NCBI GenBank assembly: GCA_019247335.1
Contig: JAFAPB010000084.1
Location: 1 to 36,591, forward strand
Source of the DNA: Candidatus Kaiserbacteria bacterium
GTDB taxonomy: Bacteria; Patescibacteriota; Minisyncoccia; Phycocordibacterales; UBA2100
Direction: 5' to 3'
Length of the DNA stretch: 36,591 nucleotides
The notes below the pieces were generated by a model. It had not been told where the DNA came from. It saw only the letters and a list, made by a program, of their open reading frames with translations, and searched no databases. The translations under genes were made by a program, and so were the position numbers. This document shows, piece by piece, positions 1 to 36,591 of the stretch. Within the stretch, counting starts at the first letter, position 1. Each line of letters opens with the position of its first letter.

Positions 1-1069
1 TTTCCTTCTGCAAAAATTCGCTCATGAGCGAAAGTCCTGCAGCCTCATTGGGTCCGCCGCGCCGAACAAACACTTTAATGTCCGCATCGCGTAATTCCTG
101 TGCGCCCTCGGTGAGCGCATCGATAATTCCGGCAAACGTTTTTTTCACGTCGGTGAAATTTGCGACGCCGCCGGCGATAACAAGCGCTTTTTTCGGGGCC
201 TTCGAGTCGAGGAGGAGCTGCACGATCTCGCGCGCGTATAAATACGTCTCCTCGCGCGACGGCCCGCCGCTGTACTCGCCGTAATTGCCGACGCGGTCGC
301 TCATGCCTTCGAGCGCCGCCTCATCTGCGATCACGATCGATCCCCCACCACCTGAGAGGAGAAAAAAGAGCGCGCCGTCGGGGTTGAGCACCGAGAGCTT
401 GAGCGAGGCCGGAGTCGTCGCCGCGAGCGCCTCGATGCGTTCCTCTGCCGGATGTTTTGCGCGTGTTTTCACCACATTCGCCGCGCTCCACGTGCCGCGC
501 ACGAAAAATTCGCCGGCACTGTCGACAAGCAGCGCGGCATCGAGCAGATACGCCGATCCGTCTTTCACAACAAGCGGGTTGATTTCGAGAAAAGCGAACT
601 GATTTTTCTCGAACGCATCGTAAAGCATTCGAAGAAATTCGCCGGGAAGGCCGGTCGTACGCGCGGTTTCCTCTATATCGGCAGGACTCGTAATCGTATG
701 TTGAGCGACCTTTTCAGGATGCGCCTCGATATCGACGCCACCCTCTGCGGCGTGCAGTAGGCGCAGTCCCTCGCGAACGCGCTCCAGTGAGAGGTACTGC
801 TCTTCCGAAGCTTCATGCGAAAAGTACGGCTCGCCCAAAAATCGGTTAAATCCTCTCGCTTCCCACTCTTTCATCCGTGCAGCGGCAGTCTCGCCATCCA
901 CATCGATCGCGATGAGCCCCTGCTTGAAGCGCTTTTTCACCCCCTGATCGACTTTCACAACCCACTGCCCTTTCGGCAACGCGTCTTTTGAAGAAAGCGC
1001 GATGCCCTGGTAGGCATCGCCGAGAATGAGGCGTTTCGCCTTATATTCGCTCAATTTAACCCGCGCCAT
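1..1069 (-). CDS. ATP-citrate lyase beta subunit / succinyl-CoA-ligase-beta-like ATP-grasp protein (runs off the window edge, absent from ORF track)
   Basis: Manual translation from ATG at 1069: MARVKLSEYKAKRLI..VKVDQGVKKRFKQGL..GGVDIE..FLEINPL..LSGGGGSIVIADE..NYGEYSGGP..IAGGVANFTDVKKTF..VRRGGPN. These are ATP-grasp plus citrate-binding domain motifs of ACL beta chains. Confidence 0.85.
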   Translation of the reverse strand, partial: MARVKLSEYKAKRLILGDAYQGIALSSKDALPKGQWVVKVDQGVKKRFKQGLIAIDVDGETAAARMKEWEARGFNRFLGEPYFSHEASEEQYLSLERVREGLRLLHAAEGGVDIEAHPEKVAQHTITSPADIEETARTTGLPGEFLRMLYDAFEKNQFAFLEINPLVVKDGSAYLLDAALLVDSAGEFFVRGTWSAANVVKTRAKHPAEERIEALAATTPASLKLSVLNPDGALFFLLSGGGGSIVIADEAALEGMSDRVGNYGEYSGGPSREETYLYAREIVQLLLDSKAPKKALVIAGGVANFTDVKKTFAGIIDALTEGAQELRDADIKVFVRRGGPNEAAGLSLMSEFLQKE

Positions 1070-1070
1070 A

Positions 1071-1664
1071 TCAGCTCTTTACGAGCAATATGCGTCCGTT
1101 TTCCGCGCGTCGACCGTAATTGACGAAGCCGAGCTTTTCGGTGAGCGCGAGGACCTGCACATTGTCCTGATTGGTCTGCATCCAGAGGCGCCGCTCGGGA
1201 GCGAGGCGGTGATACGCGTTCCACGCGAAATTGAAAAAGGGCCGCATGAGGCCCTTGCCGCGATGCGGTATGTACGAGCGAAGTGCGGTCGTGTCCCAAT
1301 CGCCCGAGATATCGGTGATCGTCTGTTCGCTATCGGTCGGGACCGGCTTTGGGCCGAACCAGATGAGCGCGGCAAGCTGCTGCGCTCCGTCGACGAGCGC
1401 GAACGGCACTCGCCCCTGCGAGTACCACTCTTCGTATGAATTCAGACCGAATCGCTCGTGGTCGGAGGTCTTCGATTGCAATTCCGTGTCCGACTGGTCG
1501 AGCGCGCGCGCCTTGAGCTGTGCGGCAAGGTCTTCGGTGAGCCCCGCGACGATCGTAAAAAATTCTCCGGTTTTCGCGCGCAGCTTCCCGAGTGCGATCG
1601 AGGCGTATAGGGGGATCGTAAGGTCAGTGAGCTCCGCGAGTGTTTCGACGTCCGGCATTGCCAT
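1071..1664 (-). CDS. GNAT-family N-acetyltransferase
   Basis: C-terminal HRGKGL (R/QxxGxG-like acetyl-CoA motif) and NxxxLxLxEKLGF. Start placed at ATG 1664 (ORF track extends to 1694). Confidence 0.7.
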   Translation of the reverse strand: MAMPDVETLAELTDLTIPLYASIALGKLRAKTGEFFTIVAGLTEDLAAQLKARALDQSDTELQSKTSDHERFGLNSYEEWYSQGRVPFALVDGAQQLAALIWFGPKPVPTDSEQTITDISGDWDTTALRSYIPHRGKGLMRPFFNFAWNAYHRLAPERRLWMQTNQDNVQVLALTEKLGFVNYGRRAENGRILLVKS

Positions 1665-1696
1665 GAGCGTACCGCTAAGGACGGGGCCTTGCAATA

Positions 1697-2272
1697 TTAG
1701 AGCTGCGTCTGCGCGATCGCGCGGTTGATCGAGGCGAGCAGTTTCTCGCGCATCGCTTCCGCTTCCGTGAGGTGCTCGCCGGCGTAGGCGGTGTGAGTGA
1801 AGAGCGCGGTCTCGAGGGCCTCCGCCGAAAGATACCCGAGCGCGTAGAGTACGCGTGCGACGCAGACAATCTCGATCGTCGCGAACGATTCGACATGGTC
1901 GCGCATGAGCGCGTCGTGCGCCTCGGCAAGCGCCGCAAAGAGATATTCGTTCTGCTCCTCCCCGTGCACGAGCCGGACCGTAAGTTCAGCGATGCGTGCG
2001 AACGCGGAAACGCCGAGCGGATCGCGGCCCGCTATATGTACCGCATTCGCTCCCGCCGCGCGCCAGCCGCGGCGCCCTTTGACGAGCGAAACGAACGAGC
2101 GCGTGTAGATCTGGACCGCATAGCGCATTTTTGAGTTTTCCGCGCGTACCGCGCTTCCGCGGGCGCGCAGGAGTCCGAAATCGCGCGTGTAGAAAAGGAG
2201 TGTTCGGTCCGCTTCCCCGCTTTCCTTTGCGCCCAAGACGAGCGCTTCGGTCGTATATTTCTGATACATCAA
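1697..2272 (-). CDS. recO: DNA repair protein RecO (short form)
   Basis: N-terminal OB fold TEALVLG..GEADRTLLFYTRDFGLLRA..S; ends shortly after LYALGY with no Zn finger; overlaps the ileS stop. Confidence 0.85.
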   Translation of the reverse strand: MMYQKYTTEALVLGAKESGEADRTLLFYTRDFGLLRARGSAVRAENSKMRYAVQIYTRSFVSLVKGRRGWRAAGANAVHIAGRDPLGVSAFARIAELTVRLVHGEEQNEYLFAALAEAHDALMRDHVESFATIEIVCVARVLYALGYLSAEALETALFTHTAYAGEHLTEAEAMREKLLASINRAIAQTQL

Positions 2273-5130
2273 TCGAATTGTATCTCGGTATTCGTCGTCT
2301 TCAGAATCTGGGCCGCGTGCTTCTCAAGGATGGCGCGATCCTCCGCGGAGAATGAAGCACGATAGGTGGCCGGCTCGCCCGGCTTCAGATTCTGCGCCTT
2401 ACGATATGCCTGGATCTCGCGGACCGTCTTACGAACGAAACCTTCTTCTTTCAATTCCGGTGTGATGGATGTGTCGAGCGAGAGGCCCGGTGTCGGCGTG
2501 AACGCGACCTCTTTCACATTGACCTCGTCTTTGATGAGTTCGACGTATTCCGCGATACGAGAGACGTTTTCAGAGAGCGCGTCCTGCATGCCGAGCGTGA
2601 GGCGAGGCAACGGTTGGCGCACGTTGATGCCGGCCGTTTCCCGCTCTTTCAGGGCCTGCGACACCACGGCGCGCACCGCGAACATGCGCGTCAAGATATC
2701 GGTCGCGTCGGCAGCAAGCGCCGGGATTTCGGGCCACCGCGAGAGATGTACGCTCTCCTCGTCCTCTGATTCGCGCACCGCCTGGAATAAATATTCAGCG
2801 TAGAACGGCATCGAAGGCGCGGTCACGCGCGAAAGGGTATGCAACACGTATCGCAAAGTAGCCAGCGCAGCCGTCTGATCCGGTCCTTCCTCTTTGAAGC
2901 GATCGCGCGAGCGTCGCAGGTACCAGACCGAGAGATCGTCGATAAAAAGCGGGAGCGCCCGCACCGCATCATCGAGCGCGTACGATTCGAGTCCGTCGGT
3001 CGTCTCCCCGATGAGCGCGGCGATGCGCGCGAGGATCCACTGATCCAGAATATGAGTGCTCGCGAAGCTGCGCGGTGTGCCGTCGGCGTAGAGTTTGTAG
3101 AACTCGAGCACGTTGTTGAGGCGCCCGATATTTTTCTTGAGCGTCTCGTCGACGCCGCTTTCCGAGAAGTTGAGATTTTCCGCTTTCAAAAGCGGCGACG
3201 AGAGCATGTAGAGGCGCAGCGCGTCCGCTCCGTATCGACTGATGACATCCATCGGATCGGGGTAGTTTTGCAATCGCTTCGACATTTTCTTGCCGTCTTC
3301 GGCGAGCACAATGCCGTGCGCGACCACATTTTGAAATGCATTCGTATCAAAGGTCGCGCCGGCAAGCACGTGTAAGTAGTAGAACCAGGCGCGGAATTGA
3401 CCCGTGTATTCGGTAATGAACTGCGCGGGGAAGGTCTTCTCGAACCGCTCTTTGTTCTCGAACGGGTAGTGCACCTGGCCGTACGGCATCGACCCCGAGT
3501 CGAACCAGGTGTCGAGCACGTCCGGTACGCGGTGCATGGTATTGCCGCACTCACACGGCACGGTTACCTCATCGATGATGTGCTTGTGGAGGTCATCGAT
3601 CTTCACGCCGCTCGCTTCTTCGAGCTCCGCGACAGAGCCGAAAACGCGCTGTTTTTTGCACGAATCGCAGACCCACATCGGGATCACGCTCGCCCAGAAT
3701 CGCTGGCGGCTGATGGACCAGTCGCGCGCTCCCTCGAGCCATTTTCCGAACAGTCCTTCCTTTATATGCGAAGGCGACCAATGCACATTTTGCGCGGTGC
3801 GCATGAGCTCGTCCTTGAGCTTCGTGACCGAAACGAACCAGGAACTGGTCGCATAATTAAGGAGTGGCGTGTCGCAACGCCAACAATGCGGATACGAGTG
3901 CGTAATATTCTCTTTCGCAAAAAACAGTCCGTGATCCTGTAAATATTTCAAAACGGCGATGTCGGTGGCAAGACGTACCTTATCTTCAGCATTCGGCTTT
4001 ACTTCCATGCCGGCAAAGTCCGTCACCTCCGGCTTCATCGTTCCGTCGAAATTAACGTGCTGCACGAACGGCAGATTATTTTCTTTCAAAAGCTCCCAGT
4101 CATCGGCGCCGAATGCTGGGGCTTCCTGCGCGATGCCCGTACCATCTTCCGCAGTAACAAAGTCAGCCGCATACACTTTCCAGCCGTTCTCACGATTCTT
4201 CAGATTCTGGTCCTTGGCGTAATAGTCGAACAGCGGCTCATATTCAATACCAACAAGTTTTTCGCCACTTATATAAGTCATCCCCGAACCGGTACCGCGT
4301 ATAACATTCGGTACCCGATTAAAAGCAAGGACGATATTTTTTGGTCGCTCATTATCTTCCGATTTGAAGTCTTTAACGAGGACGTATTGAATATTCTTAC
4401 CGACTGCTAAAGCAACGTTACCGGGCAGTGTCCATGGAGTAGTGGTCCACGCAAGAAGATAGGTATTTTCTGGCAAGCCATGTTTCCCCGGATTTTTAAC
4501 TTTAAATTGTACTGTTACGGCGATATCTTTGATGTCTTTGTAGCCCTCACTCACCTCCTGCTGGGAAAGTGTCGTCTCGCAGCGCGTGCAGATGTGCATC
4601 GAGCGGTAATCCTCGTAGACGAGCCCTTTGTCGTAGATCGTCTTGAAGACCCACCACACGCTCTCCATGTAGGGCTTATCCATCGTTCGATACGCGTGCT
4701 CCATATCGACCCAGCGCCCGGTGCGCGGGATGATCTTTTCCCACTCGTGCGCGTAGGTCATCACCTGCGCGCGGCATGCTTCGTTGAATTTTGCGATGCC
4801 GAAATTCTTGATGTCTTTCTTGTGCTTGAAGCCGAGCTGCTTCTCGACGATGTTCTCGATCGGGAGACCGTGACAGTCCCATCCCCAAACGCGAGGCACG
4901 CTGTATCCGCGCATCGTCTTGTAGCGCGGTATCACATCCTTGATGAGTCCCGTCACGATGTGTCCATAGTGCGGCAGTCCCGTGGCGAACGGTGGCCCAT
5001 CATAAAAAGCGTACTCACCGTTGGGCGCGTCCTGGGCAACCGATTTTTCGAAAATTTTGTTCTCGTTCCAAAAGGCGAGAATTGTTTCCTCGCGCTTGGC
5101 GACGTCCGATTTTTGCGGTGTTTCAGCCAT
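2269..5130 (-). CDS. ileS: Isoleucyl-tRNA synthetase, type 2 (eukaryote/archaea-like)
   Basis: DGPPFATGLPHYGH (HIGH), GWDCHGLP, WTTTPWTLPGN, DWSISRQRFW, WFDSGSMP, KMSKR; C-terminus has no Zn finger. Confidence 0.97.
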   Translation of the reverse strand: MAETPQKSDVAKREETILAFWNENKIFEKSVAQDAPNGEYAFYDGPPFATGLPHYGHIVTGLIKDVIPRYKTMRGYSVPRVWGWDCHGLPIENIVEKQLGFKHKKDIKNFGIAKFNEACRAQVMTYAHEWEKIIPRTGRWVDMEHAYRTMDKPYMESVWWVFKTIYDKGLVYEDYRSMHICTRCETTLSQQEVSEGYKDIKDIAVTVQFKVKNPGKHGLPENTYLLAWTTTPWTLPGNVALAVGKNIQYVLVKDFKSEDNERPKNIVLAFNRVPNVIRGTGSGMTYISGEKLVGIEYEPLFDYYAKDQNLKNRENGWKVYAADFVTAEDGTGIAQEAPAFGADDWELLKENNLPFVQHVNFDGTMKPEVTDFAGMEVKPNAEDKVRLATDIAVLKYLQDHGLFFAKENITHSYPHCWRCDTPLLNYATSSWFVSVTKLKDELMRTAQNVHWSPSHIKEGLFGKWLEGARDWSISRQRFWASVIPMWVCDSCKKQRVFGSVAELEEASGVKIDDLHKHIIDEVTVPCECGNTMHRVPDVLDTWFDSGSMPYGQVHYPFENKERFEKTFPAQFITEYTGQFRAWFYYLHVLAGATFDTNAFQNVVAHGIVLAEDGKKMSKRLQNYPDPMDVISRYGADALRLYMLSSPLLKAENLNFSESGVDETLKKNIGRLNNVLEFYKLYADGTPRSFASTHILDQWILARIAALIGETTDGLESYALDDAVRALPLFIDDLSVWYLRRSRDRFKEEGPDQTAALATLRYVLHTLSRVTAPSMPFYAEYLFQAVRESEDEESVHLSRWPEIPALAADATDILTRMFAVRAVVSQALKERETAGINVRQPLPRLTLGMQDALSENVSRIAEYVELIKDEVNVKEVAFTPTPGLSLDTSITPELKEEGFVRKTVREIQAYRKAQNLKPGEPATYRASFSAEDRAILEKHAAQILKTTNTEIQFD

Positions 5131-5162
5131 ATTTTTGCTTATCGTAACAAAGAGGTTTCCGA

Positions 5163-5639
5163 TTAGCGACTCAGAAGCGCGCGAATCTGACCGATGAGTT
5201 TTTTATTATCTCCATCAAAATGTATCGCCTTCATGCCCGCATCCGTTGCTGCTGAGAGATTATCATCTTGGTCGTCAATATAAACTATATCTGGTGGTGC
5301 AGCGCCTATCTTTTCTGAAACGAGGATATAGGCGTTAGCTGTTTTTTTATCTACCCCAAGTTCATTTGCTGAGAAAATATGGTCAAACGTTTCTTCGAGA
5401 ACAGGTCGAACATGGGGATGATTCTGGATTATGTCCGTTGTAAAAATACTTACAGGATATATTCCTTTAAGAGAGCGGTAAAAATTGAGAAGTTCAGTGT
5501 TGAATTCGAAATAATTCAATATCTCGTACTCACCTCCGTACTCGGCATGCAATTTCTTATGTAGCGCGTTTAACCCGCCGGTGTAATTCGGGTCCTTTGG
5601 ATAAAAAAGTGTGCGCGAAAAGTCGGAAAGTACCATCAT
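5163..5639 (-). CDS. HAD-superfamily hydrolase (visibly AT-rich gene)
   Basis: Motif I variant SDFSRTL, motif IV YIDDQDDNL..A..AGM. Confidence 0.75.
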   Translation of the reverse strand: MMVLSDFSRTLFYPKDPNYTGGLNALHKKLHAEYGGEYEILNYFEFNTELLNFYRSLKGIYPVSIFTTDIIQNHPHVRPVLEETFDHIFSANELGVDKKTANAYILVSEKIGAAPPDIVYIDDQDDNLSAATDAGMKAIHFDGDNKKLIGQIRALLSR

Positions 5640-5641
5640 AC

Positions 5642-7285
5642 TTACATCTGCTGCGGCGCGGGAATGCCGAGCGTCCAGAGACCCTTTTCCAGGGTCGCGC
5701 GTACCGCATCGACGATCGCCAGCTTATGTGGCGCCTCGCTCGAACCGTCCAAAATATGCACCTGTGCGTACCAGGAGTTGAAAGCGGAGGCGAGTTCGAT
5801 CAAATGATTGACCAAAAGGTGCGGCTCGAGCTTTTCCGCCGCATACGCGAGAGCATCCGGGAAGCGATGCAAGGTGCGCACGAGATCGGTCGCCTCTGCG
5901 TTCGGGTCGAGCTTCGCTTCAATGCCTTCGCTCCGGGCCCGCTCCATCACACCAGCCGCGCGCGCATGTGCATACTGCAAATACGGCCCCGAATCACCCT
6001 CGAGCGAGAGCGCGCGCTCGCGATCGAAGATGATGTCCTTGCCGGCCCCCTGTTTCAAAATCTGATATTTGATCGCGGCGACCGCGATACTCTGCGCGAG
6101 CCCTTCCGGATCGGCGGCGCGGCTTTCGCGCGCCCGCGCCTGCGCCGCTTCGGTGAGATCTTCGATAAGCGATTCGCCGGTGATCACATTTCCCTTGCGC
6201 GACGACATCTTCCCTTCCGCAAAGCGCATCATGCCGTGTGCGACGTGCGTCGTTTTCTCCGCGACCTTCGGCATGACGAATTCCATTGCCTTAAGAACGA
6301 CTTTGAAATAGTCGCTCTGCTCGCTCGCGGTCACGATGATCGATTCATTGAGATCCGGCACTTTTTCGAATTTCGCGCGATTGAGACCGAGTTCCTTCGC
6401 CTCATATGTGGGTAATCCTTTTGAAGTGAGAAAGACGCGCGTGTGCAGGCCGTACTTTTCGCCCGGGAAGATAACAGCGCCATCGCTCTCGGCAAAAACG
6501 CCTTTTTCTAAAAACTCACGAACGATCTTCGGCCCCTCCATGCCTTCGATGCCCTCGAAGAAATAAAAGTCGAACTTCGTGCCGAGAATCTTATAGATGG
6601 CTTCGAAATGCTCGAGCGACTCCCGCCGCCCGCGTTCGTACAATTCGTTGATAGCGGGATCGGTATGGTCGTATACCTGTTTATTGATGGTATCGATCGC
6701 TTCTTTATGCGCCTCATAGTGTTCGGATCCGTAGGTATACGCCGCGCCCCACGAGAGTTCGGGTTGCTGCATTTTGCCCCAGATCGCTTTGGCGACGTGC
6801 TGTCCTACGTCCCCTTGCCAGTTGGCGCGCACGACGCGCGCGCCACTCATTTCAATAAGGCGGGCTACGGATTCACCGATCGCGTTCGACATTAAATGTC
6901 CGATGTGGAATTCCTTGAAGGGATTCGGGTCGGTGTACTCGACCATGACCTTCTTGCCGTCTAGCGATGCGTTCTTTCCCCATGCTTCGCTCTCACGCGC
7001 GCGGTCGATCGCTTTCGCGAACGCAGCCTTGGCCAAAAAGAAATTGATGAACCCCGGTCCCGCTATCTCAACTTTTTCGACGCCTTCGATCGGGCCCACT
7101 TCGGCAACGAGCTTCTCGGCGAGCGCGCGGGGATTCGTGCCGGCAGCTTTCGCATAGCGAAGCGCCGTGCCGGTTGCATAATCGCCGTTCTTGAGCTCGG
7201 CAGGATGCTCCAGTTCGACGACCGCATCGGAAACGCCGACACGCTCAAGAGCGCGGCGCAAAGCCTCAGCGATCGTCGCTTTCAT
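5642..7285 (-). CDS. argS: Arginyl-tRNA synthetase
   Basis: GDYAT, AGPGFINF, VEYTDPNPFKEFHIGH, KMSSRKGN, GDSGPYLQYAHAR. Start set at ATG 7285 (MKATIAEAL), preceded by TACAAT-N6. Confidence 0.97.
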   Translation of the reverse strand: MKATIAEALRRALERVGVSDAVVELEHPAELKNGDYATGTALRYAKAAGTNPRALAEKLVAEVGPIEGVEKVEIAGPGFINFFLAKAAFAKAIDRARESEAWGKNASLDGKKVMVEYTDPNPFKEFHIGHLMSNAIGESVARLIEMSGARVVRANWQGDVGQHVAKAIWGKMQQPELSWGAAYTYGSEHYEAHKEAIDTINKQVYDHTDPAINELYERGRRESLEHFEAIYKILGTKFDFYFFEGIEGMEGPKIVREFLEKGVFAESDGAVIFPGEKYGLHTRVFLTSKGLPTYEAKELGLNRAKFEKVPDLNESIIVTASEQSDYFKVVLKAMEFVMPKVAEKTTHVAHGMMRFAEGKMSSRKGNVITGESLIEDLTEAAQARARESRAADPEGLAQSIAVAAIKYQILKQGAGKDIIFDRERALSLEGDSGPYLQYAHARAAGVMERARSEGIEAKLDPNAEATDLVRTLHRFPDALAYAAEKLEPHLLVNHLIELASAFNSWYAQVHILDGSSEAPHKLAIVDAVRATLEKGLWTLGIPAPQQM

Positions 7286-7301
7286 ACAGGGATTGTACCG
7301 C

Positions 7302-7952
7302 CTAGCGCAGTTTTTTCGACACTTCGCGCCAGATGCGCTCATGGATCTCGCGCGGTGAAAGCAGTCGCCCCTTTTCGACGCAGGGAACACGTTTCCAGCC
7401 GGGACGTTTGGCAAGCTGCTCATAGAGCCGCGCCACCTCTTTTTGAAACGCGCGGTCGCGCTCGTTCTGATCTTTTTTCTTCCCCTCTTTGCTTAAAAGC
7501 CGCTGCGCGGCTGTCGTCGGCAGCGAGAGATAGAGGACGAGATCTGGCTTCGGCACGCCGAGCTGTTTGTATTCGAGATCTTCGAAAAATTTCTGGAACT
7601 TCGCTCGCTCGCTCGGTTTGCATTTGGCGGCGCCGAACGCGAGCGCGCTCGTCGTGTAGCGATCGCAAATGACGGGACCCTTCTTGAGCGCTTGCTGCAG
7701 CTGCGGGAGCGCGACCGCGCGATCGAGCGCGTACGGTATCGACGTAAGGTATGCGTCGAGATTTCGAAAATCACCGTGCTTTCCTTGCAGGCTCTCGCGA
7801 ATAATATTGCCGACCGGTGTGCCGTAGCGGGGGAAGCTAAAAACACTCGCCGCGCGGCCTTCTTTTTTGAGCCGCGCGGAAAGTAGCTTTACTTGCGTCG
7901 CCTTGCCGGCGCCGTCGATGCCTTCGAGGACGATGAGAGGATTACGCCGCAT
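7302..7952 (-). CDS. tmk: Thymidylate kinase
   Basis: [13 protein letters not shown]-loop, FPRY, ICDRY, PDLVLYL. Confidence 0.9.
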
Positions 7953-8361
7953 CGATACCCATACTGCGCGCGGTGCCCGCGATGATCTTCTTCGCCTGTT
8001 CGAGATCGGAGGCGTTCAGATCTTCCATCTTCTCTTTCGCGATGTCTTCGAGCTGCTGCTTCGAGAGCTTGCCGACTTTATTCTGCGGCTTATGCGAGCC
8101 CTTCTCGAGATTGAGCGCTTTCAAAATCAGGCGCGAGGCCGGCGGCTTTTTGACGATGAAGGAGAACGTGCGGTCCTTGTAGACGGTGAGGACGACCGGA
8201 ACGATCTGACCCATCATCGGGCGCGTCTGCTGGTTGAATTGATTGACGAATTCGCCGATATTCACGCCCGCCGGGCCGAGCGCCGTGCCGACCGGCGGCG
8301 CGGGCGTCGCGGCGCCCGCCGCGATCTGGAGCTTGATCATTTTTGTGATTTCTTTTGCCAT
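7942..8361 (-). CDS. rplK: 50S ribosomal protein L11
   Basis: [20 protein letters not shown]...[10 protein letters not shown]. Confidence 0.98.
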
Positions 8362-8368
8362 AGGAATT

Positions 8369-8914
8369 TTATACGCGCTGCACCTGATCGGCTTCGAGCT
8401 CGACCGGCGTTTCGCGTCCGAACATCGGAACTAAGACTTTAACCTTTCCGCGCTCTTCGTCAATCTCTCCCACCTTGCCTTCGAGATCCTTAAACGGGCC
8501 GTCGATGATAATAACCGCATCGCCGGGCGCGAGATCGATCGCGTGGCGCACCGTGTCCCCTTCCGAGCGGCGGAGGATCTTTTCGACTTCCTCGGGAGAG
8601 AGCGGGACGGCCTGATTCGCCGTGCCGACGAAACCGGTCACCTGCGGCGTGTTGCGCACGACCGACCACGCATCGTCGGTCGCGATCATATCGACGAGCA
8701 CGTAGCCCGGAAATATCTTTTCTTTCGTCTCGGTGCGGCGCCCGTTCTTGATCTTGATCTTCTTCTCGGTCGGCACGACGACGTTAAAGATCTGCTCGCC
8801 CATGCCGAAAGACTCGATGCGCTGCTTCAGATTGCGCGCGACCGCGTCCTCATAACCTGAATAGGTGTGCACCGCATACCACTGCCTTTCCTGTCCGTAC
8901 GTCTGTTTCGCCAT
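8369..8914 (-). CDS. nusG: Transcription termination/antitermination factor NusG
   Basis: [46 protein letters not shown]. Start at ATG 8914. Confidence 0.97.
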
Positions 8915-8915
8915 A

Positions 8916-9188
8916 TTAGATCTTGAAGTTAACCGGCGTTGAGCTGCCGTTCTGCGGTGCGGTCGTCGTTGCCTGCGTCTGTGTCTGCGTCGGAGCGCTC
9001 GGAAGGACGCCGAGCGTCTTTGAGAGCGCGCTCGTGAATACGTAATCGAAAAGGCCCAGGTAGAGCGCGACGCCGACAGAAATGGCCGCGACGAGAATCG
9101 TATAAACGATCGTCTGCGTGCGGGTCGGCCAGGCGACATGCCGGAGTTCACCACGCGTTTCTTTCAAATATTGCCCGAATCCAGCCAT
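8916..9188 (-). CDS. secE: Preprotein translocase SecE (with T/Q-rich C-terminal tail)
   Basis: ELRHVAWPT plus one TM segment; canonical position upstream of nusG. Confidence 0.93.
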   Translation of the reverse strand: MAGFGQYLKETRGELRHVAWPTRTQTIVYTILVAAISVGVALYLGLFDYVFTSALSKTLGVLPSAPTQTQTQATTTAPQNGSSTPVNFKI

Positions 9189-9278
9189 ATTCTTGATATT
9201 TAAGCTGCCATTTTAAAAACGCCTTCCGGCGTTTCAATGAGGGCATTGTACCGCCTGGGAGCCCTCCGTCAAGCCTCT

Positions 9279-9572
9279 CTAGGAGAGGCTTGAGAGGAAT
9301 TTGATGAGCGCTTTTGCCTCTTTTCCGGAGGCAATGCGATAGCACATGAGGCGCCCGAGCTTCTTCGACGAGACGATGTTCGCCTCGCTTAAAAGACCCA
9401 GCTGATGACTGACCGCGGAATGCGTCATGTTCAAGTTCTTTGCGATGTCCTGCACCGATAATTCCTTTTTCTTCATGAGCGTCGTCAAGATGCGAACGCG
9501 CGTCGCGCTTGAGACAAGTCCGAATAGCTGCGCTGCGTGTTCCGCGCGCGCTTTGTGCGCTTTTGAGATCAT
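9279..9572 (-). CDS. ArsR/SmtB-family HTH transcriptional regulator
   Basis: TRVRIL..L..ELSVQDIA..LNMTHSAVSHQLGLL..G..CYRI. Confidence 0.9.
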   Translation of the reverse strand: MISKAHKARAEHAAQLFGLVSSATRVRILTTLMKKKELSVQDIAKNLNMTHSAVSHQLGLLSEANIVSSKKLGRLMCYRIASGKEAKALIKFLSSLS

Positions 9573-9585
9573 ACGAGCGCCTATC

Positions 9586-10398
9586 TTACCGTATTTCGTA
9601 GGTGACTGTCACGTCCGAGACCACTTTGTTCTGTCCGACCGCGATTTCCGGGGCCGGAGCCGGTGCTGCGCCGCTTGCCTGGAGCGAGACATCTGCAGAC
9701 TTCGCGTAATAGATGCGATTATTGCCGCCTTCGTCGAAGCCGACGACGCGTACGATGGAGACGCCCAGCGAGCGAGCGAGCGTGTTCGCCTTGTCTTTTG
9801 CCGCCTGGATCGCCTTATCGCGCGCCTGCGCCTCGATGAGATCCTGATTCGCGACCGTGAAATTGAGACCGGAGACATTGGTCGCACCGCGTGAGCCAAC
9901 GCCCGAAAGAAGGTCGCCCGCTTTTTTGGTGTCGCGTACTTTGACGGTAAGCGTTTCCGAGACGTCGTAGCCGGTAATCGTCTGTTTGCCCGGACAATAC
10001 CCTCCTGCGGGGCAAGTCGTTGCGCTCCATTCGTAGTGCGGATTTACGCTGTAATCGGTGGTCTGGATGTCCTTCTCGTCGATACCCGCCTGTTTGAGGT
10101 AGTCGATAATATCGTTCGCTTTAGTATTGACTTGCGTCTGTGCCGTCGTCACGTCTTTGCCGGTCTGCATGACGCTGAACGAGAACTCGCCGGTATCCGG
10201 CACCGCATAGACGATCCCCTCACCCGAGACGGTGATGGTGTTGGTCGCGGTCACACCCGAGCCGATGTAACGGTAACCCTTGAGCTCGCCGAGTGATGCA
10301 AGCAGGAGAAAAAGCGCGAGCATCGCGAGCGCGGCGCTGCCGAAGGTGCGCGGCCAGTGCGTCGCAGTGATAATGTCACGTACCGATTGTTGTTCCAT
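9586..10398 (-). CDS. SIMPL/DUF541 (BP26-like) protein
   Basis: N-terminal TM, TITVSGEGIVYAVPD, GIDEKDIQT, AIQAAKDKA..LA..LG, V.V.YEI. Confidence 0.9.
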   Translation of the reverse strand: MEQQSVRDIITATHWPRTFGSAALAMLALFLLLASLGELKGYRYIGSGVTATNTITVSGEGIVYAVPDTGEFSFSVMQTGKDVTTAQTQVNTKANDIIDYLKQAGIDEKDIQTTDYSVNPHYEWSATTCPAGGYCPGKQTITGYDVSETLTVKVRDTKKAGDLLSGVGSRGATNVSGLNFTVANQDLIEAQARDKAIQAAKDKANTLARSLGVSIVRVVGFDEGGNNRIYYAKSADVSLQASGAAPAPAPEIAVGQNKVVSDVTVTYEIR

Positions 10399-10417
10399 AT
10401 ATATAAATCGTAGCACG

Positions 10418-10636
10418 CTATTGCGTGAGCGAATTCATATCGAGATTGTCGATGTTGCCGTACTGTGCGACGAACGACGGGATCACGAAGACGAGCCCGA
10501 CCGCCGGCAAGACGATGAGCGCGATCGTGACGACTCCCGTCCAAAAGAGATACTTGCGCACTTTCTCCGCGGCCTTGTATGTCGCATCTACCTTTTGCTC
10601 GAGCGTTTCGAGCCGTCGGCGCAATTCATCATCCAT
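10418..10636 (-). CDS. Small membrane protein (coiled coil plus TM)
   Basis: LETLEQKVDATYKAAEKVRKY followed by a hydrophobic segment; TGaTACACT-N6-ATG upstream. Confidence 0.75.
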   Translation of the reverse strand: MDDELRRRLETLEQKVDATYKAAEKVRKYLFWTGVVTIALIVLPAVGLVFVIPSFVAQYGNIDNLDMNSLTQ

Positions 10637-10648
10637 AGAGAAAGTGTA

Positions 10649-11125
10649 TCAGACTGCACGGCTCCGTATGTGGTGCCGGTACTCGTAGTAGATGAGCCAC
10701 ATAACGACGAGATCGAAGAGTGTGAGCAAAAGGAGCGCGGTCGAATACCGCTCCCAGAGTTTTACGATCTGATAGAGCGCAAAGAGCGCGAAAACAATGA
10801 GCGCCGCGGGATATGCCCAGCGCTTGCCGCGCAGCAGATTCCATACGAGAAACCCTTTCACAATGCCGTGCGAGAAGAGATAGAGGCTTCCATATAGCTG
10901 CACGTGCGGATCGAGATACGGCGCGAACGCATTGATGTGGCGCGCGAAGAAATCATCCGGGTCCTCAATGAGCTCGTTCTGTACCAGCGCGAGAATGAGA
11001 TCACCATGCTGCGCCGTGAAAAAAAGAACTGCGCTTAAGATGATCTCGAGCGCGGCATTCGCGCCCTTGAGGAGGATCGATACGTAGAATGCCTCGTCGA
11101 TTCCGGCTTCCCGCCAGCGCCGCAT
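10649..11125 (-). CDS. DUF2127-like membrane protein
   Basis: LLKGANAALE..ELIEDPDD..YLFSHGIVK..L..KRWAYP; recognised from memory. Confidence 0.75.
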   Translation of the reverse strand: MRRWREAGIDEAFYVSILLKGANAALEIILSAVLFFTAQHGDLILALVQNELIEDPDDFFARHINAFAPYLDPHVQLYGSLYLFSHGIVKGFLVWNLLRGKRWAYPAALIVFALFALYQIVKLWERYSTALLLLTLFDLVVMWLIYYEYRHHIRSRAV

Positions 11126-11126
11126 A

Positions 11127-11777
11127 TCAATCGCACTCCGCCTCGAGGAACAATCGGCGGTGTCGCGCGAAGATCACGCATGCGATTTGGTAGATGCCAT
11201 ACGTGATGAAAAATGCGGAGGCGACGTCGATCGAATAATGGATATGCCCTAAGAGCACAACGGTCGCAAAATAGACGGACGCCGCCAGGAAGAAATAGCG
11301 CAACAGCGGCTTATGCCAGAAACCGAGCGCGCCCAAAAACGGCATGCCGGTGTGCGCCGAGAAGAATTGATCCGCACCGAAAAATGCGCTCGCGATCGTC
11401 TTGCCGAAATCCGTCGGATACTCGATCTCCGGGGGGCCCAGGTGCGTGAGCAGCGTGAAGGCCGAGCGGATGACGATAAAGAGCGCGACCGAGAGGAGCG
11501 CGAACGGAATTCGCTTCGGCCGCGTGAGCACGAGAAAGAGCGAGACGAGGATCACGAAAGCCGTGCCGTAGACGAAAAAGTCGTCGACCTGAAAGATCGG
11601 GACATTGGAAAGGATCGCATCGGTCACAGAATTGCTCGCGCGCTCGGTCGCCTGCCGGATCGCCCAGAAATTAACGACGAGCGATGCCACGAATGCCGCT
11701 ATGGAAATAAGCGTCCAGCCCACGAAATCGAGGTCGGAAAATGCCGCGCGATACCGGGCGATGAGGCGCTTTCCCAT
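11127..11777 (-). CDS. PAP2/sphingomyelin-synthase-like integral membrane phosphotransferase
   Basis: Multi-TM; GADQFFSAHT and GHIHYSIDV resemble the D3/D4 catalytic motifs of sphingomyelin synthase/PAP2_C proteins. Start at ATG 11777. Confidence 0.75.
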   Translation of the reverse strand: MGKRLIARYRAAFSDLDFVGWTLISIAAFVASLVVNFWAIRQATERASNSVTDAILSNVPIFQVDDFFVYGTAFVILVSLFLVLTRPKRIPFALLSVALFIVIRSAFTLLTHLGPPEIEYPTDFGKTIASAFFGADQFFSAHTGMPFLGALGFWHKPLLRYFFLAASVYFATVVLLGHIHYSIDVASAFFITYGIYQIACVIFARHRRLFLEAECD

Positions 11778-11785
11778 ATAGGGCG

Positions 11786-11793
11786 AGTATACT
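11786..11793. promoter_or_regulatory. Palindromic AGTATACT: shared -10 element of two divergent leaderless genes
   Basis: TATACT on both strands, 6 nt before the DedA ATG (11800) and 8 nt before the PAP2-like ATG (11777). Confidence 0.6.
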
Positions 11794-11799
11794 ATCTGA

Positions 11800-12399
11800 A
11801 TGGATGCCACGACCATCGTCGGACTTGTCGCGATCCTGCAGCGCTTCAAGTACCCGATCTTGATCCCCCTCGCGGCGATTGAGGGCCCGATCCTTATGAT
11901 GCTCTGCGGCCTCGGCGCACATCTTGGCTACATCAGTTTCTGGCCGGCCTATATCTGCCTCGCGCTCGGCGATCTGGTCGGGGACGCTTTTTGGTACTGG
12001 CTCGGCTACCACTATGGTGAGCGGTTCGTCGGACGTTTCGGCTCCTATTTCTCAATTACGGAGACACATATCGATGCGGTGAAGCGCATCTTCCATCGTT
12101 ATCGCGTCTATATCCTTCTCATTTCGAAAGTGACGGCAGGCTTCGGGCTCGCGCTCGCGACGCTTTTCACCGCCGGGATGACGCGCGTCCCCTTCCCGCT
12201 CTTTATCGCGCTCAATGCGGTCGGCCAGCTCGTTTGGACGGGTATACTGATGGGGATCGGGTTCTTTTTGGGGACGTTCTATACGCAGGCGAATAATATT
12301 TACGGCAAGGTGACGGCCGTCGCCGCCATATTCTTCGTTTTCCTGCTCTTTATCGGATTCAGCAGATATATCCGATCACGTTTCGAACGCACGCTATGA
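11800..12399 (+). CDS. DedA/VTT-family membrane protein
   Basis: EGP, GDLVGDAFWYWLG..YG, AG..RVPF..F...N..G..VW. Confidence 0.9.
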   Translation: MDATTIVGLVAILQRFKYPILIPLAAIEGPILMMLCGLGAHLGYISFWPAYICLALGDLVGDAFWYWLGYHYGERFVGRFGSYFSITETHIDAVKRIFHRYRVYILLISKVTAGFGLALATLFTAGMTRVPFPLFIALNAVGQLVWTGILMGIGFFLGTFYTQANNIYGKVTAVAAIFFVFLLFIGFSRYIRSRFERTL

Positions 12400-13088
12400 T
12401 ATCCGTCGTCATCCCGACGTTGCAGGAAGAAAACTATATCGAAGACACGGTGCGGCAGTTCACGCGCCTCTCGATCCCGCATGAAGTGATCGTCTCCGAC
12501 GGGGGGTCCGCCGACCGCACCGTCGAGATCGCAAGGGCTGCGGGCGCGCAGATCGTGCTCTCCGCTGAGCGCAAAACTCCCTCGCACCAACGAAACGCCG
12601 GCGCAAAGCAAGCGAAAGGCGAGGTTTTGCTTTTTATCGACTCATCGGTCGTCCTCCCCGATACCGAATCCTTCCTCACCGCAGCGCTGAAGCATTTCGA
12701 AGATCCGGCGGTACTCGGCTATGCGGTTCCGCAGTGGATCGATCCGAAGAAAGCGACTTTTTCGGACCGCGTCGTCTGCACGATCGTCAACTGGACGCTC
12801 GCTCTCTCGAAAGGCGGATCAGGAAAATTCGTCATGGTGCGTCGCTCGGCATTCGAAGCGCTCATGGGTTTCCGCGAGGATCTCGTGACGCGTGAGGACG
12901 GCGATTTTTATATCCGACTCAATAGGATGGGCGAGGTCGTTTTCGACAAGTCACAATTCATCTATTACTCCGGCCGCCGTGAACATGCCTATGGCTGGCC
13001 GAAACTCCTCTCGATCTGGATGATCAATGTGATCTGGGTGACGCTCTTCAATAAAGCACTCACGAAAGAATGGACGCCAGTACGCTGA
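12396..13088 (+). CDS. Glycosyltransferase family 2
   Basis: ISVVIPTLQEE, VIVSDGGSAD, RNAGA, LFIDS, GF..ED. Confidence 0.9.
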   Translation: MISVVIPTLQEENYIEDTVRQFTRLSIPHEVIVSDGGSADRTVEIARAAGAQIVLSAERKTPSHQRNAGAKQAKGEVLLFIDSSVVLPDTESFLTAALKHFEDPAVLGYAVPQWIDPKKATFSDRVVCTIVNWTLALSKGGSGKFVMVRRSAFEALMGFREDLVTREDGDFYIRLNRMGEVVFDKSQFIYYSGRREHAYGWPKLLSIWMINVIWVTLFNKALTKEWTPVR

Positions 13089-13089
13089 T

Positions 13090-14163
13090 ATGAGCATGGA
13101 GGGCAAAATGGACCGGCGCAACTTTCTTAAAGGTGCGGCGGCTATTGGGGCGGCCGCGCTGCTCCCGGATGTTACAGTGAGCGACATGCAGGAGAAGTTG
13201 GAGGCCGCGCGCGTTCCGACGGCACTCGAAAAACGCTTCGGCTCTCGGATGGAATTCGACGGTAATGCTACCGATATTATTGATATTCAGCCGGAACAAC
13301 CGTCAGATAAGCCTGACATATTAGTCGCCCCGGGTTTCAACGCATCGATACACACAAATGCTCCCGTTCTCGAAATGCTGGCGAAAGACGGACGGCGTGT
13401 CATGTCGCTCAATCACCCGCACGCCGGACGTTCGCTGAGAGAAAGCGCTGATTCTAAAGAAAGTCGCGCCAAATTCCCGCTCACGGAACTTCGAAAGGCA
13501 TCGAACTTGCTGGATTTAATAGATGCAAAGAGTCCGGAGAAACCTGTCGATTGCTTTGCCTTTTCCGAGGGAGCGCTCAATACGATGCTGGCGGCATATC
13601 TCCACCCTGAAAAATTTAACAGCATCATACTTTCCGCTCCCGCGGGACTCATCGGCGATGATTCTCTCATAACACTCGCCGGACTCCAGAACAAGGAATC
13701 CGGCGGTCTCATGCAGCGTTTTTCGGCACAATCAGAGAGCGATAATGCTGCAGCCCGGCTTCCCGCATACTCTTCGGATGAAGCCTTACGGCAGGAAGAG
13801 ATGGAAATGTTCAAGCACATCGCATCGACTTGGGAAGCGGACGAGGAAACGGCTAAAAAGCACTTAGTCGCGACGATTGAAGACCTTTGGGCACTTTCTC
13901 ACATGCGCATTGACGATATGGTGGCATTCGTGCGGGCCGCAGGGGTAAAGGTCGCGGTTATCTCGGGCGTTGAAGACAAAGTATTCCCGACGGAACGTAT
14001 GGCGCGGCGTCTGCCGAAAGATTCGTTGGACGGATTCATGGCGACGCAGGGCGCGCATGGGCCGCACTATTCTGCGCGAGCCATCACCTATATTTTTGGC
14101 CTGCTTGACGCCAAGCGAGAAAAGGAGCGCGAAGAGCGGGCCGCCGCGAAGCAAAATCAATGA
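13090..14163 (+). CDS. Alpha/beta-hydrolase-fold protein with twin-arginine-like N-terminus
   Basis: MDRRNFLKGAAAIGAAALL; oxyanion-like APGF; nucleophile elbow AFSEG; ISGVEDKVFP; GAHG. Confidence 0.7.
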   Translation: MSMEGKMDRRNFLKGAAAIGAAALLPDVTVSDMQEKLEAARVPTALEKRFGSRMEFDGNATDIIDIQPEQPSDKPDILVAPGFNASIHTNAPVLEMLAKDGRRVMSLNHPHAGRSLRESADSKESRAKFPLTELRKASNLLDLIDAKSPEKPVDCFAFSEGALNTMLAAYLHPEKFNSIILSAPAGLIGDDSLITLAGLQNKESGGLMQRFSAQSESDNAAARLPAYSSDEALRQEEMEMFKHIASTWEADEETAKKHLVATIEDLWALSHMRIDDMVAFVRAAGVKVAVISGVEDKVFPTERMARRLPKDSLDGFMATQGAHGPHYSARAITYIFGLLDAKREKEREERAAAKQNQ

Positions 14164-14873
14164 CGCCGGTCGGTATATTCGTGCGTGACGGACCGGCCAA
14201 GAAAGATATGTGAGAGGAAATTGAGCGTGTAGTTGCCGGAGGTACGGACCAGTCCGTCGTGCTGGAAACGCCGCATCGACGTATAGATCACCATATGCAT
14301 ACGCAGATATACGGACCCGACCTTTGAGAGGCGTCGGCCGATGTCCGCATCTTCGCCGTAGAATTTGATCGATTTATCGAACTCCCCCGCCGCCTTGATA
14401 GCACTTTTTTGGGCCACGAAATTTCCGCCGATCAAGAGAAATCCCGTCATCCAATACGTGATCGGCAGCACGATCCATTCCACGAATTCTACGAGAACGC
14501 GCAGGTAGACCGGGCCGTCGAAATACTGGACCGGGCCCGTGAGCGCGACCGTCTCCGGATACGCACGGAAATGTTCCCGCACGACGTACGACCAGCCATC
14601 GGCCATGCGGCAGTCGGCATCGATGTAGGCAATGAGGTCGGTCGATGCGCTCTCATATCCTTTTTGGCGCGCGTGGGTGAGCCCTTTTTCATTTTCGCGC
14701 ACGACCCTCACAGGAAATTTTGCCGCGATGTCTCCCGTGCCGTCGGTTGATGCGTTGTCAACGACAATTATTTCCTTAAAAAATCCCGGTGCGTTTTTCT
14801 GCACGGATTCAATACACGGGCCGATGTGCTCCGCCTCGTTGTACGCCGGGATGATAAGTGTGATCTCAGGCAT
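14157..14873 (-). CDS. Glycosyltransferase family 2
   Basis: IIPAYNE, VVDNASTDGT, YIDAD, GGNF, FYGED. Confidence 0.92.
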   Translation of the reverse strand: MPEITLIIPAYNEAEHIGPCIESVQKNAPGFFKEIIVVDNASTDGTGDIAAKFPVRVVRENEKGLTHARQKGYESASTDLIAYIDADCRMADGWSYVVREHFRAYPETVALTGPVQYFDGPVYLRVLVEFVEWIVLPITYWMTGFLLIGGNFVAQKSAIKAAGEFDKSIKFYGEDADIGRRLSKVGSVYLRMHMVIYTSMRRFQHDGLVRTSGNYTLNFLSHIFLGRSVTHEYTDRRH

Positions 14874-15636
14874 GAGCGAAGCGCGCGACGACGTCGAGAT
14901 GTTCTTCCGTCATGCCGCCGAGCCGGAAGATCGTGACGGCGCCGACGCCGATTTTTTGCAAGTCTGTAAGATCGTTTTCAAGCTCGGCCGCCGTCAGTAT
15001 CTGCTCGTGTCCGATGTGGCCCTCGGCGGTCGCGCCGAGACCGACCGAGATCGCTTCCCCCGCCTCGTTACGAGCACGAATGCGGTCGCGCATTTTTCGC
15101 AATACGAAATCCTGTAGCGACCCGGTATACGAGCGGATCATACTCGTATAGTACCTAGGTATTCGCGCGTGGGAACCCGCGTAAGCGATCCCAAGGGCGC
15201 GCTTGATCGACTCGGAAAAAACGCCGATCGCCGGATATTCCGCCGTCGCGATCGTGAGACCGCGCGTACCATGGAGCGCGAGGATGCGCGCGGTCAGTTG
15301 CTTGTTCTTATGGAAACGAAAAAGATTACGGAGAAACAGGCGCGGCGTGAGTATCGGAAGCTCGAGATCAATGAGTACCTGCAACGGAGCGCCGGCGTAC
15401 GACTGCAGTTCGATAAGCAACCGCTCAAGCTCGTCGGTAAAGGAGAAGGGCGAGATCCAGTACGATCTCGAAAAGATCGCCCAATACGCGGGAGTCGCAC
15501 CACGGACCGATGCGGAGAGCGCCTGAAATTCATTGAGCGAACGGGACGCGAGATATATCGTCGACGGAAAGCCGAGCGAAGCGGTTTTCGCCAGATTATT
15601 CGGCGTAGGAGTTTCCTCGAAAAAATCGATGCGCAT
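14866..15636 (-). CDS. Hypothetical protein (possible TIM-barrel, DxE motif)
   Basis: Long ORF; start moved to ATG 15636 (MRIDFFEE) because the longer ORF overlaps tRNA-His; LIDLELP and TIFRLGG motifs; overlaps the downstream GT2 start. Confidence 0.65.
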   Translation of the reverse strand: MRIDFFEETPTPNNLAKTASLGFPSTIYLASRSLNEFQALSASVRGATPAYWAIFSRSYWISPFSFTDELERLLIELQSYAGAPLQVLIDLELPILTPRLFLRNLFRFHKNKQLTARILALHGTRGLTIATAEYPAIGVFSESIKRALGIAYAGSHARIPRYYTSMIRSYTGSLQDFVLRKMRDRIRARNEAGEAISVGLGATAEGHIGHEQILTAAELENDLTDLQKIGVGAVTIFRLGGMTEEHLDVVARFAHA

Positions 15637-15675
15637 AGCGCTGTGCGTTAGACCAAAGTCTAGCATTGCCGCGGG

Positions 15676-15748
15676 GGCGATCGCCGGGAATCGAACCCGA
15701 ATCGAGGGCTCCACAAACCCTAGTGTTAACCGTTACACCACGATCGCC
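15676..15748 (-). tRNA. tRNA-His (GTG), with encoded G-1
   Basis: GGCGATCG..TGGTGTAACGGTTAACAC..AGGGT-TTGTGGA-GCCCT..GGTTCGATTCC..CGATCGCC; no encoded CCA. Confidence 0.95.
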
Positions 15749-15788
15749 ATCAAACACTAGATTTATAGCACAAAAGCCGTAAACGACA

Positions 15789-15812
15789 GCGCCGCCCCTT
15801 TCGGGGCGGCGC
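15789..15812 (-). terminator. Intrinsic terminator-like hairpin after DUF4383-like gene
   Basis: Perfect 10-bp stem GCGCCGCCCC-GAAA-GGGGCGGCGC followed by TGTCGTTT. Confidence 0.7.
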
Positions 15813-15834
15813 GTGAGTTTTCGCTGCTGCGAGA

Positions 15835-16236
15835 TTACATCGCGCCGGCCGGCGAGTTCATCGCCATGCTGCCCGATGACTCCTTCATCCAGAAGCCCGC
15901 CCAGAGCGCGATGACCGCGATCAGGACGTGGAGGACGTTGTCCGCCATGTTGACCCCGATGAGGCCGAGGACCGTTGAGCCCTGTACGAATCCGACGATC
16001 GCGACGAGCGCGTAGACGATACCGAAGATCTTGAAGTAGAGATTCACATACGCACCCGAGCCGAGCGCGACCAGGATCGCGACGATGCCGGTCGCGAGAT
16101 GGATAATGTTGTGAATCGCGTCCACCTGGAAGATACCAAGGAGGAGCCCGTCAGCTGAGGTCACGCCCGGAATGAATCCGAGAATGCCGACGACGGTCAA
16201 GATGATACCGAACGCCCATGCCAATTTCTTAGCCAT
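15835..16236 (-). CDS. DUF4383-like membrane protein
   Basis: GILGFIPG..LLGIFQVDAIHNIIHLATG..N.ADNVLH; 4 TMs. Confidence 0.8.
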   Translation of the reverse strand: MAKKLAWAFGIILTVVGILGFIPGVTSADGLLLGIFQVDAIHNIIHLATGIVAILVALGSGAYVNLYFKIFGIVYALVAIVGFVQGSTVLGLIGVNMADNVLHVLIAVIALWAGFWMKESSGSMAMNSPAGAM

Positions 16237-16346
16237 AATGTTTATTTTTTTAGATGCTACTAATGGTAAAACTTCATGATTTTCGACCCGTATGGCTCTA
16301 TTGTGTACCCGCCGTGCCCGCAGTCAAGCCGCTTTGCGGCGTGTAT

Positions 16347-17447
16347 TTAGCGGGTGAATTCGGTCAATACGGGGGTCGTCGTCGCGTCGCTCACAGTGAA
16401 CGAGACGCGCCCGATGATGTCCCCCGTGCTCGTCAGCACGTTGACCCGCCATTTGCCGGGCTCGACGGTCGTTTTTTGCGAGTAGCCGCGGTAACCTCCC
16501 TCGCGGCCACCAGCGACCGGAAAGCTCACGACGCCCTCGGTGAGCCACGTTTTTGCGCTCTCGTCATAATGCTGCCATTGGTGAATGATCGTCGTCGAAA
16601 GCCCCGTCGGCGCGAAGATCGCCGTGTAAACATACACACTCTCCCCCGGCGCACGGTGGAAGACCCGCGCGTACGTGAGGAGCGATTCCAGCCACGACGT
16701 CGGCTCACCGCTCAAAAGGTAATCCGTCCCCTCGCGCGTCACCGAGTGATAGACGCCCGCGTCTTTGAGCGCGAGGGGAAGCGGCGGTATCGCATGCGTA
16801 AAATAGAGCACGTTGAAAAGCGCGTACACGATCGCAACAGCGCGTGCCGCGCGCATACGCCCCTCCCGTTCCGCTTCGGGTACGACGAGGTGCAGCACAT
16901 ACATAAGGAGCGCGACGAGTACGAGCGCGGTAATCCCGCTCAAAAGGAACATCAGATCGCCGATCCGGTGCATCACAACAGGCAGGAAGAAAATGAGAAA
17001 TGCGAACAGCGTCGTGAAATAGATTCCGATCTGGAACGGGAGGCGTACGTAGAGTCGCGTGAAGCGCTCGTTGCCAATCAAGAGCCCCGCGACCAGCAGT
17101 ACGAAGATCCAACTGCCCGCAAAGCCGACGCTTCGCGAATAGAGCGAAACGAAGCCGCTGAAGAGTCCGCCGAAGGAGAATTGGATGACGACGGGAATGA
17201 GCGGCGCGACAGAGAGGAAGATACGGTGCCGCAGCTTACCCGTCTCGATCATATGAATAAGCACGATGCCGAGCGCGGCGACAAAAAGATAGCTGATGAG
17301 AAGAACGTTGCTGCGCAACGTATCGACGCGGCGCAAAAGAATGAGGTTGTCGGCGATAAAGCCGGCGATGAGCGAGAGCGGCGAGATGTAGCGCTCGTAC
17401 CAATGGACGAGGTCCGCGACACTCTTGGGCAGATACCGACGGATCAT
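16347..17447 (-). CDS. DUF2914-like membrane protein (multi-TM plus C-terminal beta domain)
   Basis: IPPLPLAL..GVYH..YVYTAIFAP..IIHQW..GGREGGYRGYS..GKWRV; ATGA overlap with the upstream gene at 17444-17447. Confidence 0.8.
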   Translation of the reverse strand: MIRRYLPKSVADLVHWYERYISPLSLIAGFIADNLILLRRVDTLRSNVLLISYLFVAALGIVLIHMIETGKLRHRIFLSVAPLIPVVIQFSFGGLFSGFVSLYSRSVGFAGSWIFVLLVAGLLIGNERFTRLYVRLPFQIGIYFTTLFAFLIFFLPVVMHRIGDLMFLLSGITALVLVALLMYVLHLVVPEAEREGRMRAARAVAIVYALFNVLYFTHAIPPLPLALKDAGVYHSVTREGTDYLLSGEPTSWLESLLTYARVFHRAPGESVYVYTAIFAPTGLSTTIIHQWQHYDESAKTWLTEGVVSFPVAGGREGGYRGYSQKTTVEPGKWRVNVLTSTGDIIGRVSFTVSDATTTPVLTEFTR

Positions 17448-18001
17448 GCGGAATACTGGGGCGGCTTCTCTTCCACCCCGGCCTCGTGATTGGCGAAGCG
17501 CGTGAGGGCGTACAGGAGCGAGGAGAGGCGGTTGGCATATGCGCGGCTCGACGGGCTCACTTCCCGCTCGCCGCTTTCGTGCAGAGTGACCAGCCGCCGC
17601 TCGGCGCGGCGCGATACCGCGCGCGCGATGTCGAGCCGCGCGGAGAGTTCCGTGCCGCCCGGTACGAGAAATGATTTCACCTCCGGCAAACTCGCCTCGA
17701 CGCGCTTGATGAATTCCCCCATATGCTCGACGGTCGAGAGCGGCACTGATTTCTGCGCGCCGGCGACCTCCGCCTGGATCGTGAACAGATTGTCCTGCAC
17801 GTCGTGCAGGATGCTTTTCATGGTACGCCCGTCGATTACGCTCTCCCCGCTCGCTGCTTTGCACCAACCGACGAGCCCGTTCAATTCATCGAGCTGTCCC
17901 AGGCATTCGAACACGGGCGATGACTTCGACACGCGCTTCCCCGGCTCCGAATCGAATAGTTTCGATGTCCCGCCGTCCCCTTTGCCCGTAAAGAAGGCCA
18001 T
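17444..18001 (-). CDS. PduO-type ATP:cob(I)alamin adenosyltransferase
   Basis: FTGKGDGGTS, G.LDELN, F.VPGG, AR.V.RRAERR, Y.NRLSS.L. Confidence 0.92.
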   Translation of the reverse strand: MAFFTGKGDGGTSKLFDSEPGKRVSKSSPVFECLGQLDELNGLVGWCKAASGESVIDGRTMKSILHDVQDNLFTIQAEVAGAQKSVPLSTVEHMGEFIKRVEASLPEVKSFLVPGGTELSARLDIARAVSRRAERRLVTLHESGEREVSPSSRAYANRLSSLLYALTRFANHEAGVEEKPPQYSA

Positions 18002-18087
18002 AGTGAAATGATAGCAAAAAGCTGATCCGTACCCTTATACTGTGAAAAGGTGGCGACTATCAATGCCTAGAGAGTGAGGGAACGAAC

Positions 18088-18555
18088 ATGCGTCTCATGC
18101 CCGCTTTGCTACTCGCATGCCTTTTGTGCGGCGATGCCGCTTATGCCGCGCTCGTCGAAGAGCCGCTCAACCCGCTCCTTATGACCCCGAAGCAGCGCTT
18201 CATGGCGGCAGAGAAAGCGGTTTCCGTTGCGACACGGTGTGTGATCGATAAGCTCGCAGCGGATCATCGCTTCGTGGAAGAGCTGCACGCGTCCGGGATC
18301 AAGGCAGAAGAAGTACGGCCGACGCCTCTGTGCATCCCGCAGCGCTCGCGCGCTGGCAATGGAAAGGCGACGCCGCTCTCGAATATGATCATGCACGCGA
18401 TCAATGCATGCGGCGGCGCCATGCGCCGCGTGCGCGAGACCTGCGACGATCTCGCAGGTAACGGAAGCGGCGAAAAATATGTCGACGCGCCGTATCTCGA
18501 CGACCTGCCGACCGTCGTCATTCACGCGATCGAGGAACTCGCCGGCCCCCCTTAG
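18088..18555 (+). CDS. Hypothetical secreted protein (Cys-containing)
   Basis: Signal-peptide-like N-terminus (AAYA|A); upstream GAGGG RBS-like sequence; no family recognised. Confidence 0.6.
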   Translation: MRLMPALLLACLLCGDAAYAALVEEPLNPLLMTPKQRFMAAEKAVSVATRCVIDKLAADHRFVEELHASGIKAEEVRPTPLCIPQRSRAGNGKATPLSNMIMHAINACGGAMRRVRETCDDLAGNGSGEKYVDAPYLDDLPTVVIHAIEELAGPP

Positions 18556-18705
18556 GGCCGGTTTCCTTTTAGATATTGAGTGCGCGCTCCTGGACGACTT
18601 TAGAACTGTTAACTGGTTAGAGGAATACCCGTTCTCGACCGTCGCCCTCTCCGAAATATTCTCGCTGACACAAGGCTATTGACAGAACAGAAAGTTTGTC
18701 GCCAA

Positions 18706-18747
18706 TGCCTGTGCGTTGTTGCAACGCGCAGGCACTTCTGATAGGGT
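18706..18747 (+). promoter_or_regulatory. Sigma70-type promoter (TTGCAA-N17-TAGGGT, extended TG) overlapped by a 13-bp inverted repeat (putative operator)
   Basis: TGCCTGTGCGTTG-ttg-CAACGCGCAGGCA (18706-18734, one mismatch) spans the -35; the -10 lies 7 nt before ATG 18755. Confidence 0.55.
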
Positions 18748-18754
18748 ACGGCTG

Positions 18755-19072
18755 ATGGACAAAGAAAACGAACTTGGAGAATTGCTCAAACGGCATCGCG
18801 AGAAAGCCTTTCCAGACGAGGGATTAAGGCGCGTCGCGGAGAAAGTCGGGATTGATTATGCGCACCTCTTCCGCCTTGAGGCAGGGCAATATGTGCCTAC
18901 CGATGAAAGTCTGCAAAAGATAGCGAACGCCTACAAGCTCGACGCTCAGGCGCAACTTCTGATGTTCAATCTTGCGAGGCTCTCGGACCACCACTTGAGG
19001 ATTATCGAGCGCGCGGGCGAAGACGCGGTCGTCGGGGCGTTCTTTCGCAAATCTAAACGCCCCCAAAAATAA
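18755..19072 (+). CDS. XRE/Cro-C1-family HTH repressor
   Basis: LGELLKRHRE..GLRRVAEKVGIDYAHLFRLEAGQYVPTDESLQKIANAY. Confidence 0.88.
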   Translation: MDKENELGELLKRHREKAFPDEGLRRVAEKVGIDYAHLFRLEAGQYVPTDESLQKIANAYKLDAQAQLLMFNLARLSDHHLRIIERAGEDAVVGAFFRKSKRPQK

Positions 19073-19073
19073 T

Positions 19074-19754
19074 ATGAGCGATTTCACCCCGTATTATTCC
19101 GCCGCAATGATTGAAGAGCAGGCATGGCAAGACCTCCTCAACTACCGACGTAAATCTTCGCGGGTCACTCCGTTCCCGATTTACGTTGACGAGGTGCTGA
19201 ACAAGCTATGGAACGTCGAGGTACGGTATATGGACAATGTGCGCGATGCCGACGGAGAGATCGCGCTCGCCGCGTTCTCGCCCGAGTTGCGAGCCGTGTT
19301 TCTTAACACCAGTGCTCGCGCCAACGAGGGTCAGGTTTCTTACAGCCTCGCACATGAAGCGGGCCACGTATCCCTGCACGCATTTCTCGATAAACTCGGA
19401 CACGAAAAGTGCTTCTGTTCCCCGAACCCGCTCTCGCCCGAGAGCAGGGCCAATATTTTGGAATCACATGCCGACCAATATGCGTCGGCATTTTTGATGC
19501 CTAGAGATGCCGTAAAGGAAGCGGTCGAGCGATGCAAGCCCGATTTGCGCGCAGGGCTCGATTTGAAAAAATACGGCAGGGCATTGCGCGACCTTTTCGG
19601 CGTTTCGCACCAAGCGCTCGAAATACGCCTATCGAATCTCGGCATCAAAACTGCGGGCGGTTTTTACAAGACATCCGCTCCTCGCCGCACCGCCGCAAGA
19701 CGGGAACTCGACGCTATGGATGAGGAGCGCGAATTTTGGTCTTTATATCAGTAA
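19074..19754 (+). CDS. ImmA/IrrE-family metallo-endopeptidase
   Basis: YSLAHEAGH (HExxH), E.HADQYASAFLMP, FGVS..A.EIRL..L. Confidence 0.9.
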   Translation: MSDFTPYYSAAMIEEQAWQDLLNYRRKSSRVTPFPIYVDEVLNKLWNVEVRYMDNVRDADGEIALAAFSPELRAVFLNTSARANEGQVSYSLAHEAGHVSLHAFLDKLGHEKCFCSPNPLSPESRANILESHADQYASAFLMPRDAVKEAVERCKPDLRAGLDLKKYGRALRDLFGVSHQALEIRLSNLGIKTAGGFYKTSAPRRTAARRELDAMDEEREFWSLYQ

Positions 19755-19776
19755 TATGCTTCGCAAAAAAACAGAC

Positions 19777-19827
19777 GTTCAGTAACGGCAAAAACCGCCT
19801 TGCGGGCGGCTTTTGCGGGTACTGAAC
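19777..19827. terminator. Long hairpin / probable bidirectional terminator
   Basis: GTTCAGTA..GCAAAAACCGCC-ttgcg-GGCGGCTTTTGC..TACTGAAC. Confidence 0.65.
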
Positions 19828-19959
19828 TGTATCCGAAACGAAAACCTTAGGATTTAACGATGATGGTTGATGCCCCTCTCTCGTTTAATCCTGGTCGATC
19901 GGTTTTTCGTTTCCCGCATCATAACAGGCGGTACCCCGTTAGCAAGCAAGGAATTCATC

Positions 19960-20127
19960 ATGCTTACAGCTGCGTTCTACTCGGTCAACGAGGCCAAGAA
20001 GGCACCTGCGCATCGTGTCTACCACAACAATACCGCATGCCCTCCAGGCCGCGACATTCCGCATCACGAACGTCGCGCTGGAACTGGCGGGTATAGGTTG
20101 TGTCACGACTGCCAGGCGCGCGATTAA
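19960..20127 (+). CDS. Small Cys/His-rich putative metal-binding protein (55 aa)
   Basis: AAGGAA upstream; VYHNNTACPPG...GTGGYRLCHDC (H-x4-C...CxxC); followed by a hairpin. Confidence 0.7.
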   Translation: MLTAAFYSVNEAKKAPAHRVYHNNTACPPGRDIPHHERRAGTGGYRLCHDCQARD

Positions 20128-20134
20128 TCTCGAA

Positions 20135-20168
20135 GAGCTGGGGGCGTCTGCGCGTGCGTCCCCAGCTC
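20135..20168 (+). terminator. Hairpin downstream of the small protein
   Basis: GAGCTGGGG...CCCCAGCTC stem; weak U-tract. Confidence 0.45.
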
Positions 20169-20355
20169 ATTCGTATTCGGCCGTGGAACCAGCCAAAACC
20201 AACAGGATCCCACGAGAAACCACAATAAACCGCAAGAATCGCGCGATATCGCCACGAGCTTGGCCCATCGGGGAAAAGATTACCTCAATAAGTATGCAAG
20301 CCTTAGCGGGCGGAATTTCCCGCCATGTCGCCGCGCGATCTCCCTACCAGTAGTG

Positions 20356-20550
20356 CGGCTGCTCCTATCGCATATTTTTTCGAACCTGCTACTGAAAGAC
20401 GGAGAAGTGGCTTATACATTGAAAGCTCCCGTAAAGAAACTGGCCGAGCGCCTTCAACAGCGCCTCGATTCGGAGAAAACTTTAGAACTCTCGAATGTTG
20501 CTTCAAACTCTGGAGAAAGCGGCAACTTGGGCTCACTCCATCCAGCCTTG
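20356..20550 (+). pseudogene. Probable C-terminal remnant of a large serine recombinase abutting the tRNA-Leu 3' end
   Basis: RLLLSHIFSNLLLKDGEVAYTLKAPVKKLAE resembles the C-terminal tail of tRNA-adjacent serine recombinases; no catalytic or Zn-ribbon domain upstream; frame reads into the antisense of tRNA-Leu. Confidence 0.5.
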
Positions 20551-20634
20551 TGCGCAGGGGGAGACTCGAACTCCCATGCCCGTGAGGGCGCTACCACCTC
20601 AAGGTAGTACGTCTACCAATTTCGCCACCTGCGC
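20551..20634 (-). tRNA. tRNA-Leu (GAG)
   Basis: GCGCAGG-TGGCGAAATTGGTAGACG..CTACC-TTGAGGT-GGTAG, long variable arm, GGGAGTTCGAGTCTCCC-CCTGCGC-A; no CCA. Confidence 0.96.
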
Positions 20635-20671
20635 GTGCGCGTATTCTAAACAATAGGACGAAGTCGGGCAA

Positions 20672-21115
20672 TTACTCCTGTGCAGCCACAGCTTCCTTTT
20701 CGGTTTCCTGCGTTTCCGCTGCAGGCGCGGCTTCCTCCCCTTCCGCATCTGCCTCGGCGGCAACCATCATGCGAGTGCGGCGCAATTGGCGGCGCGCCTC
20801 GCGTGAGACCTTCTCGCGGATGAAGTAGAGCTTGGCGCGGCGCACGCGCGAGCGCTTCACGATCTCGATCTTGTCGATCATCGGGGAATAGAGCGGGAAG
20901 ATCTTCTCGACGCCGACGCCCGAGGCGACGCGACGGACGGTGATGGTCGCGCCCGGCTCCGTGCCGTGCTTGCGTGCGAGCACGAGGCCTTCGAAGATCT
21001 GGATGCGGAATTTGCCTTTTTCCTCGATCTTCTGGTGCACGCGAACGGTGTCCCCCGGACGGATGTCGAGGTTTTTGCGGGCTGCCATATCGATCGGCGA
21101 ATGCGTCACTGCCAT
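20672..21115 (-). CDS. rplS: 50S ribosomal protein L19
   Basis: PGDTVRVH..RIQIFEG..TVRR..GVGVEKIFP..VRRAKLYFIR. Confidence 0.98.
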   Translation of the reverse strand: MAVTHSPIDMAARKNLDIRPGDTVRVHQKIEEKGKFRIQIFEGLVLARKHGTEPGATITVRRVASGVGVEKIFPLYSPMIDKIEIVKRSRVRRAKLYFIREKVSREARRQLRRTRMMVAAEADAEGEEAAPAAETQETEKEAVAAQE

Positions 21116-21156
21116 ACGTGCGCGGCACTATAACATCGCTCCCAGCCGGAGGCAAC

Positions 21157-22197
21157 TTAGGGGTGGAAGAAAAAGGCAACGCCGATCACGACATACGCCG
21201 CCAAAAGTTGCGCCCCCTCAAGCCAGTTGCTTTCCCCGTCGGCAACGACGAAGTTGACCACGAGAACAGAGAATACGATCGACACAAGTTCGAAGATCTC
21301 AAAGATTAAATTCATGGGCTTTCCGAGCACGATCGAGGCGAGGACGAGCGCCGGCGCGACGAAAAGGGCGATCTGCGTCGCGGAGCCGACGGAAATGTGG
21401 AGCGCAAGATCCATGCGGTTTTTCATCGCCACGGTCACTGCCGAGTAATGCTCCGCCGCATTCCCGATGATCGCGATAAATATGACGCCGATAAAAAGCG
21501 TCGACCAGCCCAGGCTGCCGACGACCGGCTCGATCGCGCCGACCAGTACCTCGCTCATCAGCGCGACGAACATGGTCGAGATCGAAAGAACGGTGATGCT
21601 GTATGCCACGCTCCATTTCGGCTCGTGTATTTCAGTCTCGGTATAAAGATGTCGATGCGTATGCAGAATGAAGTAGAGCTGCGCTGCGTACATGATGAGC
21701 AGCACGAACGAAACGATGAGCGAGAGCGGCTCGATGAGCTCCGCCTTGCCGGGAACGGCGATCGCGAAGATCGCGGGCAATATGAGTGCGATCGTCGAGA
21801 GCAGGAGCGTCGAGGCACTCGCGAGTGCGCCGGCGCGATTGAATTTCTGATGTTCGCGCTTGAGTCCTCCCATGAACATCGCAAGACCGAGAACGAGCAG
21901 CAAATTTCCGATGATGGAGCCCGTGATCGATGCTTTCACGACCTCCACGAGTCCGGCTTGAAGCGCGAAAAATCCTATGATGAGTTCCGTGGCGTTGCCG
22001 AAGGTCGCATTCAAGATCCCGCCGATCGCCGGATTCGTGCGCGACGCAAGCTCCTCGGTGGAATCGCCGATGTATTTCGCGAGCGGCACGATCGAAAGCG
22101 CAGCGAGAAAGAAAACAACCGTACCGGAGAAGCCGCTATAGAGCGCCGCGAGCGTGAGCGGGATAAAGGCGAGCATCCCGAGAAATATGCGATCCAT
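21157..22197 (-). CDS. Ca2+/H+ antiporter (CAX/ChaA family)
   Basis: [45 protein letters not shown]. Start ATG 22197. Confidence 0.93.
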
Positions 22198-22261
22198 CGC
22201 AAAAACTCTAACAGAGTTTGACCGCAGAATCACGCACGGCTACGATTGATATGTTCTCATC

Positions 22262-22333
22262 GCCCCTGTAGCACAATGGATAGTGCAGGACTCTTCTAAG
22301 GTCTTGATGTGGGTTCGATTCCTACCGGGGGCA
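22262..22333 (+). tRNA. tRNA-Arg (TCT)
   Basis: GCCCCTG-TAGCACAATGGATAGTGC-A-GGACT-CTTCTAA-GGTCT..GTGGGTTCGATTCCTAC-CGGGGGC-A. Confidence 0.94.
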
Positions 22334-22339
22334 TACGGT

Positions 22340-22460
22340 CAAAAACGCAACCGCGTTTTTGTACACGTATGCCAGGCGGAGCGTTGTCGCGTCAGCCGAG
22401 GCGACCGCGAGCCGGGGTCGCGGAAATTTCCGGGCGTCGGCGAGGAAATTATCTGCGACC
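22340..22460 (+). other. Multi-hairpin structured spacer between tRNA-Arg and tRNA-Val
   Basis: CAAAAACGC/GCGTTTTTG, GTCGC/GCGAC and GGTCGCGGA-AATTTCC/GGAAATT-A-TCTGCGACC stems. Confidence 0.5.
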
Positions 22461-22479
22461 ATGGTATGAATGCTCTGTG

Positions 22480-22551
22480 GCGCGCTTAGCTCAGGGGTAG
22501 AGCAACGCTTTTACACAGCGAAGGTCGGGGGTTCAAATCCCTCAGCGCGCA
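22480..22551 (+). tRNA. tRNA-Val (TAC)
   Basis: GCGCGCT-TAGCTCAGGGGTAGAGC-A-ACGCT-TTTACAC-AGCGA..GGGGGTTCAAATCCCTC-AGCGCGC-A. Confidence 0.95.
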
Positions 22552-22881
22552 CTACTTGGAAGGATCGGCAAAGGTTTTCGGCGATGCATCGAGCGCATTG
22601 AATGCGGCCTCGCGGTCACGGATGGCGGAGAGCGTCGATTCGAGGCTCGCGCGGTTGAGCACCGGCGGCGGCTTCGAGACGCTATTGCCTGCAGAATTCA
22701 GATTTTCGATCACGACCCAAAATTCCCAAACGCCGAAGACGATAATGCCGACCACGGCGCCGAAAGAGATCACGAGGAGCGTCCGCCAAATGATCTCCGC
22801 CAACGGACGCGCATACTCCGGCTCGTTGCGAAGTCCATAAAATCGACGCGCCCGCTGCCATATGTTGCCGTTTTCTATCAT
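22552..22881 (-). CDS. Single-TM protein at the end of the pilMNO-like operon (PilP position)
   Basis: ATGA overlap with the PilO-like gene; one TM; ends in DPS motif. Confidence 0.65.
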   Translation of the reverse strand: MIENGNIWQRARRFYGLRNEPEYARPLAEIIWRTLLVISFGAVVGIIVFGVWEFWVVIENLNSAGNSVSKPPPVLNRASLESTLSAIRDREAAFNALDASPKTFADPSK

Positions 22882-23429
22882 AGCGATGTTTGCGTGACCG
22901 ATGTCACGCGGATGCGCGCGGTCATATGCCATCCGGTCGCGGGTGCCGTATCGGTGTCAGGATCATGTTCGATATCGAGATCATCGATATGCACGGCGAG
23001 CGGGAGGCGTTCATAGAGAGAGACGGCGCGCATGAGCTGTTGGAATGATCCTTTTGCGGACAGCGTAAAGACGACGGGCTGTAAATTCTCCCCGCCGGGG
23101 AGTGCGACACCGTTTCCGGCGGCGGACGCGTCGGACACCTGGGCTCCCGTCCCGGTCTTCTTGCCGACATCTTCGAGCATCTGTACGAGCGTGACGATGT
23201 CCATGTGCGCGAACGTATCGAGCTGCGCGCGTTCGTCCTTGGTTTCTGCGGCGAGCGAGTGTAGACGCTCGTTGTAAGCGCTCTTATCGCTCTCTTGCGC
23301 CGATTGCGCGATCTCGTTCGCACGATCGAGCGCGCTCGATTGGATCGAAAGCGCGCCGTAGATGAGCGCGCCGAGAAGCGCGACGGAGGCGGCGAGCGAT
23401 ACCCACGAGAGATAGGCGAAGCGCGGCAT
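22878..23429 (-). CDS. PilO-like type IV pilus alignment protein
   Basis: N-terminal TM, coiled coil, then a ferredoxin-like segment GSFQQLMRAVSLYERLP; operon position. Confidence 0.7.
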   Translation of the reverse strand: MPRFAYLSWVSLAASVALLGALIYGALSIQSSALDRANEIAQSAQESDKSAYNERLHSLAAETKDERAQLDTFAHMDIVTLVQMLEDVGKKTGTGAQVSDASAAGNGVALPGGENLQPVVFTLSAKGSFQQLMRAVSLYERLPLAVHIDDLDIEHDPDTDTAPATGWHMTARIRVTSVTQTSL

Positions 23430-23432
23430 AGG

Positions 23433-23957
23433 TTAAAAATTTCCGTCGATCGTTATAGAGAAATGCCCTCCATCGGCGCCGACGAGCGCGCCGACCGGCA
23501 CCGAGACGGAGTTGAAAGTGTGGTCAGCCGTGAGCGCATCGCGATACGCGGCGACGCGCTCACGCGAAGCGGTACCCACGAGCTGAATCTCGCCCGTCGA
23601 GCTTTGATCGGCGGCTTTATAGCTGATGTGTGTGATCGCAACGCCGCTCGGGCGCTCTCCGAGCGCGCGCATGATGATCGTTGAGGGCGAGGAGCTGCCG
23701 GCGAGGAGCGGAGCGAGCTGCGTGACCAGCATCTGTGAGCGCGCGATCGATATCGCATCATCAGGCGCTCCCTTTGCGTCCGGTTGCGCGGCCGGCTGAT
23801 CCGGCGCGGCGAGCGAGATCGCAAGATAGCTCGGCGCGAGCGCGAGCGCGATGAGCGCGGAAGCGATAAACAGCATGACCGAGATGGCTATGAGAAAGCG
23901 CGCGCGATACAGGCGCCAGACATCTCGTTGTGCATCAAGCGGAAGGACGTTTGCCAT
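23433..23957 (-). CDS. PilN-like type IV pilus alignment protein
   Basis: MANVLP (NLLP-like PilM-binding motif), TM, RPSGVAITHISY..L.G.A; start ATG 23957. Confidence 0.75.
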   Translation of the reverse strand: MANVLPLDAQRDVWRLYRARFLIAISVMLFIASALIALALAPSYLAISLAAPDQPAAQPDAKGAPDDAISIARSQMLVTQLAPLLAGSSSPSTIIMRALGERPSGVAITHISYKAADQSSTGEIQLVGTASRERVAAYRDALTADHTFNSVSVPVGALVGADGGHFSITIDGNF

Positions 23958-23958
23958 A

Positions 23959-25086
23959 TTATGCGCCGCGCAGGGCGAGACCGATCGCCGTCGCGTACTG
24001 GAGCGATATGCGGCGATCGATGGGTGGAATGTATTCGTCGAAATTGGCGACATGTCGCCACACCTCGCCGCGCTCGACCTTGGATTGCACGCGGCCCGCG
24101 ATGTATTCGGGCAAGCCTTTGAGATTCGCGTTGCCGCCGACCAAGACCACGTCGCCGACCGGCGTCATGCGATCGCCCCGGTCGTTGCGCCGTGTATCCC
24201 AATAGTGGTAGTGCCGCGAGATCTCATCGGCGAGCGCGGATGCGGTTCCGGAGATCGCTTCGAGCGCAGCCGACTCCCCTTTGGCCGCCATGAGACCCTG
24301 CTCGTTTTTGAATTCGGCGGCTTGCTCCGCAGTGAGGTGCGCGCCGTCGACGAGCGCGTGCGTGATCGCGTCGCCGCCGACCTCCACGGTCGACGTAAAG
24401 ATGGGGACACCGCGTTTCAGTACCGCAAAACCCGTACGCGCGCGGCCGAAATCAACGACCAGTGTCACCGGTTCCTCCTGCCCGCCGGACGAGACCGCAC
24501 GCGCGATCGAACTGGCTTCGACTTCGAGTGAAAGAAGCGTGAGCCCTGCCATGCGGAATGAGTCAACATACGCCTGTGCGATATCGCGCGGGAAAACCGT
24601 GACGCTGATCTCCTCCTGCTCGCTTGCGCGCGCCGGAATGAAATTAAAATCGTAGACCGCGGCGGAAGGCGGGATCGGCACACGGCCTTCGAACTCGAAT
24701 TCGATCATGCGCAGTACCTGCTCGCGCGGTGTCGCATGCGGCACGGTCATGCTGAAGACGTATGCCGCTTCTTCCGGGAGCGCCGCGTGCGCGGATCGGA
24801 TGCCGCCGAGGTGTCCGCGCACCTCCGCGAGCGCCTGCGCGAGCGCACGCGTATCTTGAATCACGCCTGAGATGACGATGCCGTCCTTGAGCGGTACCTC
24901 ACCGTAGGTGCGGATGCGCTTCGCGTTGCCGTATGGCTCAAGCACGAGCCATTTCACCGACGCATCGGAGATGTCGATCCCCGCCGCAGGCGGCAGGAGC
25001 GATTTTGGCATGGGGAATGCGCGCGAGAGCGCGCGAGAAAGATCGCTCATGCGCTCGCCGAGCGAGATGGAAGCAGTGAGCCGCAT
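23959..25086 (-). CDS. pilM: Type IV pilus assembly protein PilM (actin/FtsA-like)
   Basis: GIDISDASVK, VVDFGRART, VGGDAIT, LVGGNANL.GL, YATAIGLALR; TATACT-N7 precedes ATG 25086. Confidence 0.9.
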   Translation of the reverse strand: MRLTASISLGERMSDLSRALSRAFPMPKSLLPPAAGIDISDASVKWLVLEPYGNAKRIRTYGEVPLKDGIVISGVIQDTRALAQALAEVRGHLGGIRSAHAALPEEAAYVFSMTVPHATPREQVLRMIEFEFEGRVPIPPSAAVYDFNFIPARASEQEEISVTVFPRDIAQAYVDSFRMAGLTLLSLEVEASSIARAVSSGGQEEPVTLVVDFGRARTGFAVLKRGVPIFTSTVEVGGDAITHALVDGAHLTAEQAAEFKNEQGLMAAKGESAALEAISGTASALADEISRHYHYWDTRRNDRGDRMTPVGDVVLVGGNANLKGLPEYIAGRVQSKVERGEVWRHVANFDEYIPPIDRRISLQYATAIGLALRGA

Positions 25087-25101
25087 TCAATACAGTATAT
25101 A

Positions 25102-25449
25102 TCACTTGATGCGCGCGCCCGGAGAAATATCGCGATCCGGTTGCAGCAAAACAACGCCGCTCTCATCGCTCGCGGCGAGCAGCATGCCTTGGCTTTCAAT
25201 TCCCTTGAGCATGCGCGGTGCGAGATTGAAAATATAGGGCAGTGATTTGCCGACGAGCTCTTCCGGCGATTTCCACGCGGCGATACCGGAGACGATGGTG
25301 CGCTCCCCTGCTTCGCCGAAGTCGATGGTGCATTTGATGAGCTTATCGGTCTCGGGCACGCGGTCGGCCGCGATGATCTTTCCAATCCGGATATCAAGCT
25401 TTGCGAAGTCCTCGTACTGGATCTCGGCGGGTTTTTGCGTCTCTTCCAT
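25102..25449 (-). CDS. Stand-alone tRNA-binding OB-fold protein (MetRS C-terminal/Trbp111/CsaA-like)
   Basis: FAKLDIRIGKI..DKL..DFG..RTIVSGI..NLAPR..GIESQGMLLA..PGARI. Confidence 0.9.
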   Translation of the reverse strand: MEETQKPAEIQYEDFAKLDIRIGKIIAADRVPETDKLIKCTIDFGEAGERTIVSGIAAWKSPEELVGKSLPYIFNLAPRMLKGIESQGMLLAASDESGVVLLQPDRDISPGARIK

Positions 25450-25453
25450 ATGG

Positions 25454-25846
25454 CTACTCTACTCTTTTGCCGCGCGAATCCAAATAGCGCTGCAGAATGA
25501 TCGCCGCAGCGGCGCTGTCGTCATGCTCCTGTCCTTTCGGCGCGAGGCGCGAAGCCTCGATCGAACTCCACGCCTCCCAGACGCGCTCGATCAGAAGCCC
25601 GGTCTCGCGCGCAAGCATTTCAGCAAAAGCAGCTGCTTCTTTCGAAATAGGATTTTCAAGCCCGCCGGGAGCTTTGGTGTCGCCCATGATGATCGCACCG
25701 ACCTTTTCCGAATCGATCAGACCGCGGATATGCGCGAGCGCGTCCTGATTTTCGATGGTGCCGCGCGGAAAAGCGATCGCGCCGCTCTCGTCGGAGAGAG
25801 CGAGGCCGATGCGCTTCGCGCCATAATCGATACCGAGGTATTTCAC
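25454..25846 (-). CDS. ruvX: YqgF/RuvX family RNase H-fold nuclease
   Basis: YLGIDYGAKRIGLALSD..E.WSS.EA..DDSAAAAIILQ.YLD; GTG start at 25846 preceded by TATACT-N6. Confidence 0.92.
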   Translation of the reverse strand: MKYLGIDYGAKRIGLALSDESGAIAFPRGTIENQDALAHIRGLIDSEKVGAIIMGDTKAPGGLENPISKEAAAFAEMLARETGLLIERVWEAWSSIEASRLAPKGQEHDDSAAAAIILQRYLDSRGKRVE

Positions 25847-25885
25847 GAGCGCAGTATAGCGCTTCATTAAAAAGGCGAAATGCGC

Positions 25886-25921
25886 GCGGCCCGCATGTCG
25901 GGGTCAGGACATGCGGGCCGC
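25886..25921 (-). terminator. 14-bp perfect hairpin downstream of the FAD-synthase-like gene
   Basis: GCGGCCCGCATGTC-ggggtcag-GACATGCGGGCCGC; T-rich sequence follows a few nt downstream on the minus strand. Confidence 0.6.
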
Positions 25922-25985
25922 ATCCGGTGTCTGTATGCTGATCAGAGGGATCAGCTACCTTTGATACGTGCGCCGCTGCGTTTTA

Positions 25986-26399
25986 TTACGTTCCGCTCAA
26001 TCGCGACGTCTTGTAGATCTCCGGATGATAGGGCTTGAGACGGACCACTTTCGTTTCGAGCCCTGCCGAGCCCAAGTCTCCTTCCAAATGATCCACATAT
26101 TCGCCGCGCTGATCGTAGCCGAGCGCGATCACATCGGGCTCGAAGAGTTTGATGTGCGCCATATAGCCTTCTTCGTCGCCCAAGGTCGCTTCGTCCACGA
26201 GATCGCAGGCTTCAACGAGCGCGAGGCGCTCGAGTTCTCTGCGCCTCGGAGCTCCGCCTTTCACCCGCGCAACTGCGCTATCGCGTGCGACGGAGACGAT
26301 AAGACGCGGCACCGGAACGAGCGCTCGTGCCTGTCGGAAAAAATCGAGGTGCCCCTCGTGGAGCATGTCGAAGGTACCGAAGACCATGATGCGCTTCAT
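25986..26399 (-). CDS. Cytidylyltransferase-like nucleotidyltransferase, RibL-like FAD synthase
   Basis: [13 protein letters not shown] (HxGH), [29 protein letters not shown]; ATGA overlap with the upstream gene. Confidence 0.8.
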
Positions 26400-27340
26400 G
26401 CGGCCGATTCGCTGTTGACCCGCGTCAGCATGTAGAGCGCAAAAAGAAGGAGCGCGGTGCCCACCCACTGCCCGATGTAGAGGCCGACGTACGTGCCGGC
26501 GGGCCATGCGCCCGGAATGAAATAGGCGTTCACGAACACGGCGGCGAGCGGAAAGCCGAGTTCGCAGAGCGTCGCGATCGAGGCGCGCGTGTATTGCAAG
26601 CCGTAATAGTAGAGGTAGAGCGAAAAGACACCGGATGCGAGCGCGATGATCGCGATGAAGAGCCAATCGGTCGGCGTGACGCTTCCCCACGCGGGATACG
26701 TGTGCTGCACGGCATTCAAAAATCCGAGAAAAACGAACGCGACGATGAAGCGTAAGGCAGTAAGCGTCTGGAATGATGCCGCGCGCAGCGCATATTTGCC
26801 GAGCACGGTCGACGCGCCCCAGAGGAGCGCCGCGAGGAGCGCGAGGAGCGCACCGTAGACGTTAGGATTAAAGCTCTCGCCGTCGTAGAGCTTGGGTACA
26901 AGATGCGGGAATGTGACGAGGTATGCGCCGAAAAGCGCGACGAGCGCCCACAGCCAGAAATTCCGGCGCAGCCGCTCTCCCAAGAATGCGGCTGCGAGCG
27001 CGATCGCTAGCAAGGGCTGCACTTTTTGCAGCAGAATCGACACCGAAGGATTCACATAGTGGAACGACTGCGTGAAGGCGATCGACGCGAGTGCCGAGCC
27101 GCCGATCGCGATCACGAGAACGGCGACCCACTCGCGCCACGACAGTTTTTTGAGATCAGCCCACGACCAGATCAAGATCGGTACCGCAAAGAGAATGTCG
27201 ACACCGTGCTCCGCAAAGACGATGAAATTGGACGAGAGCGCTTGCGTGAGATGGGCGCGGAAGGGCGCGTCCGTCGCCCACAGGACCGCCGCAAAAAAGA
27301 CGAGTCCGGGCCCCCAGGTCGCAAGAGATCGGGCGTTCAT
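26396..27340 (-). CDS. EamA/DMT-family transporter
   Basis: 10 TM with two EamA repeats: [38 protein letters not shown]. Confidence 0.9.
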
Positions 27341-27681
27341 AAGGAAAAGTATTGTCGCACGGCGCCTATATCTTCCGCAATCGCCTGCTTGAGCGCCTCG
27401 TCCGTATCGAAACTCTTCGCCTCGCGGATCTTTTTCAGGATCTGCACGTCGAGCTGCTTGCCGTACGCGTCGCTCGAGAAATCGAGGAGGTGCACTTCGA
27501 GAATGCCGCGCGCGGGATCGGCGAATATCGCAGCGCGATATTCATCATGCCCGAGCCAGGCATGACCGGCGTAGATACCCGCGACGTCGCTCCCGGGCGG
27601 GAGCGGGATATTGAGCGTCGGATAGCCGAGCGCCGTCCCGCGCCGCTTCCCTTTGATCACGATCCCAGTGAAGACGTGCAT
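27337..27681 (-). CDS. Stand-alone riboflavin kinase (RibF C-terminal domain)
   Basis: G.VIKG.RRG..LGYPTLN, GIY, LEVHLLDF..D.YG, IR..K.F...L..AI..D; start ATG 27681. Confidence 0.9.
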   Translation of the reverse strand: MHVFTGIVIKGKRRGTALGYPTLNIPLPPGSDVAGIYAGHAWLGHDEYRAAIFADPARGILEVHLLDFSSDAYGKQLDVQILKKIREAKSFDTDEALKQAIAEDIGAVRQYFSL

Positions 27682-27682
27682 A

Positions 27683-28684
27683 TCAGTTGATCTCGATATC
27701 GATGTGGCGAATAGACGGATACGCCTCTCGGATCTTCTCTTCGATCTCATCGATCTTCTTGCCCATGAGGCGCGGAATACGGTCCGCATATTCGACGCAG
27801 AACTTTTTGAATTCCTCATAGTCGTTGCGGATCTCGTCGAACTGCGAGCGGAGGCCTTCCTGCTGATACTGTTCGTCGAGGAGCGACGAGCCGTTGAACT
27901 CGACTTCACACTTGATGCGGTGCTCACCGATGCCGATCACCGTCGATTTGAAATCGATCACGCGTTCGATTGAAGGCTCTTTCTTCAGGATCTCAAGGAT
28001 CGCCTCTTTCTCCCACTCCGGGATCGCGCGACCGATGAGGTAGACGCGATTTTTCATAATGAGGATCACGGCGGCGACGGCAAGTAGGATGCCGATCAGG
28101 ATTGAGCCCGCCGCGTCCCACATGGTGTTCTGCGTCACATATGAAAACGCGATCGCAATGCTGGCGATCAAGACGCCGATGACCGCGATGCCGTCTTCAA
28201 GGCAGACTGCGAGTGTCGAGGGGTCCGCCCGATCGAGCCGGTCCCACCACGAGAGGTCGGGGTAGGCGCGCACGAGTTCGCGTGTCGCGACGCGGAAAGT
28301 CCAGAATTCGATTACGAAGGAAACGAAGAGCACGAGAAAAGCATAAAAATCGATGGCGACGCTCTCGGGATAGAGGAGCGCATGCAGTCCGCGCCAGATC
28401 GTGATGCCCGCGCCGACGAAGAAAATCCCGCACGCGGAAATCACCGCCCAGAAGAAGCGTTCGGAGCCGTAGCCATAATTGAATTCCCCCTCTGGTTTTT
28501 TGCGTGATCGCCACACGCCGATCAAAAGCAGTGACTGATTGAGCGTGTCGGCGAAGGAGTGCACTGCCTCGGAGAACATCGCGCTCGATCCCGAAAAAGC
28601 CGCGACGATCGCTTTGATGATGGTGACCACAATGTTGCCGAGGAGCGCGAGCGCGACCGGCACGGAACCCTTCGGTTGCGACAT
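27683..28684 (-). CDS. Cation diffusion facilitator (CDF) transporter
   Basis: SGSSAMFSEAVHSFADT.NQ, YGYG.ERF, EDG, WDA.GSI.IG. Confidence 0.92.
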   Translation of the reverse strand: MSQPKGSVPVALALLGNIVVTIIKAIVAAFSGSSAMFSEAVHSFADTLNQSLLLIGVWRSRKKPEGEFNYGYGSERFFWAVISACGIFFVGAGITIWRGLHALLYPESVAIDFYAFLVLFVSFVIEFWTFRVATRELVRAYPDLSWWDRLDRADPSTLAVCLEDGIAVIGVLIASIAIAFSYVTQNTMWDAAGSILIGILLAVAAVILIMKNRVYLIGRAIPEWEKEAILEILKKEPSIERVIDFKSTVIGIGEHRIKCEVEFNGSSLLDEQYQQEGLRSQFDEIRNDYEEFKKFCVEYADRIPRLMGKKIDEIEEKIREAYPSIRHIDIEIN

Positions 28685-28732
28685 CCCGGAACTCTAGCAT
28701 GTGCTTATTGTCGTGGTACAACGGAGCGTACA

Positions 28733-28807
28733 GGAGGTTGGCTATCAATCGCGGCGGTACCGCGATTGATCCGAGCTTACGGTGAGCCGAAGGCTCAGCA
28801 CACCTCC
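28733..28807 (+). ncRNA. Putative structured RNA (multi-stem junction) 5' of tRNA-Ser
   Basis: Closing stem GGAGGT/ACCTCC, 11-bp perfect stem ATCAATCGCGG/CCGCGATTGAT, stem TGAGCC-GAA-GGCTCA; extended -10-like TGGTACAAC just upstream. Confidence 0.4.
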
Positions 28808-28815
28808 GACCGAAG

Positions 28816-28900
28816 GGAGGGGTGGCTGAGCGGTCTAAAGCACCGGTCTTGAAAACCGGCGTGTCGAAAGGCACCGTGAGTTCGAATCTCACCCCCTCCG
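28816..28900 (+). tRNA. tRNA-Ser (TGA)
   Basis: GGAGGGG-TGGCTGAGCGGTCTAAAGC-A-CCGGT-CTTGAAA-ACCGG, long variable arm, GTGAGTTCGAATCTCAC-CCCCTCC-G. Confidence 0.96.
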
Positions 28901-28976
28901 CCCGAAGAAAGAAGTATCGGAGATATGTTGACGGTTAGACCCCCGAGGCGACGCGGGGGCTATCCATACTGCTTCG

Positions 28977-30302
28977 TTACTGCCCAAACACCCACTGAAG
29001 GACTACGTCTTGGCGTGAACGCCCGATGCACACTCCACTCTTGATTGCATAACATTCCACGTAGTGTCTGCCGTTATATGCGGTATTTTCCGGGTCATTC
29101 ATGGTCCCGTGATCAGTGATCTCGCCTCGTGGTTGCTTTGATTTGTTATCGTTCTTTACTTTCCATTTGTACAGGGTTGCTGCCGGAGCGTCATCGCCGC
29201 GTCGAAATTCAATCTGACGATCGACTTCTATCAGGCCGACCGCGTCTAATATTCTGCCCCTAAAGCCCCCATCTCTTGGAAGTACTCGTCCGATCACGGT
29301 AAATTCGTGCTCTACGAGCATCGGTATTCGCGAGTCAAAGAGATATTCTTCGGTGTCGCTGGCTCGCTCATGTTCTCCGGCTTCCAGCAAATCGGATATA
29401 TCCGCGCCGTTCTGGATGTTCTCAAGCTTGATGAGGAAGAAGTCCCTCATACGTTTGATTTGATCCTTCTGTGATTGAGTAAGACCTGAAACGTAGGCAT
29501 CTATTTTCTTGCTAGAGTCAGCGCGGTCAGGGATTTGGGGTTTTTCAATAAGCTCAGGGAGTCCGCAGAAGAAATTGAATACAGCGTCGAATATCTCAAG
29601 TCCAGGTTTTCTCTGGAAATCGCAGGTCACGGCTTGTTCGAGGTGGAAAGATTTTAGCGGAAAATCATCGTCTGCTTCTTTGCATGAAGCTCGCCAGCCC
29701 TTTATAAGCTTTACGGCTTTGCGAAAATCCTCACTGGCCTGATTCACCTGAGTCGCGACACTGATGTACCCGCGCGGATCCGATTTGATCCATGCCATCT
29801 GTCGGGATCCCTTCGACACTTCCGCAACTATGCGGCGTCTATCACTGTGAGATTTTGCGGCTATTTCCGGAACGACATACATATCGCCGCCGAATTCGTT
29901 TCTGCCGGATATGTATGCGGGTACGATATCAACGGAAAAAATCTCTTCGCCCGCATCGCTGAATACGATCGTTATTGAGTGTGTTTGTCGCCCTATTTCT
30001 ACATCGTATTGCGTAGGGTTGTCGTATTCAGATTCGAGGCGCGACTGGAGATCATTCAACGCGTCAGACGGGTCAAATGATGACGCATTCCATGCGCCGA
30101 GGATATAAAGCACATCAAGGTCGTGCAGGGGTGTTATCGATGTGAAGCGAGGATAGGATCCGATCTGAAGGCAGCTGGACTCGCCGAGGACATTCTGGAC
30201 GGATTCATAGACGGTGGATACGAAGTCTCGCTCCCTCGGTGTCGGAGAAAGGTGGTCCCGCACGTAAGAACGGAACAGCTCATTGATGTTACTTTTTTTC
30301 AT
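28977..30302 (-). CDS. cGAS/DncV-like (SMODS/CD-NTase) nucleotidyltransferase with C-terminal AGS-C-like domain
   Basis: Pol-beta motifs QIGSYPRFTSITPLHDLDVL (GS..DxD) and SVDIVPA; SDPRGY, VKLIKGWR, LKSFHLE; C-terminal YKWKVKN..PRGEI..E.TAYNGRHYVECYAIK.GVC matches my recollection of AGS-C. Confidence 0.85.
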   Translation of the reverse strand: MKKSNINELFRSYVRDHLSPTPRERDFVSTVYESVQNVLGESSCLQIGSYPRFTSITPLHDLDVLYILGAWNASSFDPSDALNDLQSRLESEYDNPTQYDVEIGRQTHSITIVFSDAGEEIFSVDIVPAYISGRNEFGGDMYVVPEIAAKSHSDRRRIVAEVSKGSRQMAWIKSDPRGYISVATQVNQASEDFRKAVKLIKGWRASCKEADDDFPLKSFHLEQAVTCDFQRKPGLEIFDAVFNFFCGLPELIEKPQIPDRADSSKKIDAYVSGLTQSQKDQIKRMRDFFLIKLENIQNGADISDLLEAGEHERASDTEEYLFDSRIPMLVEHEFTVIGRVLPRDGGFRGRILDAVGLIEVDRQIEFRRGDDAPAATLYKWKVKNDNKSKQPRGEITDHGTMNDPENTAYNGRHYVECYAIKSGVCIGRSRQDVVLQWVFGQ

Positions 30303-30807
30303 AGCCTGTAGTGATCATGCTGACGACAATATCGTTCAGAAGGCGACCACGAAAATTATTCACTACGACATTGCGCTTTTTTTCGAGCGCATGCATGACA
30401 GGCTGCGGTATGAATCCGTGCTCTTGGGGCGCGTACACGATCAGAGCGGTGCTGTCTTCTTTGTGGGCGAGTATTTTCTCCATGTCGTCGTTATCTTTCC
30501 AGTCGGGCCAGTAGACGAGAAATAGGCTCGCTTGCTCGGCGATCCCGAGATCGCTTTCGCTCGGGATTTTCAGAATGTTAGTGCGGTTGAAGAGTTTGGA
30601 GTCATGCAGCATGTTCTCAAGTCCGATCAGCGCATCGCCTTTAGCGATGATGGCTATTTTGCGCTTCCACAGCCCATTGCCGAGCCGTATAAGGACAGGG
30701 ACGAAGCCACGGAAGCAGAGGACCGTCGCTACAATCGCCGACAGGATAACGATCACCGTGCTTATGTATCCCAGGACGTTCAGTACTTCTAAAATGGTGT
30801 CGAGCAT
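30289..30807 (-). CDS. N-terminal TM plus small Rossmann-like domain; putative CBASS-type effector/partner (NARF-like)
   Basis: Hydrophobic residues ~5-40, then alternating beta/alpha (KIAIIA, LFLVYW, ALIVYAP, NVVVNNFRGRLLNDI); overlaps the CD-NTase start by 14 nt. Confidence 0.65.
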   Translation of the reverse strand: MLDTILEVLNVLGYISTVIVILSAIVATVLCFRGFVPVLIRLGNGLWKRKIAIIAKGDALIGLENMLHDSKLFNRTNILKIPSESDLGIAEQASLFLVYWPDWKDNDDMEKILAHKEDSTALIVYAPQEHGFIPQPVMHALEKKRNVVVNNFRGRLLNDIVVSMITTGYEKK

Positions 30808-30820
30808 AATTCTTAATGGG

Positions 30821-31612
30821 CTAGTTGATATCGGCCGCCACTTTCTCGATCAGCGCACTCAGCGACGCGCGATCCAAAGTGATGATTTTTTTCGTGCCAT
30901 AAGCGAGGTTCAGCTCCTTCATCAAGGTGCGTATGCTTTCGCGGGACTGAGCGAATTTCTTATTCTTCCCGAGGAAGTCCAGCACCGAGATCAGGACGCG
31001 GTTAGAGCGGCCCATGGCGCGTTCAAGGACCTGCTGATAGATATCCTGCGTTGAAAGCAGTACGCGGGTGTAATAGTAAGGATCTTTGTTCTTCAGGTCT
31101 CCGAAAAACTCAGGGTCTGACTCCCATGGTGCGTACGTCAGATGCGCTGCCCACCAAAGACGCGCGATAGCATGGCGGCGCAGATCGCGGTCGTTACCGC
31201 TTATGAACCAGTGTTCGAGTAGATAATTTATCGCCTTTGTCTTTTCCGCCGCATCTTTAAGATCCTTGTACGTTCCGTCGAGTCCCCAGCGTACGAGCGA
31301 ATACTTCCTGAATTCGACGTGGCTGAGATAAACCCAAAGGCGCGGATCCGATGCTTGCGTCTCATCAAGATTGCGATAGTGCTCATAGAGCGTAATCGCA
31401 TTATCTATGTCAGCTGATACGGGGTCGCTCTTCGGAGCTTTTAAGACCGGCGCTTTTGTCTGGAGCACGATAGTGGAAGGCAGAAGCTCTTTTTCTTTGG
31501 CCGGAAAAGATTCTTTGAAGTAGCTCTCAAGGGAAGCACCCGAGCGCAGCTCGTTCCGCATGTGCTCGACTACGTCGCGCCTATATATCTTCTGTGCAAG
31601 AGGTTTAGTCAT
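30821..31612 (-). CDS. DUF6339-like protein
   Basis: D.DNAI.LYE..L...QASD.RLWVYLSH..Y...RW..RHAIARLWWAAHLT; family recognised from memory. Confidence 0.7.
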   Translation of the reverse strand: MTKPLAQKIYRRDVVEHMRNELRSGASLESYFKESFPAKEKELLPSTIVLQTKAPVLKAPKSDPVSADIDNAITLYEHYRNLDETQASDPRLWVYLSHVEFRKYSLVRWGLDGTYKDLKDAAEKTKAINYLLEHWFISGNDRDLRRHAIARLWWAAHLTYAPWESDPEFFGDLKNKDPYYYTRVLLSTQDIYQQVLERAMGRSNRVLISVLDFLGKNKKFAQSRESIRTLMKELNLAYGTKKIITLDRASLSALIEKVAADIN

Positions 31613-32447
31613 AGATTTCATCGTCTGACATGCTGGTAAGCGTATCGATGCCCTTCAGGCTGCGGGTAGCCGGGTTATCGAGTATCCTCTGTGCCGCTTC
31701 GAATTCGTCCTTGTCCTCAAGGCTTTTTGCTTCGAGGATGGCAGCCAGTCGCCCGTACCAATTTGCTCCCTCATAGTCGGTCGAGTTTCTGATCTTGTAG
31801 ATAGCATCTACAAGCGTCGGGAAGACGATAGAGCCGTGCAGGATGCCTTGGGCAGCTTTCTGTCCGCGAACTTCAAGGTAATTTTTCCAGTCCGCCTTGG
31901 AGAGTACGACGGTTATTTTTTCCTGATCGTAATCTATCTGCATCGGCCCCTCATGGTGGAAGCCTTCGGTAATCGACATGAATGACGATACCGGCGGACG
32001 GAGAGGATCGAAGCTCTTCTCTGCGACGAAAGACGAGTATCCTCCGACCGCCAGCACGTCTCCGGCATCTACATCGAACGTCGCGCCTTCGTAATCAGCA
32101 TGCGGTTCTGTCGGCCGGTATCCTTTAATGTCTTGATCAGCGCAGATATAGAATCCGACCGTGACTCTTTCGCGCAGGGACTTTGCCGGTATGGAGAAGC
32201 GCTCGTTGGCGTTGCGCGTAGAAAAGCTCTTGCGGAAGAAAGTGCTTCGGCACTCTACTTCAGCAATGAACGACGCCCTTCCTTTTTTAATCAGCTCCTC
32301 GATGCCTGAATTTTTAAGTCCGAACGTAGGATTGAGGATGACTTCTTCTCTCCCAAGCTCGTATGGAAACTCCACTTTGAAGAATCCTCCGAGGTCGTCC
32401 CCGTTGCCGAGCACAGGATGAGGATATGATTTCGAATTAACCTTCAT
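31605..32447 (-). CDS. Hypothetical protein (N-terminal YPHPVL motif; beta-rich N-half, helical C-half)
   Basis: 280-aa ORF overlapping both neighbours; no catalytic motif recognised. Confidence 0.8.
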   Translation of the reverse strand: MKVNSKSYPHPVLGNGDDLGGFFKVEFPYELGREEVILNPTFGLKNSGIEELIKKGRASFIAEVECRSTFFRKSFSTRNANERFSIPAKSLRERVTVGFYICADQDIKGYRPTEPHADYEGATFDVDAGDVLAVGGYSSFVAEKSFDPLRPPVSSFMSITEGFHHEGPMQIDYDQEKITVVLSKADWKNYLEVRGQKAAQGILHGSIVFPTLVDAIYKIRNSTDYEGANWYGRLAAILEAKSLEDKDEFEAAQRILDNPATRSLKGIDTLTSMSDDEIYD

Positions 32448-34311
32448 AGTTTTCTATTCCGAGCGTGTATTTCCGGCTAGAAGAGAGGCGCACAACGATC
32501 TTAACCGCCTTGCCGCTCTCTATGACAAGCCCCTTGATAAGAGAATCGCCGATTTCGTACCGCTCTCCTGACTTAACATCTGTCGCGGATTCAATCTCTA
32601 TCGGATAACTGCCGTCATCGCCGACCGCGACAAGCCGGATTGCTCCTTCGCAATCTTCGCGCCCGGTGATAGCGAGGAGGTATTCAAGGCCTTTCTTGCT
32701 GCTCTGCGCGAAGCTGCGAAAGCTGATCGATGAAGTGCTGATGCGTGCACCTTCTTTTCCTTCTCCTTCCGGTCCAGTAGCGCGGCCACGTGGTCCCTTA
32801 CCGGGGCCTTCGGGCGGCGTTGGTGTGACTGCGCCTTGCTGCTTGTTTGTAACGACGCTCTTTCTGATAACGGTTTCTATTTCTCCGTTCTCCGCGTCTT
32901 TGTCTGCGCCGATTTCGCGTCCCGATTCCTCGCTGCTCGAAAGCCCCGTCTCTTCATATGCTTCCCCGAGATTCGAGGGGAGATAGTCGCGGTCTTCGCT
33001 GTCTGGTAGGTAGCGGTCCAGACCCGGAATGTCCTGTGGCTCGCTCGTGAGCGAATCTCCCATGCTTTTGAGGGATTTTTTCATAAAGATATCCAGCTCT
33101 CGCAAAGCGACGGGGCCGGTCGCAGCGCGATCCTTATCCCACTTATCGTGCTGCGGGGGTTCCAAATCGCGCAGGAGTTCGTTGCCGCGATCGTTATCGC
33201 ATATCATCACGCCAGCATAGGGTTCTCTGAGCACGCGGTAGGCTTTTTCCTGCACTACCATCTTGGGCTTGCGAGCCATCATGACGCGCCCTGGGTAGCT
33301 GTCGTCTTTGCGGACCCACAAAGTGACTTTTCCTAGATGCTTCAGTTCTTCCTCGAAAGTGCTGCTTGGATTAGTAACTGCTTCGTAGAAGCATCGCGCA
33401 TCCTGCGCGTCGTATTCTTCCAAACACTTGCGCAGGGTGTCTTTTGTGATGCGGATATCCGAGCCGTCGCGCACTATCACCTCCAGCGTGCCGTGGTGTA
33501 TCGCAAGCCAGAAGTTGTCGAGCACTGACCGTATGAGTTTGTGCTCCCAATCTCCTCCGGATTTGTAGCCAAGTACGAAGATGTCGGTGCCTCGCTCTTC
33601 TCGCTTGAACATCTGTGGAACGAGGCTGCTTTTCCGCACAGCGTTGTATCCGTTGATTCCGTAGAAGCCGATTCCGCGACGCACATCGCGCTCGTCATCA
33701 TGATGGCTTACGAGGCGGGCTTTTCCTTGAAAGACCAGTTCGTTCTTGTCGTTGATGCTGGAATAGAAGACTGTGCGCAATGCAGACGCTGCAATCGGAG
33801 CACCTTTGCCGATTCCGAACGAGCCGCCCTTCACTCCTTTGGGAGAGCTGGTGCCCGCGGCTTTGACGAGGCGGTACCAATTGCCGTTAACATCGTCGTC
33901 GGATCCGAAAAGTCCCTTTGTATTGAAATCGCTTATCTTCAGTATCGGTATCGTCTTGCCTTTAAGAAGTGAGATGGCAGCTTTGAAAAATATCTCGGCT
34001 TTCTCTTGTCCTTTTACAAACGCGAGGCAGCGGCTCATGCGGCTAGCAAGCTCTTCATGGCCCGGAATAGTGGAGGTCGGTACAGAAAGCTTTTCGAACA
34101 CCACAGTTACCGGTGTGTCGTAGTCCAGGCGCGCATCGACCGCGTTCTGGATCGCCTCACGGGCTATGAAACGCTCGTGGTCTCCTTGGAAGTATTCAAG
34201 CTGCGAATCTGCGAAGCCGTCGTTCTCTCCGTGATCCGTCGTCGGAAAGTACCAGCACAGCGCGTCTGCGCTCTTTTTCTGCGATGCCGGCGCTTTCTTC
34301 TTTTTAGCCAT
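32437..34311 (-). CDS. GHKL (Hsp90/MutL/MORC/sacsin-like) ATPase-domain protein, 624 aa
   Basis: N-box REAIQNAVDA, G1-like ISDFNTKGL, G2 GSFGIGK, G3 RGTDI; EPPQHDKW; acidic and Pro/Gly-rich linker, then a beta-rich C-terminal domain. Start ATG 34311. Confidence 0.8.
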   Translation of the reverse strand: MAKKKKAPASQKKSADALCWYFPTTDHGENDGFADSQLEYFQGDHERFIAREAIQNAVDARLDYDTPVTVVFEKLSVPTSTIPGHEELASRMSRCLAFVKGQEKAEIFFKAAISLLKGKTIPILKISDFNTKGLFGSDDDVNGNWYRLVKAAGTSSPKGVKGGSFGIGKGAPIAASALRTVFYSSINDKNELVFQGKARLVSHHDDERDVRRGIGFYGINGYNAVRKSSLVPQMFKREERGTDIFVLGYKSGGDWEHKLIRSVLDNFWLAIHHGTLEVIVRDGSDIRITKDTLRKCLEEYDAQDARCFYEAVTNPSSTFEEELKHLGKVTLWVRKDDSYPGRVMMARKPKMVVQEKAYRVLREPYAGVMICDNDRGNELLRDLEPPQHDKWDKDRAATGPVALRELDIFMKKSLKSMGDSLTSEPQDIPGLDRYLPDSEDRDYLPSNLGEAYEETGLSSSEESGREIGADKDAENGEIETVIRKSVVTNKQQGAVTPTPPEGPGKGPRGRATGPEGEGKEGARISTSSISFRSFAQSSKKGLEYLLAITGREDCEGAIRLVAVGDDGSYPIEIESATDVKSGERYEIGDSLIKGLVIESGKAVKIVVRLSSSRKYTLGIENYEG

Positions 34312-34312
34312 A

Positions 34313-34528
34313 TTAAAGTTTGAACTCCTTATCGCGGTTAGGGAAGCTGAACTTCGCTTTGGCCTCGCGCAGCTTCTTCTCCACTTCGGAAAAGATCTTG
34401 GCCACCTCTTCTTCGGTGTAATCATAGTGGCTGCGGTTGCCGCAGTTGCCGAGGATTTTGATCCGGCGAAGGAGTTCGTTGGTCCGCTTCGCAGCCAGCC
34501 TTTTAAAATTATCTCTTCGGTCGTCCAT
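34313..34528 (-). CDS. Small basic helical protein (71 aa), first gene of the operon; possible regulator
   Basis: RRDNFKRLAAKRTNELLRRIKILGNCGNRSHYDYTEEEVAKIF; own promoter upstream; 1-nt gap to the ATPase gene. Confidence 0.8.
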   Translation of the reverse strand: MDDRRDNFKRLAAKRTNELLRRIKILGNCGNRSHYDYTEEEVAKIFSEVEKKLREAKAKFSFPNRDKEFKL

Positions 34529-34537
34529 ATACGTCCG

Positions 34538-34567
34538 AATATATCATAGGCTGTTAAAATATGTCAA
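34538..34567 (-). promoter_or_regulatory. Sigma70 promoter TTGACA-N18-TATATT (extended TG) for the six-gene operon
   Basis: Minus strand TTGACA (34567-34562), TGaTATATT ending at 34538, 9 nt before ATG 34528; AT-rich upstream. Confidence 0.65.
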
Positions 34568-34610
34568 ATAGAGCAATATCTACACAAGAAACGCCTATAT
34601 TGTATTGAAA

Positions 34611-35018
34611 TTAAGGCTTAAGAAAGCGCTGTATTCTCGCTAGAGTCTGCTCGGGCTTTTTTACGAGTTCGTGGCCCCATACGCGCATGACCTTCCAGCC
34701 TTTCCTGCGGAGCGCGCGGCGATTCTTTGTATCTCTCGCGATATTGGATGCGATTTTTTCCCGCCAGTACTCTCTCGGGATTCGCCGACGCCATTGATCA
34801 AACTTGTAACCGTGCCAGAAATCGCCGTCGATGAAGACGGCGATTTTCTTTGAAGGGACCGCGATATCTGGTTTGCCGGGCACCTTGGAATAATGCCGCT
34901 GGAAGTGAATCCTATTCTTTCTGAGATGGGAGAATACTTTTTTCTCTATGCCCGTATTCTTCGCGCGTATGAGCGACATGATTTCGCTCCGCTTTTCCTT
35001 CGTGAATACATCGGCCAT
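34611..35018 (-). CDS. vsr: Very-short-patch repair endonuclease
   Basis: MADVFTKEKRSEIMSLIR..NT..E..PGKPDI..VFIDGDFWHG..W..KI..N..RD..L...GW.V.RVW. Confidence 0.95.
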   Translation of the reverse strand: MADVFTKEKRSEIMSLIRAKNTGIEKKVFSHLRKNRIHFQRHYSKVPGKPDIAVPSKKIAVFIDGDFWHGYKFDQWRRRIPREYWREKIASNIARDTKNRRALRRKGWKVMRVWGHELVKKPEQTLARIQRFLKP

Positions 35019-35022
35019 GGCC

Positions 35023-35991
35023 TCATGACTCTAATGCAATTCTGATATTTTCTGCGATACGCGAAATCACCGGAACGGTCACGGAGTTGCCGACCTGTTT
35101 ATAGAGATGCGACTTCGCTTGATTGGTAGGAAATTTGAATGATTCTGGAAAACCTTGCAGTCTTGCGCACTCGCGGGGCGTCAGTCTCCTGACTCCTTTT
35201 GCATCTCGAATGAGCGGTACGTTATGGCCTCCTGCCCCCATGCTTGCAGTCAGAGTCGGGGCCATGCCGTTCTTCAGTTCTCGCACGTAGATCCTGCGGT
35301 ATTGGTAAAAGCTATCGCGATTCTTCACGGCTTTCTTGATTCGCGTGTAGATTTCGCCGAATCTTTCGTCATAGTAGTGTTCGTCATCCACGTTCTTTTC
35401 GAGTATGTGGGACATTTTCTTCGTAAGCGGAATCTTGTCTGGAAAACGGAATTTCATAAGCGTTCTCGGAGATCGGAATGCAACGATATATATTCGCTCG
35501 CGGTTCTGCGGCACGTTGCCATGCGTCATGCTGTTCATTACCTCCGCCTTCATGTGGTACCCGGCTTTCAGCAGCTCTTCCTGTATGCGCTTGAACGTCT
35601 TTTCGTCGTCGTGATTTTTCAAGTGTTTTACGTTTTCGAGGAATACCGCCCGTGGCTTTCTCTTCTTTAGGATCTCGATGACATTAAAGAGTAGGTTGCC
35701 TCTGTTAGCGTCAGCAAATCCTTTTTTATTTCCCGCGACAGAAAAGGGCTGGCAAGGAAATCCTCCGAGGAGGATGTCGAATTTTTTGGGTATCTTCTTC
35801 ATGCCTCTTTCCGCCGTTACTTTGATCAGGCTCGTGTCGTCGATTTCTCCGTAGTTCAGCCGGTATGTCGCAGCTGCGTTTTTATCAAAATCGTTAGAGT
35901 AGATGGTCTCAAAGCCAGCCGACTCGAAGCCGATGCGAATACCGCCGATGCCGGCGAAAAGATCTATTGCCTTCAGCTTTTTCTGATTCAT
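35023..35991 (-). CDS. dcm: C5-cytosine DNA methyltransferase
   Basis: Motifs I FAGIGG, IV GFPCQPFS, VI ENV, VIII QNRERIY, IX RRLTPRECARLQGFP, X YKQVGNSV; start ATG 35991. Confidence 0.96.
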   Translation of the reverse strand: MNQKKLKAIDLFAGIGGIRIGFESAGFETIYSNDFDKNAAATYRLNYGEIDDTSLIKVTAERGMKKIPKKFDILLGGFPCQPFSVAGNKKGFADANRGNLLFNVIEILKKRKPRAVFLENVKHLKNHDDEKTFKRIQEELLKAGYHMKAEVMNSMTHGNVPQNRERIYIVAFRSPRTLMKFRFPDKIPLTKKMSHILEKNVDDEHYYDERFGEIYTRIKKAVKNRDSFYQYRRIYVRELKNGMAPTLTASMGAGGHNVPLIRDAKGVRRLTPRECARLQGFPESFKFPTNQAKSHLYKQVGNSVTVPVISRIAENIRIALES

Positions 35992-36001
35992 AGTCGGTAG
36001 G

Positions 36002-36591
36002 CTAATTATAGCGGGTTTCAATGTTTTCCGCTGCGGGGACATCTATGGTGACTATGCCCCTAGTAATCTTGATCTTCGACCTGAAGCATCCCATCAACTC
36101 CCGCTTCTCCTGATCCGTCCCTTCCTTTAGCGTGTATTTCGCATAGGTTCGTAGATCCACTTCTTCGTGCGCTGTTTTTGACCCAGAGAATCCGAGCACA
36201 CCGCGCTGGAACTTATTGAACCGTCGCAGCTCCTCCTCGAACTTGTGCTGCATGCCCAGATTGTTGAAGTCGATCTGATCGAGTGCCTGTATCAGCTGGT
36301 CGACCAGTTCTTCTTCGCGCAGATATGTGTTCTTGCAGTGCAGATCGCGCGCGCGACCGCACCCATAGTAGATGTACTTCGCCATGGTGCCATCCTTCAG
36401 TTGCTTGTACTTCTCTTCTGCGCTGAACATCGATCCGCATAGACCACAAGTGATGAGCTTCGTGAACGAGAACTCATGCGTCTGCCGCACGATGCTGTCG
36501 CGTTTCAACTGTTCCTGCACCTTGTCGAACAACTCCTTGGAAATCAATGGTTCGTGCTTGCCGTTGTACCAGTTGCCGCTCTTCTTCGGGA
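36002..36591 (-). CDS. Large serine recombinase (C-terminal part; 5' end outside the window)
   Basis: Frame open to the window edge: WYNGKHEPLISKELFDKVQ (end of recombinase domain), Zn ribbon CGLCG..YYGC..C, terminal EKRELM..KI.I. Confidence 0.9.
   Translation of the reverse strand, partial: PKKSGNWYNGKHEPLISKELFDKVQEQLKRDSIVRQTHEFSFTKLITCGLCGSMFSAEEKYKQLKDGTMAKYIYYGCGRARDLHCKNTYLREEELVDQLIQALDQIDFNNLGMQHKFEEELRRFNKFQRGVLGFSGSKTAHEEVDLRTYAKYTLKEGTDQEKRELMGCFRSKIKITRGIVTIDVPAAENIETRYN

Follow-up and report, generated by a model that had tools for sequence, protein, structure and literature searches.

A type I CBASS operon of a Candidatus Kaiserbacteria genome pairs a CD-NTase–AGS-C cyclase with a single-helix membrane effector whose receiver-like domain probably detects cyclic tri-AMP

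Introduction

Type I CBASS is by definition without Cap2 and Cap3. An AGS-C domain was reported for about 40% of type I CD-NTases in one source (bioRxiv 10.1101/2023.05.21.541620), which also describes clades C and D of type I as lacking AGS-C fusions, and for about 30% in another (bioRxiv 10.64898/2026.10.06.757031), which describes Asn372, Gly403 and His405 (N...G-x-H) of DancE as essential. Membrane proteins are given as the largest class of CBASS effectors, at over 40% (PMC12480259), and the PADLOC models for CBASS are described as built from the loci of Millman et al. (2020; PMC8565338).

Outside CBASS, Cam2 was presented as the structural prediction of a cA3-sensing TM-REC protein; in the same account it is described only in CRISPR loci (26 loci) and reported to co-occur with NucC and SAVED-CHAT, NucC being described there as activated by cA3 (Hoikkala et al., 2024; PMC11229360).

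The window analysed here is the whole stretch of 36,591 nucleotides from the forward strand of a Candidatus Kaiserbacteria contig (JAFAPB010000084.1). An earlier note on this DNA had described an atypical CBASS-like pair with an uncharacterised membrane effector. We identify the locus as an operon of type I CBASS, set within a defence island next to tRNA-Ser, and compare both of its genes with their relatives in other genomes.

Results

Organization of the locus

The effector gene was found to come first and the cyclase gene downstream:

28977..30302, minus strand: CD-NTase–AGS-C cyclase gene, an ORF of 441 aa with its ATG at 30302
30289..30807, minus strand: gene of the upstream "1TM" effector, an ORF of 172 aa whose TAA ends at 30289
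30289..30302, minus strand: overlap of effector stop and cyclase start, 14 nt, read from the sequence

The cyclase ATG sits 14 nt inside the upstream ORF, as the earlier note had read it, and the cyclase match also begins before the effector match ends in 21 of 31 related loci (tblastn). On one side the pair is flanked by tRNA-Ser and a cation-efflux gene. On the other side it is packed directly behind three PDC-M33 genes on the same strand, with Vsr, Dcm and a recombinase further on. Pfam and PADLOC searches of the five genes at 28977-34425 gave no match to the HORMA/Trip13 (type III) or QueC/TGT/OGG (type IV) accessory models, and the reported absence of Cap2/Cap3, SAVED, patatin and STING held in the same searches. 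No histidine kinase was found near the locus. Searches of the 861-kb assembly gave neither Cas10 nor NucC nor another cyclase, which leaves this cyclase as the single generator found there. A type III CRISPR-cas setting was not found for the window's effector copy, which adjoins a CD-NTase in an assembly where Cas10 was not detected.

The locus thus combines a SMODS cyclase and a catalogued adjacent effector with no accessory genes of types II, III or IV, which is the composition of type I CBASS. The label "atypical" is not justified, since type I lacks Cap2/Cap3 by definition and AGS-C fusions make up some 30–40% of its CD-NTases; besides, both proteins gave full-length matches to PADLOC CBASS models (PDLC00785 and PDLC00664). 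The pair is an ordinary type I CBASS.

The cyclase

The cyclase matched PDLC00785 with residues 1–436 on model positions 1–442/443 (1.7e-191, 635 bits). The Pfam searches proposed earlier placed both families above their cut-offs, SMODS at 28.3 bits (cut-off 26.5) and AGS_C PF18134 at 52.7 bits (cut-off 26.7; 5.6e-14; residues 329–434), and the SMODS+AGS_C architecture was retained among the homologues listed. Two parts of the protein were delimited:

29928..30161, minus strand: catalytic stretch with G48-S49, D61, D63 and D125, from the translation and the alignment to PaCdnD
28995..29330, minus strand: all-beta AGS-C domain, residues about 325–436, from Pfam PF18134 and the model

The catalytic residues had been called intact, and G48-S49, D61-x-D63 and D125 were indeed present and invariant in 40 homologues; they align with GSYARYT, DID and VSVDAVP of P. 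aeruginosa CdnD. The C-terminal motif noted from the sequence corresponds to W380, V382, N384, R392-G393, I395, E405, G411, H413 and C417, all invariant in the same 40 homologues, including the set N384, G411 and H413. In the AF2 model (mean pLDDT 89.8), seven strands make up the AGS-C part from residue 328 to 436. The best Foldseek matches were P. aeruginosa CdnD (6p8u, E 3.7e-12) and E. coli CdnC (6p80), followed by cGAS. As AGS-C fusions are reported to be absent from clades C and D, these nearest solved structures would not be clade-mates of the cyclase. The NCBIfam equivalog CBASS_cyclase_b (NF041117) was matched at 97.4 bits, under its curated cut-off of 200; the cyclase is a relative of this group and lies outside its membership.

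The membrane effector

The effector matched PADLOC "Effector 1TM" PDLC00664 over model positions 12–174 of 174 (8.7e-60, 200 bits) and the type III CRISPR accessory model "C3a59" PDLC01057 over positions 1–167 of 167 (1.8e-51). The CBASS matches of cyclase and effector (635 and 200 bits) are strong and beyond chance. The effector family is thus a recognised one, catalogued as PDLC00664 and PDLC01057. A further match, to PADLOC Mem_04 (a type III operon membrane protein, possibly a diverged CARF), was weak (2.8e-6). No Pfam or NCBIfam family matched the effector, the receiver family PF00072 giving no match at E<=0.1. Relatives numbered 860 at E<=1e-3, and the phage collection gave no relative of the effector. 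The NARF family to which the partner had been tentatively assigned was not found in the literature searched, nor was the combination of NARF, nucleotidyltransferase and Rossmann. Literature on Rossmannoid, SMODS and transmembrane gave, among the papers listed and judging by titles and abstracts, nothing about this protein, and no bench data on the single-TM effector family were found in the literature searched. Three segments were recognized:

30709..30783, minus strand: transmembrane helix, residues about 9–33, poorly conserved, from Kyte-Doolittle hydropathy and the model
30664..30708, minus strand: juxtamembrane helix G-x-x-P-x-x-x-R-L-G-N-G-L, residues 34–48, from conservation
30292..30663, minus strand: REC (receiver)-like alpha/beta domain, residues 49–172, the proposed cyclic-oligonucleotide sensor

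The single-TM alpha/beta organization read earlier was recovered by both methods: Kyte-Doolittle gave one hydrophobic segment (peak at 18–36, score 2.49), and the model (mean pLDDT 89.6) showed a long helix of residues 2–48 followed by a five-stranded alpha/beta domain. Residues 9–32 carry no charge, acidic residues precede them and R33, R41 and K48-R49-K50 follow, which suggests an N-out, C-in topology with the receiver-like domain in the cytoplasm.

The REC-like fold was recovered by VIA-align only. Foldseek gave no PDB match to the effector model at E<=1e-3; its best, weak matches were the N-glycosidases MilB and DNPH1 (E 1.1e-3 to 8e-3, TM about 0.45–0.5), not receivers, and no CARF or SAVED entry was among the structural matches shown. 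One hit of the A1 profile against PDB sequences, the AI-designed TIM barrel 7mcd (3.6e-7, three short stretches), was rejected as a beta-alpha repeat artefact. A three-copy prediction from alignment A1, run without controls, scored 0.14 and 0.01, the mark being 0.42, and is neutral on oligomerisation.

Genome neighbourhoods

Eighty effector loci were collected with the pattern NFRGRLLND and two others, and the family was found to adjoin CD-NTases in 63 of them, in five kinds of CD-NTase context and with at least four different cyclase families, and type III CRISPR genes in eight (Cas10, Cas6, Csm3/4, Cmr6, RAMPs). Fourteen loci were unresolved at first, and 49 of 77 ORFs from them were sent to PADLOC. 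In nine loci (L008, L032, L039, L050, L055, L061, L064, L071 and L072) the partner was not identified; in five of the nine, no more than about 1 kb of contig follows the effector on its downstream side. On the effector tree the partner classes are mixed with one another, and the CRISPR label requires six changes, at least two of which are forced by well-supported branches.

According to the earlier note, lack of co-conservation of the upstream gene would speak against the pair. Co-conservation was seen both ways: a cyclase immediately follows the effector in 31/80 genome loci, and a 1TM effector directly upstream of related cyclases in 65/72 assessable metagenome loci. The latter count combines 57 of 80 cyclase loci found by tblastn with eight divergent members found by HMM (six tested directly, two judged by their 84–85% identity to a tested one), and the 72 are the 80 loci minus eight without upstream DNA.

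The receiver-like domain as a sensor

The key effector residues were identical across all partner classes, and G34, P37, R41 and G43 were invariant in 81/81 family members of every class, an invariance partly built in, as the 80 loci had been found by NFRGRLLND and two other patterns. In the unbiased set (112 cluster representatives and the window), only R41, N151, G154, R155, L156 and D159 were kept at 90% or more, R41 in 92%. A putative ligand face was assigned to W100, D102, Y125, N151, R153, R155 and D159, placed by secondary structure and not by coordinates.

Two cluster representatives of the family keep the sensor domain with the TM helix replaced, in P0249 by a TIR domain (Pfam TIR_2, 1.4e-11) and in P0178 by a TIR-like domain (PADLOC CBASS TIR effector, 4.8e-7). 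A search for longer sensor fusions led to one protein, P0390, which was dismissed as such and taken to be a read-through that joins part of a cyclase to an entire effector. P0169 (RT fragment and sensor) may also be a gene-call artefact. The CD-NTase and CRISPR contexts shared by the family, the interspersed partner classes, the TIR swaps and the common key residues argue for the small alpha/beta domain being the sensor.

The ligand

In four of the 80 cyclase loci, NucC (E 1e-83 to 2e-105) was found directly upstream in place of the 1TM protein. Cyclases paired with NucC branch from among those paired with 1TM (three changes, all forced by supported branches); cyclases of the NucC-paired locus L104 and the 1TM-paired locus L093 are 82% identical over 444 aa, and the window's cyclase shares 57% identity with one that is paired with NucC. 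That NucC swaps in on the same cyclase points to cA3 as the ligand, and, NucC being cA3-activated, to cA3 signalling with membrane disruption as the putative outcome here. The CdnC/CdnD enzymes, closest to this cyclase among solved structures, belong to HORMA/Trip13 systems and make cA3, and cA3 is where Cas10 products and known CD-NTase products overlap. From these observations the receiver-like domain probably detects cyclic tri-AMP. In the CRISPR locus L047 the effector has a CARF-RelE type protein as neighbour; such proteins answer to cA4, so cA4 is possible for CRISPR-linked members.

Discussion

Proposed mode of action

We read the locus as a type I CBASS in which cA3 from the cyclase is bound by the receiver-like domain and the membrane effector fires, and give this reading somewhat better than even odds (roughly 55%). 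The two-gene signalling system proposed earlier stands as a co-conserved pair of a CD-NTase–AGS-C and a TM protein with a Rossmann-like domain (flavodoxin/REC-type); its designation as atypical does not. From comparative genomics, the cyclase would make cA3 upon phage infection, which the AGS-C domain possibly senses. The cA3 would bind at the Arg/Asn/Asp/Trp-rich face at the strand ends (W100, D102, Y125, N151, R153, R155, D159). On the pattern of Cam1, Csx23 and Cap15, and in line with the prediction for Cam2, binding could be relayed through the juxtamembrane helix (P37, R41, G43), the membrane helices would change their packing or oligomeric state, and the inner membrane would be permeabilised or depolarised, so that the infected cell may stop growing before phage release.

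Alternative explanations

The same architecture might answer to a signal other than cA3, such as c-di-AMP, cGAMP, cUA, cAAG or another trinucleotide, or cA4. DancE, the single AGS-C CD-NTase examined in depth, makes mainly c-di-AMP, the products of the four or more cyclase families that pair with the effector may differ, and the neighbour in L047 would fit cA4. REC domains mostly function in dimeric form, and a dinucleotide with two-fold symmetry would match this. This is nevertheless an unlikely alternative, if the most serious one, as NucC takes the effector's place beside cyclases that share up to 82% identity, the residues of the putative ligand face are alike between partner classes, and the eight type III CRISPR loci depend on Cas10, which makes oligoadenylates, not mixed dinucleotides. 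We consider it improbable that the alpha/beta domain is instead a membrane-anchored enzyme, a nucleotide N-glycosidase or NADase (nucleoside 2-deoxyribosyltransferase/TIR-like) that depletes a metabolite; MilB and DNPH1 as best structural matches would agree with this, the conserved acidic and aromatic residues D102, Y125 and D159 could serve catalysis, and nucleotide-depleting effectors are common in CBASS.

An inverted guard logic, in which a constitutive cyclase product keeps the effector shut until phage sponges or nucleases release it, has its precedent in Panoptes types I and II, where TM effectors are described as held inactive by cA3 or cyclic dinucleotides (PMC13577387, PMC12657218). 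However, Panoptes is described as using minimal Cas10-like polymerases, not a CD-NTase–AGS-C (PMC13577387), and the same effector family occurs with type III CRISPR, where target RNA switches synthesis on, and can be exchanged for NucC, which its ligand activates; the response to the ligand would be expected to be the same throughout, and we regard the inverted logic as very improbable. Still less probable is that the pair is not autonomous and belongs to a five-gene unit with the three upstream PDC-M33 genes. The M33 genes overlap by 11 and 17 nt and are separated from the effector by a 13-nt gap, which together with the 14-nt effector/cyclase overlap makes one compact row on one strand, and the only sigma70-like site in 28700-34800 (11/12 matches) lies upstream of M33A at 34567..34538. 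The promoter scan carries little weight, since shuffled sequence led to an expectation of 4.5 sites and the scan gave one, and defence islands routinely pack unrelated systems. An M33 gene was present within about 4 kb in 0/80 related effector loci, and PDC-M33 was rejected as a component of the system.

Comparison with known systems

The operon itself is one more type I CBASS among catalogued thousands. Going beyond the cA3 reading of this operon, the receiver-like domain might be a distinct portable cA3 receptor, to be placed beside CARF, SAVED, STING, the Cap15 beta-barrel and Csx23. It would be common to type I and III CBASS and type III CRISPR (Cam2/C3a59), interchangeable with NucC on near-identical cyclases, wired to a membrane helix or a TIR, and derived from a response-regulator fold recruited from phosphorelay; we hold the chances of this wider proposal to be even. 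The hypothesis names the ligand (cA3), the receptor face (N151/R153/R155/D159) and the coupling helix (P37/R41/G43), and if true the receiver fold joins the cyclic-nucleotide immune sensors. Compared to REC domains, the effector shares the fold only: going by strand position, A55/K56, W100 (D102 following two positions later), Y125 and N151 stand where REC domains have their acidic pair, the phospho-acceptor Asp, the Thr/Ser and the Lys (the D/D/D/T/K set).

The E. albertii DancE/CdnB-Cap15 system showed a similar organization, with two genes, an AGS-C cyclase, a small TM effector with a cytoplasmic nucleotide-binding domain and no Cap2/Cap3. The N...G-x-H set of AGS-C is also found in the window's cyclase, an equivalence by motif only, unaligned. 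The differences are that DancE makes c-di-AMP and the product here is inferred to be cA3, that the effector gene here comes first, and that Cap15 is described with two TM helices and a beta-barrel (PMC11229360), compared to a single TM helix with an alpha/beta domain of receiver-like type in the window's effector. Cam1 and Csx23 are likewise described as joining one or more N-terminal TM helices to a small cytoplasmic domain that senses cyclic oligoadenylates, and as depolarising the membrane (PMC11229360); they bind cA4, through CARF in Cam1 and a distinct tetrameric domain in Csx23, neither of which was among the structural matches shown.

NucC-type CBASS draws on the same family of cyclases (identity between a NucC-paired and a 1TM-paired member reaches 82%) with the effector gene directly upstream, but its effector is a soluble nuclease that degrades DNA, whereas here it is a membrane protein. 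Cam2 resembles the effector in its N-terminal TM helix and C-terminal REC-like domain, a likeness drawn from the architecture and the PADLOC C3a59 model. Cam2 is described from CRISPR loci alone, whereas the effector family is mostly CBASS-linked (63/80), and the comparison ties the CBASS "1TM" effector, the CRISPR accessory C3a59 and the Cam2 architecture together.

Cyclase and Effector Genes

On sequence and model grounds, the window was shown to encode a catalytically complete CD-NTase with a C-terminal AGS-C domain and a co-conserved partner, a membrane protein with a receiver-like domain inferred to be cytoplasmic.

28977..30302, minus strand: CD-NTase-AGS-C cyclase, ORF, 441 aa
30289..30807, minus strand: "1TM" effector, ORF, 172 aa

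The cyclase ORF starts 14 nt before the end of the effector ORF on the same strand; ORF coordinates, hydropathy and the AF2 model agree with the overlap with an upstream single-TM alpha/beta protein described in the earlier note, whose observations proved right in every particular. The profile checks proposed there (SMODS, AGS_C, PADLOC) all gave matches. The 441-aa protein matched Pfam SMODS (28.3 bits; cut-off 26.5), PADLOC CBASS cyclase PDLC00785 end to end (1.7e-191) and, at residues 329-434, Pfam AGS_C (52.7 bits; cut-off 26.7), which bears out the proposed AGS-C-like C-terminal extension; with NCBIfam CBASS_cyclase_b it reached 97.4 bits, below the 200-bit cut-off. The GS..DxD..D catalytic residues had been read as intact, and indeed those of P. 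aeruginosa CdnD (PaCdnD) aligned with G48-S49, D61-x-D63 and D125, which showed no variation in 40 homologues. The structures closest to the AF2 model (mean pLDDT 89.8) were PaCdnD (6p8u, E 3.7e-12) and E. coli CdnC, followed by cGAS. Relatives numbered 918 among 6,015 candidates, and the SMODS/AGS_C architecture was kept in those among the matches listed. By motif, N384, G411 and H413 of AGS-C resemble Asn372, Gly403 and His405 of DancE, reported as essential (10.64898/2026.10.06.757031).

The 172-aa effector matched two PADLOC models over nearly its full length, "Effector 1TM" PDLC00664 (8.7e-60) and "C3a59" PDLC01057 (1.8e-51), the latter a model for an accessory TM protein from type III CRISPR loci. 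Searches of Pfam and NCBIfam gave no family, nor did Pfam give a match to PF00072, and the strand-end residues differ from the phosphorelay set. The 860 relatives found among 970 candidates formed 248 clusters at 50% identity. The AF2 model, built from a 35-sequence alignment (mean pLDDT 89.6), showed a single long helix at residues 2-48 followed by strand-helix repeats (strands 51-54, 78-81, 95-99, 121-125 and 147-150). Hydropathy indicated one membrane segment, preceded by acidic residues and followed by R33, R41, K48, R49 and K50; by this inferred topology the globular domain should be cytoplasmic. Conservation was found in two places, the juxtamembrane helix (G34, P37, R41, G43) and the strand ends, chiefly N151-x-R153-G154-R155-L-x-x-D159, with R41, N151, G154, R155, L156 and D159 at 91-96% in 112 unbiased cluster representatives plus the window. 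The membrane helix was poorly conserved.

Partners of the Effector Family

Effector loci in genomes were sought with three peptide patterns, which led to 140 confirmed relatives; the best 80 of these were examined.

Genes next to the effector (best 80 of 140 loci)
Window-like cyclase immediately downstream: 31/80, 24 with detectable AGS-C
Short cyclase, PADLOC PDLC00803 family or weak SMODS match: 16/80
DncV-like cyclase downstream: 5/80
SMODS cyclase upstream: 5/80
AAA+ ATPase immediately upstream, putative type III CBASS-like layout: 6/80
Type III CRISPR genes (Cas10, Cas6, Csm3, Csm4, Cmr6, RAMPs): 8/80
No partner assigned: 9/80, five cut by a contig end

In a tree of 81 effectors these partner classes were intermixed, and the CRISPR label changed six times, at least two changes being forced by well-supported branches. 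Among 150 listed cluster representatives, two carried the same C-terminal domain with the membrane helix replaced by a TIR domain (P0249, 300 aa; Pfam TIR_2, 1.4e-11) or a TIR-like domain (P0178, 276 aa; PADLOC CBASS TIR effector, 4.8e-7). Since this domain is kept while both signal generator and output module are exchanged, it is best read, from such comparisons, as a sensor.

P0249 and P0178 are soluble variants of the family, as is P0169 (284 aa), where a reverse-transcriptase fragment of CRISPR-associated kind is joined to the sensor, possibly through a gene-call artefact. In three loci (L010, 2957-3583; L020, 3322-3999; L027, 3140-3757), all with DncV-like cyclases, the effector-cyclase pair is immediately preceded on its upstream side by a LexA-like gene (Pfam LexA_DNA_bind and Peptidase_S24), a hint that some such operons are under SOS-linked control. 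In a type III CRISPR locus (L047, 1351-3225) Cmr6 and a protein of CARF-RelE/CARF-DUF2103 type (1.1e-87) lie next to the effector, so a further effector, based on CARF, can be present in the same locus. One relative annotated as hypothetical protein is encoded on each of two plasmids from Gloeothece verrucosa PCC 7822 (NC_014534.1, 241086-241592; NC_014533.1, 842242-842772; 51% and 44% identity), the only ones among 72,556 plasmid records; none was found in 50,697 phage records.

Nature of the Signal

Among the best 80 of 210 metagenome loci encoding a window-like cyclase, the effector was found directly upstream in 57 by tblastn; eight had too little upstream DNA, and 15 had upstream DNA without a tblastn match. 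Eight of these 15 contain a divergent effector-family member (six tested, C3a59 matches 2e-9 to 3.6e-31; L124 and L127 judged by 84-85% identity to L123), four have NucC directly upstream (1e-83 to 2e-105) and three gave no upstream assignment. The upstream gene is thus co-conserved with the cyclase (57 plus 8 of these 80), as the earlier note's reading required. A tree of the cyclases was built from 68 rows, the window and 67 loci, after omission of 13 loci whose cyclase was incomplete. In it the NucC-paired cyclases, four in all, occupied three places among 1TM-paired ones, with three partner changes, all forced by supported branches. The window cyclase fell into a supported 18-row group containing three of the four, and showed 57% identity to NucC-paired L131; NucC-paired L104 and 1TM-paired L093 share 82% identity over 444 residues.

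In two loci (L103, 1499-4305; L148, 1506-4305) one NucC gene is flanked by two cyclases, in the order short cyclase (PADLOC PDLC00803, ~254 aa), NucC, window-family cyclase with AGS-C; the short family is also the 1TM partner in 16 of the best 80 of 140 effector loci.

NucC is reported as a nuclease activated by cyclic tri-AMP (cA3) and used in CBASS and type III CRISPR (PMC11229360). For Cam2, a TM and REC-like protein of 26 type III CRISPR loci, the same paper predicts cA3 binding and notes co-occurrence with NucC and SAVED-CHAT. Taken together with the NucC swap, this makes cA3 the most economical reading, and we give a probability of about 0.6, from sequence comparison, that cA3 is what this cyclase family produces and what the receiver-like domain detects. 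Against it count the c-di-AMP reported for the AGS-C cyclase DancE (10.64898/2026.10.06.757031) and locus L047, where the effector is paired with a protein of CARF-RelE type. A signal other than cA3 is unlikely. An enzymatic role of the receiver-like domain is considerably less probable, and a Panoptes-like inverted logic slightly less so again. Dependence of the pair on the neighbouring PDC-M33 genes has the smallest chance, as none of these was found in the best 80 of 140 effector loci. No Cas10, NucC or second cyclase able to feed or share the signal was found in the assembly.

Under the cA3 reading, infection would switch on the cyclase, and the receiver-like domain would bind cA3 at its Arg/Asn/Asp/Trp face. 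The change would be relayed by the conserved juxtamembrane helix to the membrane helix, and the membrane might be depolarised or permeabilised, by analogy with Cam1, Csx23 and Cap15.

Genomic Surroundings of the Pair

The window is an entire 36,591-bp contig of an assembly of 861,556 bp in 89 contigs (G+C 57.7%). G+C is 57.3% before tRNA-Ser(tga) and 51.2% from there to the contig end (28950-36591). On the pair's strand the upstream gene order is PDC-M33 C, B, A, Vsr, methylase, recombinase.

28816-28902, plus strand: tRNA-Ser(tga), island boundary; the pair begins 75 nt away
30821-34425, minus strand: three genes of PDC-M33, a PADLOC candidate defence system
34611-35018, minus strand: Vsr, upstream of PDC-M33
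35023-36042, minus strand: Dcm-type C-5 cytosine methylase
36002-36589, minus strand: large serine recombinase, C-terminal part, cut by the contig end

The pair sits in a defence island, which probably lies within an integrative element. A second contig (C60; L081, 5000-10965) breaks off within a serine recombinase, after its N-terminal 263 aa, and the last 6 kb of this contig are of low G+C with an N6/N4 methylase and a Mutator-family transposase; the two contig ends have only 10 nt in common, and their join is a candidate.

All PDC-M33 genes, on the minus strand, were recognized by PADLOC: C (266 aa; also Pfam DUF6339, 4.7e-42), B (280 aa; 1.4e-59) and A (662-aa ORF; 1.1e-139, match from residue 57). 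Neighbouring genes of the three share 11 and 17 nt, and a 13-nt gap separates them from the effector. M33A gave no Pfam family; we take its N-terminus to read like a GHKL ATPase N-box (E-x-x-x-N-A-x-D). Upstream of it lies a sigma70-like site (34538-34567, minus strand; TTGACA, 18-nt spacer, TATATT, TG extension, 11/12 matches), the only one in 28700-34800, so the five genes could be one transcript; one site against 4.5 expected from shuffles carries no statistical weight.

Comparison with Known Systems

The "NARF" partner family named in the earlier note left no trace in the literature searched. Nor did that literature contain a link of the CBASS 1TM effector to Cam2/C3a59, although an earlier statement of it may exist, or experimental work on a TM-REC effector from CBASS. 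The earlier note's label "atypical" is best dropped. PADLOC CBASS models are reported (PMC8565338) to be built from the loci that Millman et al. (2020) catalogued, so both gene families already counted as CBASS. By definition, type I CBASS consists of a cyclase and an effector, with no accessory genes (10.64898/2026.10.06.757031), and AGS-C fusions are reported in ~40% (10.1101/2023.05.21.541620) or, by a second estimate, ~30% (10.64898/2026.10.06.757031) of type I operons. The operon is thus an ordinary CBASS of a kind already known, within which the effector poses a sharply testable question.
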